From the NCBI GenBank assembly GCA_043739185.1, contig JAYUEN010000387.1, forward strand, positions 15,297 to 79,296: a stretch of 64,000 nt of DNA, given 5' to 3'. Positions within the stretch are counted from its first letter, which is position 1; each line of letters starts with the position of its first letter. The stretch comes from Bdellovibrionales bacterium. GTDB taxonomy: Bacteria > Bdellovibrionota > Bdellovibrionia > Bdellovibrionales > JAMPXM01. Under the pieces are notes generated by a model that searched no databases, was not told the origin of the DNA, and saw only the letters and a list, made by a program, of their open reading frames with translations. Positions 1 to 64,000 of this stretch are shown one piece after another. The position numbers and the translations under genes were made by a program.

Positions 1-289
1 CTTGCGAAATTTTATAAATGAGCAAGTTTAAAAAGTTTCGCTCCTTTGGGTTATCTGTATGAATTCCGCGGTTTGAAATTTTCTCAGGCGAGCACGCAAA
101 TCGATCGACAAATCTCTTCACTTTAGCATATTCGTCTGTTGAAATATCCCAGGCTAAATCGTTTCGTCCTTGTGCGCAGATTTTAGCTTGCAAATGTGCG
201 CGTACCAGCCATTCAAGTAAAAATTCTTGAGATACCTCGAATTTGGGGCGAATCCTGTTAAATTTAGAAATATAAGAAAATTCGGACAT
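1..289 (-). CDS. 5' part of a probable type III polyketide synthase / chalcone synthase-like protein (runs off the window start; not in the ORF track)
   Basis: Manual translation from ATG at 289: MSEFSYISKFNRIRPKFEVSQEFLLEWLVRAH...RFACSPEKISNRG..., open to base 1. It resembles N-termini of bacterial type III PKS-like proteins. Catalytic residues lie outside the window. Confidence 0.45.
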   Translation of the reverse strand, partial: MSEFSYISKFNRIRPKFEVSQEFLLEWLVRAHLQAKICAQGRNDLAWDISTDEYAKVKRFVDRFACSPEKISNRGIHTDNPKERNFLNLLIYKISQ

Positions 290-436
290 AGCGTGCCTAA
301 CATCAACCTTAGCCTTGCAGAGGTCAATTTAATACTTTCAGGTCCGCATTATGAGTTGGCTAATGCATTGGTTCTGGCAAAATGACCGCTTATTTAGATG
401 AAGTGCAGCGAATGAGATGCGTGAAATTGAAGAGGA

Positions 437-1144
437 GTGAGAGTGAATAAAGTCGAATTGAAGACAAAAGATCAAACTACGATGACTTGTTATTTTTCTG
501 AACCCAAAACTAAGGTTCAGGCTGGCGTTATCATATTGCAAGAAGCTTTTGGCGTGAATGCTCATATTCAAGAACTAACTCTAAAGTTTGCCAAAGAGGG
601 CTATCTTGCGATTGCGCCAGAACTCTACCATCGAACTGCAGAGTCTGGCTGGACTTGCGATTACAATAATTTTAAAGCTGCTGAAAATCATTTCTCCGCC
701 ATAAATGAAAACGGAATTATTGAGGACGTTGGCGCCTGTTATGATTGGATTCACGAGCGGTATCAAATTCAAGAGATCGCCTCGATAGGTTACTGTATGG
801 GCGGCCGGGCAAGTTTCATCGCTAACTCAAGCGTCCCCTTGAAAGCGGCGATTTCATATTACGGTGGTCGAATCGTTCCTAATTATTTGAGCTTGGCTTC
901 TAGCCAAAGAGCTCCACTTTTATTTTTTTGGGGAGGTCAGGATACGGGGATACCTCAAGAACAAATCCGCAGCCTAACTGAGGCTCTGACGGCATCAAAA
1001 AAGACTTATACCAATATTGTGATTTCAGATGCTGGCCACGGATTCTCAACTGACGACCGGGCGTCTTTTCACCCATTGGCTTCGCAACTTGCTTGGGCCA
1101 CAAGTTTAGAGTTTCTAAAGATCAATTTAGTCACTAAGAATTAA
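437..1144 (+). CDS. Dienelactone hydrolase family protein
   Basis: Nucleophile motif GYCMGG, N-terminal QEAFGVN, and C-terminal Asp/His (GGQD, AGHGF). Confidence 0.9.
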   Translation: MRVNKVELKTKDQTTMTCYFSEPKTKVQAGVIILQEAFGVNAHIQELTLKFAKEGYLAIAPELYHRTAESGWTCDYNNFKAAENHFSAINENGIIEDVGACYDWIHERYQIQEIASIGYCMGGRASFIANSSVPLKAAISYYGGRIVPNYLSLASSQRAPLLFFWGGQDTGIPQEQIRSLTEALTASKKTYTNIVISDAGHGFSTDDRASFHPLASQLAWATSLEFLKINLVTKN

Positions 1145-1161
1145 GGGCCCTAAGCTCAGTA

Positions 1162-2013
1162 TCAATGGCAGACCAAATTTAAAGTTTCAGCGTTCAGCGC
1201 GTTTTCACGCGCGATATTACAAGCCTTTGAGCTCAAGCTTGCCATGACATCCCAGTTTGAAAAAATATTAGAAGCCTTACCCTTTACCACAGCAGCCAAA
1301 TAATCATGATTTTGAAAGCGAATATAAACTGGGCTGCCGCTATCGCCCTCTTCGACACGCGAAGTGGAGCGTGATTCGATCCAGCCACCACCATTATAAG
1401 AAAAACTATTTAAGACTGCTGAACGTTTAAAGTCGGTAGTATTGGTGTCCCAATAATTAATACTTACTATTTGAAATAGGGCTGAACTTAAATTCTGTTT
1501 TACTACCAACCAAATTTTTTGAGGAACTATATTTGCAAAAATAAAATTTGGCTCGAGCTCAAGTTTCTCATTGAGCAAGATGAGCGCAACGTCTTCTCCC
1601 GGTGGAATTTGGACTTTGACCCCTTGGCTTAATATTTTGTTTTGAAGATACTTTGACAAAATAAAGTGAGCCGAGAGGTCCTTCTTAAGATAGGGAACAA
1701 ATCCGATGCGAACCAATTTTCCGTCGATCTTGCGATTCACGTATTTGTAGGCGCCTACTTCAAGGTGTAGTCGATTTTTTGAAAGTGCTAAGCTTTCGGC
1801 AAGGCAATGCGCAGCGGTTATCAATACTTGGTTTGAAAGAAGAGTGGCATTGCAGTAGCCATTCACCTCGTCTCCGTTATCACCCAGTACAATTGCGCTT
1901 ATCAAAACATTATTTTGAAAACTGGGCTCTTCGTTTGCCGTAGAGTTTGTAAGGGCTTTTGCATGGATTGAGAGGAAGATTACTAGGGGAATTAGTTTAA
2001 GCAAGAATCGCAT
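1162..2013 (-). CDS. Secreted trypsin-like (S1) serine protease
   Basis: Signal peptide; CNATLL, TAAHC (His), EDVALI (Asp), GDSGSP (Ser). Confidence 0.9.
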   Translation of the reverse strand: MRFLLKLIPLVIFLSIHAKALTNSTANEEPSFQNNVLISAIVLGDNGDEVNGYCNATLLSNQVLITAAHCLAESLALSKNRLHLEVGAYKYVNRKIDGKLVRIGFVPYLKKDLSAHFILSKYLQNKILSQGVKVQIPPGEDVALILLNEKLELEPNFIFANIVPQKIWLVVKQNLSSALFQIVSINYWDTNTTDFKRSAVLNSFSYNGGGWIESRSTSRVEEGDSGSPVYIRFQNHDYLAAVVKGKASNIFSNWDVMASLSSKACNIARENALNAETLNLVCH

Positions 2014-2031
2014 CTATGACTCCGATATTTG

Positions 2032-2066
2032 AGCCCAGATTAAGCCCAGATTAAGCTCAAGACTTA
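2032..2066. repeat. Short intergenic tandem repeat, 11-bp unit AGCCCAGATTA x2 plus a degenerate third copy
   Basis: agcccagatta at 2032-2042 and 2043-2053, then agctcaagactta. Confidence 0.7.
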
Positions 2067-2125
2067 TCAGCGAGAGGCTTGATTTGCATAGCGAAATTTT
2101 TAGATTGCAGATTTGATGCGCAAGG

Positions 2126-2605
2126 CTACTGAATGGCTAATACTTCGTATTCCAGAATTTTTTTAGCACTTTCAACCACCGCGATATCGCCAATTTTCAG
2201 ACCCAAAAGGGCTTCGCCCAATGGCGCATTTGGAGTGATGATTTGGATCGGCTGTGACTCTATTGTGAGTTGAATTCCGCCGCCCTTGGACATGAGAAAC
2301 ACCCAGCTCCTTTTACCCTCAAATTCAACTTCAATCAGCGCCGTAGATGAGATCGCTTCGGTACTCTTGAAATTCTTGATTTCAATATTTTTAAAAACAA
2401 ACAATAATTCTTCAATTTCGCCTACACGTTTTGCCTGTGCTCCAGCCAAATAGGATGCTTCGAGGGCTCTCGTATCATATTCATTTTCGGGCTTACTTTC
2501 TTCATTGGTTGCGGCATCATAAGTCGCTCGGGCCGCGTCTTGTAGGACCTTAAGGTCAAGCTCGAGCTTTTCACAAATTGCACTTATGATTTTTTGCTTA
2601 TTCAA
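2126..2605 (-). CDS. GreA/GreB-family elongation factor-like protein
   Basis: N-terminal coiled coil with ENEYDTRALEASYLA; C-terminal ITPNAPLGEALLGLKIGD typical of the GreA C-terminal domain. Confidence 0.8.
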   Translation of the reverse strand: MNKQKIISAICEKLELDLKVLQDAARATYDAATNEESKPENEYDTRALEASYLAGAQAKRVGEIEELLFVFKNIEIKNFKSTEAISSTALIEVEFEGKRSWVFLMSKGGGIQLTIESQPIQIITPNAPLGEALLGLKIGDIAVVESAKKILEYEVLAIQ

Positions 2606-2632
2606 GTTGTTTTCTCCTTCAAAGAGTGAAGT

Positions 2633-4090
2633 CTATTTAAACAATAATTGGCAAGAATTAGAAACAATAAATGAAGTCCTCGACCAAGGCATTTTTAATG
2701 GAGTCTTAGGTGCGAATTTGTGCTCCCAAAACTCAAGCATTGCTTTGCCATTTTGCTCCATTATTGCATCAACCGGAATAGGTCCCATATCAACTAAATA
2801 AGCAGTGCCGTCTCGAACCACAATATTGTCAGGAGCAATATCCAGTTTTATCAAACTCAAATTTGCCATCGCCAAAGCTTTGGAATGCAAATCAAGCACG
2901 GACTTCGCAACTCCTGCATCTAAATGGTCATGGGTTTTTATATAAGCCTCAAGGCTTGGTCCCTTAATGTATTCGCTTAATATCCATTGTCCCTCGGGGT
3001 CAAAAGCCAATATCTCAGGGCTATCAATTTGAAATTTCATCTTTGCCCAATGTTGTACGTTGACAATTCTTTTATTGGTTTCGCGACCCTTTTTATTGCG
3101 TGCCATTTTGATCGCAATTTCAACGCCATTTTTTTCAATTACAAATACATCGGCTTCAAGTCCACTGCCTAAATATTTTTTAACCGGAAAAATCTCCTCG
3201 CCGATTTTGACCGTCATTAAATTCTTGTGACGCTTTAATTTGACGACCATTGCCTTTGTATTTTCAAAGAGGCCGATGGATTTCAACATAGAAATTGCCT
3301 TTCGAGAGGTCCAATTTTTCAATCCAGACAAGGGTGTCGCATGATTATTGTCGAGAGTGTCGAGATACAATCCGCGGCCTAAAATGACCTCAATGCTACT
3401 CGGAGCAATTAGTTTTGAAAGTTCGCTCAATTTGAATTGAATTTCTGGTGAAGTTCGATCGGCGAAATATAAGTCAAGATTATGGTGAATATAGCTTCGC
3501 GCTTTTGAGGATGAAATTCCAGCAGGTCCTTCGGGCATAAGGTGCACATTTCGAGCCGCCAAATTTCTTGGGAGATGATAATTTTCGGCATGATCGCGGG
3601 GAACGACCAGAGTCTCATCAGGGTGAATGAGAAAAAGTAAATAAGGAAGCGAACTTTCGGCCACATCTTGGCCAACAACGAGGTCTATTTGTACGTTCGG
3701 ATTGATTTCGCGAATTTTTTTGTAGAAGGCATTAAATGGATTGAATCCCTGAGATAGGGCGGCCCATTCGCCATCGAGAGGATAAGTCAAATTGGGATGC
3801 CGATTTAGTGCGGCGTCGATCAGTTGAACTCTTACCTCAAATGGTTGTGGCTTTTTATGAACGGGGCTACCAGTTGGCAAAATGATCACTAAATCTGCGC
3901 CAGAGGCCTTTAAAGAAATTTCAGCAGTTTCAATATGGCCAAGACTTACGGGATCGTAAGTGCCTGGCATAATAAGAATTTTTTTTGCAGATTTAATTTT
4001 CTCATAATCAAGAGGTACGCCAAAGCTCAATGAACTAAATCCGAGAAAACATACGAGTAGGCTAGCTAAAAAAAATCCGAATGACTTCAT
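2633..4090 (-). CDS. Signal-peptide protein fusing a NadD-like nucleotidyltransferase domain to an atypical protein-kinase-like domain
   Basis: Signal peptide MKSFGFFLASLLVCFLGFSSLSFG. Adenylyltransferase motifs GTYDPVSLGH, PVHK, ISSSKAR. Kinase motifs LGSGLEADVF, IAIK, LDIAPDNIVV, LVDMG. Ends SCQLLFK. Confidence 0.75.
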   Translation of the reverse strand: MKSFGFFLASLLVCFLGFSSLSFGVPLDYEKIKSAKKILIMPGTYDPVSLGHIETAEISLKASGADLVIILPTGSPVHKKPQPFEVRVQLIDAALNRHPNLTYPLDGEWAALSQGFNPFNAFYKKIREINPNVQIDLVVGQDVAESSLPYLLFLIHPDETLVVPRDHAENYHLPRNLAARNVHLMPEGPAGISSSKARSYIHHNLDLYFADRTSPEIQFKLSELSKLIAPSSIEVILGRGLYLDTLDNNHATPLSGLKNWTSRKAISMLKSIGLFENTKAMVVKLKRHKNLMTVKIGEEIFPVKKYLGSGLEADVFVIEKNGVEIAIKMARNKKGRETNKRIVNVQHWAKMKFQIDSPEILAFDPEGQWILSEYIKGPSLEAYIKTHDHLDAGVAKSVLDLHSKALAMANLSLIKLDIAPDNIVVRDGTAYLVDMGPIPVDAIMEQNGKAMLEFWEHKFAPKTPLKMPWSRTSFIVSNSCQLLFK

Positions 4091-4363
4091 ATTAAAATAA
4101 CCTTAATAAAGGGTCCAAGATTAGCTTAAACACATGGGCGCTAAGCTCGCAAATTGCCTATGGGTCTTAAACTAAGCGAATTCGCTGCCAAATCAGGGAC
4201 TTAATCAATTCAAGCTGAGCTGCATTTCATGAAATTTTTATCTTAAGCGAGCCGAAATCGGGCAGGTCTTTTGTCCGGTCCAAAAAGCTAAATCAGTATT
4301 CGGAAATGTTCTCAAAACGCCGAATAGATTCAGCGATCAAAGTGAAAAAATTTTGCTAAATCG

Positions 4364-7300
4364 ATGATTTCAAATCGTATTTTTATAAGGGCGAAAAACA
4401 AACAAATGAGCCAGCCTCAGGATATTAGCCAAAGAAGTATTTCATGGGTTTTGCATTCCCCCATTCGCCTGTTTGGGGTGCTTTTCATTTCAACGAGTTT
4501 GGTATTTGGTTTTAGTTTTGCGTTTGTGTACGATATGATTCACCAATCCGATCGTGAAGTTGCTGAAAAGAATATTTTAAATTCAAGTGCGCTGGTAAAT
4601 AAAGTTGTTGCAGAACACTTTGGCGGATTGATTTCTTATTTAGAGAGCTATGCCAATCGAGAGAAATTCGATGAACATTTGCTCAAAAAAAATTATAAAG
4701 CTGCACAGGAACAACTTCAAAATATGGTGATCAATAATAAAGGCATAGATGTGGCCTTTTTCACTAGTACCACCGGCGAGATTCTACTTCTTTATCCGGA
4801 CGATCCTCAAGTTGTTGGCAAAAATTTTGCTTATCGCCAGTGGTTTCAGGCCGTTTCGAAAAGCGGGCATTCAATTGTTTCAGAGATTTATCGAACCGCC
4901 ACTGGCGCCAAACCAAGTGTCGTCGCCGTTTCGACGCCAGTTAAGAATGCAATGGGTAAAATTGTAGGATATTTATCAAGCTTAAGCCAAACTCAGCAGC
5001 TTGCCAAATGGGCAATGGATCATCGACTCACCGAAAATGGTAGCGTTCTCTTAATTGATCAATCAGGAAACCTCGCGTTCGAAGACGACTCGAAAGGCTA
5101 TGATGCCCTAAAAATGAAAGCTAAGTTTCAAAGTCTTAGTCTTTTTGCAGGCAGGGCATTTTCTTTCGAAGCGCAAGATCCGCTCAGTGCTAAGCCCAGC
5201 CTAATCGGTTCTTCAAAAGTTCCGGGATTAGAATGGAATGTTTTAGTCAGTGAGCCCCTTGATGAAATCTTTGAGCAAGAAAAAATGATTTTGCGAGGGC
5301 TGGTCGTATTCTTCACAATTGTGGCTTTCAGTTTGGTCGCCTGGTGTTTTTATTGGTTGAGTAGCATCCGAAAACTTCAGCAGAAAAGGATGCGAGACCA
5401 CAATGAACTTTTAGTTGCCAAGAAAAAGCTTGAGAACTTAATTTCAAATACAGATGTTGTCTTATTTGCAATTGATAAAAATGGTATCGTAACAAGTGTC
5501 GAAGGAAAAGGCCGCGAAGCAGCTCGTCAAGGAAGCAAGGATGGTTTAGGTAGATCTATATTTGAAATTCTAAAGGGTAACCATGAGCTCTCATCAGCAG
5601 TAAAACGGGCACTTAGTGGTGAAAAGCAAAATATTCGGATCCAACTCAATGGACTTTGGCATGAAGTTTCTTATTCTCCCATTTTTGATTTAGAAAATAA
5701 ACCTAATGGACTAACTGGTATCGCGCTCAATATCGATAAGCAAGTGAGTTCACAAAATCAACTAACGGAGGCACAAGATCGTCTTCAGACTCTTTTAAAA
5801 CACGTCCCCTTTGCGTTTTGGGCCATTGATACCAATCGTAAGTTTGTTTTTCGCAATGGTATTGGAGTCAGTGCAACTGGTTTGACCTCCGCGCAAATGA
5901 TTGATCGCTCAATTGATGAAGTTTATAAAGATCATCCGCATGTCATAGTTGCTATGGATCGTGCCTTGGCCGGCGAATCATTTGTTGAGGTGACTCAGAT
6001 CGGAATACGCTGGTACGAAGTGACCTTTACTTCGATTCGCGACTCAGTTGAAAAAGTTGTCGGAATTTCAGGGATGACAATTGATATTACGGATCGTAAA
6101 CATCATCAAGACGAAAAGGCAGAGTTAGAGATTCGCGCTCGTGCGGCCAATGAAGCCTCTAAATTGAAGTCTGAATTCTTGGCAAATATGAGCCATGAAA
6201 TCAGAACGCCGATCAATGGGGTTATGGGTATGGTCAATTTGTTGCTGGATACCGCTCTCACGAATGAGCAGATTGAATTCGCTAGTACCATCAAATCAAG
6301 TTCAGATTCTCTTCTCAATATTATCAATGATATTTTGGATTTTTCAAAAGTTGAGTCCGGCAAGCTTGAAATTGAGAGCTTGGATTTTGACATCGTAGAA
6401 TTTGGTTTGGATTTAGAGAAACTGTTCAAAATGATGGCCGAGAAAAAGGGCCTTCAGTTTCATTTTCAAGTTGGCAAAATAAAGCATCAAGTGTTTAAGG
6501 GTGACATCGGAAGAATTCGTCAGGTGCTCAACAATTTAGTCGGAAATGCAATAAAGTTTACGAAGGCGGGAAGCGTTAGTGTACAGATTCAATCCTTAGA
6601 GGATAATTCAACAGATTCTCATTTCAAATTTTTAGTTGAAGACACCGGCATCGGAATGTCTAAAACCTACCAAGAAAAAATGTTTCAAGCATTTTCCCAA
6701 GCCGATGCCTCGATTACAAGAAGGTTCGGCGGTACGGGATTGGGGCTTTCAATTTGCAAAAAGTTAGTAGAGCTTATGGGTGGCAAAATTGGCCTTCTCA
6801 GTAAAGAGGGCGAGGGGACAACTTTTTGGTTTGAGCTGAGACTTGAAAAATCTCAAAAAATTCTCGCCCGAGACGAGGAAATTGTATTGGCCGTGGCAAA
6901 ATCCCAAACTAAAAAGTACAGAATATTGGTGGCAGAAGACAATACCACCAATCAAAAGATTGTCGCCGCTCAATTGGCTAAGATGGGCTACCATGCCGAT
7001 CTAGTTGCAAACGGTGAAGAGGCATTGCAGGCTTTACAGCTTTTGCCCTATGATATGGTTTTAATGGATTGCCAAATGCCTGAGATGGATGGCTATGAAG
7101 CCACACAGATAATACGAGCCAATATGGACTCTCAATTTTCTCATATTCCCATTATTGCATTGACTGCAAATGCTTTGGCTGGCGATCGCGAGCGCTGCCT
7201 GACCGCAGGTATGAACGACTATTTATCAAAGCCTTTTTCGACAAAAGATTTGGCAGCTAAGATTAGTCGTTGGTTGCATCAGCCCGTTCAAGTGCCATCA

Positions 7301-7684
7301 TCTTCAGAGGCTACTACGTCCTTGTCGGCTGACTCCTCACTTGATGAAAACTGTTTAAATGAATTGCGTGACCTCGGCGGGGGTACAAATGCCATCATAT
7401 TAGAGATTGGTGAGCTTTTACTCATCAATCTACCAAAGGAAATAGCAGCGTTGAAGTTTGCTCTTCGCGATAAGAATTCAAATGATTTGGCGGCAATTGC
7501 TCATAAAGTGAAGTCAGGCTGCGCTAGCTTTGGCGCGCTTGGTCTTGCGAAATATCTCACCGAGCTCGAAAGCTTTGCCAAAGCTGGTGACCTTAAAGGG
7601 GTTTCCCAAGCGATCAATAAAATTGAACTTGAGTTCGGGCGAGTTGAAAGTGACTTTACCCAAAAGTATAAACTCGCCTCTTAG
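4364..7684 (+). CDS. Hybrid sensor histidine kinase (Cache, 2 PAS, HisKA, HATPase, receiver, Hpt); start may be ATG 4406
   Basis: Two TM segments around a Cache-like domain. H-box FLANMSHEIRTPING, NLVGNAIKFT, DTGIGM, GGTGLGL. Receiver MDCQMP. Hpt AHKVKSG. Confidence 0.95.
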   Translation: MISNRIFIRAKNKQMSQPQDISQRSISWVLHSPIRLFGVLFISTSLVFGFSFAFVYDMIHQSDREVAEKNILNSSALVNKVVAEHFGGLISYLESYANREKFDEHLLKKNYKAAQEQLQNMVINNKGIDVAFFTSTTGEILLLYPDDPQVVGKNFAYRQWFQAVSKSGHSIVSEIYRTATGAKPSVVAVSTPVKNAMGKIVGYLSSLSQTQQLAKWAMDHRLTENGSVLLIDQSGNLAFEDDSKGYDALKMKAKFQSLSLFAGRAFSFEAQDPLSAKPSLIGSSKVPGLEWNVLVSEPLDEIFEQEKMILRGLVVFFTIVAFSLVAWCFYWLSSIRKLQQKRMRDHNELLVAKKKLENLISNTDVVLFAIDKNGIVTSVEGKGREAARQGSKDGLGRSIFEILKGNHELSSAVKRALSGEKQNIRIQLNGLWHEVSYSPIFDLENKPNGLTGIALNIDKQVSSQNQLTEAQDRLQTLLKHVPFAFWAIDTNRKFVFRNGIGVSATGLTSAQMIDRSIDEVYKDHPHVIVAMDRALAGESFVEVTQIGIRWYEVTFTSIRDSVEKVVGISGMTIDITDRKHHQDEKAELEIRARAANEASKLKSEFLANMSHEIRTPINGVMGMVNLLLDTALTNEQIEFASTIKSSSDSLLNIINDILDFSKVESGKLEIESLDFDIVEFGLDLEKLFKMMAEKKGLQFHFQVGKIKHQVFKGDIGRIRQVLNNLVGNAIKFTKAGSVSVQIQSLEDNSTDSHFKFLVEDTGIGMSKTYQEKMFQAFSQADASITRRFGGTGLGLSICKKLVELMGGKIGLLSKEGEGTTFWFELRLEKSQKILARDEEIVLAVAKSQTKKYRILVAEDNTTNQKIVAAQLAKMGYHADLVANGEEALQALQLLPYDMVLMDCQMPEMDGYEATQIIRANMDSQFSHIPIIALTANALAGDRERCLTAGMNDYLSKPFSTKDLAAKISRWLHQPVQVPSSSEATTSLSADSSLDENCLNELRDLGGGTNAIILEIGELLLINLPKEIAALKFALRDKNSNDLAAIAHKVKSGCASFGALGLAKYLTELESFAKAGDLKGVSQAINKIELEFGRVESDFTQKYKLAS

Positions 7685-7735
7685 ACTGCCCCTTAGATGT
7701 TTGACCTCTACTGCAGCTTCGTGATTGACTAGGCT

Positions 7736-8095
7736 ATGAATATCTCACTCAAAGGCTTCATCTTTTTGATAGCAATTTTACATTTTTACTTTTTGTGCCT
7801 TGAGATGTTTTTTTGGACAAAGCCCTTTGGCCAAAAGCAATTTCGAATGACAAAGGAGTATGCAGCTTCAACTGCAAAGCTAGCGGCCAACCAAGGGCTA
7901 TACAATGGATTTTTAGCGGCAGGTCTCATTTGGTCTACGATTTCTTCGAATTCACAATTTTCAAAAGAATTGGGAATGTTTTTTCTAAGTTGTGTGGTGG
8001 TTGCGGGGATATATGGTGGCTACTCGGTCAATCGACGCATATTTTTCATTCAAGCATTGCCCGCCTTAATTGTTCTTTTCATACTTTTGTATTGA
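7736..8095 (+). CDS. DUF1304-family membrane protein
   Basis: Hydrophobic 119 aa with LEMFFW and ANQGLYNGFLAAGL. Confidence 0.85.
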   Translation: MNISLKGFIFLIAILHFYFLCLEMFFWTKPFGQKQFRMTKEYAASTAKLAANQGLYNGFLAAGLIWSTISSNSQFSKELGMFFLSCVVVAGIYGGYSVNRRIFFIQALPALIVLFILLY

Positions 8096-8104
8096 GGTAT
8101 TAAA

Positions 8105-9010
8105 ATGGATCGCAGTATTCAGGTTTGTAATATTTTATCTCGTATCGTAGTCGGAGGGATGTTTCGCTCTGACTATTCGACTAAAAGCTTGCGGCGAAAT
8201 ATGAATCTGATTTCAGCAATTCCGCAAGCAGTACTTAAAAGACGCTCGCCAACAACAGAAATCGAAGCCGTCAACATTGATGGTTTAGAGGCCGAGTTTA
8301 TTTCGACTCAGGCAAATCATGCAGGAATTTTGCTCTATTTGCATGGCGGTGGATACTTTATGGGATCGATTGCAACTCATCGCAGAAGCGCGTGGGAAGT
8401 ATCACATCACTGCAACCTAAAAGTTCTTTTGATTAATTATCGACTGGCACCCGAGCATCCTTATCCCGCAGCTTTAGATGACGCGAAAAAGGCTTACCGG
8501 TTTTTAAAAAATAAATTTCCGCATCTGCCAGTCTCAGTGGGCGGAGATTCGGCTGGTGGCGGCTTGAGTCTCGCTTTAACAATGGCACTTCGAGATGAAG
8601 GCGAGCCGCTGCCTGCGCGCCTATTTGCAGTGTCACCTTGGGCCAATTTAAATGTTGAAGGCGAATCTATCAAGCGTAACCATGCCAATGATTTTTGGCT
8701 GAAAGAAAAGGTACTCAAGCGTTGGGCCTCGTTGTATTTTGCGAAGAACGCGCCCCATCAGCCTTATATCTCGCCTGCGCTCGGAAGTTTTGAAAAATTT
8801 CCTCCGTTCTTAATTTTTTGCGGTGATCAAGAAATTCTGCAAAGTGATTCTGAGCAAGTTTTTGATAAAGCAAAAAAAGCAGGCGTGAATGTAAAATTAC
8901 ATATCGGAAAGAATATGCAGCATGTGTGGTTTCTAGCATTTCCTTTTTTAGCTGAAAGTAAACGTGCCTTTTTAGCTCTTCAAGAATTTTTTGGAAGTTC
9001 AAATGAGTGA
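8105..9010 (+). CDS. Alpha/beta hydrolase, hormone-sensitive lipase (Aes-like) family
   Basis: HGGG oxyanion motif, YRLAPEHPYPAALDD, GDSAGG, C-terminal MQHVW. Confidence 0.92.
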   Translation: MDRSIQVCNILSRIVVGGMFRSDYSTKSLRRNMNLISAIPQAVLKRRSPTTEIEAVNIDGLEAEFISTQANHAGILLYLHGGGYFMGSIATHRRSAWEVSHHCNLKVLLINYRLAPEHPYPAALDDAKKAYRFLKNKFPHLPVSVGGDSAGGGLSLALTMALRDEGEPLPARLFAVSPWANLNVEGESIKRNHANDFWLKEKVLKRWASLYFAKNAPHQPYISPALGSFEKFPPFLIFCGDQEILQSDSEQVFDKAKKAGVNVKLHIGKNMQHVWFLAFPFLAESKRAFLALQEFFGSSNE

Positions 9011-9254
9011 AGAACTTGCAGCTCCCATTGAAGTACCGGTCGAGGCGCTAAGTGATGAGACTTTAACTGCAGTTATTGAGTCCTTTATTTTGCGTGAGGC
9101 AACCGATTACGGTCGGGAAGAGTTATCGCATGAAACGAAGGTCTTAAGGCTTCGAAAGCAATTGGCAAAAGCTGAGATCAAATTAATTTTTGATGCCAAT
9201 ACCGAGTCGATTACATTTATAACCCAAAAAGATTGGGCGAAGCTGAGGCCTTAA
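9003..9254 (+). CDS. YheU/UPF0270-family protein
   Basis: LSDETLTAVIESFILREATDYG motif; ATG 9003 overlaps the upstream stop. Confidence 0.8.
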   Translation: MSEELAAPIEVPVEALSDETLTAVIESFILREATDYGREELSHETKVLRLRKQLAKAEIKLIFDANTESITFITQKDWAKLRP

Positions 9255-10349
9255 ATGTTTGAAGAATTAAAAGCTAAAATTGCAAAATTCAAACATCAAC
9301 ATGAGTCTAAGCTCGACTTGGTGTTTTTCGTGGGTGGCTTTGCCTTTGATGCTTTTATGGTCTCAGATGTCGATGAGCCTTTGGCCATTTTTCAGCAGGC
9401 ACTTTATTTACTCATAATTGCCACTTTGATTCATTTTGAATTGCTTTTTCGACTGAGAAAATGGCGACCAAGTGATCGGATCGCCAAATTTTGGAACTAT
9501 CGCAACCTATTGCTTCACTTTTTGTTGGGAACCCTTCTCAATATTTACTCAATTTTTTATATAAAGAGTGCATCGTTCATCAATAGTTTGATTTTTCTCT
9601 TTTTGATGGCAGCTATGATTCTGGGTAATGAACTCCCTATAATTAAGAAATCAAAAGTAAGTTTCAAGGTGGGTCTTTTTGCTATTTGTTTGTTTTCTTA
9701 TATTTCAATTTTATTTCCACTGGTTTTGGGTTTTATCGGTTGGACTCCCTTTATACTTTCGAGTATCACAACTTCAGTTTTGTTTTTCTTGCAGTTTAAG
9801 TTTTTACAAAAAAAAATTAATGATGCGCGTTTGTTGTTTCGGGCAACACTTTTTCCGAGTATCTCGGTTTTAGTGGTCTTTGTGTTTTTTTATTTTATGG
9901 GGTGGATACCGCCAGTTCCCTTGAGCGTCAAAGAGCAAGGTATTTATCATTTGGTTGAAAAAAAAGAAGGCACTTGGCTGCTTTCGTCCGAGCGGGACGA
10001 TTGGAAGTTTTGGCAAAAGGGCGATCAAGATTTTAAGGCTGAGGCTGGGGATAAAATTTATTTTTATGCTCAGATATATTCGCCCGCCCGTTTTGCAGAC
10101 GAGGTTTATGTGCAATTTTCTCACTTAGATGCCAAGGGAAACTGGCACTCTGCAGATCATATTCCACTGAAAATATTTGGAGGCCGTAAAGAAGGTTTTC
10201 GAGGTCTCGCAATCAAATCCAATTATGAAACCGGAAAGTGGCGGGTACAGGTGGTGACCGCGACCCATCAAGAAATTTCGCGGCTCTATTTTGAGGTCAG
10301 CTCTGTCGCGGCAAATCCGGTACGCGCGTTCAAAGTGATCACTCGCTAG
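9255..10349 (+). CDS. DUF2914-type polytopic membrane protein with C-terminal beta domain
   Basis: About 7 TM helices; PPVPL; C-terminal IPLKIFGGRKEGFRG and GKWRVQVVT. Confidence 0.7.
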   Translation: MFEELKAKIAKFKHQHESKLDLVFFVGGFAFDAFMVSDVDEPLAIFQQALYLLIIATLIHFELLFRLRKWRPSDRIAKFWNYRNLLLHFLLGTLLNIYSIFYIKSASFINSLIFLFLMAAMILGNELPIIKKSKVSFKVGLFAICLFSYISILFPLVLGFIGWTPFILSSITTSVLFFLQFKFLQKKINDARLLFRATLFPSISVLVVFVFFYFMGWIPPVPLSVKEQGIYHLVEKKEGTWLLSSERDDWKFWQKGDQDFKAEAGDKIYFYAQIYSPARFADEVYVQFSHLDAKGNWHSADHIPLKIFGGRKEGFRGLAIKSNYETGKWRVQVVTATHQEISRLYFEVSSVAANPVRAFKVITR

Positions 10350-10728
10350 TTGCAACGGGATCAATGAGAAGAACCATCTGACAAGCGCTACACTCTTTTC
10401 GAAGTGGCCACTTGAAACTTAAGTTTCTAATTTCAAAATCAATTTGACAATTGGGACACACAATTTTTTCAGAATTCATTTCAAAAGGAAGATTGAATTT
10501 CAAAGTTCCGATCACAATGCCAAAAACTAAAAAGCCAGGCACCAATAAAAAATGCGCTACCGGAATGAAAACGCAGATCAGTGCTATGGCCCAGCTTAGG
10601 GCCAATGCTTTTATTCCCGCAAAAATTCTCTCACGTTTAAAAAGTGTTCGAATCAGGGCTTTTGAGTAATTGAAATTGTCAGCATTCATGGCAACCAAGA
10701 CTCGCAGTTTGACGCTTTGAGGGTTCAT
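10339..10728 (-). CDS. Small membrane protein with C-terminal zinc ribbon
   Basis: Two TM helices followed by CPNC...CSAC. Confidence 0.6.
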   Translation of the reverse strand: MNPQSVKLRVLVAMNADNFNYSKALIRTLFKRERIFAGIKALALSWAIALICVFIPVAHFLLVPGFLVFGIVIGTLKFNLPFEMNSEKIVCPNCQIDFEIRNLSFKWPLRKECSACQMVLLIDPVATSE

Positions 10729-10734
10729 CTTTAA

Positions 10735-11949
10735 TTAACCAATTCGAAATTGTTTTCTTAAGGCCAAAATCGGGAGGCTCACCATAAGAAAAATACCAAC
10801 ATAAGCAAAGCCCAATATTTTCATAGCGTGATCTGGCCCCCCGTGATCAAGTGCTCGACCTATAATTGGTCCAAACACTATAAATAAAGCTCTCATGCCA
10901 AGACTTCCGACGGAATTAATGGTCGCCCGCATCTCGGCTGGAACTCGAGAATTAATTGCATCTTGAAAAATAACTTGATTCAAGCCTCGGCAGACCGGGA
11001 ATGCCATTGTAAAAATAAGACCAATGAGTCCGCCAGTAAATCCCATTCCGAAATAACCAATGATGGGCATGAGTCCAATAATGATAACCACTCGAGTAGA
11101 GCCAAAACGAGTTTCAAAGCGATGGGCGAATCGACTAATCAAGGCAACCAAAACGCAATTGGCAGCCCATAGATATCCAAAGAATGTATAGTCAAGTCCA
11201 CGCGATTTCCAATAAGGCTGTAGGCTCCAAACCGCACAGTAAGTTGCAAAGCCATAAAGAATAAAACTTGAAAGTATCAGGCTGAGAAGTTTGGAATGTC
11301 CAAATAATGCCTTACCAATTTGTCGAAAATTTTTGAGATGAGATTCGCGAGAAAGTTTTTGTCCGGAGGGTTCATAAACACTGAAGGCAAATAAAACCGT
11401 CATCCAAACACTCATGGCATTTGCATATGCCGGCCAGTTTAATGAAATGCCTGCAAGCAGTCCGCCGAGAACTGAGGCGATGGCTTCGCCGATACTCAAA
11501 TAAAAAACGCGTCTACCTAAAAATTTTGCCTTACTTCCGGCAATATTTAGTTTTTCAATTGAGTGATACAATATGGCAATATCACATCCAGATTGAAGAC
11601 TCAGACCAATTCCGACGACAATTTCGTAGACAACAAAGTCTAAAAATGTTTGGCCAAACCAAAGTATCTGAAAGCCAAGGGCGGAAATGATGCTTCCTAT
11701 AACAAGAGTTTTTTTGCGCCCGAAGAGATCGGCTAAGTAGCCTGCGGGTGCATCAAATAAAATGAGCGCAAATCCAAAAACTCCTTGCAGCATAAAAATT
11801 TCTTGTAAGCTCAGGCCTTTCTTTTGCCAAAATGGCACAATGACAGGAATGACGATCAAAAAAGATTGAAAAAATGAATATCCGTAAAGTTTAAAGAAAT
11901 TTCTCTCGAGCCTAATTTTCTCAAGTGATTCGGAATCGCTAGGTGTCAT
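10735..11949 (-). CDS. MFS transporter
   Basis: About 12 TM; motif A GYLADLFGRKK; PAEMRATINS. Confidence 0.9.
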   Translation of the reverse strand: MTPSDSESLEKIRLERNFFKLYGYSFFQSFLIVIPVIVPFWQKKGLSLQEIFMLQGVFGFALILFDAPAGYLADLFGRKKTLVIGSIISALGFQILWFGQTFLDFVVYEIVVGIGLSLQSGCDIAILYHSIEKLNIAGSKAKFLGRRVFYLSIGEAIASVLGGLLAGISLNWPAYANAMSVWMTVLFAFSVYEPSGQKLSRESHLKNFRQIGKALFGHSKLLSLILSSFILYGFATYCAVWSLQPYWKSRGLDYTFFGYLWAANCVLVALISRFAHRFETRFGSTRVVIIIGLMPIIGYFGMGFTGGLIGLIFTMAFPVCRGLNQVIFQDAINSRVPAEMRATINSVGSLGMRALFIVFGPIIGRALDHGGPDHAMKILGFAYVGIFLMVSLPILALRKQFRIG

Positions 11950-12088
11950 GAACTAAGTCTAAATCAAAATGGTACGGAAGATAAAGTTCGAAAAGCGATT
12001 TTTTGGATAGCGCATTCAAAAGGGGAGGCATTTGGGCTCGACCTTGAGTTTGCAAAAGGGCTGAGTACACAACCATAAGGAGGTTTGT

Positions 12089-12322
12089 ATGAGAAAAATC
12101 ACTTCAGTTTTAGCCTTGGCTGCAGCCTTGGCACTAGCGGCACCACAGGCTATGGCGGCGACAAAAGGCGCCGGACACAAAATAGCGGTGGTAAAGCCAA
12201 TTAATAGGGTGAAAAAATCCACCCTGAGAAAGAATACCGCAATGGCTGCAAAACGAGTCACGAAAAAGCGAATCGTGTCTCATCGCAAGTTTCAAAAACA
12301 AAAACCGGCCTCAGCTGTATAG
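12089..12322 (+). CDS. Small secreted Lys/Arg-rich basic protein
   Basis: Strong SD AAGGAGG at about 12075-12081; signal peptide ending AMA; own terminator. Confidence 0.75.
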   Translation: MRKITSVLALAAALALAAPQAMAATKGAGHKIAVVKPINRVKKSTLRKNTAMAAKRVTKKRIVSHRKFQKQKPASAV

Positions 12323-12341
12323 ACGGGTTCTATGTTTTTTG

Positions 12342-12378
12342 AAGGCGCAGCGAGACTGGACTCACGCTGCGCCTTTTT
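12342..12378 (+). terminator. Rho-independent terminator
   Basis: Stem aaggcgcagcg (12342-12352) / cgctgcgcctt (12365-12375) running into a T tract. Confidence 0.8.
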
Positions 12379-12430
12379 AATTTTCATGCAGACATTGAAT
12401 TTGTACCTCTGAAATGCTATCCCAAAAGCA

Positions 12431-13111
12431 ATGAAGAAAATTTGGCTTTTGGTTAAATTATTTTTTAATCTAATTCGTGTATCTATATCGCCATCTCAAA
12501 CGGGAGCCGTACTTGGCATCGGCGAAAGTCTTTATGGGCTCGGCTTTGTCGATAAGATGAAAGAACGATTGGATTCTATTCCTGAATGCGTTCAAATTAT
12601 GAATCAACGAAAACTTTTGGCCCCTTTTGATCTTAAGGCATTGCAAAAGCTTCCCAATGGGAGCTTTGGGCGATGTTACGCTGATCATATGATTGGGCGA
12701 GGCTTGAGTCCTGATTTTTATAAACATATTAAAGTTACCAACGCGCAGACTTTTAGCATGATGAGGCTTCGACAGACACATGACCTTTGGCATGTCATTA
12801 CCGGATTTGATACCTCCGTAACCGGCGAAATTGGCTTACAAGCATTTTACTATGCTCAATTGAGAACGCCCCTGGCCCCCATTCTCATTGGTGGAAGTCT
12901 GTTGACCGCAAGTATTAAAAATCGGGCTTCGCTGGTGAAAATTTTTGAAAGCATTGTTTCAGGTTGGCAATTGGGAATCCGAGCAAAATGTCTTTTTGCA
13001 GTAGATTGGGAAGCGAATTGGCAGACGCCACTCAAACAATTTCAACAGGAGCTACTCGGAGAGGGTGCGATTTTGAATATGAACAATGGCAATGCGAGTA
13101 TTTTGGTTTGA
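12431..13111 (+). CDS. Coq4-family protein
   Basis: LPNGSFGRCY, HDLWHVITG (HDxxH), GEIGLQAF. Confidence 0.8.
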   Translation: MKKIWLLVKLFFNLIRVSISPSQTGAVLGIGESLYGLGFVDKMKERLDSIPECVQIMNQRKLLAPFDLKALQKLPNGSFGRCYADHMIGRGLSPDFYKHIKVTNAQTFSMMRLRQTHDLWHVITGFDTSVTGEIGLQAFYYAQLRTPLAPILIGGSLLTASIKNRASLVKIFESIVSGWQLGIRAKCLFAVDWEANWQTPLKQFQQELLGEGAILNMNNGNASILV

Positions 13112-13648
13112 GCTTTGAAGTTGAAGCTCATGACAACCTTCGAGTCTTAGGCTGTCTAGGACACATAGTTCGTAATTTCCGATCTTAAGGGATTCCGCGA
13201 CGCAAACTATGAAGTGAATTCCATCTTCTAATTTTAATTTTGAATTCGACTTCTCAAGTCTTTCTATGCGCATGCTCGCAATGACCCATTTGGGATTGAA
13301 GATGAGGCCAAGATCGACCGCAGCATCTCCTTGCAACTCACAATGTACTTCTTCAATTCCTTCAAACTCAAAGATCGTAAATGCCTTTAGTAAATGTGAA
13401 CTCTTTTTTGAGCCTTGAATCTTCAATTCAAGTGCGCCGCCTGAAATGACACTTAGGAGTCTCGAGTGTTCTGGGAAGATTGAAAATGCACCGCTTTCAG
13501 TGATGCGGGCGGAGCTTAGCCTCCATAAAAAATGAGAAGTCGTAAAGTCAGCTTCAGCGGGAAAGATCTCGATTTGAGATGTTGTTCCTTTGCCGTTTTT
13601 CCAGGGGCTTTGAAGGTATTGAGATTTTTTCATTAATTTCATAATCAC
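13052..13648 (-). CDS. HutD/Ves-family cupin protein
   Basis: PWKNGKGTT, FLWRLSSA, FSIFP motifs. Confidence 0.88.
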   Translation of the reverse strand: MIMKLMKKSQYLQSPWKNGKGTTSQIEIFPAEADFTTSHFLWRLSSARITESGAFSIFPEHSRLLSVISGGALELKIQGSKKSSHLLKAFTIFEFEGIEEVHCELQGDAAVDLGLIFNPKWVIASMRIERLEKSNSKLKLEDGIHFIVCVAESLKIGNYELCVLDSLRLEGCHELQLQSSNQNTRIAIVHIQNRTLSE

Positions 13649-14430
13649 GAATTCATTTCGACGGCTCTCATTGAAAGCGAACCCATTTGCATTTCTTCAT
13701 AAATAAATTTCGGCTGATCCGACTCATCACTTGCGCCTAATACATAAAGTAGGGGTAAATAATGCTCGAGCGTGGGTAAAGCCTGACGCCACAAGCTCTG
13801 ATACCTTGGCACTTCATTAAATAAGTGGCTCATGTTTTTATCGATAATTGCATTTTTGATGTGTTCATCAAACTCAAGTGCCCACGCAAAGGCTTTTGGA
13901 TTTGGGCCCCAATCAATGGCGCGCAGATTATGAGTTATATTTCCACTTCCGATAATTAGGACCCCATCCTCGCGAATTGGCTTTAGATTTTTTGCCAATT
14001 CAAAATGCTCTTTAAGAGAGAGGTTTTGGTCCATGCTTAGTTGTAAGACCGGAATTTGGGCCTTTGGATATAAATGAATTAGAATAGACCAACTACCATG
14101 ATCTAAGCCCCACTCTGGTGTGCTTTCTGCTGAATTTGCTTTGAGTAGTTGCGTGATTTGATCTGCCAATTCTAAATCTCCCGGAGCGGGATACTGAACT
14201 TGATAGAGTTCCTTTGGAAATCCCCCAAAATCATGAATGGTCTTGGGTGAACTGCTCTTTAAAACCTTAGTACCTGGGGTTTCCCAATGAGCTGATATAC
14301 ACAAAATGGCCTCTGGCTTTGCGAGGCGCTCACCAGTTCGATTTAAAAAACGGCTAAAGTCATTTTGCGCAAGCGCATTCATGGGGGAGCCGTGGCCGAA
14401 AAATATGCAAGGCATTTTAGCTGATTTCAT
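13645..14430 (-). CDS. 4,5-DOPA extradiol dioxygenase (YgiD/LigB-like)
   Basis: GHGSPMNA, ISAHW, WGLDHG, GSGNITHNL, EHYLPL. Confidence 0.92.
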   Translation of the reverse strand: MKSAKMPCIFFGHGSPMNALAQNDFSRFLNRTGERLAKPEAILCISAHWETPGTKVLKSSSPKTIHDFGGFPKELYQVQYPAPGDLELADQITQLLKANSAESTPEWGLDHGSWSILIHLYPKAQIPVLQLSMDQNLSLKEHFELAKNLKPIREDGVLIIGSGNITHNLRAIDWGPNPKAFAWALEFDEHIKNAIIDKNMSHLFNEVPRYQSLWRQALPTLEHYLPLLYVLGASDESDQPKFIYEEMQMGSLSMRAVEMNS

Positions 14431-14505
14431 ATCTCCTCCGAATTTCAGAAGGAGATTAAATTATGAATTGCGTTTTGTCTTGGCCGAAAACATCATACTT
14501 TGAAA

Positions 14506-15123
14506 TTATTTTCCATCTACTTCGATTTGAGCTTTGATGTCATCGTCTGACATATGATCTTCACAATCGCTTGCCTCGTGTACGGCTTCAAAGCGTGAGC
14601 CTCTGAGTGAAGAGACTTTGTTGCTTGCAACCTTCATTAAAACCATTTTGCCTTTTTGCAAATGGGCGCCAATCATTTGGCAAGCTGTTTTTGACATACA
14701 GGCTGTCTTTGGATGGGAGTCGTCACTTGAAACACTTTGAATGACGGGTTTGACTGGAGAGCCTGAACCGTCTTCATCATCTTCTGAATTGCAAACTGAA
14801 GCGGATACTGGTGGTTTATTGGCGCACATTTTATTACCAGATAAAGAAGAGCTGTTTGATAAAATATGCAGTTCATCCTGATCGTCGGATTCTTGCTCAC
14901 CGATGCAGGTTAAGACACAAATTCCTTGATCAGAAGGAGGCGCTACAATTGGCGTGCTCCCAGGTGAGCCAGGTGAAGTTCCTGTACCTGTAACTCCGCC
15001 TTGAACAAGGGATTTACTGCTTATAGACGCAAAATTGACTTGTGAGCAGTTTTGGAACATTGAAAGCAGAGCAATGGCTGAGCCTGCCGCAACGAAGATA
15101 CGAGTTAATCCTGTCAATTTCAT
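14506..15123 (-). CDS. Cys-rich, acidic exported lipoprotein-like hypothetical protein
   Basis: Hydrophobic N-terminus ending MFQNC (FQNC-type lipobox seen in Bdellovibrionota); Gly/Thr/Ser/Pro linker; 8 Cys. Confidence 0.65.
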   Translation of the reverse strand: MKLTGLTRIFVAAGSAIALLSMFQNCSQVNFASISSKSLVQGGVTGTGTSPGSPGSTPIVAPPSDQGICVLTCIGEQESDDQDELHILSNSSSLSGNKMCANKPPVSASVCNSEDDEDGSGSPVKPVIQSVSSDDSHPKTACMSKTACQMIGAHLQKGKMVLMKVASNKVSSLRGSRFEAVHEASDCEDHMSDDDIKAQIEVDGK

Positions 15124-15260
15124 TCTGGACCCCCTTGAACTAGTAAGGATCTAAAATGCAGGATTGAATCCAAGCCCTCTGCTATTTGGTGAAGTTGAAC
15201 TTAGATCAGTGCATAAAGATTTCGAATCTGAAAATACTTTCGACAATCCCTTGGGTTTTT

Positions 15261-15273
15261 TCTCAAAATGAGA
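15261..15273. promoter_or_regulatory. Palindrome TCTCA-AAA-TGAGA, putative transcription factor site
   Basis: Perfect inverted repeat; identical 13-mer at 34249-34261; one-mismatch copies at 52201 and 52252. Confidence 0.5.
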
Positions 15274-15279
15274 TTTATT

Positions 15280-16392
15280 CTAGTTTTTTAAATAAAGGAC
15301 GGCATTTTCTGCGGGAGACAATTCAGGGTCTGATATATGTTTAAAGGCCTCTTCGAGCTGTCCGCTTCTAAATGCACTAATAATTGCGGGATCAATATAA
15401 GAATTAAGAGCAACTGACGGCGTATTGTGAAGGCGCTCAGAGGCCTTTACAGCTGCGAGCTTTATGGCCTCATCTTGATTAGGCTCCTCTTGTGGGCCAA
15501 GAGAATGTAGCGTTTCAACGGCTTGAGTCGTTCCGACCCAAGTGCGAAAATCCTTGGCAGAGAATTGCGTTCCAATATGGTTTTTAATGTACTGATTAAC
15601 CTCAGGTGCTTTTACGTCAAACAGCCTTTCATCCGATCCTTTGGTGCTAACTTGGCCCTTCAAAACGCGGGCAATTGCTTTGTCATCGACGATGATATCT
15701 TGGGGAATTCCCTCTTTGGCAATGAATTGAAAGCGCACTTTGGCTCCGCGAATTTGAACATGGTCCGCGCGCAAAGTTGTTAACCCAAAGGAAGGAAATT
15801 CGCCTTGGGCGTATTTTTCTCCGCCAATGCGAATTCCGCCAACTTCAAGCAATCGAACGACCGCTGCAATTTGTGAGTCCTGAAAACGCGCTGAACCTTG
15901 CAAATCTCGAGAAACAGCAATTCGTAGTTTTGAAATAGCCTCTCCAAATTCCTTCATTCTCTCAAATTTAGCGGCGGCAAGTACCTTTTCATTCCAGTCC
16001 TCATGGTATCGATATTGTGCGCGAGCACGGCTATCTAGGGCCCTTGCCTGAATATGGGCAAGCGGGTCTTGAGCAATCCAAACTTGCGAATATCCGGGTG
16101 GAATTTTCAGTTCATTGATTCGTCTCAGGGTACTTGGATCTTGAACCACTTCACCTTGGTCAGTTTTATAAATAAAACTAACTTTATCTTCGGGCTTCGG
16201 CTGAGCAGCATTTTCGCGAATATAGCCTTTCCCGGGTGTCAACGAGTAGTGTAGACCTGAGGCCAAAGCCAATTGAACTGAGATCTCATGTTTGCTTAGG
16301 CTTTTAAATAGTGAAAGACAAGCGACGGGTGAGGCGAAACTCACCTGGCCAGAAAACACTAAGAGAAGGCTTAGAAATAAAAAACTTCGCAT
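15280..16392 (-). CDS. DNA topoisomerase IB (bacterial/poxvirus type) with an N-terminal signal peptide
   Basis: RAQYRYH, GIRIGGEKY (Arg), GLTTL, FIAKEG (Lys), KDFRTW (Arg), HNTPSVALNSYIDP (Asn, Tyr). Start reassigned to ATG 16392 (MRSFLFLSLLLVFSGQVSFA); the longer tracked ORF overlaps dbpA head to head. Confidence 0.88.
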   Translation of the reverse strand: MRSFLFLSLLLVFSGQVSFASPVACLSLFKSLSKHEISVQLALASGLHYSLTPGKGYIRENAAQPKPEDKVSFIYKTDQGEVVQDPSTLRRINELKIPPGYSQVWIAQDPLAHIQARALDSRARAQYRYHEDWNEKVLAAAKFERMKEFGEAISKLRIAVSRDLQGSARFQDSQIAAVVRLLEVGGIRIGGEKYAQGEFPSFGLTTLRADHVQIRGAKVRFQFIAKEGIPQDIIVDDKAIARVLKGQVSTKGSDERLFDVKAPEVNQYIKNHIGTQFSAKDFRTWVGTTQAVETLHSLGPQEEPNQDEAIKLAAVKASERLHNTPSVALNSYIDPAIISAFRSGQLEEAFKHISDPELSPAENAVLYLKN

Positions 16393-16591
16393 GATAAAGC
16401 CTGTTTGCGATCTCGATGCCAAAGGAGAGTTAAAATCGGAATCATTATAAAGCAGCGCAGGCCCCCTCGGCTTAAATTTAACTTTTTGTGTGACAAAATT
16501 CGTCGCTTGCAAAGATATTTTTTTCAATTTGGGTTTGCCTCTTCCCAGGTGCCTTTGGTCTTGATAATGATGAGAGTCAAAGAGGCAAACA

Positions 16592-17983
16592 TTGAATTCA
16601 TCCCTATTTAGTTCCCTTCCTATATCTGAAAAAATTTTGAAAGTAGTAGAGGAATTGGGATTTAAAGCCATGACTCCAATTCAAGAGCAGGCTCTGCCAA
16701 TTTTACTCAGCGGACGCGATCTCATTGGTCAATCGAAAACAGGAAGTGGCAAGACCGCTGCTTTTGCGATACCGATTTTGCAAAAAATCGATCTTTCAAA
16801 TCGCAGTCTTCAGGCAATTGTTATTTGTCCTACCAGAGAATTGAGTACGCAAGTGACGGGTGAATTTCGCAAGCTTGCCCGTAAGTTAGAGGGGCTTCAG
16901 GTTTTGAATTTATCGGGTGGACAGCCCGCAAGACCGCAAATCGATGCGCTTCGTTTGGGAATTCATATTGCGGTAGGAACTTCAGGTCGAATTCTCGATC
17001 TACTCGATCGTAGAGAGCTGGATTTTAGGAGCCTTAAAACATTGGTTTTAGATGAAGCGGATAAGCTTCTTGAATTGGGTTTTCAGGATGAAATCTCTGC
17101 AATTCTAGAGGCTCCAACGGCAAAGCGACAGACGCTTTTTATCTCAGCAACTTTTCCGGATGAGATAAAAAGCTTGAGCCTGCAATACCAAAAAAACCCT
17201 GTTCATCTTCGCATTGAGGAGGCGCTTGAAGGCGCAAATCTGATTGAAGAAATTGCCTATGAAGTGGGTGAAGAAGAAAAGTCAGACTTGCTATTACGAG
17301 TCTTGCAGCAACATCCCGCAAAGTCCGTACTTATTTTTTGCAATCAAAAGACCACAGTCGATGAGTTGATTCATTTAATAGAAAAAGACGAAGTGAGTTG
17401 TGCGGCATTGCATGGCAATTTAGAACAACGCGATCGACAACTAGTGATGGCGATGTTTCGTAATGGCAGTTATCGAATTTTAGTGGCGACAGATGTTGCG
17501 GCTCGAGGAATTGACATTGATCACCTAGATTTGGTGATCAATTATGATTTTCCGATGAATGCAGAGGTTTATATACATCGAATTGGGCGAACCGGAAGGG
17601 CGGGTCGCGAGGGCGTTGCCGTCACCTTGGTAAAGCAGAATGAAGACTTGAAATTATTTGAAATTGAAAAATCTCGAGACAAACGACTCAGTCGTCCCAA
17701 CTTGGGTTTCAAAAACCAACATGGCTTAAGTTCCTACTATCGCGAATCGTCAATGAAAACCCTTTGGATTTCGGGTGGTCGTAAAGACAAGCTAAGACCA
17801 GGAGATATTTTAGGGGCCCTGACAAGAGAAGGTGCGGGTTTGAAATCTTCAGAAATTGGCAAGATTGATGTCTTTGATAATATGTCCCTCGTGGCAATTG
17901 CCAGTAAAGAAGCCGGCCGAGCATTTGAAGAATTGCGTGTAGGTAAAATTAAGGGCCGAAAATTTCAAGTGCGTTTGATATGA
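16592..17983 (+). CDS. dbpA: ATP-dependent DEAD-box RNA helicase DbpA
   Basis: TGSGKT, PTREL, DEAD, SAT, TDVAARGID, HRIGRTGRAG, and a C-terminal DbpA RNA-binding domain (GGRKDKLRPGDILGALT). Confidence 0.93.
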   Translation: MNSSLFSSLPISEKILKVVEELGFKAMTPIQEQALPILLSGRDLIGQSKTGSGKTAAFAIPILQKIDLSNRSLQAIVICPTRELSTQVTGEFRKLARKLEGLQVLNLSGGQPARPQIDALRLGIHIAVGTSGRILDLLDRRELDFRSLKTLVLDEADKLLELGFQDEISAILEAPTAKRQTLFISATFPDEIKSLSLQYQKNPVHLRIEEALEGANLIEEIAYEVGEEEKSDLLLRVLQQHPAKSVLIFCNQKTTVDELIHLIEKDEVSCAALHGNLEQRDRQLVMAMFRNGSYRILVATDVAARGIDIDHLDLVINYDFPMNAEVYIHRIGRTGRAGREGVAVTLVKQNEDLKLFEIEKSRDKRLSRPNLGFKNQHGLSSYYRESSMKTLWISGGRKDKLRPGDILGALTREGAGLKSSEIGKIDVFDNMSLVAIASKEAGRAFEELRVGKIKGRKFQVRLI

Positions 17984-18495
17984 GAATTGCAGTGGTCGGA
18001 AACGCTGCTGGCGGAAAAACAAAATTAAGTCGAAAATTAGGTGAGCGTTATTCGATTGGTGTAACCCATATTGATTCTATTCAATTCTTGCCAGGAATGA
18101 TCATCCGTCCTCACGCAGAAACTATTAAAACACTTAGGACGGTTGCTCTTAAGCAGAGTTGGATCATTGATGGTTATGGCCCTCTAGATATTATCGAAGA
18201 AAGATTTCTGATTGCGGACCATATCATATTTATTGATCTCCCGGTGTGGCGCCATTTACTTTGGGCAGTGAAGCGCCAATTCGAAAATATTTTCAAAAAA
18301 AGAGCCGAGCTTCCCGAGAATTGCAATGAACAAAAATTTTCTCATTTTAAAAAATTGTTGAAAAGCATTTGGGTTGCTCATCAAAAAATGCGACCTGAAC
18401 TATTAAAGATCTTCAATCGAGAGCATCTGTTGCCAAAGCTGATCTGGGTTCGGAGCCTCAGTGATCTGAAAAAATTGTCCGAATCAGGAATCTAA
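17980..18495 (+). CDS. FlaR-like / adenylate kinase-related P-loop protein
   Basis: GNAAGGKT P-loop, WIIDG, IIFIDLP; ATGA overlap with the dbpA stop. Confidence 0.8.
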   Translation: MRIAVVGNAAGGKTKLSRKLGERYSIGVTHIDSIQFLPGMIIRPHAETIKTLRTVALKQSWIIDGYGPLDIIEERFLIADHIIFIDLPVWRHLLWAVKRQFENIFKKRAELPENCNEQKFSHFKKLLKSIWVAHQKMRPELLKIFNREHLLPKLIWVRSLSDLKKLSESGI

Positions 18496-19221
18496 TTCTA
18501 GCTCTAACTGACGCTTTACCAAGCGCCTTAATTCTCTCTTTTGGGCCTCTGAAGTATTCAAAAACTTGAGTCCGACGCCGGGTGGATAATCGCCAAATTG
18601 TTTTTGACTGACCCGGATGACTTGGGCCTGGCAGCGAAGCGTCTGCAATTGATCAAGTTTCAAATTGATTTCGAGTCTATCTAGTTCTTCAAACTCATCC
18701 ATAATCTGATTGAGCGAATTGAATGTTAAGAAAACACCGGTATCAGATAGGTCAAAGGTAATGGCTCTTAGATGCTGATTTTTCGTTTCAATTTGTGCGG
18801 GAATCAAAAGCTCCGCTCTCGGGGATCGAGTCCACCAATGAAGCTTCGAGTTCTCTATTAGTTTCATTTGGCTTGGATGCAGAATCGGCACAAATATCGA
18901 AACCAGCGCCACACTGGCAATTGTGGTTTCAAAAAATGAATAGTCAAGTGAGTCGAGGCCGACGAGCAGATTATTGAAAATACCCAACAAAGCAAAAGCC
19001 GGAATTGAGATTTTGAGTTGAGGATGAACTATAAAAGTTTGAATCGAAACGATGATTCCGGCTCCCATAAAGAGCAGATTATTCCAGGGCAATTGCTCGA
19101 AGGCTAAATTCATATCTCTTAGCGGATGTTCATAAAGCCACATCACTTGCGCCGGAATGCCAAGAATCAAGAGTAAAATAAGTGCACTCAATAAGTTAAA
19201 ATAGATTGGCTTTTTATTCAT
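18484..19221 (-). CDS. Membrane protein with C-terminal PilZ domain
   Basis: Four TM helices; TRSPR (degenerate RxxxR), DLSDTG, GVGLKF. Start at ATG 19221 overlaps the SLT gene stop. Confidence 0.8.
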   Translation of the reverse strand: MNKKPIYFNLLSALILLLILGIPAQVMWLYEHPLRDMNLAFEQLPWNNLLFMGAGIIVSIQTFIVHPQLKISIPAFALLGIFNNLLVGLDSLDYSFFETTIASVALVSIFVPILHPSQMKLIENSKLHWWTRSPRAELLIPAQIETKNQHLRAITFDLSDTGVFLTFNSLNQIMDEFEELDRLEINLKLDQLQTLRCQAQVIRVSQKQFGDYPPGVGLKFLNTSEAQKRELRRLVKRQLELELDS

Positions 19222-20305
19222 GAATCTCCTCACTGAAGCGATCACAAAAACTCATCACGCGATTGACATATTTTCTGGCGGCGTCTAATCCGGCGCCACG
19301 CTTGAGCCAATCATGATGATTCTGTTCAATTGCTTGAGAGACTCTGTAGGGACCCGAATTGTAACTTGCAAGCACGACGCGGCTGGTGTCTTGTTCTAAA
19401 TTCGAAAAGTGAGCTTGTAAGAGTCCCGCCTTATCTGACCGACTCCAGTAAGACTCAAGCTGTCGAATATAAGTTGAGCCGCCATTAATAGAATACTCGG
19501 GATTGAGTCGCCATTCGTTAGTAGAGTTGAGTTGACCTTGTTGAAGCATGAATTTTATATATCCAAGTGGTAATTCATTTAAACCGGGATAGCGCGGCCA
19601 ATTGCTATGAACTTTTAGTATTTCTTGCTCTCCGATGGGCGTGATTTGGGTGAGTCCCATAGCTCGCGAATAACTGAAGGCATTGTTTTGAAAGCCGGAC
19701 TCTTGAGCAATAAGCCCCGCCAGCAAAAAGGGATTGATTTCGTTTGCTTCGGCGAAGGCATTTATAAATTTCAATGTATTGGGCTCGACATCAAAATCCT
19801 CTATGAATGTTAAAGCTTTATTTGCCTTCAAATTACATTTTGGTTTTTGATACTCGGCCGCAATCATGGGAGTGCTGTTGTTTCTTTGATAAGAAACAAC
19901 AATTTCTCCATCGAGGTCCGAACGCAGTCGTACCACTGGCATTTTCAATTTGAGCCAGCGATTTTGTCTCGGCTCCCATTCAATAATAGAGTGCTGAATG
20001 AAATGGCGAGTGACATCCCGTCGATCAAAATAAATCTTCAGTTGATAATCTTCTGGGATACCTTCGTCATCTGAAATGGTAATTTCAAGCGAAGATTTCT
20101 TATGCAAGATTTGCCGGTTCGGAAAAAAACTAATTTGCCGATTGATTGCAAGATGCTCATTGCTTCCGATCAATGCGCGAATAGAGACATTGAGCTTGTT
20201 TGCAAAAAGGGTGGCGGGCCCCAGAGGTGAGGTGGGTCCTGCGCAGCCTATGATCCCCGGAAATAGCATCCAAGCCATTGGGAAGAATTTCGGAAGATAG
20301 CTCAT
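19214..20305 (-). CDS. Lytic transglycosylase (SLT domain) lipoprotein
   Basis: Lipobox IIGC; IAQESGF (catalytic Glu), MGLTQI, ASYNSG. Start reassigned to ATG 20305. Confidence 0.85.
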   Translation of the reverse strand: MSYLPKFFPMAWMLFPGIIGCAGPTSPLGPATLFANKLNVSIRALIGSNEHLAINRQISFFPNRQILHKKSSLEITISDDEGIPEDYQLKIYFDRRDVTRHFIQHSIIEWEPRQNRWLKLKMPVVRLRSDLDGEIVVSYQRNNSTPMIAAEYQKPKCNLKANKALTFIEDFDVEPNTLKFINAFAEANEINPFLLAGLIAQESGFQNNAFSYSRAMGLTQITPIGEQEILKVHSNWPRYPGLNELPLGYIKFMLQQGQLNSTNEWRLNPEYSINGGSTYIRQLESYWSRSDKAGLLQAHFSNLEQDTSRVVLASYNSGPYRVSQAIEQNHHDWLKRGAGLDAARKYVNRVMSFCDRFSEEIHE

Positions 20306-20539
20306 CTGTACATTTTGCTGCATATCTTTGGAGATTGATAATGAATCCCTTTTTGAAGCGCAAATTTTGTGGGGGTGTTTCAATCTAGAAAAATGTTTGA
20401 AAAAGTGCTTAATCTTTTTTCATGCGAGATTCATTGGGTTGGGATGCTCTTGGGAGTGGTACAGTTTTAACGGCAGCCGCCGCGGTAAGTTTTGCAGCTT
20501 CGGCAGAGCGCCTACGAGACTGCATTTTGGCAAAAGCAC

Positions 20540-20555
20540 AGGCACAGGCTTTGCT
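20540..20555 (+). promoter_or_regulatory. Putative sigma54 (-24/-12) promoter upstream of the cysteine peptidase
   Basis: AGGCACAGGCTTTGCT: GG(20541-42)-N10-GC(20553-54), matching GGCAC-N5-TTGCW. Confidence 0.45.
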
Positions 20556-20675
20556 CAGGTAGCTCTCGACCCATAAAAAAACTGTGTAACTTCGTTACAG
20601 ATCTTGAATTAAGTGACAATTCTTGACATCGAAGCTGCGCAATTTGGGTCTAAAATCAATTGGAGGACTTTCCGT

Positions 20676-22238
20676 ATGGTGTTTTCGCAGCAACAATTAA
20701 GACTAGTTCAATTCACGTTTGCAATTGTTCTCTCCTCTAGCTTGGGTGTGAGCATGGCCTTCGCTGGCGGCGACCAATGCGAAAGCATCTTTGTTTCTAC
20801 AAAGAGCAAAAGACAAATTGGCGTGAGCGAAGATTTTGTTGCCAAAATGCAGTCTCGTAGGCGCTCTGCTGCAGACAAAATGTTACAAAAATTTACCACG
20901 GAGAAGGGTCTTGCAGCACCCATGAACACGAGCCCCAAACATGACAATAACTATAGTTTCGAACTCCCGGAAGGTACTATAAAGGATCAGCAAAGGTCAG
21001 GCCGTTGTTGGATATTTGCTTCTCTCACGGCCATTGAAAATTTTTATTTAGGCAAAGGCAATTTAATGCCAGACGCCGAGTTTTCAAGAACCTATCTGCA
21101 ATTTTTTAATATGCTCGAGCGTTCAAGCTCGCATTTAGAAAAGGTAATTGATTTAAGAAGAAACTCACAGCGCATTAGCAGCTCTACAATCTTACAAAGG
21201 ATTGCACCTAAGATCGCGGACGGTGGCTATGTTGAAGATATTATCTTTTTAATTAAGAAATACGGCTTGGTCACCACAAGTGCAATGCCCGAAACTCTTA
21301 ATTCATTGAACACCGACCTATTGTTGGCTGAATTGAATTCTTATTTACAAGTTAAAAGTTATGAGATGTGGAATTTGTCTGAAAACTTCGACTCAGAGGC
21401 GCGTGCACTTCATGATCGTATCGTGAGGGGTCAGGCTGAAAACACCACAAAATATGATAAGGTGAGTTTGCAGGCCCTAAGCGAAGCTCAATTGCAAATA
21501 TTAGAAGCGAAAAAGGAAGAGATATTAGGCGGAGTCTGGTTGATTCTTGAAAAAGCTCTGGGAACACCGCCGAAAACATTCACCGCTAAAGTACCAGTGA
21601 CCAATCCCAAGACGGGCGTTGCTCAAACTAAAATTCGCAAATTTGAGCCGCAAAAATTTGTGACCGACTATATGAAATTTAATCCTGAGGATTGGATCAA
21701 TGTTTCTAATTTGAGAAATCGTCCTCGTGATCAAGTTTATCAAGTTAAATACCAAGACATGAACCGTGTGATACGAAGACTCAATTTAGATCCGGTACGA
21801 ATGATGAATTTGGTGAAAGCACAATTAAAAGCGGGTATGCCAGTACCGTTCGATTCGAACTTTGGCCCAGGAGTCAATCGCAAGACAGGTGATATGGAGC
21901 CTGGAACCGATGACTTAAAGGGAATGTTTCCTTATAAACAAGGCCAAGCGCCTAGGCGCTTGAGTAAATCAGAATTGGATATTTTAGGAATTTTAACCGC
22001 TGATCACGAAACGGTTTTCATGGGATATGATCAACCAGAAGGATATGCGAATCCAATAAAGTTCAAGGTTGAAAATTCATGGAGTGATCAATATGGCAAC
22101 GGCGGGAACTTCAACCTATCGGCGCAATGGTTTGATTTGTATGTAGACGGGATTATGATTCATAAATCAATGCTATCTCCAGAGGAGCTTGCGATTTTCA
22201 ATGGCAAGCCTATCATTTTAAAAGCAACTAATGAGTGA
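20676..22238 (+). CDS. C1B-family cysteine aminopeptidase (PepC/bleomycin hydrolase-like) with signal peptide
   Basis: DQQRSGRCWIFAS (Gln, Cys), ADHETVFMG (His), KVENSWS (Asn). SD GGAGGA before ATG 20676; signal peptide ending MAFA. Confidence 0.88.
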   Translation: MVFSQQQLRLVQFTFAIVLSSSLGVSMAFAGGDQCESIFVSTKSKRQIGVSEDFVAKMQSRRRSAADKMLQKFTTEKGLAAPMNTSPKHDNNYSFELPEGTIKDQQRSGRCWIFASLTAIENFYLGKGNLMPDAEFSRTYLQFFNMLERSSSHLEKVIDLRRNSQRISSSTILQRIAPKIADGGYVEDIIFLIKKYGLVTTSAMPETLNSLNTDLLLAELNSYLQVKSYEMWNLSENFDSEARALHDRIVRGQAENTTKYDKVSLQALSEAQLQILEAKKEEILGGVWLILEKALGTPPKTFTAKVPVTNPKTGVAQTKIRKFEPQKFVTDYMKFNPEDWINVSNLRNRPRDQVYQVKYQDMNRVIRRLNLDPVRMMNLVKAQLKAGMPVPFDSNFGPGVNRKTGDMEPGTDDLKGMFPYKQGQAPRRLSKSELDILGILTADHETVFMGYDQPEGYANPIKFKVENSWSDQYGNGGNFNLSAQWFDLYVDGIMIHKSMLSPEELAIFNGKPIILKATNE

Positions 22239-22300
22239 TATTTTTGAAGTTAAATGTCTGGCAGGACTTCTAAATGTCTTGCCAGCTTTTGACCTCGAAT

Positions 22301-23653
22301 TTATCTAATCGTAAAACTATGTTCGCTCGTTTTTGCCTGAGTAGCTTGATTCAGGCGGCTGCGAATACGACCGCGCACAAAATCAATATGTTCTCTTAAG
22401 CTATAAATATAATCTGAATAGTCTAGAGGTACCTTGAGGTGATTCACTTTCATTTCAAAGGCATCTAATTTATCTAGGTGTTCAAGATATTTTTCTGGAG
22501 TAGAGTCGGGATGAAGTTGGGTCTCAATAAATTTCAACTCCCCATAGCGCTGAAAAATACGATTTCGAATGCGCCAAACGTAAATTTTTGGAACCACCTT
22601 TATCATTGGCAAAATGATGGCCGCGACCGGTATCACCAAGAGCAAGAAGCGATCAAGGAGAGTCGCGAGCCAAAAGGGCAAAAACCTTTGCCAAAATGGC
22701 GTACCTGATTTGTAAAAACTTTTAGCTTCTTCGCGCAATGAAAACTGATAATCTTTATCAACCGGAAATTCATCTTTCCTTTCAAAAAGTCCGGGTGAAC
22801 TATGCACTTGTACCGCGGCCTTCAACAATAAATAGACGAGCGCAGGGTGAAGATCGTCCCTTACAAGCAGAGTAATGGTGGGCGAGACCAAATTAATATC
22901 TTCAGCCGGGATATTATTTTTCAAATCAAAAGCGCCGTGAGGAAGAGTCAAATGATGTAAAAAAGGAATCTGCCTAGTTATTGCCTCAGCCTGATCTAGG
23001 TTCATGAGTTTGACGCTAGGATCATGCATCAGCTTTTCAATGAGCGGATCTTCACCCGTTCTTAAAAAAAGTGCAACTGTCGCCTCGCCTGACTTGATTG
23101 CATCAACTGCGTTTTGAGAGCCAATTTCTAGGAGTTGAGTATTTTCAGCTGTGACTCCGGCACTTTTTAAGATTCTTTGTGCTAAAATATTGGTCCCAGA
23201 ATTCGCTCTTCCAATTGCGATTTTCTGTCCCATAAGATCCGATAGTTTACTGGGGGTCTTTTGACCAGAATAAAAAATCCAAATTGGTTCATAGTAGAGG
23301 CTTCCCAAAGAAGAAAGGTCTGGAGCTTCCTCTGCATTGCCAAGCCCGTCTTGCACAAATCCAACCTGGACATCTGAACTTTCGTCTTTAAGCCTTTTGA
23401 GGTTTTCAGAGGGGCCTTGGGAGGCTTTGGTGATGAGTTCAACACCATCTTCTTTCAATATGTCCTTATAAAGCTTGGCGTAGGATTGATAGTCATCTTG
23501 ATCTTCGCCAGTTGAAATAACGATGCGATTGGGTGGTGCGGGATTTACAAATTTATATGCAATCACGGCGACGCTAAGGGTGATCAGACAAGCGGGGACA
23601 AATGCAAAAAGGATGTCCCTAAGGGATCTGCCAAAATATATTTTTTTATTCAT
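22301..23653 (-). CDS. TAXI-family TRAP solute-binding protein with N- and C-terminal membrane segments
   Basis: ISTG, SQGPSENL, GFVQDG, LGSLYYEPIWIFY, AIGRANSGT. C-terminal TM then helical tail. Start probably ATG 23653. Confidence 0.8.
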   Translation of the reverse strand: MNKKIYFGRSLRDILFAFVPACLITLSVAVIAYKFVNPAPPNRIVISTGEDQDDYQSYAKLYKDILKEDGVELITKASQGPSENLKRLKDESSDVQVGFVQDGLGNAEEAPDLSSLGSLYYEPIWIFYSGQKTPSKLSDLMGQKIAIGRANSGTNILAQRILKSAGVTAENTQLLEIGSQNAVDAIKSGEATVALFLRTGEDPLIEKLMHDPSVKLMNLDQAEAITRQIPFLHHLTLPHGAFDLKNNIPAEDINLVSPTITLLVRDDLHPALVYLLLKAAVQVHSSPGLFERKDEFPVDKDYQFSLREEAKSFYKSGTPFWQRFLPFWLATLLDRFLLLVIPVAAIILPMIKVVPKIYVWRIRNRIFQRYGELKFIETQLHPDSTPEKYLEHLDKLDAFEMKVNHLKVPLDYSDYIYSLREHIDFVRGRIRSRLNQATQAKTSEHSFTIR

Positions 23654-23776
23654 AGCTGCCAATAATAACATCAGAAATTGATCAGGCTCAACGCTAATTG
23701 TGTTCAAGTTTTGATTTGCAGCGCGTAGCCTTTTCATTTGCTTGTGAGTAGCATGCATTGCTAGGATTCTTATCTT

Positions 23777-26749
23777 ATGAAAAAAGTGCTTTTTCGCATA
23801 ATGACAGGCCTCTTTAGCTTTTTATTTGTCCTATTGGTGCTGGTGTATATCGGAGTGAAGTTTCTTGGTACTGAGGAGGGCTCTCGATGGGTATTGACCA
23901 AGGCGCAAAAAGTCTTAGCGCAAAAATTTGCTACCGAGCTACAGTTTTCTGAGGCCCAAATCAGATTGTTTTCAGGCATACATTTTAAAGATTTGAAAAT
24001 AGATTCAAAATTGAATGGCAATCGAATTCAGATTCAAATTTCAAGATTTGATATCGACTACATCATTGAGAATTTTTCTCGAAAAGTCTTGATTGAACGA
24101 TTGTCAATTGAGCGCCCAAGTTTTCAGGTGCAATTGAATATAGACGCTTCTCCGAAAGCTAAGCCGCAAGAATTTTCTTCAAAAGAGAATGTGCCGCTTG
24201 TAGTGCTTTTAGCAAAATTTTTAGAATCCCCTCTTGTGAGCGTCACAATGAGGCGATTTGAGCTATCCGAATTTGACCTCGATCTTCACCTAAAGGCTGG
24301 TGAGAATAGTTTAACTGCTGTCATTAAGAATTTAAATATCAGAGCATCTGGCCAGCTTTCCGAAAATCATTTGAGTCTAGAAAGTGAAGTGAAAGCGAAC
24401 CACGCCAATCATGTGGAGATTTCAGGCCGAGATAGGCATTTGGCTTTGGATTGGGATTTGAATACAAAAGGCAATATCAAGATTGAAAAGAACGGGCAAA
24501 ACTGGAGCTATTCAATACCTGAAAATTTTGTGAATTTTGAATTGCAGAACTTGATTGTACAAATGAGTGAGCTTGAGACACAAACGCAGCTACAGTTACC
24601 ATGGGTCAAGATTAAGTCTGAAACAAATTTGCTTGCTGAAACTGAGCACGCCTTTGAATTTGATTCGGGTTCTTTAAAATCTGCACATGATAATTCGCAG
24701 ATTCAGACAAGCCCCTTTAGCTTGATAAAGCGTTCTCTAGATCAAGCCATGAGCCTTAAGTTTGGCAGTTATGAGGCTGCCATAACGGCAGAATTAAAGA
24801 AAGATGTTGAACTGAATGTGAAATCCATTTTGCATCAACTTGATTTTCCGTCCCAATTGAATATGCCAATTGATTTGAAGCTAGGTGCTCAGGCTAATAT
24901 TTCTTTGGATCTTAAACATTTTGCAGCTCACTTTGCTGCTGGGCTCTCCGAAATTGATTTGTCTTTGGGCCAATTCACCATTGGTAGAAACCAAGCTAAG
25001 GATCCTTGGGAGTTGATGGGGAATGTGCAAATTTTTCTCGATCCAAAGCTGGCAAAAAAAATGAAATCAGGGGCTGAGCTTTCGAAAATGGGTCGTATCG
25101 AAATCAATTCGAAATTAAGTGGTAAGCTTTCAAATGAACAGCGGCTGCATTTGGATACTCAAACTGATATTGCAAAAATTATTTTACCTGTGTCTAAAAA
25201 GAGCTTTGCGATTCACATTTCCTCAGCAAATGATTTTCAGAAATCATCTGCTCCTGATGGGCGCGACTTAGGAGTCGGGGTAAACTCCACTTCAGAGCTA
25301 AAGCTTTCAAATCCAGAAATTGGCGAATGGAAAGTGAATTCAAATTCTGAAGTTCATTTAGACAATTTAAATAAGAAAGAGATTATAGGAAAAATTGAAT
25401 TGAGCGAACTGAGTGCTGGTGATAGCGATTTGTTGCCCGCTAAATTGGTACAGCCTGTAGTAATGTCTCATCATTTGAGTATGAACCAAGAGGATTTAAG
25501 CTTCGAGCTAAAAGGCTTAGCGCCCGCAATTGAAATCACAAAATTAGGAATTCTTGGTGATACGAAATTCAATGTGAATTTAAAGGGTGACCATTTGAGC
25601 ACTGAGAAAAACTTCAAGATTCAAGTCGAGATGGATCAGGGCCCATTGAAGCTCAATGTAGTGAATGCGAGTTTGGCAGCAATTCCAATTGCAAGTATGA
25701 AGATGAATTTGGCAGCTACATTAAAGCAGCAGACGTTGTTCAACCTTGAGAAATTGCAATTTAATTTGAATCAGGATTTGGTGCGGGTGACTGCTGACGG
25801 AACTGGTAATTTGAAAACCAAAGATGTGCAAATTCAAATAAATAACCAAATGAATTTTCCGCGATCTTTACCTGAGCTTTTTGGCCAAAAGGTGACGGGC
25901 GAAGTATTAGTTCCCATGAATTTTTCGGTTCGGCACGGCAAGGATATTAATATAGACGGGACTGTAGAGTTAAAGAAAATGGGCGTTCAGCACGACGATA
26001 TTTCGCTTTCTGGCCTCAGCGGACGTATTCCTTTTTCTGAACATTTAATATTAGAAAAGGATCATATTAGGTTTACAGAATTGGTGACGCAGAATGCTTT
26101 TGAGCGAGTGAATTTTGAACGTCTGCGCCCCTTATTGCAAAGCTCAGAACTTATCACAATTGATAAAATACATTGGCAAGAAAAAGTATATGGTCCACTC
26201 GTAGGTTTTTTTTCGATTCGACAGAATATGTTTATTCTTCATGAATTTAGTCTCGATTTGGGCTCAGGAAGTATTTATGGCGAAGTGGCCTTTGATGCTT
26301 ATCCTAAAAACCTTCAATTGGGTCTGCTTTCTCGCGTTACCGGGCTCGATTTAGCTCAGGTTTTGCCGCGGAAGTTTTTAAAGAAAATACCTGAGGGCGA
26401 CAAAACGATAAGCGCGCGTACAGGCTTTGTGTTTTCGCTCAACCGAGCCATTCTTAATGGCCGCATAGATGTAACCCAAATTGGAAGTGCCCAGATGATA
26501 ACGCTAATCAATTTATTGGACCCACAGTTTCAAGATGATAAAATGAATAAAATGAGAACACTCTTAGAAGTGGGTTATCCCACCGCAGTAGCGATGAATT
26601 TTAATCAAGGTTTTTTAGATTTGGATTTGGATTTGACTGCACTTGGTATTAATCAGCACCAGGCTTTGCGATCTATTCCTCTATCTGGATTTTTATTAAA
26701 GCCAACTGCAGAAATTGTTTCTGCAAGTCAGAAAGGACCCCTCAAATGA
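23777..26749 (+). CDS. AsmA/YdbH-like large periplasmic beta-groove protein (putative intermembrane lipid bridge)
   Basis: Single N-terminal TM anchor, then about 950 aa of amphipathic beta strands; C-terminal LLDP...GYPTAVAMNFNQG. Confidence 0.65.
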   Translation: MKKVLFRIMTGLFSFLFVLLVLVYIGVKFLGTEEGSRWVLTKAQKVLAQKFATELQFSEAQIRLFSGIHFKDLKIDSKLNGNRIQIQISRFDIDYIIENFSRKVLIERLSIERPSFQVQLNIDASPKAKPQEFSSKENVPLVVLLAKFLESPLVSVTMRRFELSEFDLDLHLKAGENSLTAVIKNLNIRASGQLSENHLSLESEVKANHANHVEISGRDRHLALDWDLNTKGNIKIEKNGQNWSYSIPENFVNFELQNLIVQMSELETQTQLQLPWVKIKSETNLLAETEHAFEFDSGSLKSAHDNSQIQTSPFSLIKRSLDQAMSLKFGSYEAAITAELKKDVELNVKSILHQLDFPSQLNMPIDLKLGAQANISLDLKHFAAHFAAGLSEIDLSLGQFTIGRNQAKDPWELMGNVQIFLDPKLAKKMKSGAELSKMGRIEINSKLSGKLSNEQRLHLDTQTDIAKIILPVSKKSFAIHISSANDFQKSSAPDGRDLGVGVNSTSELKLSNPEIGEWKVNSNSEVHLDNLNKKEIIGKIELSELSAGDSDLLPAKLVQPVVMSHHLSMNQEDLSFELKGLAPAIEITKLGILGDTKFNVNLKGDHLSTEKNFKIQVEMDQGPLKLNVVNASLAAIPIASMKMNLAATLKQQTLFNLEKLQFNLNQDLVRVTADGTGNLKTKDVQIQINNQMNFPRSLPELFGQKVTGEVLVPMNFSVRHGKDINIDGTVELKKMGVQHDDISLSGLSGRIPFSEHLILEKDHIRFTELVTQNAFERVNFERLRPLLQSSELITIDKIHWQEKVYGPLVGFFSIRQNMFILHEFSLDLGSGSIYGEVAFDAYPKNLQLGLLSRVTGLDLAQVLPRKFLKKIPEGDKTISARTGFVFSLNRAILNGRIDVTQIGSAQMITLINLLDPQFQDDKMNKMRTLLEVGYPTAVAMNFNQGFLDLDLDLTALGINQHQALRSIPLSGFLLKPTAEIVSASQKGPLK

Positions 26750-27039
26750 AATATCTAAAAATCTTTGGCGCGCTAATGAGTTTGGGCATTCTCGGTAGTC
26801 TGTTTGGTTGTGCGCCGCAAATTTATGTGGTCGACCGCCAAAGTGTATTCGAGCAGGAATCGGCAGGTGAGTGGCCACAGTTTGAACAAGAAGTCTTGGG
26901 GAAATCGGTTGCGACCGGTGCCGAGCCATTTGCGAAGATTCCTATCACCAATAAAAAGGCCCGTCTTTACAAAGTTCTCAATGGTGAACTCGTAGCTTTA
27001 CCTGAAAAGCCAACTTCGAACAAAGTGGATAAAAAATGA
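26746..27039 (+). CDS. Small lipoprotein resembling the N-terminal part of YdbL/DUF1318-type partners
   Basis: Lipobox LFGC, then APQIYVVDRQSVFEQESAG; ATGA overlap with the upstream gene. Confidence 0.55.
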   Translation: MKYLKIFGALMSLGILGSLFGCAPQIYVVDRQSVFEQESAGEWPQFEQEVLGKSVATGAEPFAKIPITNKKARLYKVLNGELVALPEKPTSNKVDKK

Positions 27040-30000
27040 TGAAGATCTTCTTAGTTGGCATTTTACTATTTGCAGGCAAGGTTCAAGCGACAATAGTTTC
27101 GGATCGAATCGCGGCAACGAATCGGCTGCTGCCTTTGAAAAAAGTAACGGTCGGTCCTGATGACCAATATCATGGGTCTGTCGATACCAAAGGGGAGATT
27201 TTAGTCTATACATACAAGACAAATTTGGTGCCGCACCTGCGTGTGCAAGAACTAAAGAGCGGTGACGTTCGGGATTTTTTACCACTTACCGCAGACTCGC
27301 AGGAGCCGAGCATCGGACCAAGTGGCTTGGTCGCATTTACCTATTTTAAATTCAATGCAAAGGGAGATATCTGTTACGCCGGATTGCCAAACTTCGCAAA
27401 GCCTGCCAATAACAATCCCGAAATTCATTGTCTCGCCCGTACCTCAAGCGAAAAGTTCGAAGCCAGATCAAATTCATTTTGGAAATCAAACGACGAAATT
27501 GGCTACGTTGTCGACGCGATAGGTGAAAATCCACGTCGGATTGTTACAGAAAATATTCACACAGGAAATAAGACAATACTCACATCAGGGAAAATATACT
27601 CTCCCAATATGCAGGCCGGCGGACATTATTTAACTTTTATAAAAATGGACAAAGATGAGTCCGTATCCAAATCAAATGTAAATCGTGAAATCGTTTTGTT
27701 GGACCTTGTAAATCGCAAAGAATTCAGTTTGCGATTTGCACTTCCCGGAATTTCAGGCTTTCCAGCCTTATCGGCTGATGAGTCGATGCTTTATTTTAGC
27801 CACTATCCGAACGATTCAAATGGTGACAATATTCTTGATGGCAGCGACAACGGAGTCATCTTTCGCATTCCGGTTTCAAAAATATTTAGTAATCAAGATA
27901 AGGATCTGATTTTTCCTGAGCAGCTCACTTCTCTCGAGAGCAGTTGTAGTTTTCCTCACCCATTTAAAGATTCGGTTTATTTGACCTGTGCCTTTGAAGG
28001 AAGTCTCGATATCTATCAGATGCCTGCCAGTGGAATTGTTCCGGTCAATTGGTCGAGACAAATACTTGATAATGCTTTGATCACCAGTCGCAGTTATCAG
28101 GAGCGTATCTTAAATCTCAATACTGAGAAATATAGATTTTCAGAAACCAAACAAATAACAAATGAGCGGCTATTAAATAATCATATTTTAGCAGATGAAA
28201 CGGCGGCCGCGCGTAGTTATTTAGATGAGATAATGAAAACTAAGCTTGGCGCAAATGAAAAGTCATTTTATGCGCTAGTAAAAATCTATTTGGAATCGCG
28301 CGAACTAAAGAAAATGCAAGCATCCTCTGATGTGACCAGGATCTTTAGAGGTCAAATAGCGCAATTTGAACATCAAGTTGCGAGTATAAAATCAGAGGCG
28401 AGTTTTAATTTGATTCTTCGGGGTCTCCTCAAGCTCTATACTGAAGACTTTCACGAGGCTGCAAATTTTTTAGCACAGGTTCGTGCGGCTTCTCAAATGA
28501 AGCCGCTGGAGCGTTATTTGTATTTTGAATTGGCAGATCAAAGTCTTTCACGTGAACTACCTAAAAGCGAAGCTAAGCTATTAGATGCATATCATATCAT
28601 GATGACGGCACCTGAGCTCGATGAAGAGGCGCATATTTACTACGCCTTTCGTCTCCTAGATAAAATTGAACAGCAGCACAAAGAACTTCCCGAAAGAATT
28701 AAGGTCATTGACACTGCCAAAAAATTTCTTGTTAAGCCAGTCCTCACTTTACTTGATTCTGAAACTTGTGTCCTTCGATTAATTCTTGCGGGTGATTCTG
28801 AAAAGCCGAAAGTTTATTCTGAGCTCGATCGCTTTATGAGCGAAACAAGAGAAGATTATTTTTTGAGAAAAGCTCTTTATGTACGCGCGATACTCAACTT
28901 CACGACGGCTGCGCAATTTACTTATATGGATTTGGTGGCGACTGCATGGTTAAAGTATACTACGCAAAAAGATACAGAGTTTATCTATGCGCGTGAAGTG
29001 GTACAGGGTTCGGCACTTGACCAAGCCTATGCAAATGTAGCGGTGGCAAATGACAATTTTGCGAGTAGTTTCTTTTATGAATCTTTAAGCTTAACCGACG
29101 ATCTAGAGTCGCATTACGGTTTTGTCCAATCAATGAACCGCAGAAATTTGCGTAGCACCATTGATGATCGATACAAGAATCTCGTACAAAGATCATTTAT
29201 TGACGACAATTTTAAGTTTGTTCAGGCCTTGCTTATTCTGATCGATCAAAATACTCATGCTCAAGCGGACCGGCATCTCACGGCACATTTAGATCAGGCA
29301 ATTGAAAAACTGGTGGCGATGTCGCAAGATCGGGACTCGCCGGCGCGCTATTTATTGCTTGGTTCTTGTTATCTTGAAAAGCTCTTAAGAACCGCAAAGG
29401 GTCTTGAGTTTTCAGCAGAGCTTTTGCAGAAAGCCAATCGCACTCTGATGTTGGCATATGATTTGGGTCGAGATAATGTTCGTATTCAAGCAGCAACTTT
29501 AATGAACCTTGGGATTTTACAAGCTCGGGTTCAAAACCAAGGGCTCGCAGTTCGTTTTTTTAAAGAGCGTAAAACTCTTGGTTTTGTTTCTGCTGTTGAG
29601 AAGGCAGCCTTTGAATGGAGCTACGCACGCGCTTTATTTTTGAGCCATCAACCTGAGTTAGCGGCAGAAGAATTAACTGAAGTAGCAGCAAGTGAAATGA
29701 AGCCGGCATTATTAGAGCGCAAGGCCTTTTATTTGATGTCTGCACAAAAATATGATCGAGCTGTTCTGGCTTATGAAGAACTATTCAAAGCTAAACCACA
29801 AATTGATGCTATTAGTTTCGCAAAAATAAACCTCAGTCTTGGCTTTGCGCTTTTGAAAAACCAACAAGAAAAAGAAGCCAAAAATCATCTTGTGCAAGCT
29901 GTTCAGTCGTTAGACAGGCTTGCTGTTTTGGGTCGTGGCGCCGAGCGTTCAGTTGAGTTCAATCCCAATAGATTGAAGGCATTTGCCTATGGCTTTCTAG

Positions 30001-30554
30001 CTCAAATCGGAAATCCAAATGAACGTAAAGATGCACTTCTTAAACGTTATGCGCTCCTAGAACAAAGCTCAAATCTGGTTGAGGATCAGCTCAATGTCAT
30101 GATTCAAGCAAGACTTCAATTGGCTAAGCTTACAACTACTGAGCTAAACGAGAAAAGCCAATATCTCAGAGAAGCAGTAAGTTTAAGTGAAAAACTAGCC
30201 AAGGAAAGTGGATATTTGTCGCACGCCATTTACCAATCAAGTGTTGCAGCTTTGATTGAAGGATTTTTGCACCCTAAGATGTTTACAGATTCAGAATCAA
30301 AAAGCATCGTCGCCTTGGTTCAGAGTTGTATGCATTCATATGAAAGTCAGAAGATCTCCCAAGCTTTTTTGAACTTTCAAAATCTCAAGCTTAAAGTTTT
30401 AGAGGCCGCCTATAGTGCGATACTCAATCATCGAGCCTCCTCAAAGGATGAGATTAAAGCACTTATGTCTGCTCCGTTAGCAATGAATGTAAAAGAAGGT
30501 CTTCCTAAAGAATGGGAAAATATGACAAAGCTAAGCGCAGCCCTTAGTTATTAG
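27036..30554 (+). CDS. Secreted TolB-like beta-propeller plus TPR/alpha-solenoid protein
   Basis: Signal peptide; PD40-like repeats (SQEPSIGPSG, IYSPNM, SGFPALSADE); Ca-binding-like DSNGDNILDGSD; helical TPR-like C-terminal two thirds. Confidence 0.7.
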   Translation: MMKIFLVGILLFAGKVQATIVSDRIAATNRLLPLKKVTVGPDDQYHGSVDTKGEILVYTYKTNLVPHLRVQELKSGDVRDFLPLTADSQEPSIGPSGLVAFTYFKFNAKGDICYAGLPNFAKPANNNPEIHCLARTSSEKFEARSNSFWKSNDEIGYVVDAIGENPRRIVTENIHTGNKTILTSGKIYSPNMQAGGHYLTFIKMDKDESVSKSNVNREIVLLDLVNRKEFSLRFALPGISGFPALSADESMLYFSHYPNDSNGDNILDGSDNGVIFRIPVSKIFSNQDKDLIFPEQLTSLESSCSFPHPFKDSVYLTCAFEGSLDIYQMPASGIVPVNWSRQILDNALITSRSYQERILNLNTEKYRFSETKQITNERLLNNHILADETAAARSYLDEIMKTKLGANEKSFYALVKIYLESRELKKMQASSDVTRIFRGQIAQFEHQVASIKSEASFNLILRGLLKLYTEDFHEAANFLAQVRAASQMKPLERYLYFELADQSLSRELPKSEAKLLDAYHIMMTAPELDEEAHIYYAFRLLDKIEQQHKELPERIKVIDTAKKFLVKPVLTLLDSETCVLRLILAGDSEKPKVYSELDRFMSETREDYFLRKALYVRAILNFTTAAQFTYMDLVATAWLKYTTQKDTEFIYAREVVQGSALDQAYANVAVANDNFASSFFYESLSLTDDLESHYGFVQSMNRRNLRSTIDDRYKNLVQRSFIDDNFKFVQALLILIDQNTHAQADRHLTAHLDQAIEKLVAMSQDRDSPARYLLLGSCYLEKLLRTAKGLEFSAELLQKANRTLMLAYDLGRDNVRIQAATLMNLGILQARVQNQGLAVRFFKERKTLGFVSAVEKAAFEWSYARALFLSHQPELAAEELTEVAASEMKPALLERKAFYLMSAQKYDRAVLAYEELFKAKPQIDAISFAKINLSLGFALLKNQQEKEAKNHLVQAVQSLDRLAVLGRGAERSVEFNPNRLKAFAYGFLAQIGNPNERKDALLKRYALLEQSSNLVEDQLNVMIQARLQLAKLTTTELNEKSQYLREAVSLSEKLAKESGYLSHAIYQSSVAALIEGFLHPKMFTDSESKSIVALVQSCMHSYESQKISQAFLNFQNLKLKVLEAAYSAILNHRASSKDEIKALMSAPLAMNVKEGLPKEWENMTKLSAALSY

Positions 30555-31014
30555 GAGCTCCGGCATTGATCCAAGCGAGGATCGATGCTTCTTCTGCGGG
30601 TGTAATATTTTGATCACTTAAGTGGGTTGCATAGGTCGTGCAACCACTTTTGCCAGCAAAATTATTTACATGATAATCTTGAAACAATACTCCCGCCAGA
30701 TAGGATTGAGTCGGCGCATTTGCAGCTACGATTTTAATTCCGCTACAGGTACCTGTGCTAGAGGTGCCGGCGACATAATTTGCAAGCAAAGTAGAATAAG
30801 CAGTAGCCGAAGTTGTGAAATCGAGATGTACGCCATTGGTATTGTAGGCTGGTGTTCCTGGCACATGGCATTGAGCACAGGCTGTTTTTAACATGCTTGT
30901 GTAGATAGTAGAAAAATTGGCGGAGGTATCAGCAGCCTTATCTCCGCAATTGCTAAGAAAAAAAGGGATCAAGCCTAAGACGAAAACAAACAGTAATTTT
31001 CGCAAAAATAGCAT
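30544..31014 (-). CDS. Lipoprotein with a c-type heme-binding motif
   Basis: Lipobox LSNC; CAQCH (CxxCH); C-terminal ILAWINAGAPNN. Confidence 0.75.
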   Translation of the reverse strand: MLFLRKLLFVFVLGLIPFFLSNCGDKAADTSANFSTIYTSMLKTACAQCHVPGTPAYNTNGVHLDFTTSATAYSTLLANYVAGTSSTGTCSGIKIVAANAPTQSYLAGVLFQDYHVNNFAGKSGCTTYATHLSDQNITPAEEASILAWINAGAPNN

Positions 31015-31157
31015 TTCAGAACTCCTCTAATATAAAGACTGCCTATGAAGTTTGTCATTAATCGATAAGTTGGGCCAAAATTCAAGAAATATCTAGAATG
31101 TGTCCGCTTTCCTAACTTGTCGCGAGGTGAAGTGGATAGCAGTGCCTTGCCGTGGAC

Positions 31158-32171
31158 CTACTGTAAATGTGCAAGGCTTGGTTTCAGCATGAGGATGGCG
31201 CCTTTGCAGGTGAAATGGACGCCATCTCCCCAGTAGCTCACACTGCCATCATCGCCTGGAATCCCGGCGAAATAGTTTAAAATATGTATATTGGGGATTT
31301 GCAGCGCACTTAGCTTTTGTGCCCACTCTTGATGTGCCTTATAAATATTTGGATAATCTTCCTTTAGGCTTTTCATGAAGACTGGATTGTAGGGCGCAAT
31401 TAATACATAAACCTCTATATTTTTTGTACTCAACAACGTCATTTTATTAACAAAGAGCTGCCAGTAGTGTTCTGAGGCGGGATGATTAAAAATCGAAAGT
31501 CGGTAGCGATCGAAATCGGTGACAATATCTTTATTTAAGGCAGATGTTGTTTTCTCGCCAGGATAATTTGCACTTTCACAGCGCTCGTAATTTAAGTCAT
31601 TGCCGCTGCCAAGATCTAATGCCTTTTGGTTCTTCTTTTTAAAACGAGCCACCGAAGCATTGAGCGTGAGATGATCAAAAAGTGAAGTCAATTTACTCTG
31701 CATCGATAGTGCATTGAGCTCAGGAAATTCAGAAGTAATATACTTGCCCAAAGCCTCTGTACTCTTCATTTTGACATCTAAGATCTCAGGAATGAGTTCA
31801 AAAAAATCAGCCTGCCAAATCACTTTACGAATCGGGTTGTGAGCAAGAGCTATATTTAAAAAGGCAAATTTGGCTTGAAGCTCGGTGCCACCAACTGAAA
31901 GGTTCAAAGCGGGATGTCCGGTGATTTTCTCTAGCCAAATGGGCGAGGTCGTTTCACCTCGAGAGGAGCCCACCATTACCAATTCAGTTTTAGGATGAGC
32001 TAAAATAATTTGACCAATATGATAGTAGGTGTTGACGTTGATAGTCGTCGTATCAATGCTTTTGCATCGATAGTAGCACATAGGATCAACGGCAAAATTA
32101 AAACTCGTGACCGCCAGAAAAAGTCCGCCGGCAATTATGAAAAAGCTAAATGTGGCTAAACGTGCATTCAC
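31158..32171 (-). CDS. SGNH/AlgJ-like periplasmic acyltransferase partner
   Basis: N-terminal TM with VDP; GSSR block-I Ser; GDGVHF (DxxH); directly downstream of an MBOAT gene. Confidence 0.65.
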   Translation of the reverse strand: MNARLATFSFFIIAGGLFLAVTSFNFAVDPMCYYRCKSIDTTTINVNTYYHIGQIILAHPKTELVMVGSSRGETTSPIWLEKITGHPALNLSVGGTELQAKFAFLNIALAHNPIRKVIWQADFFELIPEILDVKMKSTEALGKYITSEFPELNALSMQSKLTSLFDHLTLNASVARFKKKNQKALDLGSGNDLNYERCESANYPGEKTTSALNKDIVTDFDRYRLSIFNHPASEHYWQLFVNKMTLLSTKNIEVYVLIAPYNPVFMKSLKEDYPNIYKAHQEWAQKLSALQIPNIHILNYFAGIPGDDGSVSYWGDGVHFTCKGAILMLKPSLAHLQ

Positions 32172-32183
32172 AAAAATTTCATC

Positions 32184-33602
32184 CTAAAACTGAAAATACA
32201 AAAAAGGTGAATCTTCACTCATAAACATTATGCAAACAATTAAAAGAAAAGCGATTCCGGCCGCAGTCCAAATATTAGTTCTAAACTTAACTTGCCAAGT
32301 ATTCTTAGCATAAAAACTCAAAAAGAAAGCCACGATCAAAGCCGCTATGAAGCGGCTTTGATAGCGTTCGGCTGCGAATCTCAAATCCCAAGTAAGATGA
32401 GTATTTAACAAAAACACTTTTTCAAGCCATAAGAGTGCTACTGAAAAACTGGGAGCTCTGAAAAAAACCCAGCCTATATTAATTAATAAAAAGGTGAGAG
32501 CGAACTTTAAATATTTATTTTGGATGCCTTTGTAATTTCGGTCTTTGCAGAAGCGCTCGGTCGCCAATAGGCAGCCGTGAAAGCCACCCCAGATTGCGTA
32601 AGTCCAATTGCCTCCGTGCCAAAGTCCACCAATCATCATGGTTAAGAATAAATTGCGATAGGTTTTAATTTGGCTACCGCGATTTCCGCCGAGAGAGATA
32701 TACAAATAGTCTTTTAGCCAAGAAGACAAGCTGATGTGCCAACGTTGCCAAAATTCTGTAATTGAAAAAGACTTATAGGGTGAATTGAAATTTTGAGGAA
32801 AATCAATATTCATCATCAGGCCGAGGCCGACAGCCATATCTGAATAGCCGCTGAAATCAAAATAAAGCTGCATGGTATAGCCAAGCATTGCCAAAATGGC
32901 TTCGCTATTTGAAGCAAGTTTTAGATTGTCTACAACCGGAATAACGACTGCTGAAAGCATATCAGCGAGCAGAATCTTTTTTGAAAGTCCGCAGACAAAA
33001 AAGCAAATTCCTCGCCAAAAATTCTCAAAATTAAAAATATAAGTCTTTGGGCTTTCAAGCTGGGGAACAATTTGATTGTGCCTTACAAGGGGGCCTGAAA
33101 TTTGATGGGGAAAAAGTGTCACATAGCCAGCAAAGGACAAGAGGTCGGCATGTGCATCAGAGGTGCCACGATAAACATCAATGACGTAGGACATACTTTG
33201 AAAGGTGTAGAATGAAATGCCGATTGGCAAAACAATTGAAAGAATCGGTAGCCCAGTGATCGGTGCTCCGTGAAGAAGACTCGCAAGTGAGTTCAAACTA
33301 TCTGCAAATAAATTATAATATTTGAAAAAAAACAAAATCGATAAATTGATAATAACAGAAAATAAAAGCAAAAGACGTTTGCGATATTTGGTTTCAGAAT
33401 TATAAATTCCGCGCGCAACGTAAAAGTCGACAATGACGGTGAAAATTAAAAAGAAAACAAGTTTGGCGCTCCAATAGCTATAAAAACCAAGGCTTGCCAA
33501 TAACAAAAAAGTGAGCTGCGCCCGACGTTTTGGTATGAGATAGTAGCCTAAAAGTACCATTGGCAAAAAGCCAAAGATAAAAATATATGAATTAAAGAGC
33601 AT
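32184..33602 (-). CDS. MBOAT-family O-acyltransferase (AlgI/DltB/PatA-like)
   Basis: MLFNS start, PIGISFYTFQ, GPLVR, YFDFSGYSD, FWQRWHISLS, GGLWHG. Confidence 0.95.
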   Translation of the reverse strand: MLFNSYIFIFGFLPMVLLGYYLIPKRRAQLTFLLLASLGFYSYWSAKLVFFLIFTVIVDFYVARGIYNSETKYRKRLLLLFSVIINLSILFFFKYYNLFADSLNSLASLLHGAPITGLPILSIVLPIGISFYTFQSMSYVIDVYRGTSDAHADLLSFAGYVTLFPHQISGPLVRHNQIVPQLESPKTYIFNFENFWRGICFFVCGLSKKILLADMLSAVVIPVVDNLKLASNSEAILAMLGYTMQLYFDFSGYSDMAVGLGLMMNIDFPQNFNSPYKSFSITEFWQRWHISLSSWLKDYLYISLGGNRGSQIKTYRNLFLTMMIGGLWHGGNWTYAIWGGFHGCLLATERFCKDRNYKGIQNKYLKFALTFLLINIGWVFFRAPSFSVALLWLEKVFLLNTHLTWDLRFAAERYQSRFIAALIVAFFLSFYAKNTWQVKFRTNIWTAAGIAFLLIVCIMFMSEDSPFLYFQF

Positions 33603-33659
33603 TTCTCTTTATACGAGACTTTTACGAATACGAGCAATCAAAAAGCTCTTAGGGACTGG

Positions 33660-34163
33660 CTAATTAACGATGGTAATAGTACTCGTCATCGCATTGTGAA
33701 ATCCACAATTGTAGAAGAGGGTATTCGGAGCATTGGCGGGCACGATAAAGGTGAGAGCTCCGCTCATAACGCCATTGCCGGTAACCCCATTGGTATAGGC
33801 ATTGGTAGTGTCTGAGCCCTGTACACTCATTATATAAAATGGATGTCCATTTGCCGTAACATTAAACACATAGGTTTTTCCTCTTTGCAGGGTAAGAGGC
33901 ATATTGGCAACACCATTAACTAAATATGCAGTGGCCCCGCTATTCACCACCGTAAAACTAGCTGTCGCCATTGGCGTAGGCGTTGGAGTTGCCGGCGGGG
34001 CAGTTGGGGCAGCTGTTGGCGCAGCTGTCGGGGCAGCCGTTGGATAGGGATTATTTGCTGAAGAGGCACTTGAAGTTGGCGTGACATTGCTCAGAGGTTT
34101 AAAGCCGCTATCGCCACAGCCGATCATAAGAAATAAACAAAATAGCACTAAGAGTTTATTCAT
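33660..34163 (-). CDS. Lipoprotein with Pro/Thr/Ala linker and cupredoxin-like domain
   Basis: Lipobox MIGC; GHPF and YNCGFHNAM (His, Cys, His, Met type-1 copper ligand pattern). Start ATG 34163. Confidence 0.75.
   Translation of the reverse strand: MNKLLVLFCLFLMIGCGDSGFKPLSNVTPTSSASSANNPYPTAAPTAAPTAAPTAPPATPTPTPMATASFTVVNSGATAYLVNGVANMPLTLQRGKTYVFNVTANGHPFYIMSVQGSDTTNAYTNGVTGNGVMSGALTFIVPANAPNTLFYNCGFHNAMTSTITIVN
33972..34043 (-). repeat. Coding 12-bp tandem repeat (PTAA x3, PTAP, PATPTPTP)
   Basis: Visible directly in the DNA and the translation. Confidence 0.85.
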
Positions 34164-34248
34164 TTCATCTCCCCGTTTTAATAGGCTAGGTGGATTATTC
34201 AATTTTGTAAAGACAACTAAGCAAGTGCCCAGTCAATCGTCGATTAAA

Positions 34249-34261
34249 TCTCAAAATGAGA
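34249..34261. promoter_or_regulatory. Palindrome TCTCA-AAA-TGAGA upstream of the cupredoxin lipoprotein
   Basis: Identical to 15261-15273. Confidence 0.5.
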
Positions 34262-34320
34262 CAGTCTTGCTCTATAACTAGTTGTTGGGCTCAATCTTTT
34301 ATTTGATTTCTTTAGGATTC

Positions 34321-34380
34321 AAATCAGTTTAAACGGCAGCAGCGGCTGTCAACCGAATTACTGTTTCAGTTTCAGTCTCA
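34321..34380. repeat. Dispersed intergenic repeat, copy A
   Basis: Ungapped match of 39/50 nt to 36695-36744. Confidence 0.7.
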
Positions 34381-34396
34381 GTCTTTAGTGGGTCAG

Positions 34397-35164
34397 CTAA
34401 TTGGTGATTGTAATGGTTCCGGTCATTGAGGAGTGAACGGAGCAATCATAGTAAAGAGTATTGGGCGCACCTGCAGGCACAACAAACGTAAGAGTTCCGC
34501 TTTGTGTGCCATTACCGGTAACCCCACTGTTATAGGCGTTTGCGGTATTGGTGCCCTGTACACTCATAATGTAAAACGGGTGACCGCTGGCAGTAATACT
34601 AAAGGTATAGGTTTGGCCTCTTTGAAGAGTGAGTGCTGCATTTGCACTTCCGTTCATAAGATAGCTTGAGGCTCCACTATTGACCACGGTGAAGCTCGTA
34701 GTTCCGGCGGCGGGTGATGCAGGAGTCGGCGTGCCGGAATCACTTGCGCAGCCAAAATTTGCAAATAAAAAAATAATTGCCAACAACTTTTGAAGCTTGG
34801 GTAAAATTTTGGCCCATGCTTCGGGTTTAAAACCGACCAAGCCAAAGTCTTCTCCAAGCAAAAATGGCCGCTTTACTAATTTGCCATTTTCTGAAAGTAG
34901 GTTGAGAGCTTTGGAATCTGAAAGTCCTGCTTTGAACTGCTCCGCTATTTTTAGCTCTCGGTACTGAATTCCTGATGTATTAAATAGATCTTTAATTGTG
35001 CCGCCTCGGGCCTTTAAATGTTCGAGCATGGATTTGAGCTCAGTCGTACTGGGTGGTGTTTCGACTATTGCGATGCGCTCAAAACTTAAGTTTTTCTCGG
35101 TCAAAAACTTGATGGCTTTTTGGCAGGTGCTACACTTTTTATATTCGAAAATTTTTGTTTTCAT
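34397..35164 (-). CDS. ArsC/Spx/MgsR-family domain fused in frame to a lipoprotein-type signal and a cupredoxin-like domain
   Basis: CSTCQKA, LFNTSG, LVKRP, VGF (ArsC family); then LLAIIFLFANFGC; then GHPF...YDCSVHSSM. Start ATG 35164. Confidence 0.75.
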   Translation of the reverse strand: MKTKIFEYKKCSTCQKAIKFLTEKNLSFERIAIVETPPSTTELKSMLEHLKARGGTIKDLFNTSGIQYRELKIAEQFKAGLSDSKALNLLSENGKLVKRPFLLGEDFGLVGFKPEAWAKILPKLQKLLAIIFLFANFGCASDSGTPTPASPAAGTTSFTVVNSGASSYLMNGSANAALTLQRGQTYTFSITASGHPFYIMSVQGTNTANAYNSGVTGNGTQSGTLTFVVPAGAPNTLYYDCSVHSSMTGTITITN

Positions 35165-35229
35165 GTGGACATTTGCTACCAGACTATGTTTTCTGTCAAA
35201 CCGATTCCGAATCAAAAGGAGAAATTCGA

Positions 35230-35622
35230 ATGAAGTACCTACATACGATGATACGCGTAAAGAATTTGGATTCTTCGATCCGCTTTTACCAAGATGTTTT
35301 GGGCATGAATTTAATTTCAAAAGATGATTATCCAGAGGGAAAATTCACTCTTGCTTTTTTAAGTTACGGAAACACCAAGAGTGATCCCTGCATTGAACTT
35401 ACCTTTAATTGGGGGCGAGAAAGCTATGAACTCGGAGATGCCTTTGGCCATATTGCGTTTTCGACAAATGATATTTATAAAACCTGTGAGCAGGTCAAGG
35501 CATTAGGTGGGAAGATAGCAAGAGAGCCTGGCCCGATGAAGCACGGCACAACTATCATCGCCTTTTTAGAAGACCCGAATGGATATAAAATCGAGCTCAT
35601 TCAGAGTAAGACTCATCTCTAA
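35230..35622 (+). CDS. gloA: Lactoylglutathione lyase (glyoxalase I)
   Basis: YLHTMIRV, IELTFNW, FGHIAF, PGPMKHG, DPNGYKIELI; SD AAGGAG before ATG 35230. Confidence 0.93.
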   Translation: MKYLHTMIRVKNLDSSIRFYQDVLGMNLISKDDYPEGKFTLAFLSYGNTKSDPCIELTFNWGRESYELGDAFGHIAFSTNDIYKTCEQVKALGGKIAREPGPMKHGTTIIAFLEDPNGYKIELIQSKTHL

Positions 35623-35727
35623 TTTTTTCATGGGGCAAAATTCTTAAGATTGCCGCCAAGCTGCCACTAAATATGAAATTTTTTAAAAGAAGAGCGCAAA
35701 CATATATTTTAGTTTGCGCTATTGATA

Positions 35728-36519
35728 TTACTTAGAGGTCTTTTGATAAGTCGAGCGAGTCGAATTGCCAGTATTAGGAAAGAGATCATTGATATAATCT
35801 TTTTTAATATTTGGAGCGACAACACCTGGTTTGCACTGTTTCACAACTTCACACATTGCTGAAGAGTTTAACAGACTTCCGATTTTATCTTTTAAATAAG
35901 CTCCTACAAGCGATTTATCATAAGCCATTGAAAGTCTCTGGAGGGCGAGATCGGTTTGATCAACCTTACTACTAAACTCTTGAAAGCTCGTGCGCACATC
36001 CATTTTCCTAAGATTTTTATCCATAGTATCAATCAGATCAGCAAGTGCGGCTGCTTCTTTCTTTTTGTCAGCAGCATTTGCATTGACCGCAGCTTGATAG
36101 GCGGTTTTTTTATTCGCAAAATCATTGATCGCAGCAGTTCGTGATCCCGCAATAGAATTTACGGTGCCGCCCATTGCGACTCGTTCAGCTTTGATTCTAT
36201 TGAGTTCGGCAGTTTGCGTGGCAACCGCGGCCCGCAATCCCGGACCATCCGTGCCGCCTGTGCCCTGTCCCCAATTGAAAGGGCCAAAACCTCCAGCTGC
36301 TTTTTCGAGCGCAGCTTGGGCATCATCAACCTTACTTTGCTGCGCCAAAACAGATCTATTTAATTCATCAAGCGAAGTATTTGCTGCCAAGAGTCTTGTG
36401 GTCATATCAGCTAAAGAGGTTTCAAGATCTTTTTGATTTGGTTGGGCAGGTACGGGAACTTGAGCTGCTATTGAGCCCAGTGAAAAAAGACATAAGAGTG
36501 CGATTGTTAAAAGTTTCAT
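35728..36519 (-). CDS. Secreted coiled-coil hypothetical protein
   Basis: Signal peptide ending SIAA; SD GGAGG; long heptad helices interrupted by a Gly-rich loop. Confidence 0.7.
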   Translation of the reverse strand: MKLLTIALLCLFSLGSIAAQVPVPAQPNQKDLETSLADMTTRLLAANTSLDELNRSVLAQQSKVDDAQAALEKAAGGFGPFNWGQGTGGTDGPGLRAAVATQTAELNRIKAERVAMGGTVNSIAGSRTAAINDFANKKTAYQAAVNANAADKKKEAAALADLIDTMDKNLRKMDVRTSFQEFSSKVDQTDLALQRLSMAYDKSLVGAYLKDKIGSLLNSSAMCEVVKQCKPGVVAPNIKKDYINDLFPNTGNSTRSTYQKTSK

Positions 36520-36694
36520 AAATATCCTCCAGATAATCTAATCTTAAAAAACGACCTAAGTTATGACAAGTCCAGATGGCTAGAGTGAACCAAACGAGAC
36601 TATATCTAGTCCTTGTTTCAAAAATGTTTCGTTTGTAATAGGGAATAGGCACGATCTCTTTTTTTTTGGTGGTCCAGCTTCTACAGAAGATTTT

Positions 36695-36756
36695 AAATCA
36701 GTTTGAAGGGCAGCCGCGGCGGTATACAGTCTCACTGTTTCGGTCTCGGGTTTCAG
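36695..36756. repeat. Dispersed intergenic repeat, copy B
   Basis: See copy A at 34321. Confidence 0.7.
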
Positions 36757-36766
36757 GGTAAAGGGT

Positions 36767-37366
36767 TCACTCCAAAGTATTCTGTCCGCCATCATCTAAT
36801 TTTTTTGGAGCCTTCCAATAATTATATTGAGGAGTCCAGTCTTCGGCTCCTAGTCCAGCTAGACTGAGGATATGCCATTGGGAGCAAAAAAGATCGCCAG
36901 GACCGAATTTAGAAGAGTTCTTCTTATAAATTTCGCCGCCTTTTCTGGTATAGCAAACAATACCAGGCATATTCGACTCACCCGGAATCACGGATTGCTC
37001 TCTAATATAGTCGCCGCCACCGTGAGAAACCATTTGAAAGCGCCAGCCTCTTGAATTTGCGAATTGTTTTTGCGTAAGCGGGGAGTCCTTTGACATCATA
37101 ACCACTGAAAACTGATTTTCAAGATGTGGCAAAAAGCCATTTAAGCCATCTCCCCAAAGTGTGCAATAGCGACAGCCCTGGCCCATATTATGAATGGCAA
37201 AAAGAATGTCTTTGCCAGCGAATAAATCGAGCAAGCTCAGCCTGCCGTTTTGACTAGTGAACTCATAGTTTTTTATCGGGCTCGGTTTATTATCTTTTCT
37301 TAATTTTTCAAGCTTTTGAGTCAATTCATAAATTTCTTTTTCAGTCTTTTGAATTTCGTCTGTCAT
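36767..37366 (-). CDS. DUF899-family thioredoxin-like protein
   Basis: LLDLFAGK, GCRYCT, RGWRFQMVS; start probably ATG 37366. Confidence 0.75.
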   Translation of the reverse strand: MTDEIQKTEKEIYELTQKLEKLRKDNKPSPIKNYEFTSQNGRLSLLDLFAGKDILFAIHNMGQGCRYCTLWGDGLNGFLPHLENQFSVVMMSKDSPLTQKQFANSRGWRFQMVSHGGGDYIREQSVIPGESNMPGIVCYTRKGGEIYKKNSSKFGPGDLFCSQWHILSLAGLGAEDWTPQYNYWKAPKKLDDGGQNTLE

Positions 37367-37385
37367 GATTTTCTCCTGGTTCAAA

Positions 37386-37970
37386 TTACATTGATTCAAA
37401 TTCTTTATTCGTTTGCTTTGACATATCAGGAGAATTCTTTGGTTCGCCCAGGGCGGCGCCGGGACGCGACCAAAGATCTTGACCTGCGGCGACTGAGCGC
37501 TTGATATTCTCTGAACTCAATTCAACTGTGCCTTCGCAAACGCAAAGATAGGTGGCGCCTTCGCGATCTTCAAGTAAAAATTTTGTACCGCGAACGCCTG
37601 CGACTGCAGTTCTCGTTTTAAATTTATAGTTTTTAACATCCGGCTTTTTTAAAAAATGAATAAAACTTTGGCCCTTGAGGAGAGTGAGGCTTTTTGCAAA
37701 AAGTTTTCCTTCGCCTTCAATAACGAGTTGTCCACCGGATTTTAAGCGAAGTTTGTGACCATCGGGATAGAGTAAATCAATTTGCGCTTTCGGATCATCT
37801 GCGACTTTGATGAGACCGGCTCGGGAAATTTGATCTCCTGCTTTCAGGATTTGGCTTCCAAATTGGATCTCTCCGGTTAACTTAGTTACCTTTAAATTCA
37901 TTTGTCCTGCAAAACTAAGTGGCGTTGCTAAAAATAAAAATCCCATTAAAAAAAACTTTACAATAATCAT
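37386..37970 (-). CDS. Secreted FecR-domain protein
   Basis: Signal peptide; KTRTAVAGVRGTKF and VCEGTVEL. Confidence 0.8.
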   Translation of the reverse strand: MIIVKFFLMGFLFLATPLSFAGQMNLKVTKLTGEIQFGSQILKAGDQISRAGLIKVADDPKAQIDLLYPDGHKLRLKSGGQLVIEGEGKLFAKSLTLLKGQSFIHFLKKPDVKNYKFKTRTAVAGVRGTKFLLEDREGATYLCVCEGTVELSSENIKRSVAAGQDLWSRPGAALGEPKNSPDMSKQTNKEFESM

Positions 37971-38195
37971 TATGTTTCCGCCTTATGTCGTATTGTGGAG
38001 GAGAAGAAGTCTAAATGTCAAAATGTGCGTAGCGCGCTAGGGCAATATTAAATTGGATTCAAATCTTTATTAATAAGGCCGCTAGTTTTTTATTTTTATC
38101 TTCAGACAAAAAGCCTTTAAGCAAAGTAAATTTTTACCCCTCGCATTCACTGAAAATATTTTTTAGGTTTTGTCGTCCTTTTTGCCATAAGGAGC

Positions 38196-47067: not shown

Positions 47068-48306
47068 ATGCTCAGGATTTTTGCCATTCCAATTGTAATA
47101 TTAGTAGTGGGTTGCGCCGGCGGAGGTTCTTCGTCGTCTGTTACGAGTATCGACAAACCAAATATCCCAGGTAATAACGAAGGCACACCGCCGATTTCTC
47201 CCCAAACTTCTCGCGAAAAACCCGAGACTATCGAAAAGCCAAAAATTATTACTGAGATGGAGAATCTAGGATTCAGTGTAAGACTAGATGCTAAAGACAA
47301 AGATGGATCTCAGGCGGCCCAATTGATTGAGGCGGTGAAATCAGACTTGCTCAATCATCATGAGCTTTTTTCGAAAATTGGATTTAATGATTATTTCGAA
47401 TATGACCCAATTAAGTTAGAGCTTCATTTGTCTCACGATTTTGATTCGAACCGAATTGAAATGCGGACAATTCTTGAAATGAGCGAATTTGGCAAGGCCC
47501 TGGGAAATATCACAATTGCTACGCCTGCACTTTATCCGCATATGGCCTGGCCCAAATTGAAAGCCAAAATTGAGCCATACAAAGACAAAATTAAATCAAG
47601 AGCGAAATATATACGCCACATTGAAACCTTTAATATTTCAGATCAATATTACCCTATGACAAGACTTCTTGCCGTCAATGAAGAATGGGATTCATCCTAC
47701 CTTGAAACCGCCCTGAAAGAAGTTGACCAAAGTAAATTCTTTTTGGATCAGTTGCCAAATATTCGCTTGAATATCAATCGCGGCGCTATGAGTTTAAACT
47801 ACGATCAAAGCTATGAAAGTTTGCAATTGCTTACCCCATCGCTAAATTTATTGGGCCAGACTATGACAAAGTTTGAAATTGAGAGTCTCGGAATTGAAGA
47901 TTCAATTGGTCTCAACTGCAAATTTCACCTTAGTGAAGCGCGAAGAGAAGTGCGGATTTTTGCATTTACTAGTGAAAACATCAAAGACAATTCATGCTCA
48001 GTTTCAGAGTTGGTAAAGCGCATTGCCACCGACCTTGAAATTGAAAAGGAACTAAAGCTTAAAATCAGCGAAGAATATATGACTTCATCTTCGTCGATCA
48101 ATCTCGGGCCATCAGCTGAAGGCTTGAAAATAATCGAGTCCCTTAAGAAAATTTTGGCTGAACGAAAAGACAAATTCAAAGAGGTGCGAATTTCAGACCA
48201 CTTTCACAGCGAAGAAGTCTGTGAGCTAAAGCGCGACGTCTTAAGTATCACAAAGCATGCTTTTGATTTGGCTGCTACGAAAGCATGTATTCAAAAGCTT
48301 CAGTAG
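47068..48306 (+). CDS. Hypothetical lipoprotein
   Basis: Lipobox VVGC then a Gly/Ser/Pro linker; no family recognised. Confidence 0.7.
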   Translation: MLRIFAIPIVILVVGCAGGGSSSSVTSIDKPNIPGNNEGTPPISPQTSREKPETIEKPKIITEMENLGFSVRLDAKDKDGSQAAQLIEAVKSDLLNHHELFSKIGFNDYFEYDPIKLELHLSHDFDSNRIEMRTILEMSEFGKALGNITIATPALYPHMAWPKLKAKIEPYKDKIKSRAKYIRHIETFNISDQYYPMTRLLAVNEEWDSSYLETALKEVDQSKFFLDQLPNIRLNINRGAMSLNYDQSYESLQLLTPSLNLLGQTMTKFEIESLGIEDSIGLNCKFHLSEARREVRIFAFTSENIKDNSCSVSELVKRIATDLEIEKELKLKISEEYMTSSSSINLGPSAEGLKIIESLKKILAERKDKFKEVRISDHFHSEEVCELKRDVLSITKHAFDLAATKACIQKLQ

Positions 48307-48317
48307 GAAGAAGAAGT

Positions 48318-49277
48318 TTAATAATGTTTGGAAGTTTCGGAGCCAAACATAAATGAAAGTCCGGCCCCAACTTCAAAACCATTAACATTGCCGGCAATAT
48401 CCTGACTCTTACTATTTTGAATTGCGTTGTCACTTCCGCCCTCTTGAATGGCCCAAAACGGAATTCCGATATGATAAATTCCTTGAACATACCACGTGAA
48501 GGGGGATCTGGTGAAACCGCGCAGAGCAAGTCCCAAGCCAAAATCATAACCAACATTTCCATATTTTTTTGAGTCACTATTCGTTGAGATGGTATTCATA
48601 TAGCCTGCGGCAAAAAAAGGTAGAGCAAGTTGAACATTGCCCCAGCTCGTATAAGGGTCGATAAGGCTAAAGAAAATATTGGCAAATAATTCTTGGTGGC
48701 TCAGGCTGCCACCGCCTGAAACCGTATTGTAAACTAAGGTTTTGCCTGAAGAGTTGGGAATTTTGACAGAGTCGGTAAATGTACCTGTAGCTCGTTTGTA
48801 GCCAATGAATCCCTTTCCCCAGTGAAAGCCAACAGCAAAAGGAGCAGTTAAATTTCCGTTTACTTCAGCGACAAATGAAGGGCTATAGGTGAAACTTTTT
48901 TCAAGAAAGATTCCACTAGAGTTTGTGCCGTAAATATCTTGACCCTGGCGCTTGGCGCGGTCCTTTAACTCTAGCATTTTGGATTCAACAGCTAATGCAA
49001 CGCTTTGCGAAGGGGCTAATTTCAAATATTGATCGTAGGCCGAAACAGATTGGGAGAGGTGTTCGAGTCTTTCTTCAGTTAAGCCCAGCATAAACCAAGC
49101 CTCGGCGTCTTTAGGTTGCGCCTCAGTCGCGCTCTTGGCTTCGATATTGGCTTCGAGCCAACGTTTCTCCTTTGCCAACTTATAAGCTCTCAACGAAGAA
49201 CCCGGAGCTTGCGTCTGAGCAAAGGAATAAATTGGTATCAATAACGAAAATGCTAGGACGATGAGAGATTTTTTCAT
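48318..49277 (-). CDS. Secreted TPR plus probable outer-membrane beta-barrel protein
   Basis: Signal peptide; TPR AWFMLGL...AYDQYLKLAP; amphipathic strands ending VGAGLSFMF. Confidence 0.65.
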   Translation of the reverse strand: MKKSLIVLAFSLLIPIYSFAQTQAPGSSLRAYKLAKEKRWLEANIEAKSATEAQPKDAEAWFMLGLTEERLEHLSQSVSAYDQYLKLAPSQSVALAVESKMLELKDRAKRQGQDIYGTNSSGIFLEKSFTYSPSFVAEVNGNLTAPFAVGFHWGKGFIGYKRATGTFTDSVKIPNSSGKTLVYNTVSGGGSLSHQELFANIFFSLIDPYTSWGNVQLALPFFAAGYMNTISTNSDSKKYGNVGYDFGLGLALRGFTRSPFTWYVQGIYHIGIPFWAIQEGGSDNAIQNSKSQDIAGNVNGFEVGAGLSFMFGSETSKHY

Positions 49278-50137
49278 TTGCCACCGCCATTATTTTCAGG
49301 AAGTTTATATGAATACTGGCAGGCCGCATAACGTTTGCATTCAAAGTCTGCATTCGCCGGATAGCAATTGCAATCACACTCATTGAGTTTAGGAAAGCCC
49401 AAGGGACAACAAATCGGATCGCCGCCATAGGCACCTCCGCAAACCATCACATAACAACTGTGAAGATTTGGTTCGCCGCCTTTGCACAAGACTTTGCCGC
49501 GAAAATTTGTATTGGGTGTTTTAGATGAATTGTTCGGACCAGAAGGCGAGCTGGCAGAGGAGCTTGAATTGTTGAAGGCGGGTGAAACGCCATCAAGAAA
49601 GGCTAGTGACTTTTGATCTTGACCAGATTGATATGCTTCCTCCGCAAGACGCGCATGTTCAGCGGCTTCTTGAGCTCTTATTGCGCTTTGTCTCTGCGCT
49701 TCGGCTTGAGCCGCTTGCTGTTCAGGAGTAAGAGGAACGCTTGGTGCAAGAAGGGCGTTGCCAATGAGACCAAGTCCCACTAAACCAGCCGCATCACCCG
49801 GCGAAATTTTGCCGTTAATACCCGCAGAAATTGCATTCTGAATGTGTTGATCTAGCTCGTGGCCAGGCTCCGCTGATCCGGAACCACTGGCGCCAGGGGC
49901 GGTCCCACCTTCGTTAACGCAACTGTAGCGAGCGCATGCAAGAGGGGAGGAGGATTTAACACTTGCAATTCTCGCATTGCATTCAGATTCAGTGGCAAAA
50001 TTTCCCTCTCTTCCTGAAGTTTGAGAGATGTATTTGCGTGGACAAGAAGAAAAATCAGCAGTCGCAACCCAAGCGCCGAAAGCAGAAGGGGCTAAACAGA
50101 TAAGAGTTAAGAGAAAAAAAACGTGTGTTTTTGTCAT
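49274..50137 (-). CDS. Secreted Cys-rich hypothetical protein
   Basis: Signal peptide from ATG 50137; glycine-zipper segment; C-terminal domain with 10 Cys. Confidence 0.7.
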   Translation of the reverse strand: MTKTHVFFLLTLICLAPSAFGAWVATADFSSCPRKYISQTSGREGNFATESECNARIASVKSSSPLACARYSCVNEGGTAPGASGSGSAEPGHELDQHIQNAISAGINGKISPGDAAGLVGLGLIGNALLAPSVPLTPEQQAAQAEAQRQSAIRAQEAAEHARLAEEAYQSGQDQKSLAFLDGVSPAFNNSSSSASSPSGPNNSSKTPNTNFRGKVLCKGGEPNLHSCYVMVCGGAYGGDPICCPLGFPKLNECDCNCYPANADFECKRYAACQYSYKLPENNGGGK

Positions 50138-50308
50138 TGATTGCTCCGTAGACCTTGGGCTGGCAGATTTCAAAATGTGTAGAATCAGTTCAGCAATTGC
50201 CATTGGGATTGTCTAGCGATTTGCTCTTAAATCAATAAATTGGACTTTGGTAAACCTCGACTACAAATAGTCGGCAAGCGGCCAAGCCAGTTCTTGGCTG
50301 GCCCCTTT

Positions 50309-51628
50309 TCACAATATTGATTCGGCAAATTTCAAAGTCTTATTGACGACATCTGAAAATACAAAGTTAGACAATGGCGTCTTTTCATTGTTCCAGCTCA
50401 TGCTAAGGCAGGCTCTTTGGCCGCTCTTCGTTTCAAGCAAAAAGCTCATATTGAGAACTCCAGGTTCAGAGCCACCCTTGTAGCCGGCAAAGGCCCAGTG
50501 ACTGCTTTCTGTACCGACATTCTGAAGTAGAGGGACGTATTTAGAAAGAATCTTGCGCAAGTTAGGACTTTCTTGATTGCCTATCCATAAAATTGCGTTG
50601 CAGGTATCATCTGTCGTGCCAAACCACTCGAGTTTAGAAATCAGAGTGGGGAGATCAAAGGCGACGCCATTGCTTCCGACGAGATTACGGTCTACTTCAG
50701 AAAGGTCAGCGAGTATTTTGATTTTAGTTTTTTTGTCGCTGCTTAAATATTTTTCAGTTAAGATCGGATCGACTGCCCATTTTAATTTGAACATTTCAAG
50801 CGTCGACAAAAACGGATCATTTAATTCGGAGTGTTGATTTCCCATCATTGGCATCAAAGACTGCACAAAGTCTCTGCCTAAAAAATCAAGTAAATGATCA
50901 GCTGCCGTATTATCGCTAATTGAAATCATATTGGATGCAAATTCTTCGAGACTTAAGGTGGTGCCACTTGGCAAATCTTGCATTTTACCTGAGGGTAAAG
51001 ACTTAAGTTTTTCAGAAATGCTTAAGGTTTCAGTCCATGAATGTTTTTGGGCTGCAATCGCGGATTGCAATGCGCCCAATATATAAAGCTTAAATGTGGA
51101 TCCGATTGCAAATAATTGTTCATTAGAAAATTGCAGTTGAATCTTATGATCAGAAGTCTTTAGCGTTGCCGCCAACTTTCCGTTTGGATCCAAGCTTTGA
51201 AGCGCATGGCCGACATCTTCCCAACTGTGAATCGAAACGGCGGGATTATTGATGTTTAGCAATTGAAAGTAAGTAATTTGATTTGAAACGGCACCTTTTC
51301 TGAGGCTAAAAGAAACTTCAAATTTGAGATTTGTCTGAATATTTAAAATGAATTGCTCTGAAGTACTGCGACTTTCGACAGAAGAGTGAAGGCAACTCCC
51401 GACATTGTCTTTTATTTCAGAAAAAATATCCTGAAATTTGCTGTAAGGTATTTTTTCAATGAAACTCTTGTCGAAGTAAAAGGCATAATCTTTTTCTGAA
51501 AAATTCGCATCCGATTGCATAATTTTTTTACAAATAAAATCAAAATCATTCGGATTCTCATTGGCTTTCGCGCCGTTGAAGCTCACAGCTAATAGAAGCG
51601 TCATAACAGAAATATTGAATTTAAACAT
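50309..51628 (-). CDS. Secreted serine hydrolase, class A beta-lactamase/PBP-like (Cpe/LpqF-like architecture)
   Basis: GSTFK (SxxK), ISDN (SDN), YKGGS (KTG-like); extra N-terminal domain. Confidence 0.85.
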   Translation of the reverse strand: MFKFNISVMTLLLAVSFNGAKANENPNDFDFICKKIMQSDANFSEKDYAFYFDKSFIEKIPYSKFQDIFSEIKDNVGSCLHSSVESRSTSEQFILNIQTNLKFEVSFSLRKGAVSNQITYFQLLNINNPAVSIHSWEDVGHALQSLDPNGKLAATLKTSDHKIQLQFSNEQLFAIGSTFKLYILGALQSAIAAQKHSWTETLSISEKLKSLPSGKMQDLPSGTTLSLEEFASNMISISDNTAADHLLDFLGRDFVQSLMPMMGNQHSELNDPFLSTLEMFKLKWAVDPILTEKYLSSDKKTKIKILADLSEVDRNLVGSNGVAFDLPTLISKLEWFGTTDDTCNAILWIGNQESPNLRKILSKYVPLLQNVGTESSHWAFAGYKGGSEPGVLNMSFLLETKSGQRACLSMSWNNEKTPLSNFVFSDVVNKTLKFAESIL

Positions 51629-51741
51629 AGAGATCTCCTTTAGTGAGCTCTATGCTTAGCACGAAGAAATTTGAATTACAAATCAACGCTTTTCGGGCTA
51701 TGAAAACTGAATTAATGGTGTTTGCGTGACCTTTTAAAATA

Positions 51742-51769
51742 GAAAAAGGCGCATTTTCGGTGCGCCTTT
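51742..51769 (-). terminator. Rho-independent terminator of the Lys-rich gene
   Basis: aaaggcgca / tgcgccttt stem with a 7-nt loop; T tract on the minus strand. Confidence 0.75.
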
Positions 51770-51804
51770 AATAAAATAATTTCAAATGAAACTAAAGCTA
51801 TCTT

Positions 51805-52125
51805 TTAATATTTTGGTTTTTTCTTTTTTGACTTTTTCTTTTTTGATTTGCCTGACTTCGCGCTGGCAACTTTGCGATCTTTGGTTTTCTTTTTACCCTT
51901 ACTTTTAACGCTTGCTACTTTTCGCTTCTGAGTTTTCTTTTTCTTTTTAACGCTCGCAACATCCCGATCTTGTTTTTGTTTGGGATGTTTTTTGCGATTT
52001 GCAGCCACCATATATTGACTGGCTTTTTGGTAGCCCTCGCTACTTGCAAATGAAACCGAAGACTCAATCATAATGAGTGCTGGAACAATCAAAACTGCAA
52101 GCAAAAGTTGATTTAAAATTTTCAT
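51805..52125 (-). CDS. Secreted extremely Lys-rich protein with three R-[DK]-V-A-S repeats
   Basis: SD GGAGG; signal peptide ending SFA; tail RDVAS..RKVAS..RKVAS with poly-Lys runs. Confidence 0.75.
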   Translation of the reverse strand: MKILNQLLLAVLIVPALIMIESSVSFASSEGYQKASQYMVAANRKKHPKQKQDRDVASVKKKKKTQKRKVASVKSKGKKKTKDRKVASAKSGKSKKKKSKKKKPKY

Positions 52126-52200
52126 AGTGTCCCTCCGCTGCTAAACTCATCGGCGGGAGCCCAATTTATCTACACTAAAAGCGAGATTCTTTTGCTTCAT

Positions 52201-52264
52201 TCTCAAGATGAGGCAAGAATTTAAATTTTTTGAGGAAAAATAGGACGTTTGTCTCAGGGCGAGA
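52201..52264. promoter_or_regulatory. Two one-mismatch copies of the TCTCA-N3-TGAGA palindrome in a divergent intergenic region
   Basis: TCTCAAGATGAGG (52201-52213) and TCTCAGGGCGAGA (52252-52264). Confidence 0.4.
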
Positions 52265-52350
52265 GGCGCAATCGAAGTGGCTATGATGCGAAGCTGTCTT
52301 GCAATGAAGCACTCTAACAAGTAAGCTTTCACAAAAATAAGGAGAATAAA

Positions 52351-53382
52351 ATGTCTGAAAAATTAGATCCATCACAAATTATGCAAATGGGCATGGGATT
52401 TTTTGCTTCTAAAACTTTACTGAGTGCCGTTGAGCTTGGTCTTTTTAGTTTTCTTGCTGATCAACCCAAGACACGGTCAGAAATTGAATCTAAGCTTGAG
52501 CTCCATAAACGCGCAAGCACAGACTTTTTAGATGCCTTAGTCTCCCTCGGAATGTTAAAGCGGGAAGGCGATGGAGACAAGAGCAAGTATTCAAATACTG
52601 CAGAAACCAAATGCTTTCTTGATCGCAAAAGTCCAATGTATATTGGCGGAATGCTCGAAATGGCGAGTGCAAGACTTTATCGTCATTGGAGCGATCTGAC
52701 CGAAGGTCTCAGAACAGGTAAGCCTCAAAATGAAATTAAAAGTTCTAAAAACAATGAAGATTTGTTTGCTGCTCTTTATTCAAATCCCGCAAAGCTCGAA
52801 GGATTTCTTGCGGCAATGGCTGGGGTGCAAAAGGGCAATTTTATGATGCTCGCAGAGAAGTTTGATTTTACAAAGTATAAAACTCTTTGCGATCTGGGAG
52901 GAGCAGGGGCGGCCTTTTCAATAGCCGTCGCTAAAAAACATCCCAGTTTAAAAATTACAAGTTTCGATCTTGCAGAAGCTTTGCCAATAGCGACTCGAAA
53001 TATAAAAGAAGCTGAAGTTACGGAGCAAGTTACTCCCGTAGCGGGAGATTTTTTTAAAGATAGCATTCCAAAAGCTAGTGTTATAAGCATGGGGAATATC
53101 TTGCACGACTGGGGACTAGCTGAGAAAAAGGCTTTGATTAAAAAAGTTTATGATGCCCTACCAGTCGGCGGTTGTTTTATAGCGATTGAAAACATTATAG
53201 ATGATGAACGGCGAAAAAACACCTTTGGGCTATTGATGTCTTTAAATATGTTAATCGAAACCGAAAATGGTTTTGATTATACCGGTACTCAATTTCAATC
53301 TTGGTGCCAAGAAGCAGGATTCAAATCAATAGAGTTTATGCAATTGACAGGGCCGACGAGCGCAGCCATTGCATATAAATAA
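52351..53382 (+). CDS. SAM-dependent O-methyltransferase (COMT-like, with dimerisation domain)
   Basis: DLGGAGA, GDFF, ILHDW; N-terminal winged-helix dimerisation region. Confidence 0.92.
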   Translation: MSEKLDPSQIMQMGMGFFASKTLLSAVELGLFSFLADQPKTRSEIESKLELHKRASTDFLDALVSLGMLKREGDGDKSKYSNTAETKCFLDRKSPMYIGGMLEMASARLYRHWSDLTEGLRTGKPQNEIKSSKNNEDLFAALYSNPAKLEGFLAAMAGVQKGNFMMLAEKFDFTKYKTLCDLGGAGAAFSIAVAKKHPSLKITSFDLAEALPIATRNIKEAEVTEQVTPVAGDFFKDSIPKASVISMGNILHDWGLAEKKALIKKVYDALPVGGCFIAIENIIDDERRKNTFGLLMSLNMLIETENGFDYTGTQFQSWCQEAGFKSIEFMQLTGPTSAAIAYK

Positions 53383-53384
53383 AA

Positions 53385-53822
53385 GTGAAAATTCTTTTTG
53401 TTTGTCTCGGAAATATCTGCCGTTCACCAACGGCTGAAGCTATCTTTAGAAAGCGCTTTGAGGAACTCAAAATCAAAGCGCAGTTTGATTCAGCGGGCAC
53501 TTCACATTACCATATAGGTGAGAAATCGGATTCAAGATCGATCCGACATGCTGTGGCTCGAGGCTATACAATGTCTCATATTGCGAGGCAGGTCAGTGCA
53601 GAGGATTTTTACAAATTTGATTTGATCTTCGCAATGGACAATTCGAATTTTTTGAATCTAAAAAAACTTTGTCCCGACCCAAATTTGTTAAATAAGCTTC
53701 ATCTCATTTTAGAAATGAAAGATGTACCAGATCCCTATATTGGCGGGGCCGCGGGTTTTGAAAATGTTATTGATTTACTTGAGGCATCTGTTGATCGGGT
53801 GCTTAAAAAATTCTTTAGATAG
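53385..53822 (+). CDS. Low-molecular-weight protein-tyrosine phosphatase
   Basis: VCLGNICRS, DSAGT, VPDPY; GTG start. Confidence 0.93.
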   Translation: MKILFVCLGNICRSPTAEAIFRKRFEELKIKAQFDSAGTSHYHIGEKSDSRSIRHAVARGYTMSHIARQVSAEDFYKFDLIFAMDNSNFLNLKKLCPDPNLLNKLHLILEMKDVPDPYIGGAAGFENVIDLLEASVDRVLKKFFR

Positions 53823-53868
53823 ATTAGGCTTTCCAAATGGGGGCGGCACTTGATAGCCTAAAAAGAAT

Positions 53869-54468
53869 ATGAATTGGCCACTCTTTCTCTCTACTTTTAC
53901 GCTCATTTTTGTCTCAGAGCTTCCTGATAAAACCGCCTTTGCTGTCATTTTATTGGCAACGAGAGAAGGCGCCTCTAGAGTTTTTTGTGGTGTGGCACTT
54001 GCCTTTCTCATTCAAAGTATCGTGGCGGTTTTATTCGGTGGCCTGATCGGACGCTTGCCCGAGGCCTGGGTACACCTCGGAACGGGTCTCATGTTTTTTG
54101 GTTTCGCAATACATACGTATATACAGTTGGGAAAGTTAGGGCCCGAAGAAAAAGATGGAAGCCAACCCAATTCAAAATCTAAAGCCTTCTGGCCTTCTGT
54201 TTGGCGCTCCTTTTTACTTATCTTCATTGCCGAGTGGGGTGATCTCACCCAAATTGCAACGGCCTCTTTAGCCGCGAAATATCATGAAGAAATTGCCACG
54301 ATCTTAATTTCATCGACGCTTGCCTTGTGGCTGGTTACAGCAATTGCCATATTGGTTGGACAGAAATTGCAGCACTTAATTGATATTGAGAAATTGAAAA
54401 AATTTACAATCTTGGTATTCTTAGCCTTCGGAGTATATTTTATAAAGTCTTGGCTTGAGTCAAAATAA
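53869..54468 (+). CDS. TMEM165/GDT1-family cation exchanger
   Basis: Twin motifs ELPDKT and EWGDLTQ. Confidence 0.9.
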   Translation: MNWPLFLSTFTLIFVSELPDKTAFAVILLATREGASRVFCGVALAFLIQSIVAVLFGGLIGRLPEAWVHLGTGLMFFGFAIHTYIQLGKLGPEEKDGSQPNSKSKAFWPSVWRSFLLIFIAEWGDLTQIATASLAAKYHEEIATILISSTLALWLVTAIAILVGQKLQHLIDIEKLKKFTILVFLAFGVYFIKSWLESK

Positions 54469-55405
54469 ATTCTTCAAGTTTATTAAATGAACCAGTCCAG
54501 CCTTGAGTCATTCCAGCTCGTGCAAGAACAAAAGTATCAAGTTCTTCTTTCTTAACCTGGCCGTGCGCTTCCCAAATGATTTTAACTCGCGTTTGTTGAG
54601 GACCTTCCTCCGCCAAAATAATTGAAGTGCGCATGGTTTCTGGCCAAGTTGCTGACATGGGATGCCGAATGGTCTTTTCATTTTCATCACAAAATTGCTG
54701 AAGATAAACAATACGATTTGGTTTTACGACTTCTAAATATTCGGCCCGACCAAACATTTTAATATTTGAATCATTATACATTTCATAAAAAATGCTTCCG
54801 CCTGGTTTTATTTCCGAGCGTAAAAATTTCATCTTAAATCCAGTGGGAGGTAACCAAGCGGCCAATTTCTCGGGGTCGGTCCACAACTCAAACATCAAAT
54901 CAATTGAAACGGGGAAGCTGCGGTTGATGACAAACTCCTCTTTTCCCGAGGCTTCCTTTGATAAAAATTCGGACAATCGATCCCATGTCGAATCTCCGCT
55001 GGCACTTTTGATAAATTTTCGAGTTTCTTCAGCGGCCTCTGGAGTCGGGAGAATCAAAGCCATCTCCATTTTGCTTTTACCTTTAAGGTCTGAAAAATGA
55101 ACCTGCACTCTAAACATAGGCGGTTGATCAGCGCTGGCGCCGTGGTCGTAAACAAGATGCGAATATTTTTCGACTTCAAGATAATGAGTTATATTCGGAT
55201 AATTGATTCCGTCTGGACCGTGCATTGTGTAGTTCCAGTGCCCACCACTCTTAAAGTCTTTGTTGTGTGTGGTAAGGCTAAAGCCACGCGGGCCCCACCA
55301 CTTCGAAATTTTATCACTATTTGCCCAGGCATCCCAAAGCATCGGGAGGGGAGCATCGTAAACTCGAATAAGTTTTATTTCATTTGATTTTGGCATTGCT
55401 CCCAT
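54440..55405 (-). CDS. Tandem SRPBCC (AHSA1/START-like) domain protein
   Basis: Two repeats with WWGPRGF / WLPPTGF and GGHWNYTMHGPDG. Confidence 0.88.
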   Translation of the reverse strand: MGAMPKSNEIKLIRVYDAPLPMLWDAWANSDKISKWWGPRGFSLTTHNKDFKSGGHWNYTMHGPDGINYPNITHYLEVEKYSHLVYDHGASADQPPMFRVQVHFSDLKGKSKMEMALILPTPEAAEETRKFIKSASGDSTWDRLSEFLSKEASGKEEFVINRSFPVSIDLMFELWTDPEKLAAWLPPTGFKMKFLRSEIKPGGSIFYEMYNDSNIKMFGRAEYLEVVKPNRIVYLQQFCDENEKTIRHPMSATWPETMRTSIILAEEGPQQTRVKIIWEAHGQVKKEELDTFVLARAGMTQGWTGSFNKLEEFILTQAKTL

Positions 55406-55422
55406 ATTTCAATTACTTTCTT

Positions 55423-55641
55423 TTATTGATTGCTATATTGACCTGGGAAAGCTGCATTTTCTAACTCGAGTGCGGTGGCATGTTTGCCGGACTCATTGAG
55501 ATCGATACATTTATTCGCAAGTTTGATCAGCTTATGATAGCAAAACGGATATTTTTCAATCATGGCTTCATCTAGTTTTGGTTTGCTGGCGCATGCACTT
55601 AAAATCATGGGCAATGAACATAATAAAATAATAGTTTTCAT
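55423..55641 (-). CDS. Small hypothetical lipoprotein
   Basis: Lipobox LSAC; SD GGAGG before ATG 55641. Confidence 0.65.
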   Translation of the reverse strand: MKTIILLCSLPMILSACASKPKLDEAMIEKYPFCYHKLIKLANKCIDLNESGKHATALELENAAFPGQYSNQ

Positions 55642-55770
55642 TTTTACCTCCGTAAAAGTTTGAGTCATAATTCTAAGCGAAGGGATTCATATTAAACAAG
55701 CTTTATGCCCTTGCAAAAATGCATTCAATTAGATGTTGCTATGGCGTGCCAAGGTCTTTTTGCTGGCGAT

Positions 55771-57231
55771 TCACTTTAAAAGCCAGGCTTTCGGAGCCCC
55801 GGCTCGACCATCTTTAAAGACCAATGCAATATCTCGAAAAGCTCGAGATGTCTCAATAGGATTTTGATTTAACAAAACTAAATCCGCAGTTTTGCCTTCG
55901 GTGATGCTTCCTATTTCACTGTCAACTTTTAGCATTTGAGCTGCGCGCAGAGTTGAGGCCCTTACAACTTCGAGAACGGGAATGCCTGCATCAAGTAATG
56001 CTTCGACTTCAAGAATCGATCCGACGCCGTGAAAAAAAGTTGAAAACAGTGGATAGTTTCCGGAGTCTGAGCCCATGACAATTGGAGTTCCCGAGTCGTA
56101 AATCGCCTTCAATGAAATTTTTGAATTTTGATAGTATTGTTCAATTGATTCTCTGCGAATAAAATATTGAGATAGAAATTCAGCCACAAACTGAGGAATG
56201 AACCAAGGCTTATTTTGACTTGAGAGCAGTTTAATAACTTCAGGAGTCGCGACCTTCGCTGTTTTAATTTGTTCATCGGGAACCAAGAGTCTAAACCAGG
56301 CTTCATCAAATATTTTTTGATCCCACATTAAAAGCATCATTTTGTAGATTGCAAGCGTACTGACAACATAGGCTTTGCTCTGATAAATTTTTTGAATAAT
56401 TTCGGGGCTAGCGACTTTGTCAAAAAATCCGCCATGCATAAAGGCGTAGGGTTTAAGATCAAAGGCCATCCAAAACGCCTCCTCCGACTCGCTATGTACG
56501 AAAATAGGAAGCTTGGCCGCATCGGCCTCCTCAAGAATTTTTCTGCGGAAATGGGAGTTGAAAACCCGAAAAGCCGAAAGCGGTGCAAAGCCATACTCCA
56601 AAACCACCTTCGTGCCCAATGGGTGAATATTTTTGATTTCCTCAAAGCGATCGTGAATATCTGTGATTTTTTTTATGGGATTTGTGAGATCATGATAAAG
56701 TGTGCCGCGCGCTTCGGAGGATGCAAAATAGCCTTCGTTTGGAGTTAAAAATGGGGTGAGGCCAAAAAACCTAGGGATATTATTTTGTTTTTGAAATTGG
56801 GCCACCTCTTCAAAAAGTTTCAATGGAGTGGCGGCATCTAAAATAGTAGTAACTCCAGCCGCAAGATAGGCTTGCAGCTGAATTTTTTGCTGATCGCTCA
56901 CTTTGGATTGAGATTCATTTCTAAAAATAGAGCCTGGCACACTTCGGATGTGTACATGACAATCAATCAAGCCAGGGATCAAGGTTTTTCCGGTTCCGTC
57001 AATGATCATTTTTGCTTGGCTATTTAGATTCTTTCCGATGCGTGCAATTTTGCTTTCAATTATTTCAACGTCCATCGACTCTTTTGGGGGCGCCCCCGTT
57101 CCGTCGATGAGCAAAACATTTTTGATGAGTGTGATGTTGGTGCTTGCGTAAGTCTTGGTAAAAAAACTTGAGAAGAGAAAAGTGAAAATTACTGCAAATA
57201 TTCTTTTGAAGTTTGAATTTTTCATTTTCAA
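55771..57231 (-). CDS. Amidohydrolase-family protein with signal peptide
   Basis: PGLIDCHVH (HxH), VHSE, MHGG, MGSDSG, GKTADLVLL. Confidence 0.88.
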   Translation of the reverse strand: MKMKNSNFKRIFAVIFTFLFSSFFTKTYASTNITLIKNVLLIDGTGAPPKESMDVEIIESKIARIGKNLNSQAKMIIDGTGKTLIPGLIDCHVHIRSVPGSIFRNESQSKVSDQQKIQLQAYLAAGVTTILDAATPLKLFEEVAQFQKQNNIPRFFGLTPFLTPNEGYFASSEARGTLYHDLTNPIKKITDIHDRFEEIKNIHPLGTKVVLEYGFAPLSAFRVFNSHFRRKILEEADAAKLPIFVHSESEEAFWMAFDLKPYAFMHGGFFDKVASPEIIQKIYQSKAYVVSTLAIYKMMLLMWDQKIFDEAWFRLLVPDEQIKTAKVATPEVIKLLSSQNKPWFIPQFVAEFLSQYFIRRESIEQYYQNSKISLKAIYDSGTPIVMGSDSGNYPLFSTFFHGVGSILEVEALLDAGIPVLEVVRASTLRAAQMLKVDSEIGSITEGKTADLVLLNQNPIETSRAFRDIALVFKDGRAGAPKAWLLK

Positions 57232-57245
57232 AAAAACTTTCTTGA

Positions 57246-57812
57246 TTACGAAGTTAGGAGTATCTTTTGCCAGGTTTCGGCTCTCATGCTAAATACAATA
57301 TGATCGACGAAATGGTCATAAAGCCACTCATTGTCTCGCAATTGACCTTCCTTTTCGAAGCCCAAGGTGATGGGAATGGATTGGCTCGCTAAGTTCCCCG
57401 GAGCGCATCTAATTTCTATGCGATTGAGTTTGAGCTCCGAGAAAGCATATTCACAAAGGCACTTGGTTGCATTTTTTGCAAAGCCGTTTCCGCGAAATTC
57501 CTGTCCAACCCAATAGCCGATCATGGCTTTGCGGTGTTGCCAATCAATATCGCGAAGGTGAATAATACCAATTATCTTCTGATTGTACCAAATCCACATG
57601 GCAAGGCCTTTACCATCTCTAATTTCTAACAAAGTCGATTGAATAAACTTTTCAAGTTCAGAAACCGATTTTGTGTGATCAAGCCAACCAAGCCATTGGC
57701 GAAGATAGGGGCGATTGCGATCAATGAGAGCCATAAACTCGAGCGAATGTTCGATGCTTAAGATTTGAAGTTCTGTATTGGCATCAATATTAAGTTTTAA
57801 TTTGTCTTTCAT
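57246..57812 (-). CDS. RimJ/RimL-family GNAT acetyltransferase
   Basis: RQWLGW, IGYWVG..FRGNG, LNRIEIRC, GFEKEG. Confidence 0.9.
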   Translation of the reverse strand: MKDKLKLNIDANTELQILSIEHSLEFMALIDRNRPYLRQWLGWLDHTKSVSELEKFIQSTLLEIRDGKGLAMWIWYNQKIIGIIHLRDIDWQHRKAMIGYWVGQEFRGNGFAKNATKCLCEYAFSELKLNRIEIRCAPGNLASQSIPITLGFEKEGQLRDNEWLYDHFVDHIVFSMRAETWQKILLTS

Positions 57813-58028
57813 TTAGCAAATATACTCTCATTTAAAAAAAATGGGGAGATTTTAGAGTCGGTTAAAGCTTTGAGCTTCAAAGATTACAGTCAAGGGGGAT
57901 GAGCTACTGCTATATTAAATAGCAAATGGTGTTTTTATTTGGCAGTTGATCAATATGATCCTAACCTATTGCGAGTGTGAAAAGGCCGTGCTTTTTGATT
58001 CCTTAATTCTAAAAGGTAGATTTTATCA

Positions 58029-58658
58029 ATGAAAAGATTCACCTGCCCATCATGTGGCGCCGCGATCGAATTTCAGTCATCGATGACAATTTATATGGTC
58101 TGCAAATATTGTCGATCTACTTTGGTGAGAAAAGATCTAAGTTTGGAGTCTATTGGGAAAATGGCTGAACTTAAAAATGATATGACGCCATTTCAAATCG
58201 GAAGTTTTGGTCACTTTAAAGACAATTTTGTTTTTATCGGTAGAGTTCAAATTTCGTGGGCCGATGGCTTTTGGAATGAGTGGTATATTCGTTTTGACGA
58301 CGGCAAAGAGGCATGGTTAGCTGAGGCACAGGGTTCATATATGATTAGTTTTGCTGCTGACATTCCTAAAACATTGCCAAAGGCGACAGAGTTAAGTCCA
58401 GAAATGCCTATTCAAATAGGAAGTATTTTGTACCAGGTCGATGACATCAAAGACGTGACTTATGCTTTTGCAGAAGGTGAGCTTCCGTTTTCTGCACCTC
58501 AAGGATTCAAAGGAGTATCGGTTGATTTGAGTCACGGCGAAAATTATTTTGCATCTATTAGTTATACCGAGAGCGGAGATGTTGACGTATTTGTGGGGCA
58601 ATATCTTGAGTTTGAAAAGTTTCAGTTTAAAAATTTGAGGCAAATCGATGGCTGGTAA
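58029..58658 (+). CDS. Zinc-ribbon plus DUF4178-domain protein
   Basis: CPSC..CKYC; GRVQISW, WNEW, WLAEAQG, GELPF. Confidence 0.8.
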   Translation: MKRFTCPSCGAAIEFQSSMTIYMVCKYCRSTLVRKDLSLESIGKMAELKNDMTPFQIGSFGHFKDNFVFIGRVQISWADGFWNEWYIRFDDGKEAWLAEAQGSYMISFAADIPKTLPKATELSPEMPIQIGSILYQVDDIKDVTYAFAEGELPFSAPQGFKGVSVDLSHGENYFASISYTESGDVDVFVGQYLEFEKFQFKNLRQIDGW

Positions 58659-59916
58659 TTCTGACCTTCCTTCAAACTCAGTGTCGAGTTTCAATTGTCC
58701 TTCGTGTGGCGCCGCAGTTGTAATTAGAGCGGCCGGAATTACATTGACTGCTGTTTGTTCAGCCTGCGGCGCGATCTGTGATAGTGAGAATGGCAATTTT
58801 AAATTAGTAAAAAAAGCTCATGAACTTTTAAATATTAAGCCCCTGATTGAACTCGGCACAAAAGGAAAAATTCGCGGTCAAATTTTTCAGCTCATCGGCT
58901 TCATGCGCCGTTTTGAAAAAGAATATCCAAATGAACCATGGGATGAATACCTATTTTTTAATCCTTTTAATGGCTATTGTTGGTTGGTTGAATACAAAGG
59001 CCATTGGAATTTTTATAAGGTTACTAAGAATTCGCCAAAGAATTACCTCGGTTCTAAAATTGATTTTTTGGGTGATAAATATCAGATATTTCACAAGGGC
59101 AATGCGGTCGTTCAATTTGTAGTCGGTGAATTTTATTGGCGAGTACGAGTTGGTGACAGTGTTAAAACCCTTGATGCCATTTACCCTCCACATATTTTAT
59201 CAAAGGAACAAGACGGAAGTGAAGTGATATGGTCTATTGGTGAGTATCTCGAGCCGCAAGAAGTTGAAGCGGCATTTCATCCAAAGCCAATGCCTGTTCG
59301 ACATGGAGTGGCCCCAAGTCAGCCATCGAAAAGTAAAGGTGCTGGCGAAGCTTGGGCCGCATGGTTTTTGATTTTGCTTGCATTAGTCATGATTCAAATA
59401 ATTGGTAAATCAGTTAAGCCTGAAAAAATAATTTCGGGTACAAGTTTAAGTATTCCCATAACAGGTTTGAATGAAACTGAAATTCTCAAATTTTCAACAG
59501 AAGGCATTTCAACTCACGTCGCAATCAATGTCCACGCCAAGCTTGAACAGAGCTGGACAAGTATGAAGTTAAGAGTGGTTTCAGATGACCCATTAAAAAC
59601 CACCAATCATACATTTGAAAAAGAGCTTTCATATTATTTTGGAAGAGATGGCGGTGAATATTGGAGCGAGGGCAGTCAGAACGCAGAGTTTTTGGTCAAT
59701 GGATTACCTCGTGGCGATTACCATGTTCTTATTTCGGCAACCGCCGAGCCAGGACATACTGCCGATGTATTGGCAAGTATTGTAGTCTCACCTTCAATTT
59801 GGTCGAATTTTTGGCTCGCGATTTTAATTCTTTGTTTACCGCCGGTTTGGATGAGTTTCAGATCAAAGTCTTTTGAAATTAATCGTTGGAGTGAAAGCGA
59901 ATTCAAACCCTTTTAA
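58648..59916 (+). CDS. Second zinc-ribbon plus DUF4178 protein with C-terminal TM-flanked periplasmic domain
   Basis: CPSC..CSAC; WDEY, GYCWLVE, VVGEFYWRVRVGD; two TM segments. Confidence 0.8.
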   Translation: MAGNSDLPSNSVSSFNCPSCGAAVVIRAAGITLTAVCSACGAICDSENGNFKLVKKAHELLNIKPLIELGTKGKIRGQIFQLIGFMRRFEKEYPNEPWDEYLFFNPFNGYCWLVEYKGHWNFYKVTKNSPKNYLGSKIDFLGDKYQIFHKGNAVVQFVVGEFYWRVRVGDSVKTLDAIYPPHILSKEQDGSEVIWSIGEYLEPQEVEAAFHPKPMPVRHGVAPSQPSKSKGAGEAWAAWFLILLALVMIQIIGKSVKPEKIISGTSLSIPITGLNETEILKFSTEGISTHVAINVHAKLEQSWTSMKLRVVSDDPLKTTNHTFEKELSYYFGRDGGEYWSEGSQNAEFLVNGLPRGDYHVLISATAEPGHTADVLASIVVSPSIWSNFWLAILILCLPPVWMSFRSKSFEINRWSESEFKPF

Positions 59917-59930
59917 GTGAAAGTTAACTT

Positions 59931-60155
59931 ATGGCCGAAGAAGAAAAATCCGTTGAAAGTCAAAATTTTTGGACAAGCTTACCGTCTGGAGTCCGCTATT
60001 ATATTTACTTCAGTGTTTTGGTATGTTCAGGCGTGGCTTGTGCGAATCATTTGGGATGGTTCCCAACTTACGGAATATTCTCTGGCGAAAACTCAATGCA
60101 TTCACGTTATCACAGTAGCTACTATCACGGTGGCTACGGAATTCATGGCAAATAA
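59931..60155 (+). CDS. Small membrane-anchored protein with His/Tyr/Gly-rich tail ending GGYGIHGK
   Basis: Fills the operon gap between DUF4178 and DUF350; one hydrophobic segment. Confidence 0.6.
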   Translation: MAEEEKSVESQNFWTSLPSGVRYYIYFSVLVCSGVACANHLGWFPTYGIFSGENSMHSRYHSSYYHGGYGIHGK

Positions 60156-60170
60156 AATCAGGAGGTTTGA

Positions 60171-60389
60171 ATGGAAATTTTAATTAATCCGGTAAACATA
60201 ATAAACGCTGTCATCTACTCGTGTTTAGGGCTATGTCTTTTTGCCTTAGGCTTTTGGCTGATTGATCGCTTTACTCCTTATCATCTCTGGAAGGAAGTCA
60301 TCGAAGAGAAAAATATTGCTCTGGCAATTGTGGTCGGCGCAATTTCAATCGGTATCTGCAATATCATCGCGGCGGCCCTCAATGGCTAG
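60171..60389 (+). CDS. DUF350-family small membrane protein
   Basis: SD AGGAGG; DRFTPYHLWKEVIEEKNIALAI. Confidence 0.85.
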   Translation: MEILINPVNIINAVIYSCLGLCLFALGFWLIDRFTPYHLWKEVIEEKNIALAIVVGAISIGICNIIAAALNG

Positions 60390-60399
60390 CTCTTAATTA

Positions 60400-61905
60400 A
60401 TGTCTTTGTTATTTCTCCTCTCAGCTTTTGTTATTTCAACATGTGGGCTCGTTTACGAGCTTGTCAATGGCGCGCTCGCCAGTTACCTGTTGGGCGACTC
60501 TGTAACCCAGTTTTCGACCGTCATTGGGGTTTATCTGTTTGCCATGGGCATTGGCTCTTATTTAACAAAATTTATTCGCGGAAACTTAGCGCTCACTTTT
60601 GTCGGAATTGAAATTTTAGTTGGAGTGGTCGGTGGCTTCTCTTCAGCCTTACTCTTTGTTTTGTTTGCTCATATTGTACATTTTCGCGTTTGCTTGTATC
60701 TCATTGTTGGTATCACCGGAATGCTTGTGGGTGCCGAGATTCCGATTCTTCTGCGAATATTACAAGATCAATTTCAATTCAAAGACTTAGTGGCGAAAGT
60801 ATTTACTTTTGATTATGTCGGGGCTCTATTTGCCTCCATTTTATTTCCGCTTCTGTTGGTTCCTCATCTCGGGATGATCAGAACGAGTTTTCTCTTTGGA
60901 ATATTCAATGTGGTGGTCGCTCTTGCCGCAATTCAAATTTTGGGTCAAAAGTCGATTGCCTATAAATCCCTGCGAGGTGTCGCCATTCTTGCACTCGTAT
61001 CTCTGATTACTGGATTTGCAGCCAGCGATAGACTTGAGGCCTTTGGTGAGGCGGGGGTTTTTCCTGGGCAAACAATATTTGCTAAAACCACGAACTATCA
61101 GCGTATTTTAATTACCAGACAAGAAAATGATATTCGTCTTTTTTTAAATGCACATTTGCAATTTAGTTCACGTGATGAATATCGCTACCACGAAGCCCTG
61201 ATCCATCCCGGCCTCAATTCAATCGAAAATCCTGAAAGAGTCCTTGTCTTGGGCGGCGGCGATGGCATGGCGGTTAGAGAAATTCTCAAGCACCCTAAAG
61301 TAAAATCGGTCACACTTGTGGATTTAGATGCCGAGATGACACGTATTTTCACAGACATTGATTTTTTGCGAATTTTGAACAAGAGTTCATTTAGTGATCC
61401 GCGTATGAACATCATCAATACCGATGCCTTTGTCTGGCTCAAGGAGCATCCAAGCGAAAAGTTTGATTTCATTGTTTTGGATTTTCCGGATCCAGCAAAT
61501 TATTCAATCGGCAAACTTTATACCATTACTTTTTTTAAATTGCTTTTGCAGGCCCTTCAAAAAGATGGCCGTGTAGTCATTCAAAGTACATCGCCCTTGG
61601 CAGCAAGAAAATCATACTGGTGTGTGGCACATACTTTGACGGCTGCGGGTTTTAAAAACATTACGCCCTATCATGCCTATGTCCCATCTTTTGGTGAATG
61701 GGGATTTGTTATGGGCTCGCAAACTCCCTTTCGGTCGCCCGAGCAATATCTGGATGGTTTGAAGTTTATTGAGCCCAAGACTTTTTCGGCAATGCTTTAT
61801 TTTCCTAGCGATATGTCTGACGTTCCGACCGAAATTAATCGACTCAATAATCAAGCGCTGGTGAGATATTATGAGGCTGAGTGGTCAGAATTTCTGGTGA
61901 ACTGA
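60400..61905 (+). CDS. Membrane-fused polyamine aminopropyltransferase (spermidine synthase-like)
   Basis: About 7 N-terminal TMs (GLVYEL, YLLGDSVTQFS); DEYRYHEAL, LGGGDG, VDLD, DFPDP, PSFGEWG. Confidence 0.9.
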   Translation: MSLLFLLSAFVISTCGLVYELVNGALASYLLGDSVTQFSTVIGVYLFAMGIGSYLTKFIRGNLALTFVGIEILVGVVGGFSSALLFVLFAHIVHFRVCLYLIVGITGMLVGAEIPILLRILQDQFQFKDLVAKVFTFDYVGALFASILFPLLLVPHLGMIRTSFLFGIFNVVVALAAIQILGQKSIAYKSLRGVAILALVSLITGFAASDRLEAFGEAGVFPGQTIFAKTTNYQRILITRQENDIRLFLNAHLQFSSRDEYRYHEALIHPGLNSIENPERVLVLGGGDGMAVREILKHPKVKSVTLVDLDAEMTRIFTDIDFLRILNKSSFSDPRMNIINTDAFVWLKEHPSEKFDFIVLDFPDPANYSIGKLYTITFFKLLLQALQKDGRVVIQSTSPLAARKSYWCVAHTLTAAGFKNITPYHAYVPSFGEWGFVMGSQTPFRSPEQYLDGLKFIEPKTFSAMLYFPSDMSDVPTEINRLNNQALVRYYEAEWSEFLVN

Positions 61906-63542
61906 TGAGAGAGTGGACGCGCCGTCAGGTTTTAAAGTCTTCAATTATCGGAACTGGCGGCTTAGTACTTGCTTCAAAGGGAGTTTTTTCTCTTTTTAAG
62001 AAAAAATCAGCATCTGAAATTCCAGTTAAACTTTTAGGGCCATCATCATCTGTAGCTCATAAATTAAGAGATGGATTTGAATTCCCAGCACCAAGTGAAT
62101 TTAAGAAAACTGAAGTTTTGATTGTGGGCGGAGGAATTTCGGGCTTATCAGCTGGCTGGAGACTTCAAAAAAGAGGCATTCGCGATTTTCAGATTCTCGA
62201 ACTTGAAAGTGAAGTTGGAGGGAACTCGCGCGCAGGGAAAAATGAAGTTTCAAAATTTCCCTGGGGCGCCCATTATGTGACTCTCTTGAATGAAGAAGCT
62301 CTGTATGCAAAAGAAATGTATCGAGACTTTGGCATCATCACCGGAGAAAATGATCAGCGTGCAATTTATAATGAATACTATCTCTGTCAGGCTCCACATG
62401 AACGTCTTTATATATATCAAAAATGGCAAGAAGGCTTATTGCCAAAGCTTGGTGTCAGTTTAGACGATGAAATTCAAGCGAAAGCTTTCTTTGCCGAAGT
62501 TGAAAAATACCGCTATGCCAAGGGCAATGACGGAAGATATGCATTTACGATTCCACTTGAAATGAGTTCTAGGGATCCGCGTTTTCTTGCCCTAGACCAA
62601 ATAACGATGGCAGAATTTCTCAAGCGAAATTCCTGGAATTCGAAACCTCTCAATTGGTATGTAAATTATTGCTGTCGCGACGACTTCGGAATTCCTCACT
62701 CGCAGGCTTCTGCCTGGGCAGGTTTGCATTATTTTTGTTCTCGTCGGGGACAGGCAGATGGAGTCGATGGCTCTGCAGTTCTGACCTGGCCCGAGGGCAA
62801 TGGGTGGATTGTTGGTAAGCTTCGAGAAAAACTTGGACCCTTCATTGAACAAGATTCTCTTGCCATTCAAATTCGTGAAAATGGCGGGCAGGTGAGTGTC
62901 GATGTATGGAATGAAAAAAGCAAATCCGTAACTCGGTGGACGGCGCAGTCTCTCATATTAGCCGTTCCCAGATTTGTTTCAACCCATCTCGCCCCAATCT
63001 TGAAGCAAAAACAAAATGAAATTGTGCAAGCGATTTCATACTCTCCTTGGATGGTTGCAAATATAACTTTACGAAAAGCACCTGCCACCGAAGCTGGTGC
63101 AGCCATTTCGTGGGATAATGTTTTTTATCAGAGCGATTCTTTGGGGTATGTTGTTGCCACCCATCAGCGCTCAGCGATTCATACCGAAGCTACGGTTTGG
63201 ACTTACTATAAACCACTTGATCATCTCGAGCCGAGCTTGGCACGGAAACAAGCTTACTCAACAACGGCTGAAGATTGGCGAGCGATGATCATTGCTGATA
63301 TTTCAAAGGCCCACCCAGATATCTCAGACTATATAGAATCTATAGAGGTTTGGATATGGGGACATGCGATGGTTCGACCGACTCCTGGTTTTATTTGGGG
63401 GCAGGCAAGAGCGGAAATGCAAAAGACTTTGGGGCGAATTCATTTTGCCCATTCGGATATGAGTGGGATTTCAATTTTTGAAGAAGCTAATTTTCACGGA
63501 GTAAGGGCTGCAGATGAGGTCATTAAATATGATCTCGGTTAA
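61905..63542 (+). CDS. FAD-dependent amine oxidase-like oxidoreductase with Tat-like N-terminus
   Basis: TRRQVLK; GGGISG dinucleotide motif; GGNSR, WGAHY, WGHAM, HSDMSG.SIFEEA. ATG 61905 overlaps the upstream TGA. Confidence 0.85.
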   Translation: MREWTRRQVLKSSIIGTGGLVLASKGVFSLFKKKSASEIPVKLLGPSSSVAHKLRDGFEFPAPSEFKKTEVLIVGGGISGLSAGWRLQKRGIRDFQILELESEVGGNSRAGKNEVSKFPWGAHYVTLLNEEALYAKEMYRDFGIITGENDQRAIYNEYYLCQAPHERLYIYQKWQEGLLPKLGVSLDDEIQAKAFFAEVEKYRYAKGNDGRYAFTIPLEMSSRDPRFLALDQITMAEFLKRNSWNSKPLNWYVNYCCRDDFGIPHSQASAWAGLHYFCSRRGQADGVDGSAVLTWPEGNGWIVGKLREKLGPFIEQDSLAIQIRENGGQVSVDVWNEKSKSVTRWTAQSLILAVPRFVSTHLAPILKQKQNEIVQAISYSPWMVANITLRKAPATEAGAAISWDNVFYQSDSLGYVVATHQRSAIHTEATVWTYYKPLDHLEPSLARKQAYSTTAEDWRAMIIADISKAHPDISDYIESIEVWIWGHAMVRPTPGFIWGQARAEMQKTLGRIHFAHSDMSGISIFEEANFHGVRAADEVIKYDLG

Positions 63543-64000
63543 TCAAGCTCGCAATCAGCCCCAAAATCAGGCCCAAAATCAGGCCCAAAATCAGCCATGG
63601 ATTCATTCGGCAGCATTTGACCTCAGCCTAATTTTGGGCCCGTCCTTAATGGCTTGTTTAATCGTGCTGCTTTTTAATAAAGGTTTTGAACAACATCATG
63701 CTGTAGGTCCTATGGCGTGGATTATTCTTGTCGTTTGCATTGATGTCGCACATGTTTACTCTTCAATTTTTAGAACCTACGGTGACTCAGATATGCAAGC
63801 GCGCAGTCTTCTTTGGCTTGTTCCTCTTCTTTGTTGGGGTTTTGGCTCCGTCCTATATTCATTAGGACCTCACATTTTTTGGGCGGGTTTGGCATATATA
63901 GCGGTTTTTCACTTCATACGCCAGCAATACGGTTTTGCAATGATCTATGCTCGTGGAGAGCGAGACTATCCATCGTATTTTAAGCAACTCGATCGCGTTA
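63529..64000 (+). CDS. Polytopic membrane protein, truncated by the window end (not in the ORF track)
   Basis: Manual translation from ATG 63529: MISVNQARNQPQNQAQNQAQNQPWIHSAAFDLSLILGP...IDVAHVYSSIFRTY...FHFIRQQYGF, open to the end. Confidence 0.8.
   Translation, partial: MISVNQARNQPQNQAQNQAQNQPWIHSAAFDLSLILGPSLMACLIVLLFNKGFEQHHAVGPMAWIILVVCIDVAHVYSSIFRTYGDSDMQARSLLWLVPLLCWGFGSVLYSLGPHIFWAGLAYIAVFHFIRQQYGFAMIYARGERDYPSYFKQLDRV
63553..63596 (+). repeat. 12-bp tandem repeat AATCAG(G/C)CCCAA x3.7, coding NQ(P/A)Q
   Basis: Units at 63553, 63565, 63577, with a partial unit at 63589. Confidence 0.85.

What the first reader, a model, noticed from the sequence alone, without database searches (positions are those of the whole stretch)
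2633..4090. Secreted NadD-like adenylyltransferase fused to an atypical kinase
Signal peptide, then a nucleotidyltransferase domain with an altered HxGH motif (SLGH) but retained PxHK and ISSS motifs. A kinase-like domain follows with a Gly loop, IAIK Lys, D-x4-N catalytic loop, DMG and a very short C-lobe. Two ATP-using domains on one exported chain is an architecture I do not recognise. Inference: an effector that adenylylates and phosphorylates a host metabolite (e.g. NAD pathway) or protein.
Basis: partly seen in the sequence, partly recalled or inferred. Interest (0 to 1): 0.72.

Follow-up and report, generated by a model that had tools for sequence, protein, structure and literature searches.

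The report
Exported NadD-like enzyme fused to half-kinase
A bacterium reported to be of predatory type (Bdellovibrionales) exports a protein that joins an NAD-synthesis-type adenylyltransferase to a truncated protein kinase and ends in a single-cysteine tag; two ATP-using enzymes outside the cell suggest action on prey, but no function has been tested.

Summary
Window 2633-4090 (minus strand) encodes a 485-aa protein with four parts:
- a cleavable Sec-type signal peptide (residues 1-24);
- a complete NadD-like nucleotidyltransferase (36-243);
- a helical linker (244-292);
- a Hanks-type kinase cut off just after the DFG-equivalent (293-462).

The "altered HxGH" motif (SLGH) is the normal T/HxGH variant. 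Every residue shown by mutagenesis to matter in E. coli NadD has a counterpart here. NadD's SYTxDT loop and Trp/Tyr pair, which I recall as the pyridine-recognition elements, are absent. The kinase keeps the Gly loop, the Lys, the catalytic Asp/Asn and the metal-binding Asp. It lacks the alpha-C Glu and everything after the DFG-equivalent.

With 38 relatives, AlphaFold gives one compact body (pLDDT 89.8, pTM 0.85). The genome has separate housekeeping NadD and CoaD genes. The architecture defines an undescribed family of about 59 clusters, found in 11 of 401 genomes of the phylum, with no conserved neighbours.

The disordered tail ends in CQLLFK. That Cys is 94% conserved and is usually the only Cys in the mature chain. 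The same C-x-x-[LIV]-F motif sits at an end of about 50 exported proteins in this genome.

Best reading: a catalytically competent exported enzyme that uses prey ATP. Its substrates are unknown.

The parts
2633..4090 (-). Whole ORF, 485 aa plus stop (P0001)
   Evidence: ATG start with AAGG 10 nt upstream.
4019..4090 (-). Sec-type signal peptide, residues 1-24 (MKSFGFFLASLLVCFLGFSSLSFG), predicted cut SFG|VPL
   Evidence: Read from the sequence. The position of the AxA-type site is conserved across the family. There is no twin-arginine motif and no lipobox.
3362..3985 (-). NadD-like nucleotidyltransferase domain, residues 36-243
   Evidence: Pfam PF01467 at 8e-9. Profile against NadD structures at 1.4e-21. 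Foldseek NadD TM 0.75-0.80. pLDDT about 85-97.
3935..3964 (-). T/HxGH ATP-binding motif, GTYDPVSLGH (T44, D46, H52)
   Evidence: Equivalent to T11, D13 and H19 of E. coli NadD (PMC1249556).
3854..3877 (-). PTGSPVHK loop (H78, K79), the NadD PPH(K/R) motif
   Evidence: Equivalent to H45 and R46 of E. coli NadD. P72 is conserved at 100% and K79 at 80%.
3665..3673 (-). GQD motif (D142, equivalent to NadD D109)
3497..3517 (-). ISSSKAR, the ISSTxxR motif of NadD/PPAT
   Evidence: S193 is conserved at 82%, S194 at 80% and R198 at 88%.
3365..3385 (-). ILGRGLY, equivalent to the C-terminal YIxxxxLY end of canonical NadD
   Evidence: I236 and G240 are conserved at 94% and Y242 at 96%. Canonical NadD representatives end at this LY.
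3215..3361 (-). Helical linker, residues 244-292 (helices 253-271 and 275-286)
   Evidence: AlphaFold model
2705..3214 (-). Truncated Hanks-type kinase domain, residues 293-462 (subdomains I-VII plus one helix)
   Evidence: Pfam PF00069 at 1e-4, below the gathering score. Profile against eukaryotic-type kinases at about 1e-9. Foldseek hits TTK and PknB. pLDDT 93-98.
3143..3172 (-). Glycine-rich loop, LGSGLEADVF
   Evidence: G308 is conserved at 76% and G310 at 92%.
3107..3115 (-). AIK, the beta-3 lysine K328
   Evidence: K328 is conserved at 96%.
2825..2845 (-). Catalytic loop LDIAPDN (D417, D421, N422)
   Evidence: D417 is conserved at 92% and N422 at 96%.
2783..2791 (-). DMG, the DFG-equivalent metal-binding Asp (D434)
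   Evidence: D434 is conserved at 92% and G436 at 86%.
2636..2704 (-). Flexible C-terminal tail, residues 463-485
   Evidence: pLDDT below 50 for residues 465-479 and 481-485 in both models.
2636..2653 (-). Terminal tag CQLLFK. C480 is the only cysteine of the mature chain.
   Evidence: C480 is conserved at 94% in 50 representatives. The mature chain has a single Cys in 33 of 45 members and an odd number in 42 of 45. The same motif is enriched at protein ends across the genome.

Best explanation
The gene encodes a Sec-exported, catalytically competent two-enzyme protein.

Steps shown or directly supported by sequence and model:
1. The signal peptide is removed at SFG|VPL.
2. The mature chain folds into one compact body.
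3. The NadD-derived domain keeps the full ATP-binding and catalytic set.
4. The kinase is a Hanks-type kinase cut off after its metal-binding Asp, with an intact nucleotide-binding and phosphotransfer core.

Steps inferred:
1. As I understand it, the periplasm of a Gram-negative cell holds little or no ATP. The protein therefore most likely works outside the producer, in or next to a prey cell, and uses prey ATP.
2. The nucleotidyltransferase domain transfers AMP from ATP to the phosphate of a small acceptor that resembles a mononucleotide. This could be NMN/NaMN-like but with a different 'base' pocket. It does not adenylylate proteins.
3. The kinase domain transfers phosphate, or merely hydrolyses ATP as other minimal kinases do. 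Its target is unknown and is not necessarily the product of the first domain.
4. The flexible C-terminal tail with its lone cysteine (CQLLFK) is a tag shared with other exported proteins of this genome. It most likely tethers or sorts the protein through that thiol.
For: Export:
- The signal peptide and an AxA-type site directly before the conserved PL(T/S) are present across the family.
- In B. bacteriovorus a Sec signal peptide alone sends a reporter out of the cell (PMC12622784).

Nucleotidyltransferase competence:
- T44, D46, H52, H78, K79 and D142 match the mutationally defined E. coli NadD residues T11, D13, H19, H45, R46 and D109.
- Family conservation is G43 96%, D46 96%, P72 100%, R87 100% and R198 88%.

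Kinase competence:
- G310 92%, K328 96%, D417 92%, N422 96%, D434 92%.

Fold:
- The model has pLDDT 89.8 and pTM 0.85.

Not a housekeeping gene:
- Canonical NadD, CoaD and an RfaE2-like gene lie elsewhere in the genome.
- The family is patchy, in 11 of 401 genomes of the phylum, with no conserved neighbours.

The two domains are separable:
- About 12 of 50 representatives have a degenerate nucleotidyltransferase with an intact kinase, and about 5 the reverse.
- Stand-alone exported forms of each domain exist.

Tag:
-.
- Other tagged exported proteins include ATP-dependent types: a circularly permuted ATP-grasp and a second kinase-like protein. An AAA_2 ATPase also carries the tag, but its N-terminus is cut by the contig end, so its export is unknown.
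Against: - No activity, localisation or expression data exist. The gene is seen only in DNA from sediment metagenomes.
- The canonical alpha-C Glu is absent (position 346 is Q or H), and the whole substrate-binding half of a protein kinase is missing. The kinase may therefore be only an ATPase or a nucleotide-binding module.
- NadD's SYTxDT loop and Trp/Tyr pair are not conserved, and H78 is kept in only 50% of the family. The acceptor is therefore unknown.
- The Sec pathway reaches only the periplasm. Any further secretion or entry into prey is inferred.
- I did not verify the predatory lifestyle or the taxon name. Both come from earlier unchecked notes.
Confidence: 0.5

Rival explanations
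1. Coupled two-step synthase. The two domains act one after the other on a single small molecule, as in NadR, RibF, HldE, CoA synthase (PPAT plus dephospho-CoA kinase) or PAPS synthase. One route is kinase then adenylyl transfer. The other is adenylyl transfer followed by phosphorylation of the new ribose, giving an NADP- or CoA-like product made outside the cell.
For: - From my own knowledge of these enzyme families, not checked here, every described fusion of a HIGH-type nucleotidyltransferase with a kinase couples consecutive steps.
- The two domains pack rigidly (pTM 0.85).
- Both catalytic sets are intact in about two thirds of the representatives.
Against: - Either domain degenerates independently in about 17 of 50 representatives.
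- Each domain also occurs alone, with its own signal peptide and tag.
- The kinase fold here is eukaryotic-type, unlike all the precedents.
Confidence: 0.2
2. One reading: a prey-directed effector that AMPylates and phosphorylates prey proteins.
For: - The protein is exported and both active sites are intact.
- The kinase descends from Hanks-type protein kinases.
Against: - To my knowledge, protein AMPylation is carried out by Fic, GlnE-type or SelO folds and not by T/HxGH nucleotidyltransferases.
- The kinase lacks the activation segment, the P+1 loop and helices F to I that bind protein substrates.
Confidence: 0.12
3. An envelope enzyme of the producer itself. It stays in the producer's periplasm or on its surface, held by the Cys tag, and salvages or modifies nucleotides or envelope components. 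It could, for example, run the NadD reaction in reverse (dinucleotide plus PPi gives mononucleotide plus ATP).
For: - A Sec signal alone implies only the periplasm.
- The lone-Cys tag could act as a tether.
- From my knowledge of NadD enzymology, the reaction is reversible.
Against: - As I understand it, the periplasm has no established source of ATP or PPi.
- The patchy accessory distribution does not fit a core envelope function.
Confidence: 0.12
4. The N-terminus is an uncleaved membrane anchor, or the protein is a pseudoenzyme scaffold with no catalysis.
For: - The h-region is fairly long at 15 residues.
- The alpha-C Glu is missing, and the first motif position is Ser rather than His or Thr.
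Against: - The AxA-type site sits at a fixed distance from the mature domain across very divergent sequences.
- The Cys count in the mature chain is odd or one, and the tag is shared with other signal-peptide proteins.
- Catalytic residues are 76-100% conserved, while clearly degenerate sub-clades exist for contrast.
Confidence: 0.06

Closest known systems
NadD, bacterial nicotinate-mononucleotide adenylyltransferase (TIGR00482; structures 5DB4, 8AIH, 1KAM, 1K4K)
   Same: - Same fold, Foldseek TM 0.75-0.80 normalised to target length.
- Profile E-value 1.4e-21.
- Shares T/HxGH, PxxxPxH(K/R), the R87 column, GxD, ISSTxxR and the terminal ...GLY.
   Different: - Exported, and fused to a kinase and a Cys tag.
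- Scores 43 bits against a curated cut-off of 112.
- The SYTxDT loop and Trp/Tyr pair are absent.
- The genome has a separate canonical NadD.
PPAT/CoaD, phosphopantetheine adenylyltransferase
   Same: - Shares the PGT(F/Y)DPxTxGH form of the first motif, with T or S rather than H, and ISS(S/T).
- Profile E-value 4e-12.
   Different: - The match covers only the first 90 or so residues.
- The TIGR01510 score is 17 against a cut-off of 103.
- The PxHK loop and the GLY end are NadD-type features.
Minimal kinases Bud32/PRPK and RIO
   Same: - Small eukaryotic-type kinases with no activation segment and no substrate-binding helices.
- Weak HMM hits at 4.5e-7.
- From my own knowledge, they often act as ATPases.
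   Different: - Far below the curated cut-off (29.5 against 125 bits).
- The best sequence and fold matches are Hanks-type kinases such as StkP, PknB and TTK.
- No alpha-C Glu.
- Exported.
Bifunctional HIGH-type nucleotidyltransferase plus kinase enzymes: NadR, RibF, HldE, CoA synthase, PAPS synthase (known to me from the literature, not searched here)
   Same: One chain carries a T/HxGH-type adenylyltransferase and a kinase, both using ATP.
   Different: - To my knowledge, all are cytoplasmic.
- To my knowledge, their kinase domains are P-loop, ribokinase-type or RibF-type, never eukaryotic-type.
- The order of reactions on one substrate is established for those enzymes and untested here.

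Membership tests
NadD (NaMN adenylyltransferase) | T/HxGH ATP-binding motif with the essential second His | tested here: met
   S49-L-G-H52. H52 is conserved at 76% across the family. The role of E. coli H19 is described in PMC1249556.
NadD (NaMN adenylyltransferase) | PPH(K/R) loop, GxD Asp and ISSTxxR | tested here: met
   SPVH78K79, GQD142 and ISSSKAR198
NadD (NaMN adenylyltransferase) | SYTxDT loop and Trp/Tyr pair after the GxD (I recall these as the pyridine-nucleotide recognition elements) | tested here: not met
   In the alignment to 1KAM, 8AIH and 5DB4 the family has no conserved counterparts.
NadD (NaMN adenylyltransferase) | Curated equivalog score (TIGR00482, 112.45 bits) | tested here: not met
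   43.1 bits
NadD (NaMN adenylyltransferase) | Forms NaAD or NAD from NaMN or NMN plus ATP | not testable with these tools
   An enzyme assay is needed.
Hanks-type (eukaryotic-like) protein kinase, Pfam PF00069 | Gly-rich loop, beta-3 Lys, catalytic Asp and Asn, DFG Asp | tested here: met
   LGSGLEADVF, K328, D417, N422 and D434, each 76-96% conserved
Hanks-type (eukaryotic-like) protein kinase, Pfam PF00069 | Alpha-C Glu, HRD His-Arg, activation segment/APE, subdomains VIII-XI | tested here: not met
   Position 346 is Q or H. The loop reads KLD rather than HRD. Only one helix follows the DMG.
Hanks-type (eukaryotic-like) protein kinase, Pfam PF00069 | Pfam gathering score (31.7 bits) | tested here: not met
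   22 bits. Homology is nevertheless supported by the profile (about 1e-9) and the fold.
Bud32 / RIO minimal kinases | Curated model score (TIGR03724, 125 bits) | tested here: not met
   29.5 bits
Sec/SPase I secretory proteins | Basic n-region, h-region of 7-15 residues, small residues at -3 and -1, no lipobox and no twin-arginine motif | tested here: met
   Sequence of residues 1-24. The site position is conserved in relatives. Cleavage itself is not testable here.
Bifunctional nucleotidyltransferase-kinase cofactor synthases (NadR, RibF, HldE, COASY, PAPSS) | Consecutive reactions on one substrate by the two domains | not testable with these tools
   Independent degeneration of either domain in about 17 of 50 representatives argues against obligatory coupling.
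PD-T4-6 anti-phage kinase (PADLOC) | Full-length match to the defence kinase models | tested here: not met
   Only generic matches over the kinase core, residues 301-436 against models of 292-564 positions, best 1.2e-10.

The most novel reading that the evidence does not exclude
The protein is one cargo of an undescribed delivery or tethering system of Bdellovibrionota. In this system, Sec-exported enzymes of normally cytoplasmic, cofactor-dependent types carry a terminal lone-cysteine tag, C-x-x-[LIV]-F, at either end of the mature chain. The cargo types seen are a NadD-like transferase, kinases, an ATP-grasp enzyme, topoisomerase IB and a fused ethanolamine ammonia-lyase.

The free thiol would link the cargo by a disulfide to a carrier or to the envelope. 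The cargo would be released on reaching the reducing, ATP-containing cytoplasm of the prey.
Probability: 0.15. Interest if true: 0.9.

Novelty: new variant of a known kind. Interest (0 to 1): 0.66.

Why it matters
Enzymes that need ATP are not expected outside the bacterial cytoplasm. This finding is a conserved family of exported proteins with two intact ATP-using sites. It sits beside other exported ATP- or cofactor-dependent enzymes that share a terminal single-cysteine motif.

- It points to a set of enzymes that a predatory-type bacterium may place into or next to its prey.
- It gives concrete handles for testing how such proteins are sorted: the tag, its cysteine and the signal peptide.
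- It extends the known partners of NadD-type transferases to a eukaryotic-like kinase.
- It provides a natural 'half-kinase' whose missing lobe appears to be replaced by another domain.

Tried and rejected
- Word-index protein searches found only 5 relatives. The exhaustive profile search was needed to see the family.
- The genome contigs pattern scan returned only ordinary CoaD and NadD genes and no orthologues.
- Gene neighbourhood. There are no shared neighbours among 16 loci. I dismissed as coincidence the CDP-diacylglycerol pyrophosphatase next to P0003 and the APH/SrkA-type kinase next to the G018 orthologue.
- The first AlphaFold run, with 5 sequences, left the kinase unresolved (pLDDT 61). 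It was replaced by the 38-sequence run.
- PADLOC gave only generic kinase similarity to PD-T4-6 and mad6, so an anti-phage defence role was rejected.
- A housekeeping NadD or CoaD role was rejected.
- A lipoprotein reading was rejected. LLVC inside the signal peptide is not a lipobox and is not conserved. The residues before the tag Cys in N-tagged proteins are D, E, T, Q, R or M.
- Clustering of tagged genes into islands is weak: 9 observed against 4.2 +/- 2.7 in shuffles. I make no claim from it.
- Five literature searches were run. Four, aimed at the architecture or the tag, found no description of either. The fifth served only to find the NadD mutagenesis paper.
- Notes of this scan held nothing by sequence.
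- No RNA runs hold the gene.
- I did not independently verify the taxon name (Bdellovibrionales).
Full report
**1. The observation**

The ORF lies exactly where stated, on the minus strand (2633-4090, 485 aa, P0001). It starts at an ATG with AAGG 10 nt upstream. GC content is even across the window, about 41%.

Pfam finds CTP_transf_like at residues 40-198 (8e-9, above its threshold). It also finds Pkinase at 303-436 (1e-4, below threshold). NCBIfam gives weak NadD hits (TIGR00482, 43 bits against a cut-off of 112) and weak Bud32 hits (29.5 against 125). PDB sequences give StkP kinase at 2e-7, NadD at 5e-5 and PPAT at 1e-4.

**2. The family**

The word-index search found only four relatives. 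The exhaustive profile search found 59 representatives of 50%-identity clusters at E<1e-30. Most are 400-500 aa and match over the whole length.

None carries a functional name. The only label any source gives is JGI's generic 'cytidyltransferase-like protein' for P0003. All come from metagenomes or metagenome-assembled genomes.

Within the window's phylum the family occurs in 11 of 401 genomes, spread over several families. Among 41 close relatives it occurs in only 2, counting the window's own genome. Sixteen loci share no neighbouring gene. It is therefore a stand-alone accessory gene.

Earlier notes of this scan call the genome an uncultured Bdellovibrionales. I did not verify the name. 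The gene is present in four sediment metagenome runs of one study.

**3. Export**

The N-terminus (MKSFGFFLASLLVCFLGFSSLSFG|VPL) has a basic n-region, a 15-residue h-region and small residues at -3 and -1. It has no twin-arginine motif and no lipobox.

In nearly every full-length representative an AxA-type site sits directly before the first conserved mature residues, (K/V/A/R)PL(T/S). Examples are TQA|RPL, VQA|..., VHA|KPL, GLA|KPL and ARA|VPL. A cleavage site held at a fixed distance from the mature domain across sequences only 25-35% identical is strong evidence for a cleaved Sec signal. It argues against the anchor alternative.

In B. bacteriovorus a native Sec signal peptide alone is enough to release a reporter into the medium (PMC12622784).

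**4. The N-terminal domain**

A profile of 38 family members matches NadD structures at 1.4e-21 and PPAT at 4e-12. Foldseek puts NadD first, with TM 0.75-0.80 normalised to target length.

The alignment covers all of NadD, up to its terminal ...GLY. At that point canonical NadD proteins end.

The residues assigned to the E. coli NadD active site by mutagenesis are T11, D13, H19, H45, R46 and D109 (PMC1249556). They correspond here to T44, D46, H52, H78, K79 and D142. ISSSKAR matches ISSTxxR.

The 'altered' first motif (SLGH) falls within the superfamily's T/HxGH definition. The family has T in 64% and S in 16% of sequences at that position.

What is missing is NadD's SYTxDT loop and the Trp/Tyr pair after GxD. 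I recall these as the elements that recognise the pyridine nucleotide. H78 is kept in only half of the family. The ATP side of the site is therefore intact and the acceptor pocket has changed.

The genome has its own canonical genes: NadD (C506:77247-78296, with GGSFNPFHAGH, KSYSIET and the Trp), CoaD (C8:50249-50779) and an RfaE2-like gene.

**5. The C-terminal domain**

The best sequence and fold relatives are Hanks-type kinases: StkP, PknB and TTK.

Conserved features are the Gly loop (G310 92%), the beta-3 Lys (K328 96%), and the hinge (E373 and G377, the latter 96% in the 50-sequence alignment and invariant in the 38-sequence one). Also conserved are the catalytic loop LDxxxDN (D417 92%, N422 96%) and DxG (D434 92%).

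Absent features are the alpha-C Glu (position 346 is Q or H, next to a conserved W348), the His-Arg of HRD and the Lys of the catalytic loop. Everything after the DFG-equivalent is also missing apart from one helix (448-459, with conserved W455). It is a 'half-kinase', as small as Bud32 or RIO.

**6. The whole protein**

With five sequences AlphaFold resolved only the N-domain (pLDDT 61). With 38 it gave pLDDT 89.8 and pTM 0.85. This points to one compact body in which linker helices (253-286) lie between the domains. I could not inspect the coordinates, so the idea that the NadD domain and linker stand in for the missing kinase lobe is an inference. Only the signal-peptide junction and residues 465-485 have low confidence.

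**7. Are both sites alive, and are they coupled?**

I tabulated the motifs in 50 full-length representatives:
- about 33 have both sets intact, including this protein;
- about 12 have a clearly degenerate nucleotidyltransferase (GH changed to xD, K79, GxD and SS lost) with an intact kinase;
- about 5 show the reverse.

Each domain also occurs alone with its own signal peptide, for example P0054 and P0046. The NadD-like domain also occurs with other C-terminal partners.

Clearly dead versions therefore exist for contrast, which makes the intact version here likely to be active. The pattern also shows that the two activities are separable. That weakens, but does not exclude, a coupled two-step reaction of the NadR, RibF, HldE, CoA-synthase or PAPS-synthase kind.

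**8. The tail**

C480 is conserved in 94% of representatives. In 33 of 45 members it is the only cysteine of the mature chain. In 42 of 45 the cysteine count is odd.

Stand-alone exported NadD-like proteins (225-275 aa, with HxGH or TxGH) carry the same lone Cys in a short extension after ...LY. Cytoplasmic NadDs stop at LY.

I called 4203 ORFs in the genome myself. Among them, C-x-x-[LIV]-F lies with its Cys 5-7 residues from the C-terminus in 17 ORFs, against about 2 expected (Poisson p about 6e-11). It follows a signal-peptide cleavage site within a few residues in 33 ORFs. Permuted Cys motifs give 0-10.

Of 19 N-tagged proteins, 15 have that Cys as their only Cys. Among other signal-peptide proteins the figure is 14%.

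Tagged proteins with a family assignment include:
- an M48 peptidase;
- a metallophosphoesterase;
- a beta-helix protein;
- a PLD-type enzyme;
- a circularly permuted ATP-grasp enzyme;
- an AAA_2 ATPase, whose N-terminus is cut by the contig end;
- a second kinase-like protein (C506:20646-21854);
- the fused EutB-EutC in this window.

What the tag does is unknown. A lone, conserved thiol on a flexible end of an exported protein suggests an intermolecular disulfide or a covalent modification.

**9. Interpretation**

Shown or directly supported:
- the ORF is real;
- it is exported, by sequence criteria;
- the N-domain is NadD-derived with an intact catalytic set;
- the C-domain is a truncated Hanks-type kinase with an intact phosphotransfer core;
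- the fold is compact;
- the family is a rare accessory one;
- the tag is conserved.

Inferred:
- it acts where ATP is available, that is in or next to prey;
- the acceptor of the transferase is a small phosphate-bearing molecule rather than a protein;
- the kinase may be a small-substrate kinase or an ATPase;
- the tag sorts or tethers the protein.

I put 0.5 on this package. The rivals are a coupled synthase (0.2), a protein AMPylating and phosphorylating effector (0.12), a resident envelope enzyme (0.12), and an anchor or pseudoenzyme (0.06).

**10. Novelty**

Both domains belong to well-known superfamilies. The combination, its export and the tag were not found in four literature searches aimed at them or in the curated libraries. 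I rate it a new variant of a known kind.

The tag phenomenon, if it proves to be a sorting or delivery signal, would be categorically new. It lies beyond this finding and is untested.

Noticed in passing
whole genome G000; in the window: 2636-2653 (this gene), 20613-22238 (N-terminal tag ...aggdqCESIF), 38969-41293 (ends CIALFN): The motif C-x-x-[LIV]-F is enriched at the ends of exported proteins. There are 17 ORFs with it at the C-terminus (about 2 expected) and 33 with it just after a signal-peptide cleavage site (permuted motifs give 0-10). The Cys is usually the only one in the mature chain. This looks like a terminal tag of unknown function.
   Followed up: partly
G000 C506:20646-21854 (L039): A second exported kinase-like protein of 402 aa. 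It has a signal peptide, LGVGQGFGSRVF, VKISK, DLTPSN and VFDPG, and ends in CIALFN. It has no Pfam, NCBIfam or PADLOC hit and only a weak hit to the family's kinase profile (6e-4).
   Followed up: partly
G000 C401:8030-10453 (L038) and C240:17-1324 (L041): Two other tagged proteins of ATP-dependent types. One is a circularly permuted ATP-grasp enzyme with a signal peptide that ends in CEDLF. The other is an AAA_2 ATPase that ends in CKAIFSE. Its N-terminus is cut by the contig end, so whether it has a signal peptide is unknown.
   Followed up: partly
window 38969-41293 (+): One 774-aa chain carries EutB (1.8e-155) fused to EutC (2e-24), with an N-terminal hydrophobic signal-like segment and a C-terminal CIALFN. 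It would be an exported adenosylcobalamin enzyme.
   Followed up: partly
metagenome representatives P0086, P0089, P0105, P0107, P0110, P0123, P0139, P0144 and others: Stand-alone NadD-like proteins of 225-275 aa, several with a canonical HxGH. Each has a signal peptide and a short tail after ...LY that holds the only cysteine. Canonical NadDs (190-215 aa) lack both.
   Followed up: partly
family representatives P0015, P0017, P0035, P0037-P0040, P0043, P0045, P0052, P0053, P0057 versus P0019, P0044, P0047, P0056: Some sub-clades have lost the catalytic motifs of the nucleotidyltransferase while the kinase stays intact. A smaller group shows the reverse.
   Followed up: yes
window 2126-2605 (-): A GreA-like gene (weak match, 2e-6) starts at a TTG 27 nt after this gene's stop, with a strong GAAGGAG ribosome-binding site. 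It is probably co-transcribed. The pairing is not conserved in other loci.
   Followed up: partly
window 1162-2013 (-): A secreted trypsin-like serine protease. The TAAHC and GDSGSP motifs and a signal peptide are visible in the sequence. NCBIfam gives no hit.
   Followed up: no
P0049 (746 aa), P0122 (514 aa), L052 112-2355: The exported NadD-like domain is fused to other C-terminal partners instead of the kinase. These include a segment of about 500 residues with no Pfam match and a weak match to a permuted papain-like amidase (C92, 7e-4).
   Followed up: partly

Follow-up and report, generated by a model that had tools for sequence, protein, structure and literature searches.

Type IB topoisomerases (TopIBs) relax DNA without ATP or a metal, via a covalent 3'-phosphotyrosyl intermediate, and to our knowledge every topoisomerase studied to date acts on the DNA of its own cell or virus. 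A 64,000-nt stretch of a Bdellovibrionales genome (the window) carries a TopIB gene whose product appears to begin with a Sec signal peptide, which raises the question of whose DNA an exported topoisomerase would act on. The gene (15280..16392, minus strand; 370 codons plus stop in the ORF list and translation; precursor P0001) encodes 370 aa from an ATG at 16392, and is the sole TopIB gene in the 4.85-Mb genome.

Enzyme Family, Fold, and Active Site

The encoded protein matches the bacterial TopIB N-terminal domain (Top1B_N_bact, PF21338; E 2e-15, 56.6 bits, cut-off 27) at residues 73–117 (16042..16176, minus strand; coordinates converted from a 463-aa ORF), and the TopIB catalytic core (Topoisom_I, PF01028; E 6.8e-29, 101 bits, cut-off 23.7) at residues 140–327 (15412..15975, minus strand); the full protein had no match in NCBIfam. 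The first-pass annotation had claimed intact catalytic residues, and all five are indeed present and invariant in an alignment of 122 sequences: R188 of IRIG (15829–15831), K226 of AKEG (15715–15717), R283 of DFRTW (15544–15546), N323 of HNTP (15424–15426), and the active-site tyrosine Y332 of NSYIDP (15397..15399), which aligns with the SYICP tyrosine of Deinococcus radiodurans TopIB (all minus strand). The D. radiodurans enzyme is also the best solved structure by sequence (2f4q; E 6e-39; alignment beginning at query residue 67), and R188 and K226 correspond to its chain residues R137 and K174 (counted along the pairwise alignment). The AlphaFold2 model (mean pLDDT 91.9) is a two-domain C-shaped clamp, for which the top Foldseek matches are 2f4q (E 1e-18), 3m4a, and variola TopIB–DNA complexes (probability 1.00 each).

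The clamp, the Pfam domains, and the Arg-Lys-Arg-Asn-Tyr site are shared with the bacterial poxvirus-like TopIBs of D. radiodurans (2f4q, 3m4a) and Pseudomonas aeruginosa. Known bacterial TopIBs are cytoplasmic and have no signal, whereas in the present subfamily a Sec-type signal is closely followed by a conserved Cys, and Cys residues are much scarcer overall; its core clade also lacks the Cys of NTPxVCR and a loop of 8 residues (the ELFQYVD region). The model fits best to the DNA-bound closed clamp of poxvirus TopIB (variola/vaccinia; 3igc, 2h7f; target-normalized TM-score 0.75–0.78), although the latter has 18% sequence identity to the present protein and no signal peptide. Poxvirus TopIB is packaged in virions and is sequence-specific, and His replaces the Asn of the catalytic pentad. 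By analogy with known members of the family, the present enzyme should relax DNA without ATP, via a 3'-phosphotyrosine.

It is conceivable that the exported protein is not a working topoisomerase and serves as a DNA-binding or DNA-trapping surface anchor or adhesin, held via the Cys of its N-terminal tag. A flexible tail with one reactive Cys would fit such a tether, and the covalent 3'-phosphotyrosyl adduct formed by TopIBs could capture DNA; however, the five catalytic residues, including those for religation, are invariant across the exported subfamily, and the protein is a plain two-domain clamp with no extra domain or adhesin-type repeat. We consider a non-enzymatic role very improbable.

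Signal Peptide and Translation Start

Residues 1–21 (16330..16392, minus strand) are predicted to form a Sec/SPase I signal peptide, with a positive n-region (MRS), an h-region of 10 residues (FLFLSLLLVF; mean Kyte–Doolittle value 3.08), and a c-region (SGQVSFA); the predicted cleavage is A21|S22, with Ser at −3 and Ala at −1. The segment was judged by n/h/c anatomy and the (−3,−1) rule, together with conservation among homologues, and not by a trained predictor. The protein thus has every element of a Sec/SPase I signal (positive n-region, h-region of 7–15 residues, polar c-region with small residues at −3 and −1), and the earlier description of a classic Sec signal is upheld by both this anatomy and its conservation. 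In the AlphaFold2 model, residues 2–16 form a helix and residues 17–33 a low-confidence coil. The signal peptide is followed by S-P-V-A-C25-L-S-L-F. A Tat signal (S/T-R-R-x-F-L-K) was rejected, as the n-region (M-R-S) has a single Arg and no twin arginine. A lipobox ([LVI][ASTVI][GAS]-C directly behind the h-region) was rejected as well, as P-V-A precedes C25 (ordinary lipoboxes, such as LLTS-C, are present elsewhere in the same genome); thus, C25 does not occupy the lipoprotein +1 position.

The database gene call places the start of the TopIB gene at an upstream TTG (16527; 415 aa; P0002), which lies behind a better Shine–Dalgarno-like sequence (GGAAGAGG) than ATG 16392. Use of this start would lengthen the n-region to 45 residues, leaving the export topology unchanged and making cleavage less certain. 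We reject it because homologues do not share the extension, which in the orthologue L083 is interrupted by a stop, and we reject a further upstream start (463 aa) because it overlaps the divergent DbpA helicase gene and its extension is also not conserved. The stop in L083 precedes the signal ATG by 11 codons, which makes starts upstream of this ATG impossible there. The 199-bp divergent intergenic region between the TopIB and DbpA genes (16393..16591, unstranded) contains alternative TTG starts (16527, 16512, and 16422), none of them conserved. Promoter and terminator scans around the TopIB gene gave nothing exceeding shuffles. The sequencing runs found to contain the gene are DNA runs from sediment metagenomes only, with no RNA run among them.

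A Signal-Bearing TopIB Subfamily

Signal peptides in other TopIBs were identified by reading N-termini locus by locus, since the query position at which an alignment begins was an unreliable flag. Each homologue at 38–56% identity begins with a signal peptide of its own and then has a Cys. N-terminal hydrophobicity is bimodal among 122 database relatives, and all 13 relatives with a hydrophobic N-terminus have a Cys 0–5 residues after an AXA-like site. In an exhaustive search with clustering at 50% identity, signal and Cys were present in about 35 of the 147 top-scoring cluster representatives. The n/h/c features and the Cys are kept in >40 diverged TopIBs with otherwise unalignable N-termini, and nearly every homologue retains small residues at −3 and −1. 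The tag Cys is invariant within the signal-bearing clade; in exported TopIBs outside the closest lineages, the Cys alone is conserved, and xxLF is not. The median Cys count is 1–2 in signal-bearers vs. 4 in other TopIBs.

A phylogeny against cytoplasmic TopIBs, which the first-pass annotation had proposed, groups the signal-bearers together: in a tree built without the N-terminus, they make up one side of a branch (SH-aLRT 95), and they are clustered in a tree of 155 sequences (9 changes vs. 38 in shuffles). Within a sample of Bdellovibrionota, 10 of the 23 TopIB-positive genomes have the signal-plus-Cys type, vs. 0 of 80 named genomes of other phyla, among the matches listed. With the clade alignment as query, the named-genome matches listed were only ordinary cytoplasmic TopIBs of other phyla (34–42% identity), and none of the inspected copies from Myxococcota and Bacteroidota was of the signal-plus-Cys type. 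These comparisons show that TopIBs with a predicted signal form a diverse subfamily, frequent in Bdellovibrionota. Our literature search found nothing on an exported, periplasmic, or secreted TopIB, and no curated model for one.

An ordinary cytoplasmic TopIB could in principle be made from an internal start, with the signal-like segment left untranslated or confined to a minor isoform. In-frame GTG/TTG codons occur at residues 12, 17, 41, and 43, and a start near residue 41 would keep the complete fold, given where the D. radiodurans match begins; moreover, the TopIB of a same-genus genome (G003) lacks the signal and tag region. Against this, the n/h/c features and the Cys are conserved across the diverged sequences, the mature protein is Cys-depleted, as is typical of extracytoplasmic proteins, and other genera of the family have cytoplasmic TopIBs that are separate from the signal-bearing subfamily. 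We find an exclusively internal start scarcely credible, but from the sequence, a minor cytoplasmic isoform could arise from the TTG codons at residues 41 and 43. The signal is not a start-codon artefact, given the signals and Cys of homologues, the cluster representatives, the genomes of the phylum, the tree, and the Cys depletion. The earlier claim of an exported copy thus gains strong comparative support, to which the start forced by the L083 stop also contributes, and we regard export of the TopIB as highly probable.

The C-x-x-L-F Tag

The CxxLF motif that had been noticed after the signal lies at 16306..16320 (minus strand) as C25-L-S-L-F, and it is borne out by enrichment across the genome. 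The mature TopIB has no Cys other than C25, which lies four residues past the predicted cleavage site. Genome-wide, the pattern C..[LI]F just after signal-like h-regions has 31 matches vs. 3.9 ± 1.9 in shuffles, and a C-terminal counterpart has 21 matches vs. 2.4. The N-terminal tag is carried by ~29 proteins, 2–5 residues past the cleavage site with tight spacing, such that the distance from Cys to h-region has its mode at 9–11 residues, after the AXA site. The C-terminal tag is found at the extreme C-terminus of ~21 proteins, which end 0–4 residues past the Phe, with the Cys 5–9 residues from the end and without a hydrophobic helix or basic tail. In 16 of the 29 N-tagged proteins, the tag Cys is the only Cys, and tagged proteins are six-fold Cys-depleted outside the tag (0.19 vs. 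1.16 per 100 aa). PepC-like orthologues of 47–72% identity retain the tag, whereas distant PepC proteins are cytoplasmic. It is also present in a second family (G038); an 800-kb sample of a Bdellovibrio-like complete genome contained no copy.

Several known types of signal were considered and rejected for the tag. A CaaX prenylation box would require the Cys to be four residues from the end, whereas the C-terminal copies have it 5–9 residues from the end and ~29 copies are N-terminal. Exosortase-type, MYXO-CTERM, CGP-CTERM, or GlyGly-CTERM signals do not fit a tag that has no helix and is N-terminal in TopIB; tag peptides had no match in NCBIfam at E up to 10. For the tagged proteins at large, a lipobox is at odds with a Cys that stands 9–11 residues past the h-region, behind an AXA site, and often after charged or polar residues (DRC, SEC, NRC, FDC). 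Known short terminal sorting signals include the N-terminal 22-residue segment of curli CsgA and the lipoprotein export signal after the +1 Cys in Bacteroidota, and MYXO-CTERM and CGP-CTERM are C-terminal signals that contain Cys. The CxxLF tag resembles such signals in being a terminal linear motif on unrelated Sec-exported cargo, with an invariant Cys that is central in some of them; however, it differs in having no lipobox, no C-terminal helix or basic tail, and no NCBIfam model, and in occurring as one and the same five-residue motif at either protein end. A search for a partner or machinery for the tag found none, and no Cys sorting signal or CxxLF tag described for Bdellovibrio was found in the literature. 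Taken on its sequence pattern, the tag is probably a functional sorting or tethering signal.

The spacing also bears on whether the N-terminus is cleaved at all. An uncleaved N-terminus would tie TopIB to the inner membrane, leaving the catalytic domain in the periplasm and the Cys tag at the membrane surface; the fixed distance from Cys to h-region would suit such an enzyme, and a start at TTG 16527 would give the long n-region of P0002, atypical for a cleaved signal. However, the h-region has just ~10 residues, almost every homologue keeps the small residues at −3 and −1, the upstream extension lacks conservation and is precluded by the stop in L083, and the tag is also found at C-termini, distant from membrane segments. 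Anchoring appears improbable, and cleavage by signal peptidase I is the preferred reading.

Tagged Cargo and Site of Action

In all, ~50 exported, Cys-poor proteins of this genome carry the tag at one end or the other. Most have no known domain. Recognizable cargo includes GNAT, PLD-like, AAA+, kinase/NadD-like (nucleotidyltransferase), ATP-grasp, and EutBC proteins, as well as a polysaccharide lyase and peptidases. Those tagged enzymes that depend on ATP, acetyl-CoA, or cobalamin can function only within another cell. We infer from this effector-like set additional backing for the proposal, made in the first-pass annotation, that TopIB acts on prey DNA. Since the export signal and the tag are common to ~50 exported enzymes, TopIB very probably works outside the producing cell.

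We propose that the TopIB precursor would cross the inner membrane of the producer unfolded, such that the producer's own chromosome would never be exposed to the enzyme. Signal peptidase I would then release a cofactor-free TopIB of 349 aa with a flexible N-terminal tail (SPVA-C-LSLF), as one case of the tag that ~50 exported proteins with few Cys residues share. Through its thiol, the tag would most likely sort or tether these proteins, or pass them on for transport beyond the periplasm. Given that ATP, acetyl-CoA, or cobalamin is required by much of the tagged cargo, the destination would most likely be the cytoplasm of another cell, the prey. There, TopIB would clamp duplex DNA, form a 3'-phosphotyrosyl nick, and relax supercoils without an energy source, collapsing the topology of the prey chromosome and opening it for degradation. 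This best explanation as a whole, in which the gene specifies a bacterial type IB topoisomerase that is catalytically competent and synthesized as a Sec-type precursor, is one we favor with moderate confidence from sequence and structure prediction.

Action on prey DNA inside the prey, considered separately, has in our estimation a little under an even chance; it is suggested by the placement of the host in Bdellovibrionales, the frequency of exported TopIBs in the phylum and their absence among the inspected copies from other phyla, and the presence of the tag on ATP-, acetyl-CoA-, and cobalamin-dependent enzymes. Exported nucleases of Bdellovibrio bacteriovorus, which have signal peptides and act outside the predator cytoplasm, degrade prey DNA; these are likewise exported DNA enzymes of a predatory lineage, but they are hydrolases. 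More tentatively, and with considerable doubt, the tag may mark an unrecognized sorting or delivery route of non-Bdellovibrio Bdellovibrionales, by which ~50 Cys-poor enzymes would pass, after Sec, through further membranes to the cytoplasm of another cell, with TopIB as the first translocated topoisomerase effector, disabling the prey chromosome by relaxation that costs no energy.

The main alternative for the site of action is the producer's own periplasm or the medium, where TopIB would act on extracellular DNA (of a biofilm matrix or lysed cells) or on incoming DNA, for scavenging or uptake. A Sec signal alone reaches the periplasm only, no dedicated secretion genes adjoin the TopIB gene at its own locus or at the inspected homologue loci, and the enzyme could work there, as TopIBs need no ATP or metal; the tagged polysaccharide lyase and peptidases would also work extracellularly. 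The tagged AAA+, kinase/nucleotidyltransferase, ATP-grasp, GNAT, and EutBC proteins, however, would be useless there without ATP, acetyl-CoA, or cobalamin, relaxation of linear or nicked extracellular DNA offers no obvious benefit, and strong Cys depletion of the cargo is expected for unfolded passage across a further membrane. We judge this alternative unlikely and retain the prey cytoplasm as the preferred destination.

A conserved and diverse TopIB subfamily built for export would represent a new use of topoisomerase chemistry. TopIB is unusually suited to work outside the cytoplasm, in that it needs no ATP, metal, or partner, and Sec export would spare the producer's chromosome. If it acts on prey DNA, a topological step would be added to the takeover and dismantling of the prey nucleoid by the predator. 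The shared Cys tag would also provide a handle on the long-standing question of how non-Bdellovibrio predators choose and move hydrolytic and effector proteins, and it yields a candidate effector list of ~50 proteins.

Neighborhood and Lineage

Downstream of the TopIB gene, on the same strand, is a gene for a lipoprotein-like protein of 205 aa (14506..15123, minus strand), which is acidic and Cys-rich, with the box LLSMFQN-C. This gene is syntenic with TopIB in three genomes, homologues of 44–51% identity lying directly after TopIB in L098 and L099; it is absent from the more distant TopIB loci inspected, and a functional link between the two proteins is uncertain. A predatory lifestyle of the host is inferred from taxonomy only. 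All named best matches of the neighboring DbpA are from Bdellovibrio, Pseudobdellovibrionaceae, or Bdellovibrionaceae, and the divergent TopIB/DbpA arrangement is also found in L083/L098 and L099.

An Intact Type IB Topoisomerase

The gene at 15280–16392 (−) lies in an open frame of 463 codons (15280–16671, −) and, read from the ATG at 16392, encodes a type IB DNA topoisomerase (TopIB) of 370 aa (P0001). P0001 matches two Pfam models, PF21338 (bacterial TopIB N-terminal domain; E 2e-15) and PF01028 (type IB catalytic core; E 6.8e-29), and its closest solved structure by sequence is the TopIB of Deinococcus radiodurans (2f4q, E 6e-39). Five residues (R188, K226, R283, N323, and Y332) are invariant across an alignment of 122 relatives; counted along the printed pairwise alignment, R188 and K226 align with D. 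radiodurans chain residues 137 and 174, which we take to be the catalytic Arg and Lys published for that enzyme. An AlphaFold2 model based on the 122-relative alignment (mean pLDDT 91.9) has bacterial and poxvirus TopIBs as its top fold matches, with a TM-score of up to 0.78 against the variola enzyme–DNA complex. The active site and fold are thus intact, as the first-pass annotation had claimed for the catalytic residues; beside this, it is highly improbable that the protein is a DNA-capturing surface protein and not a working topoisomerase. P0001 agrees with the bacterial poxvirus-like TopIB family in all sequence and fold features tested, but differs in its conserved export signal, post-signal Cys, Cys depletion, and loop deletion, and in being one of a set of proteins with a common terminal tag. 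No description of an exported or secreted TopIB was found in the literature.

N-Terminal Signal and Start Site

The N-terminus of P0001 comprises a positive n-region (MRS), a 10-residue h-region (FLFLSLLLVF; mean Kyte–Doolittle 3.08), and a c-region (SGQVSFA) with Ser at −3 and Ala at −1, followed by SPVA and the motif CLSLF, and has neither a twin arginine nor a lipobox. This anatomy, which recurs in homologues, fits the earlier reading of a classic Sec signal followed by a CxxLF motif. The predicted mature protein (349 aa, pI 8.6) retains one Cys. Residues 2–16 are modeled as a helix and residues 17–33 as low-confidence coil, which would place the conserved single thiol in a flexible tail.

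The public gene call (P0002, 415 aa) begins instead at a TTG (16527) behind GGAAGAGG. With that start, 45 residues precede the signal peptide, which automated annotation would therefore overlook. The longest open reading frame starts at 16671, within the divergent DbpA helicase gene. Neither upstream extension (to 16527 or 16671) shows conservation: P0002 and the homologues P0003 and P0007 have mutually unrelated upstream parts, and a same-genus orthologue (L083) has a stop codon 11 codons upstream of the ATG preceding the hydrophobic segment. Whichever upstream start is used, this segment would still be part of the protein. In-frame starts downstream of it (GTG at residues 12 and 17, TTG at 41 and 43) could in principle yield a cytoplasmic product; such an internal start is contradicted by conservation of the signal across homologues, and we give it very little credence.

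In a second same-genus TopIB copy (L084; G003:C308, ~1372–1520), signal, tag, and first helix are all missing; a stop precedes the conserved LHYSL by 13 codons, and the remaining reading frame begins at a TTG. The missing 5′ region is either a real deletion or an assembly artefact; a database sequence 90% identical to this copy (P0126) is full length.

Conservation of the Signal and Cysteine Among Relatives

All close homologues (P0003, P0004, P0005, P0007–P0010, P0012, P0126, and P0127; 38–56% identity) have their own n/h/c signal and an AXA-like site followed by a Cys 0–5 residues on, and the signal sequences themselves are unalignable. It is improbable, alongside these predicted signal peptidase I sites, that the hydrophobic N-terminus is an uncleaved membrane anchor. 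N-terminal hydrophobicity is bimodal among the 122 database matches: 13 carry both signal and Cys, and 109 carry neither. The first-pass annotation had proposed a phylogeny against cytoplasmic TopIBs; in a maximum-likelihood tree of columns after residue 42 only, so with the N-terminus excluded, a branch with SH-aLRT 95 separates the 13 signal-bearers from the rest, and a core clade of 11 is supported at 100.

Searched exhaustively with HMMER, 1.84 billion cluster representatives yielded 8765 TopIB relatives. Signal peptides occur in ~35 of the best 147 of these, a count more robust than the fraction, which the query's own signal inflates; the Cys lies 3–15 residues past the h-region except in two mis-detections. 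On a 155-sequence tree the signal trait requires nine changes, vs. 38 with shuffled labels, and at least three are forced by well-supported branches. Signal-bearers have a median Cys count of 1–2, vs. 4 in other TopIBs. In the core clade, a loop of 8 residues has been lost, as has the Cys within NTPxVCR. Read from sequence, the conservation, tree clustering, Cys depletion, and loop loss are together the apparent signature of a long extracytoplasmic life of this subfamily.

A Terminal Tag on Exported, Cysteine-Poor Proteins

The motif after the TopIB signal peptide (C25-L-S-L-F) recurs across the window genome. Among 1395 ORFs collected genome-wide for their signal-like N-termini, 31 have C..[LI]F beginning 2–15 residues past the h-region window, vs. 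3.9 ± 1.9 in shuffles and 2.2 predicted from the rate elsewhere in the same proteins; two matches are false, leaving ~29. The motif's placement varies little, peaking 9–11 residues past the h-region (2–5 after the AXA site), and the consensus is A(−5 to −3), C, [ERQ], [DSA], L/I, F. The dipeptide LF stands at +3/+4 of an early Cys 25 times, and the next commonest dipeptide six times. In 21 ORFs the motif instead falls within 10 residues of the C-terminus (2.4 in shuffles), and most of these ORFs have a signal peptide at the other end. The total is ~50 exported, Cys-poor tagged proteins, with N- and C-terminal counts each roughly eight-fold over shuffles. The tag Cys is the sole mature-chain Cys in 16 of the 29 N-tagged proteins, which outside the tag contain 0.19 Cys per 100 aa, vs. 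1.16 in other signal-bearing ORFs. TopIB (tag at 16306–16320, −) is thus one of a set of effector-like proteins that are tagged and poor in Cys.

In G038, a genome that belongs to a different family of the order, 187 kb of sampled sequence contains four tags at N-termini and two at C-termini, and the TopIB of that genome bears one of these. No tag occurs in 800 kb sampled from a complete, Bdellovibrio-like genome (G153, 49.9% GC). No NCBIfam model matches the tag, and no description was found in the literature; it does not conform to a lipobox, a Tat signal, an exosortase-type C-terminal signal, or a CaaX box. The tag system may itself be novel.

Tagged genes cluster, with five on the window's contig, C387 (four of them in the window), three in tandem on C148, three on C398, and two on C50. 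The three consecutive genes on C148 (451–529 aa) lack known domains and look like coiled-coil paralogues. In G038, two adjacent paralogues of ~945 aa (L172–L175; C4, −, starts 52413 and 55271 of the reverse-complemented contig) have a signal and the tags KPQ-CRDLF and EPQ-CHKLF.

Tagged Cargo

Most tagged proteins lack a Pfam domain. Those recognizable, besides TopIB, are two papain/PepC-like peptidases, a GNAT acetyltransferase, a PLD-like protein, a polysaccharide lyase, an M48-like peptidase, a calcineurin-like phosphoesterase, an AAA+ ATPase, a circularly permuted ATP-grasp protein, and two fusions. A PepC/bleomycin-hydrolase-like C1 peptidase (20676–22238, +) bears the tag GGDQ-CESIF (20778–20792, +) after its signal peptide; its six orthologues (47–72% identity) all have a signal and C-x-[DN]-[LMA]-F, and distant PepC proteins are cytoplasmic, which is the same recruitment pattern as that of TopIB. 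The fusions, each with a signal peptide and a C-terminal tag, are a NadD-like nucleotidyltransferase joined to a kinase-like domain (2633–4090, −; PF01467 and weak PF00069; tag ~2636–2653, −) and an EutB–EutC ethanolamine ammonia-lyase (38969–41293, +; tag ~41273–41290, +), cofactor-dependent enzymes that should not work in the periplasm.

Several tagged enzymes need ATP, acetyl-CoA, or adenosylcobalamin, which are absent from the periplasm and medium, and we infer that their destination is another cell's cytoplasm, the same argument as is used for effectors that other secretion systems handle. Proteins kept unfolded to cross the outer membrane likewise show extreme Cys depletion, and by analogy that of the tagged cargo would match such a passage.

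Host Genome and Distribution of TopIB

The window genome (4.85 Mb, 540 contigs, 97.7% complete, 41.8% GC) has this TopIB as its sole copy; the gene is present in sediment metagenome DNA runs, and none was found in RNA runs. All named best matches of the adjacent DbpA are from Bdellovibrio, Pseudobdellovibrionaceae, or Bdellovibrionaceae (55–61% identity), indicating an uncultured member of the Bdellovibrionales outside the genus Bdellovibrio, to which taxonomy would assign a predatory lifestyle. TopIB is patchy: of 61 relatives, 14 carry it, and of 401 genomes in the phylum, 23 do. The signal-plus-Cys form, with N-termini read locus by locus, occurs in 10 of those 23, from at least four families, and other genera of the window's own family have ordinary cytoplasmic TopIBs. 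Among the matches listed, none of 80 named genomes of many other phyla has a signal on TopIB, nor do the inspected copies of Myxococcota (10) and Bacteroidota (5).

Proposed Function

On sequence grounds, export of TopIB is very probable. The precursor would leave unfolded via Sec, so that no immunity protein should be needed; signal peptidase I would cleave after A21, and the tag, which is probably functional, would offer its thiol for sorting, tethering, or hand-over. TopIB would then reach foreign DNA, most likely inside a prey cell, although we put action there forward tentatively, at slightly under even chances. TopIBs relax supercoils through a 3′-phosphotyrosyl intermediate without energy input, and in prey this relaxation would strip the negative superhelicity needed for transcription and replication and decompact the nucleoid for degradation. 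It seems unlikely that TopIB acts instead in the periplasm or medium, on DNA that is extracellular or incoming.

Neighboring Genes

TopIB is divergent from dbpA and is followed after 156 bp on the same strand by a gene (14506–15123, −) for a 205-aa acidic, Cys-rich, lipoprotein-like protein, with a conserved box LLS-x-FQN-C-SQVNF, six further invariant Cys, and no Pfam or NCBIfam match. The trio is not kept at more distant TopIB loci but is kept in three genomes (the window and loci L098 and L099), with homologues of the 205-aa protein at 44–51% identity. The apparent lipobox of the 205-aa protein has an unusual Asn at −1.
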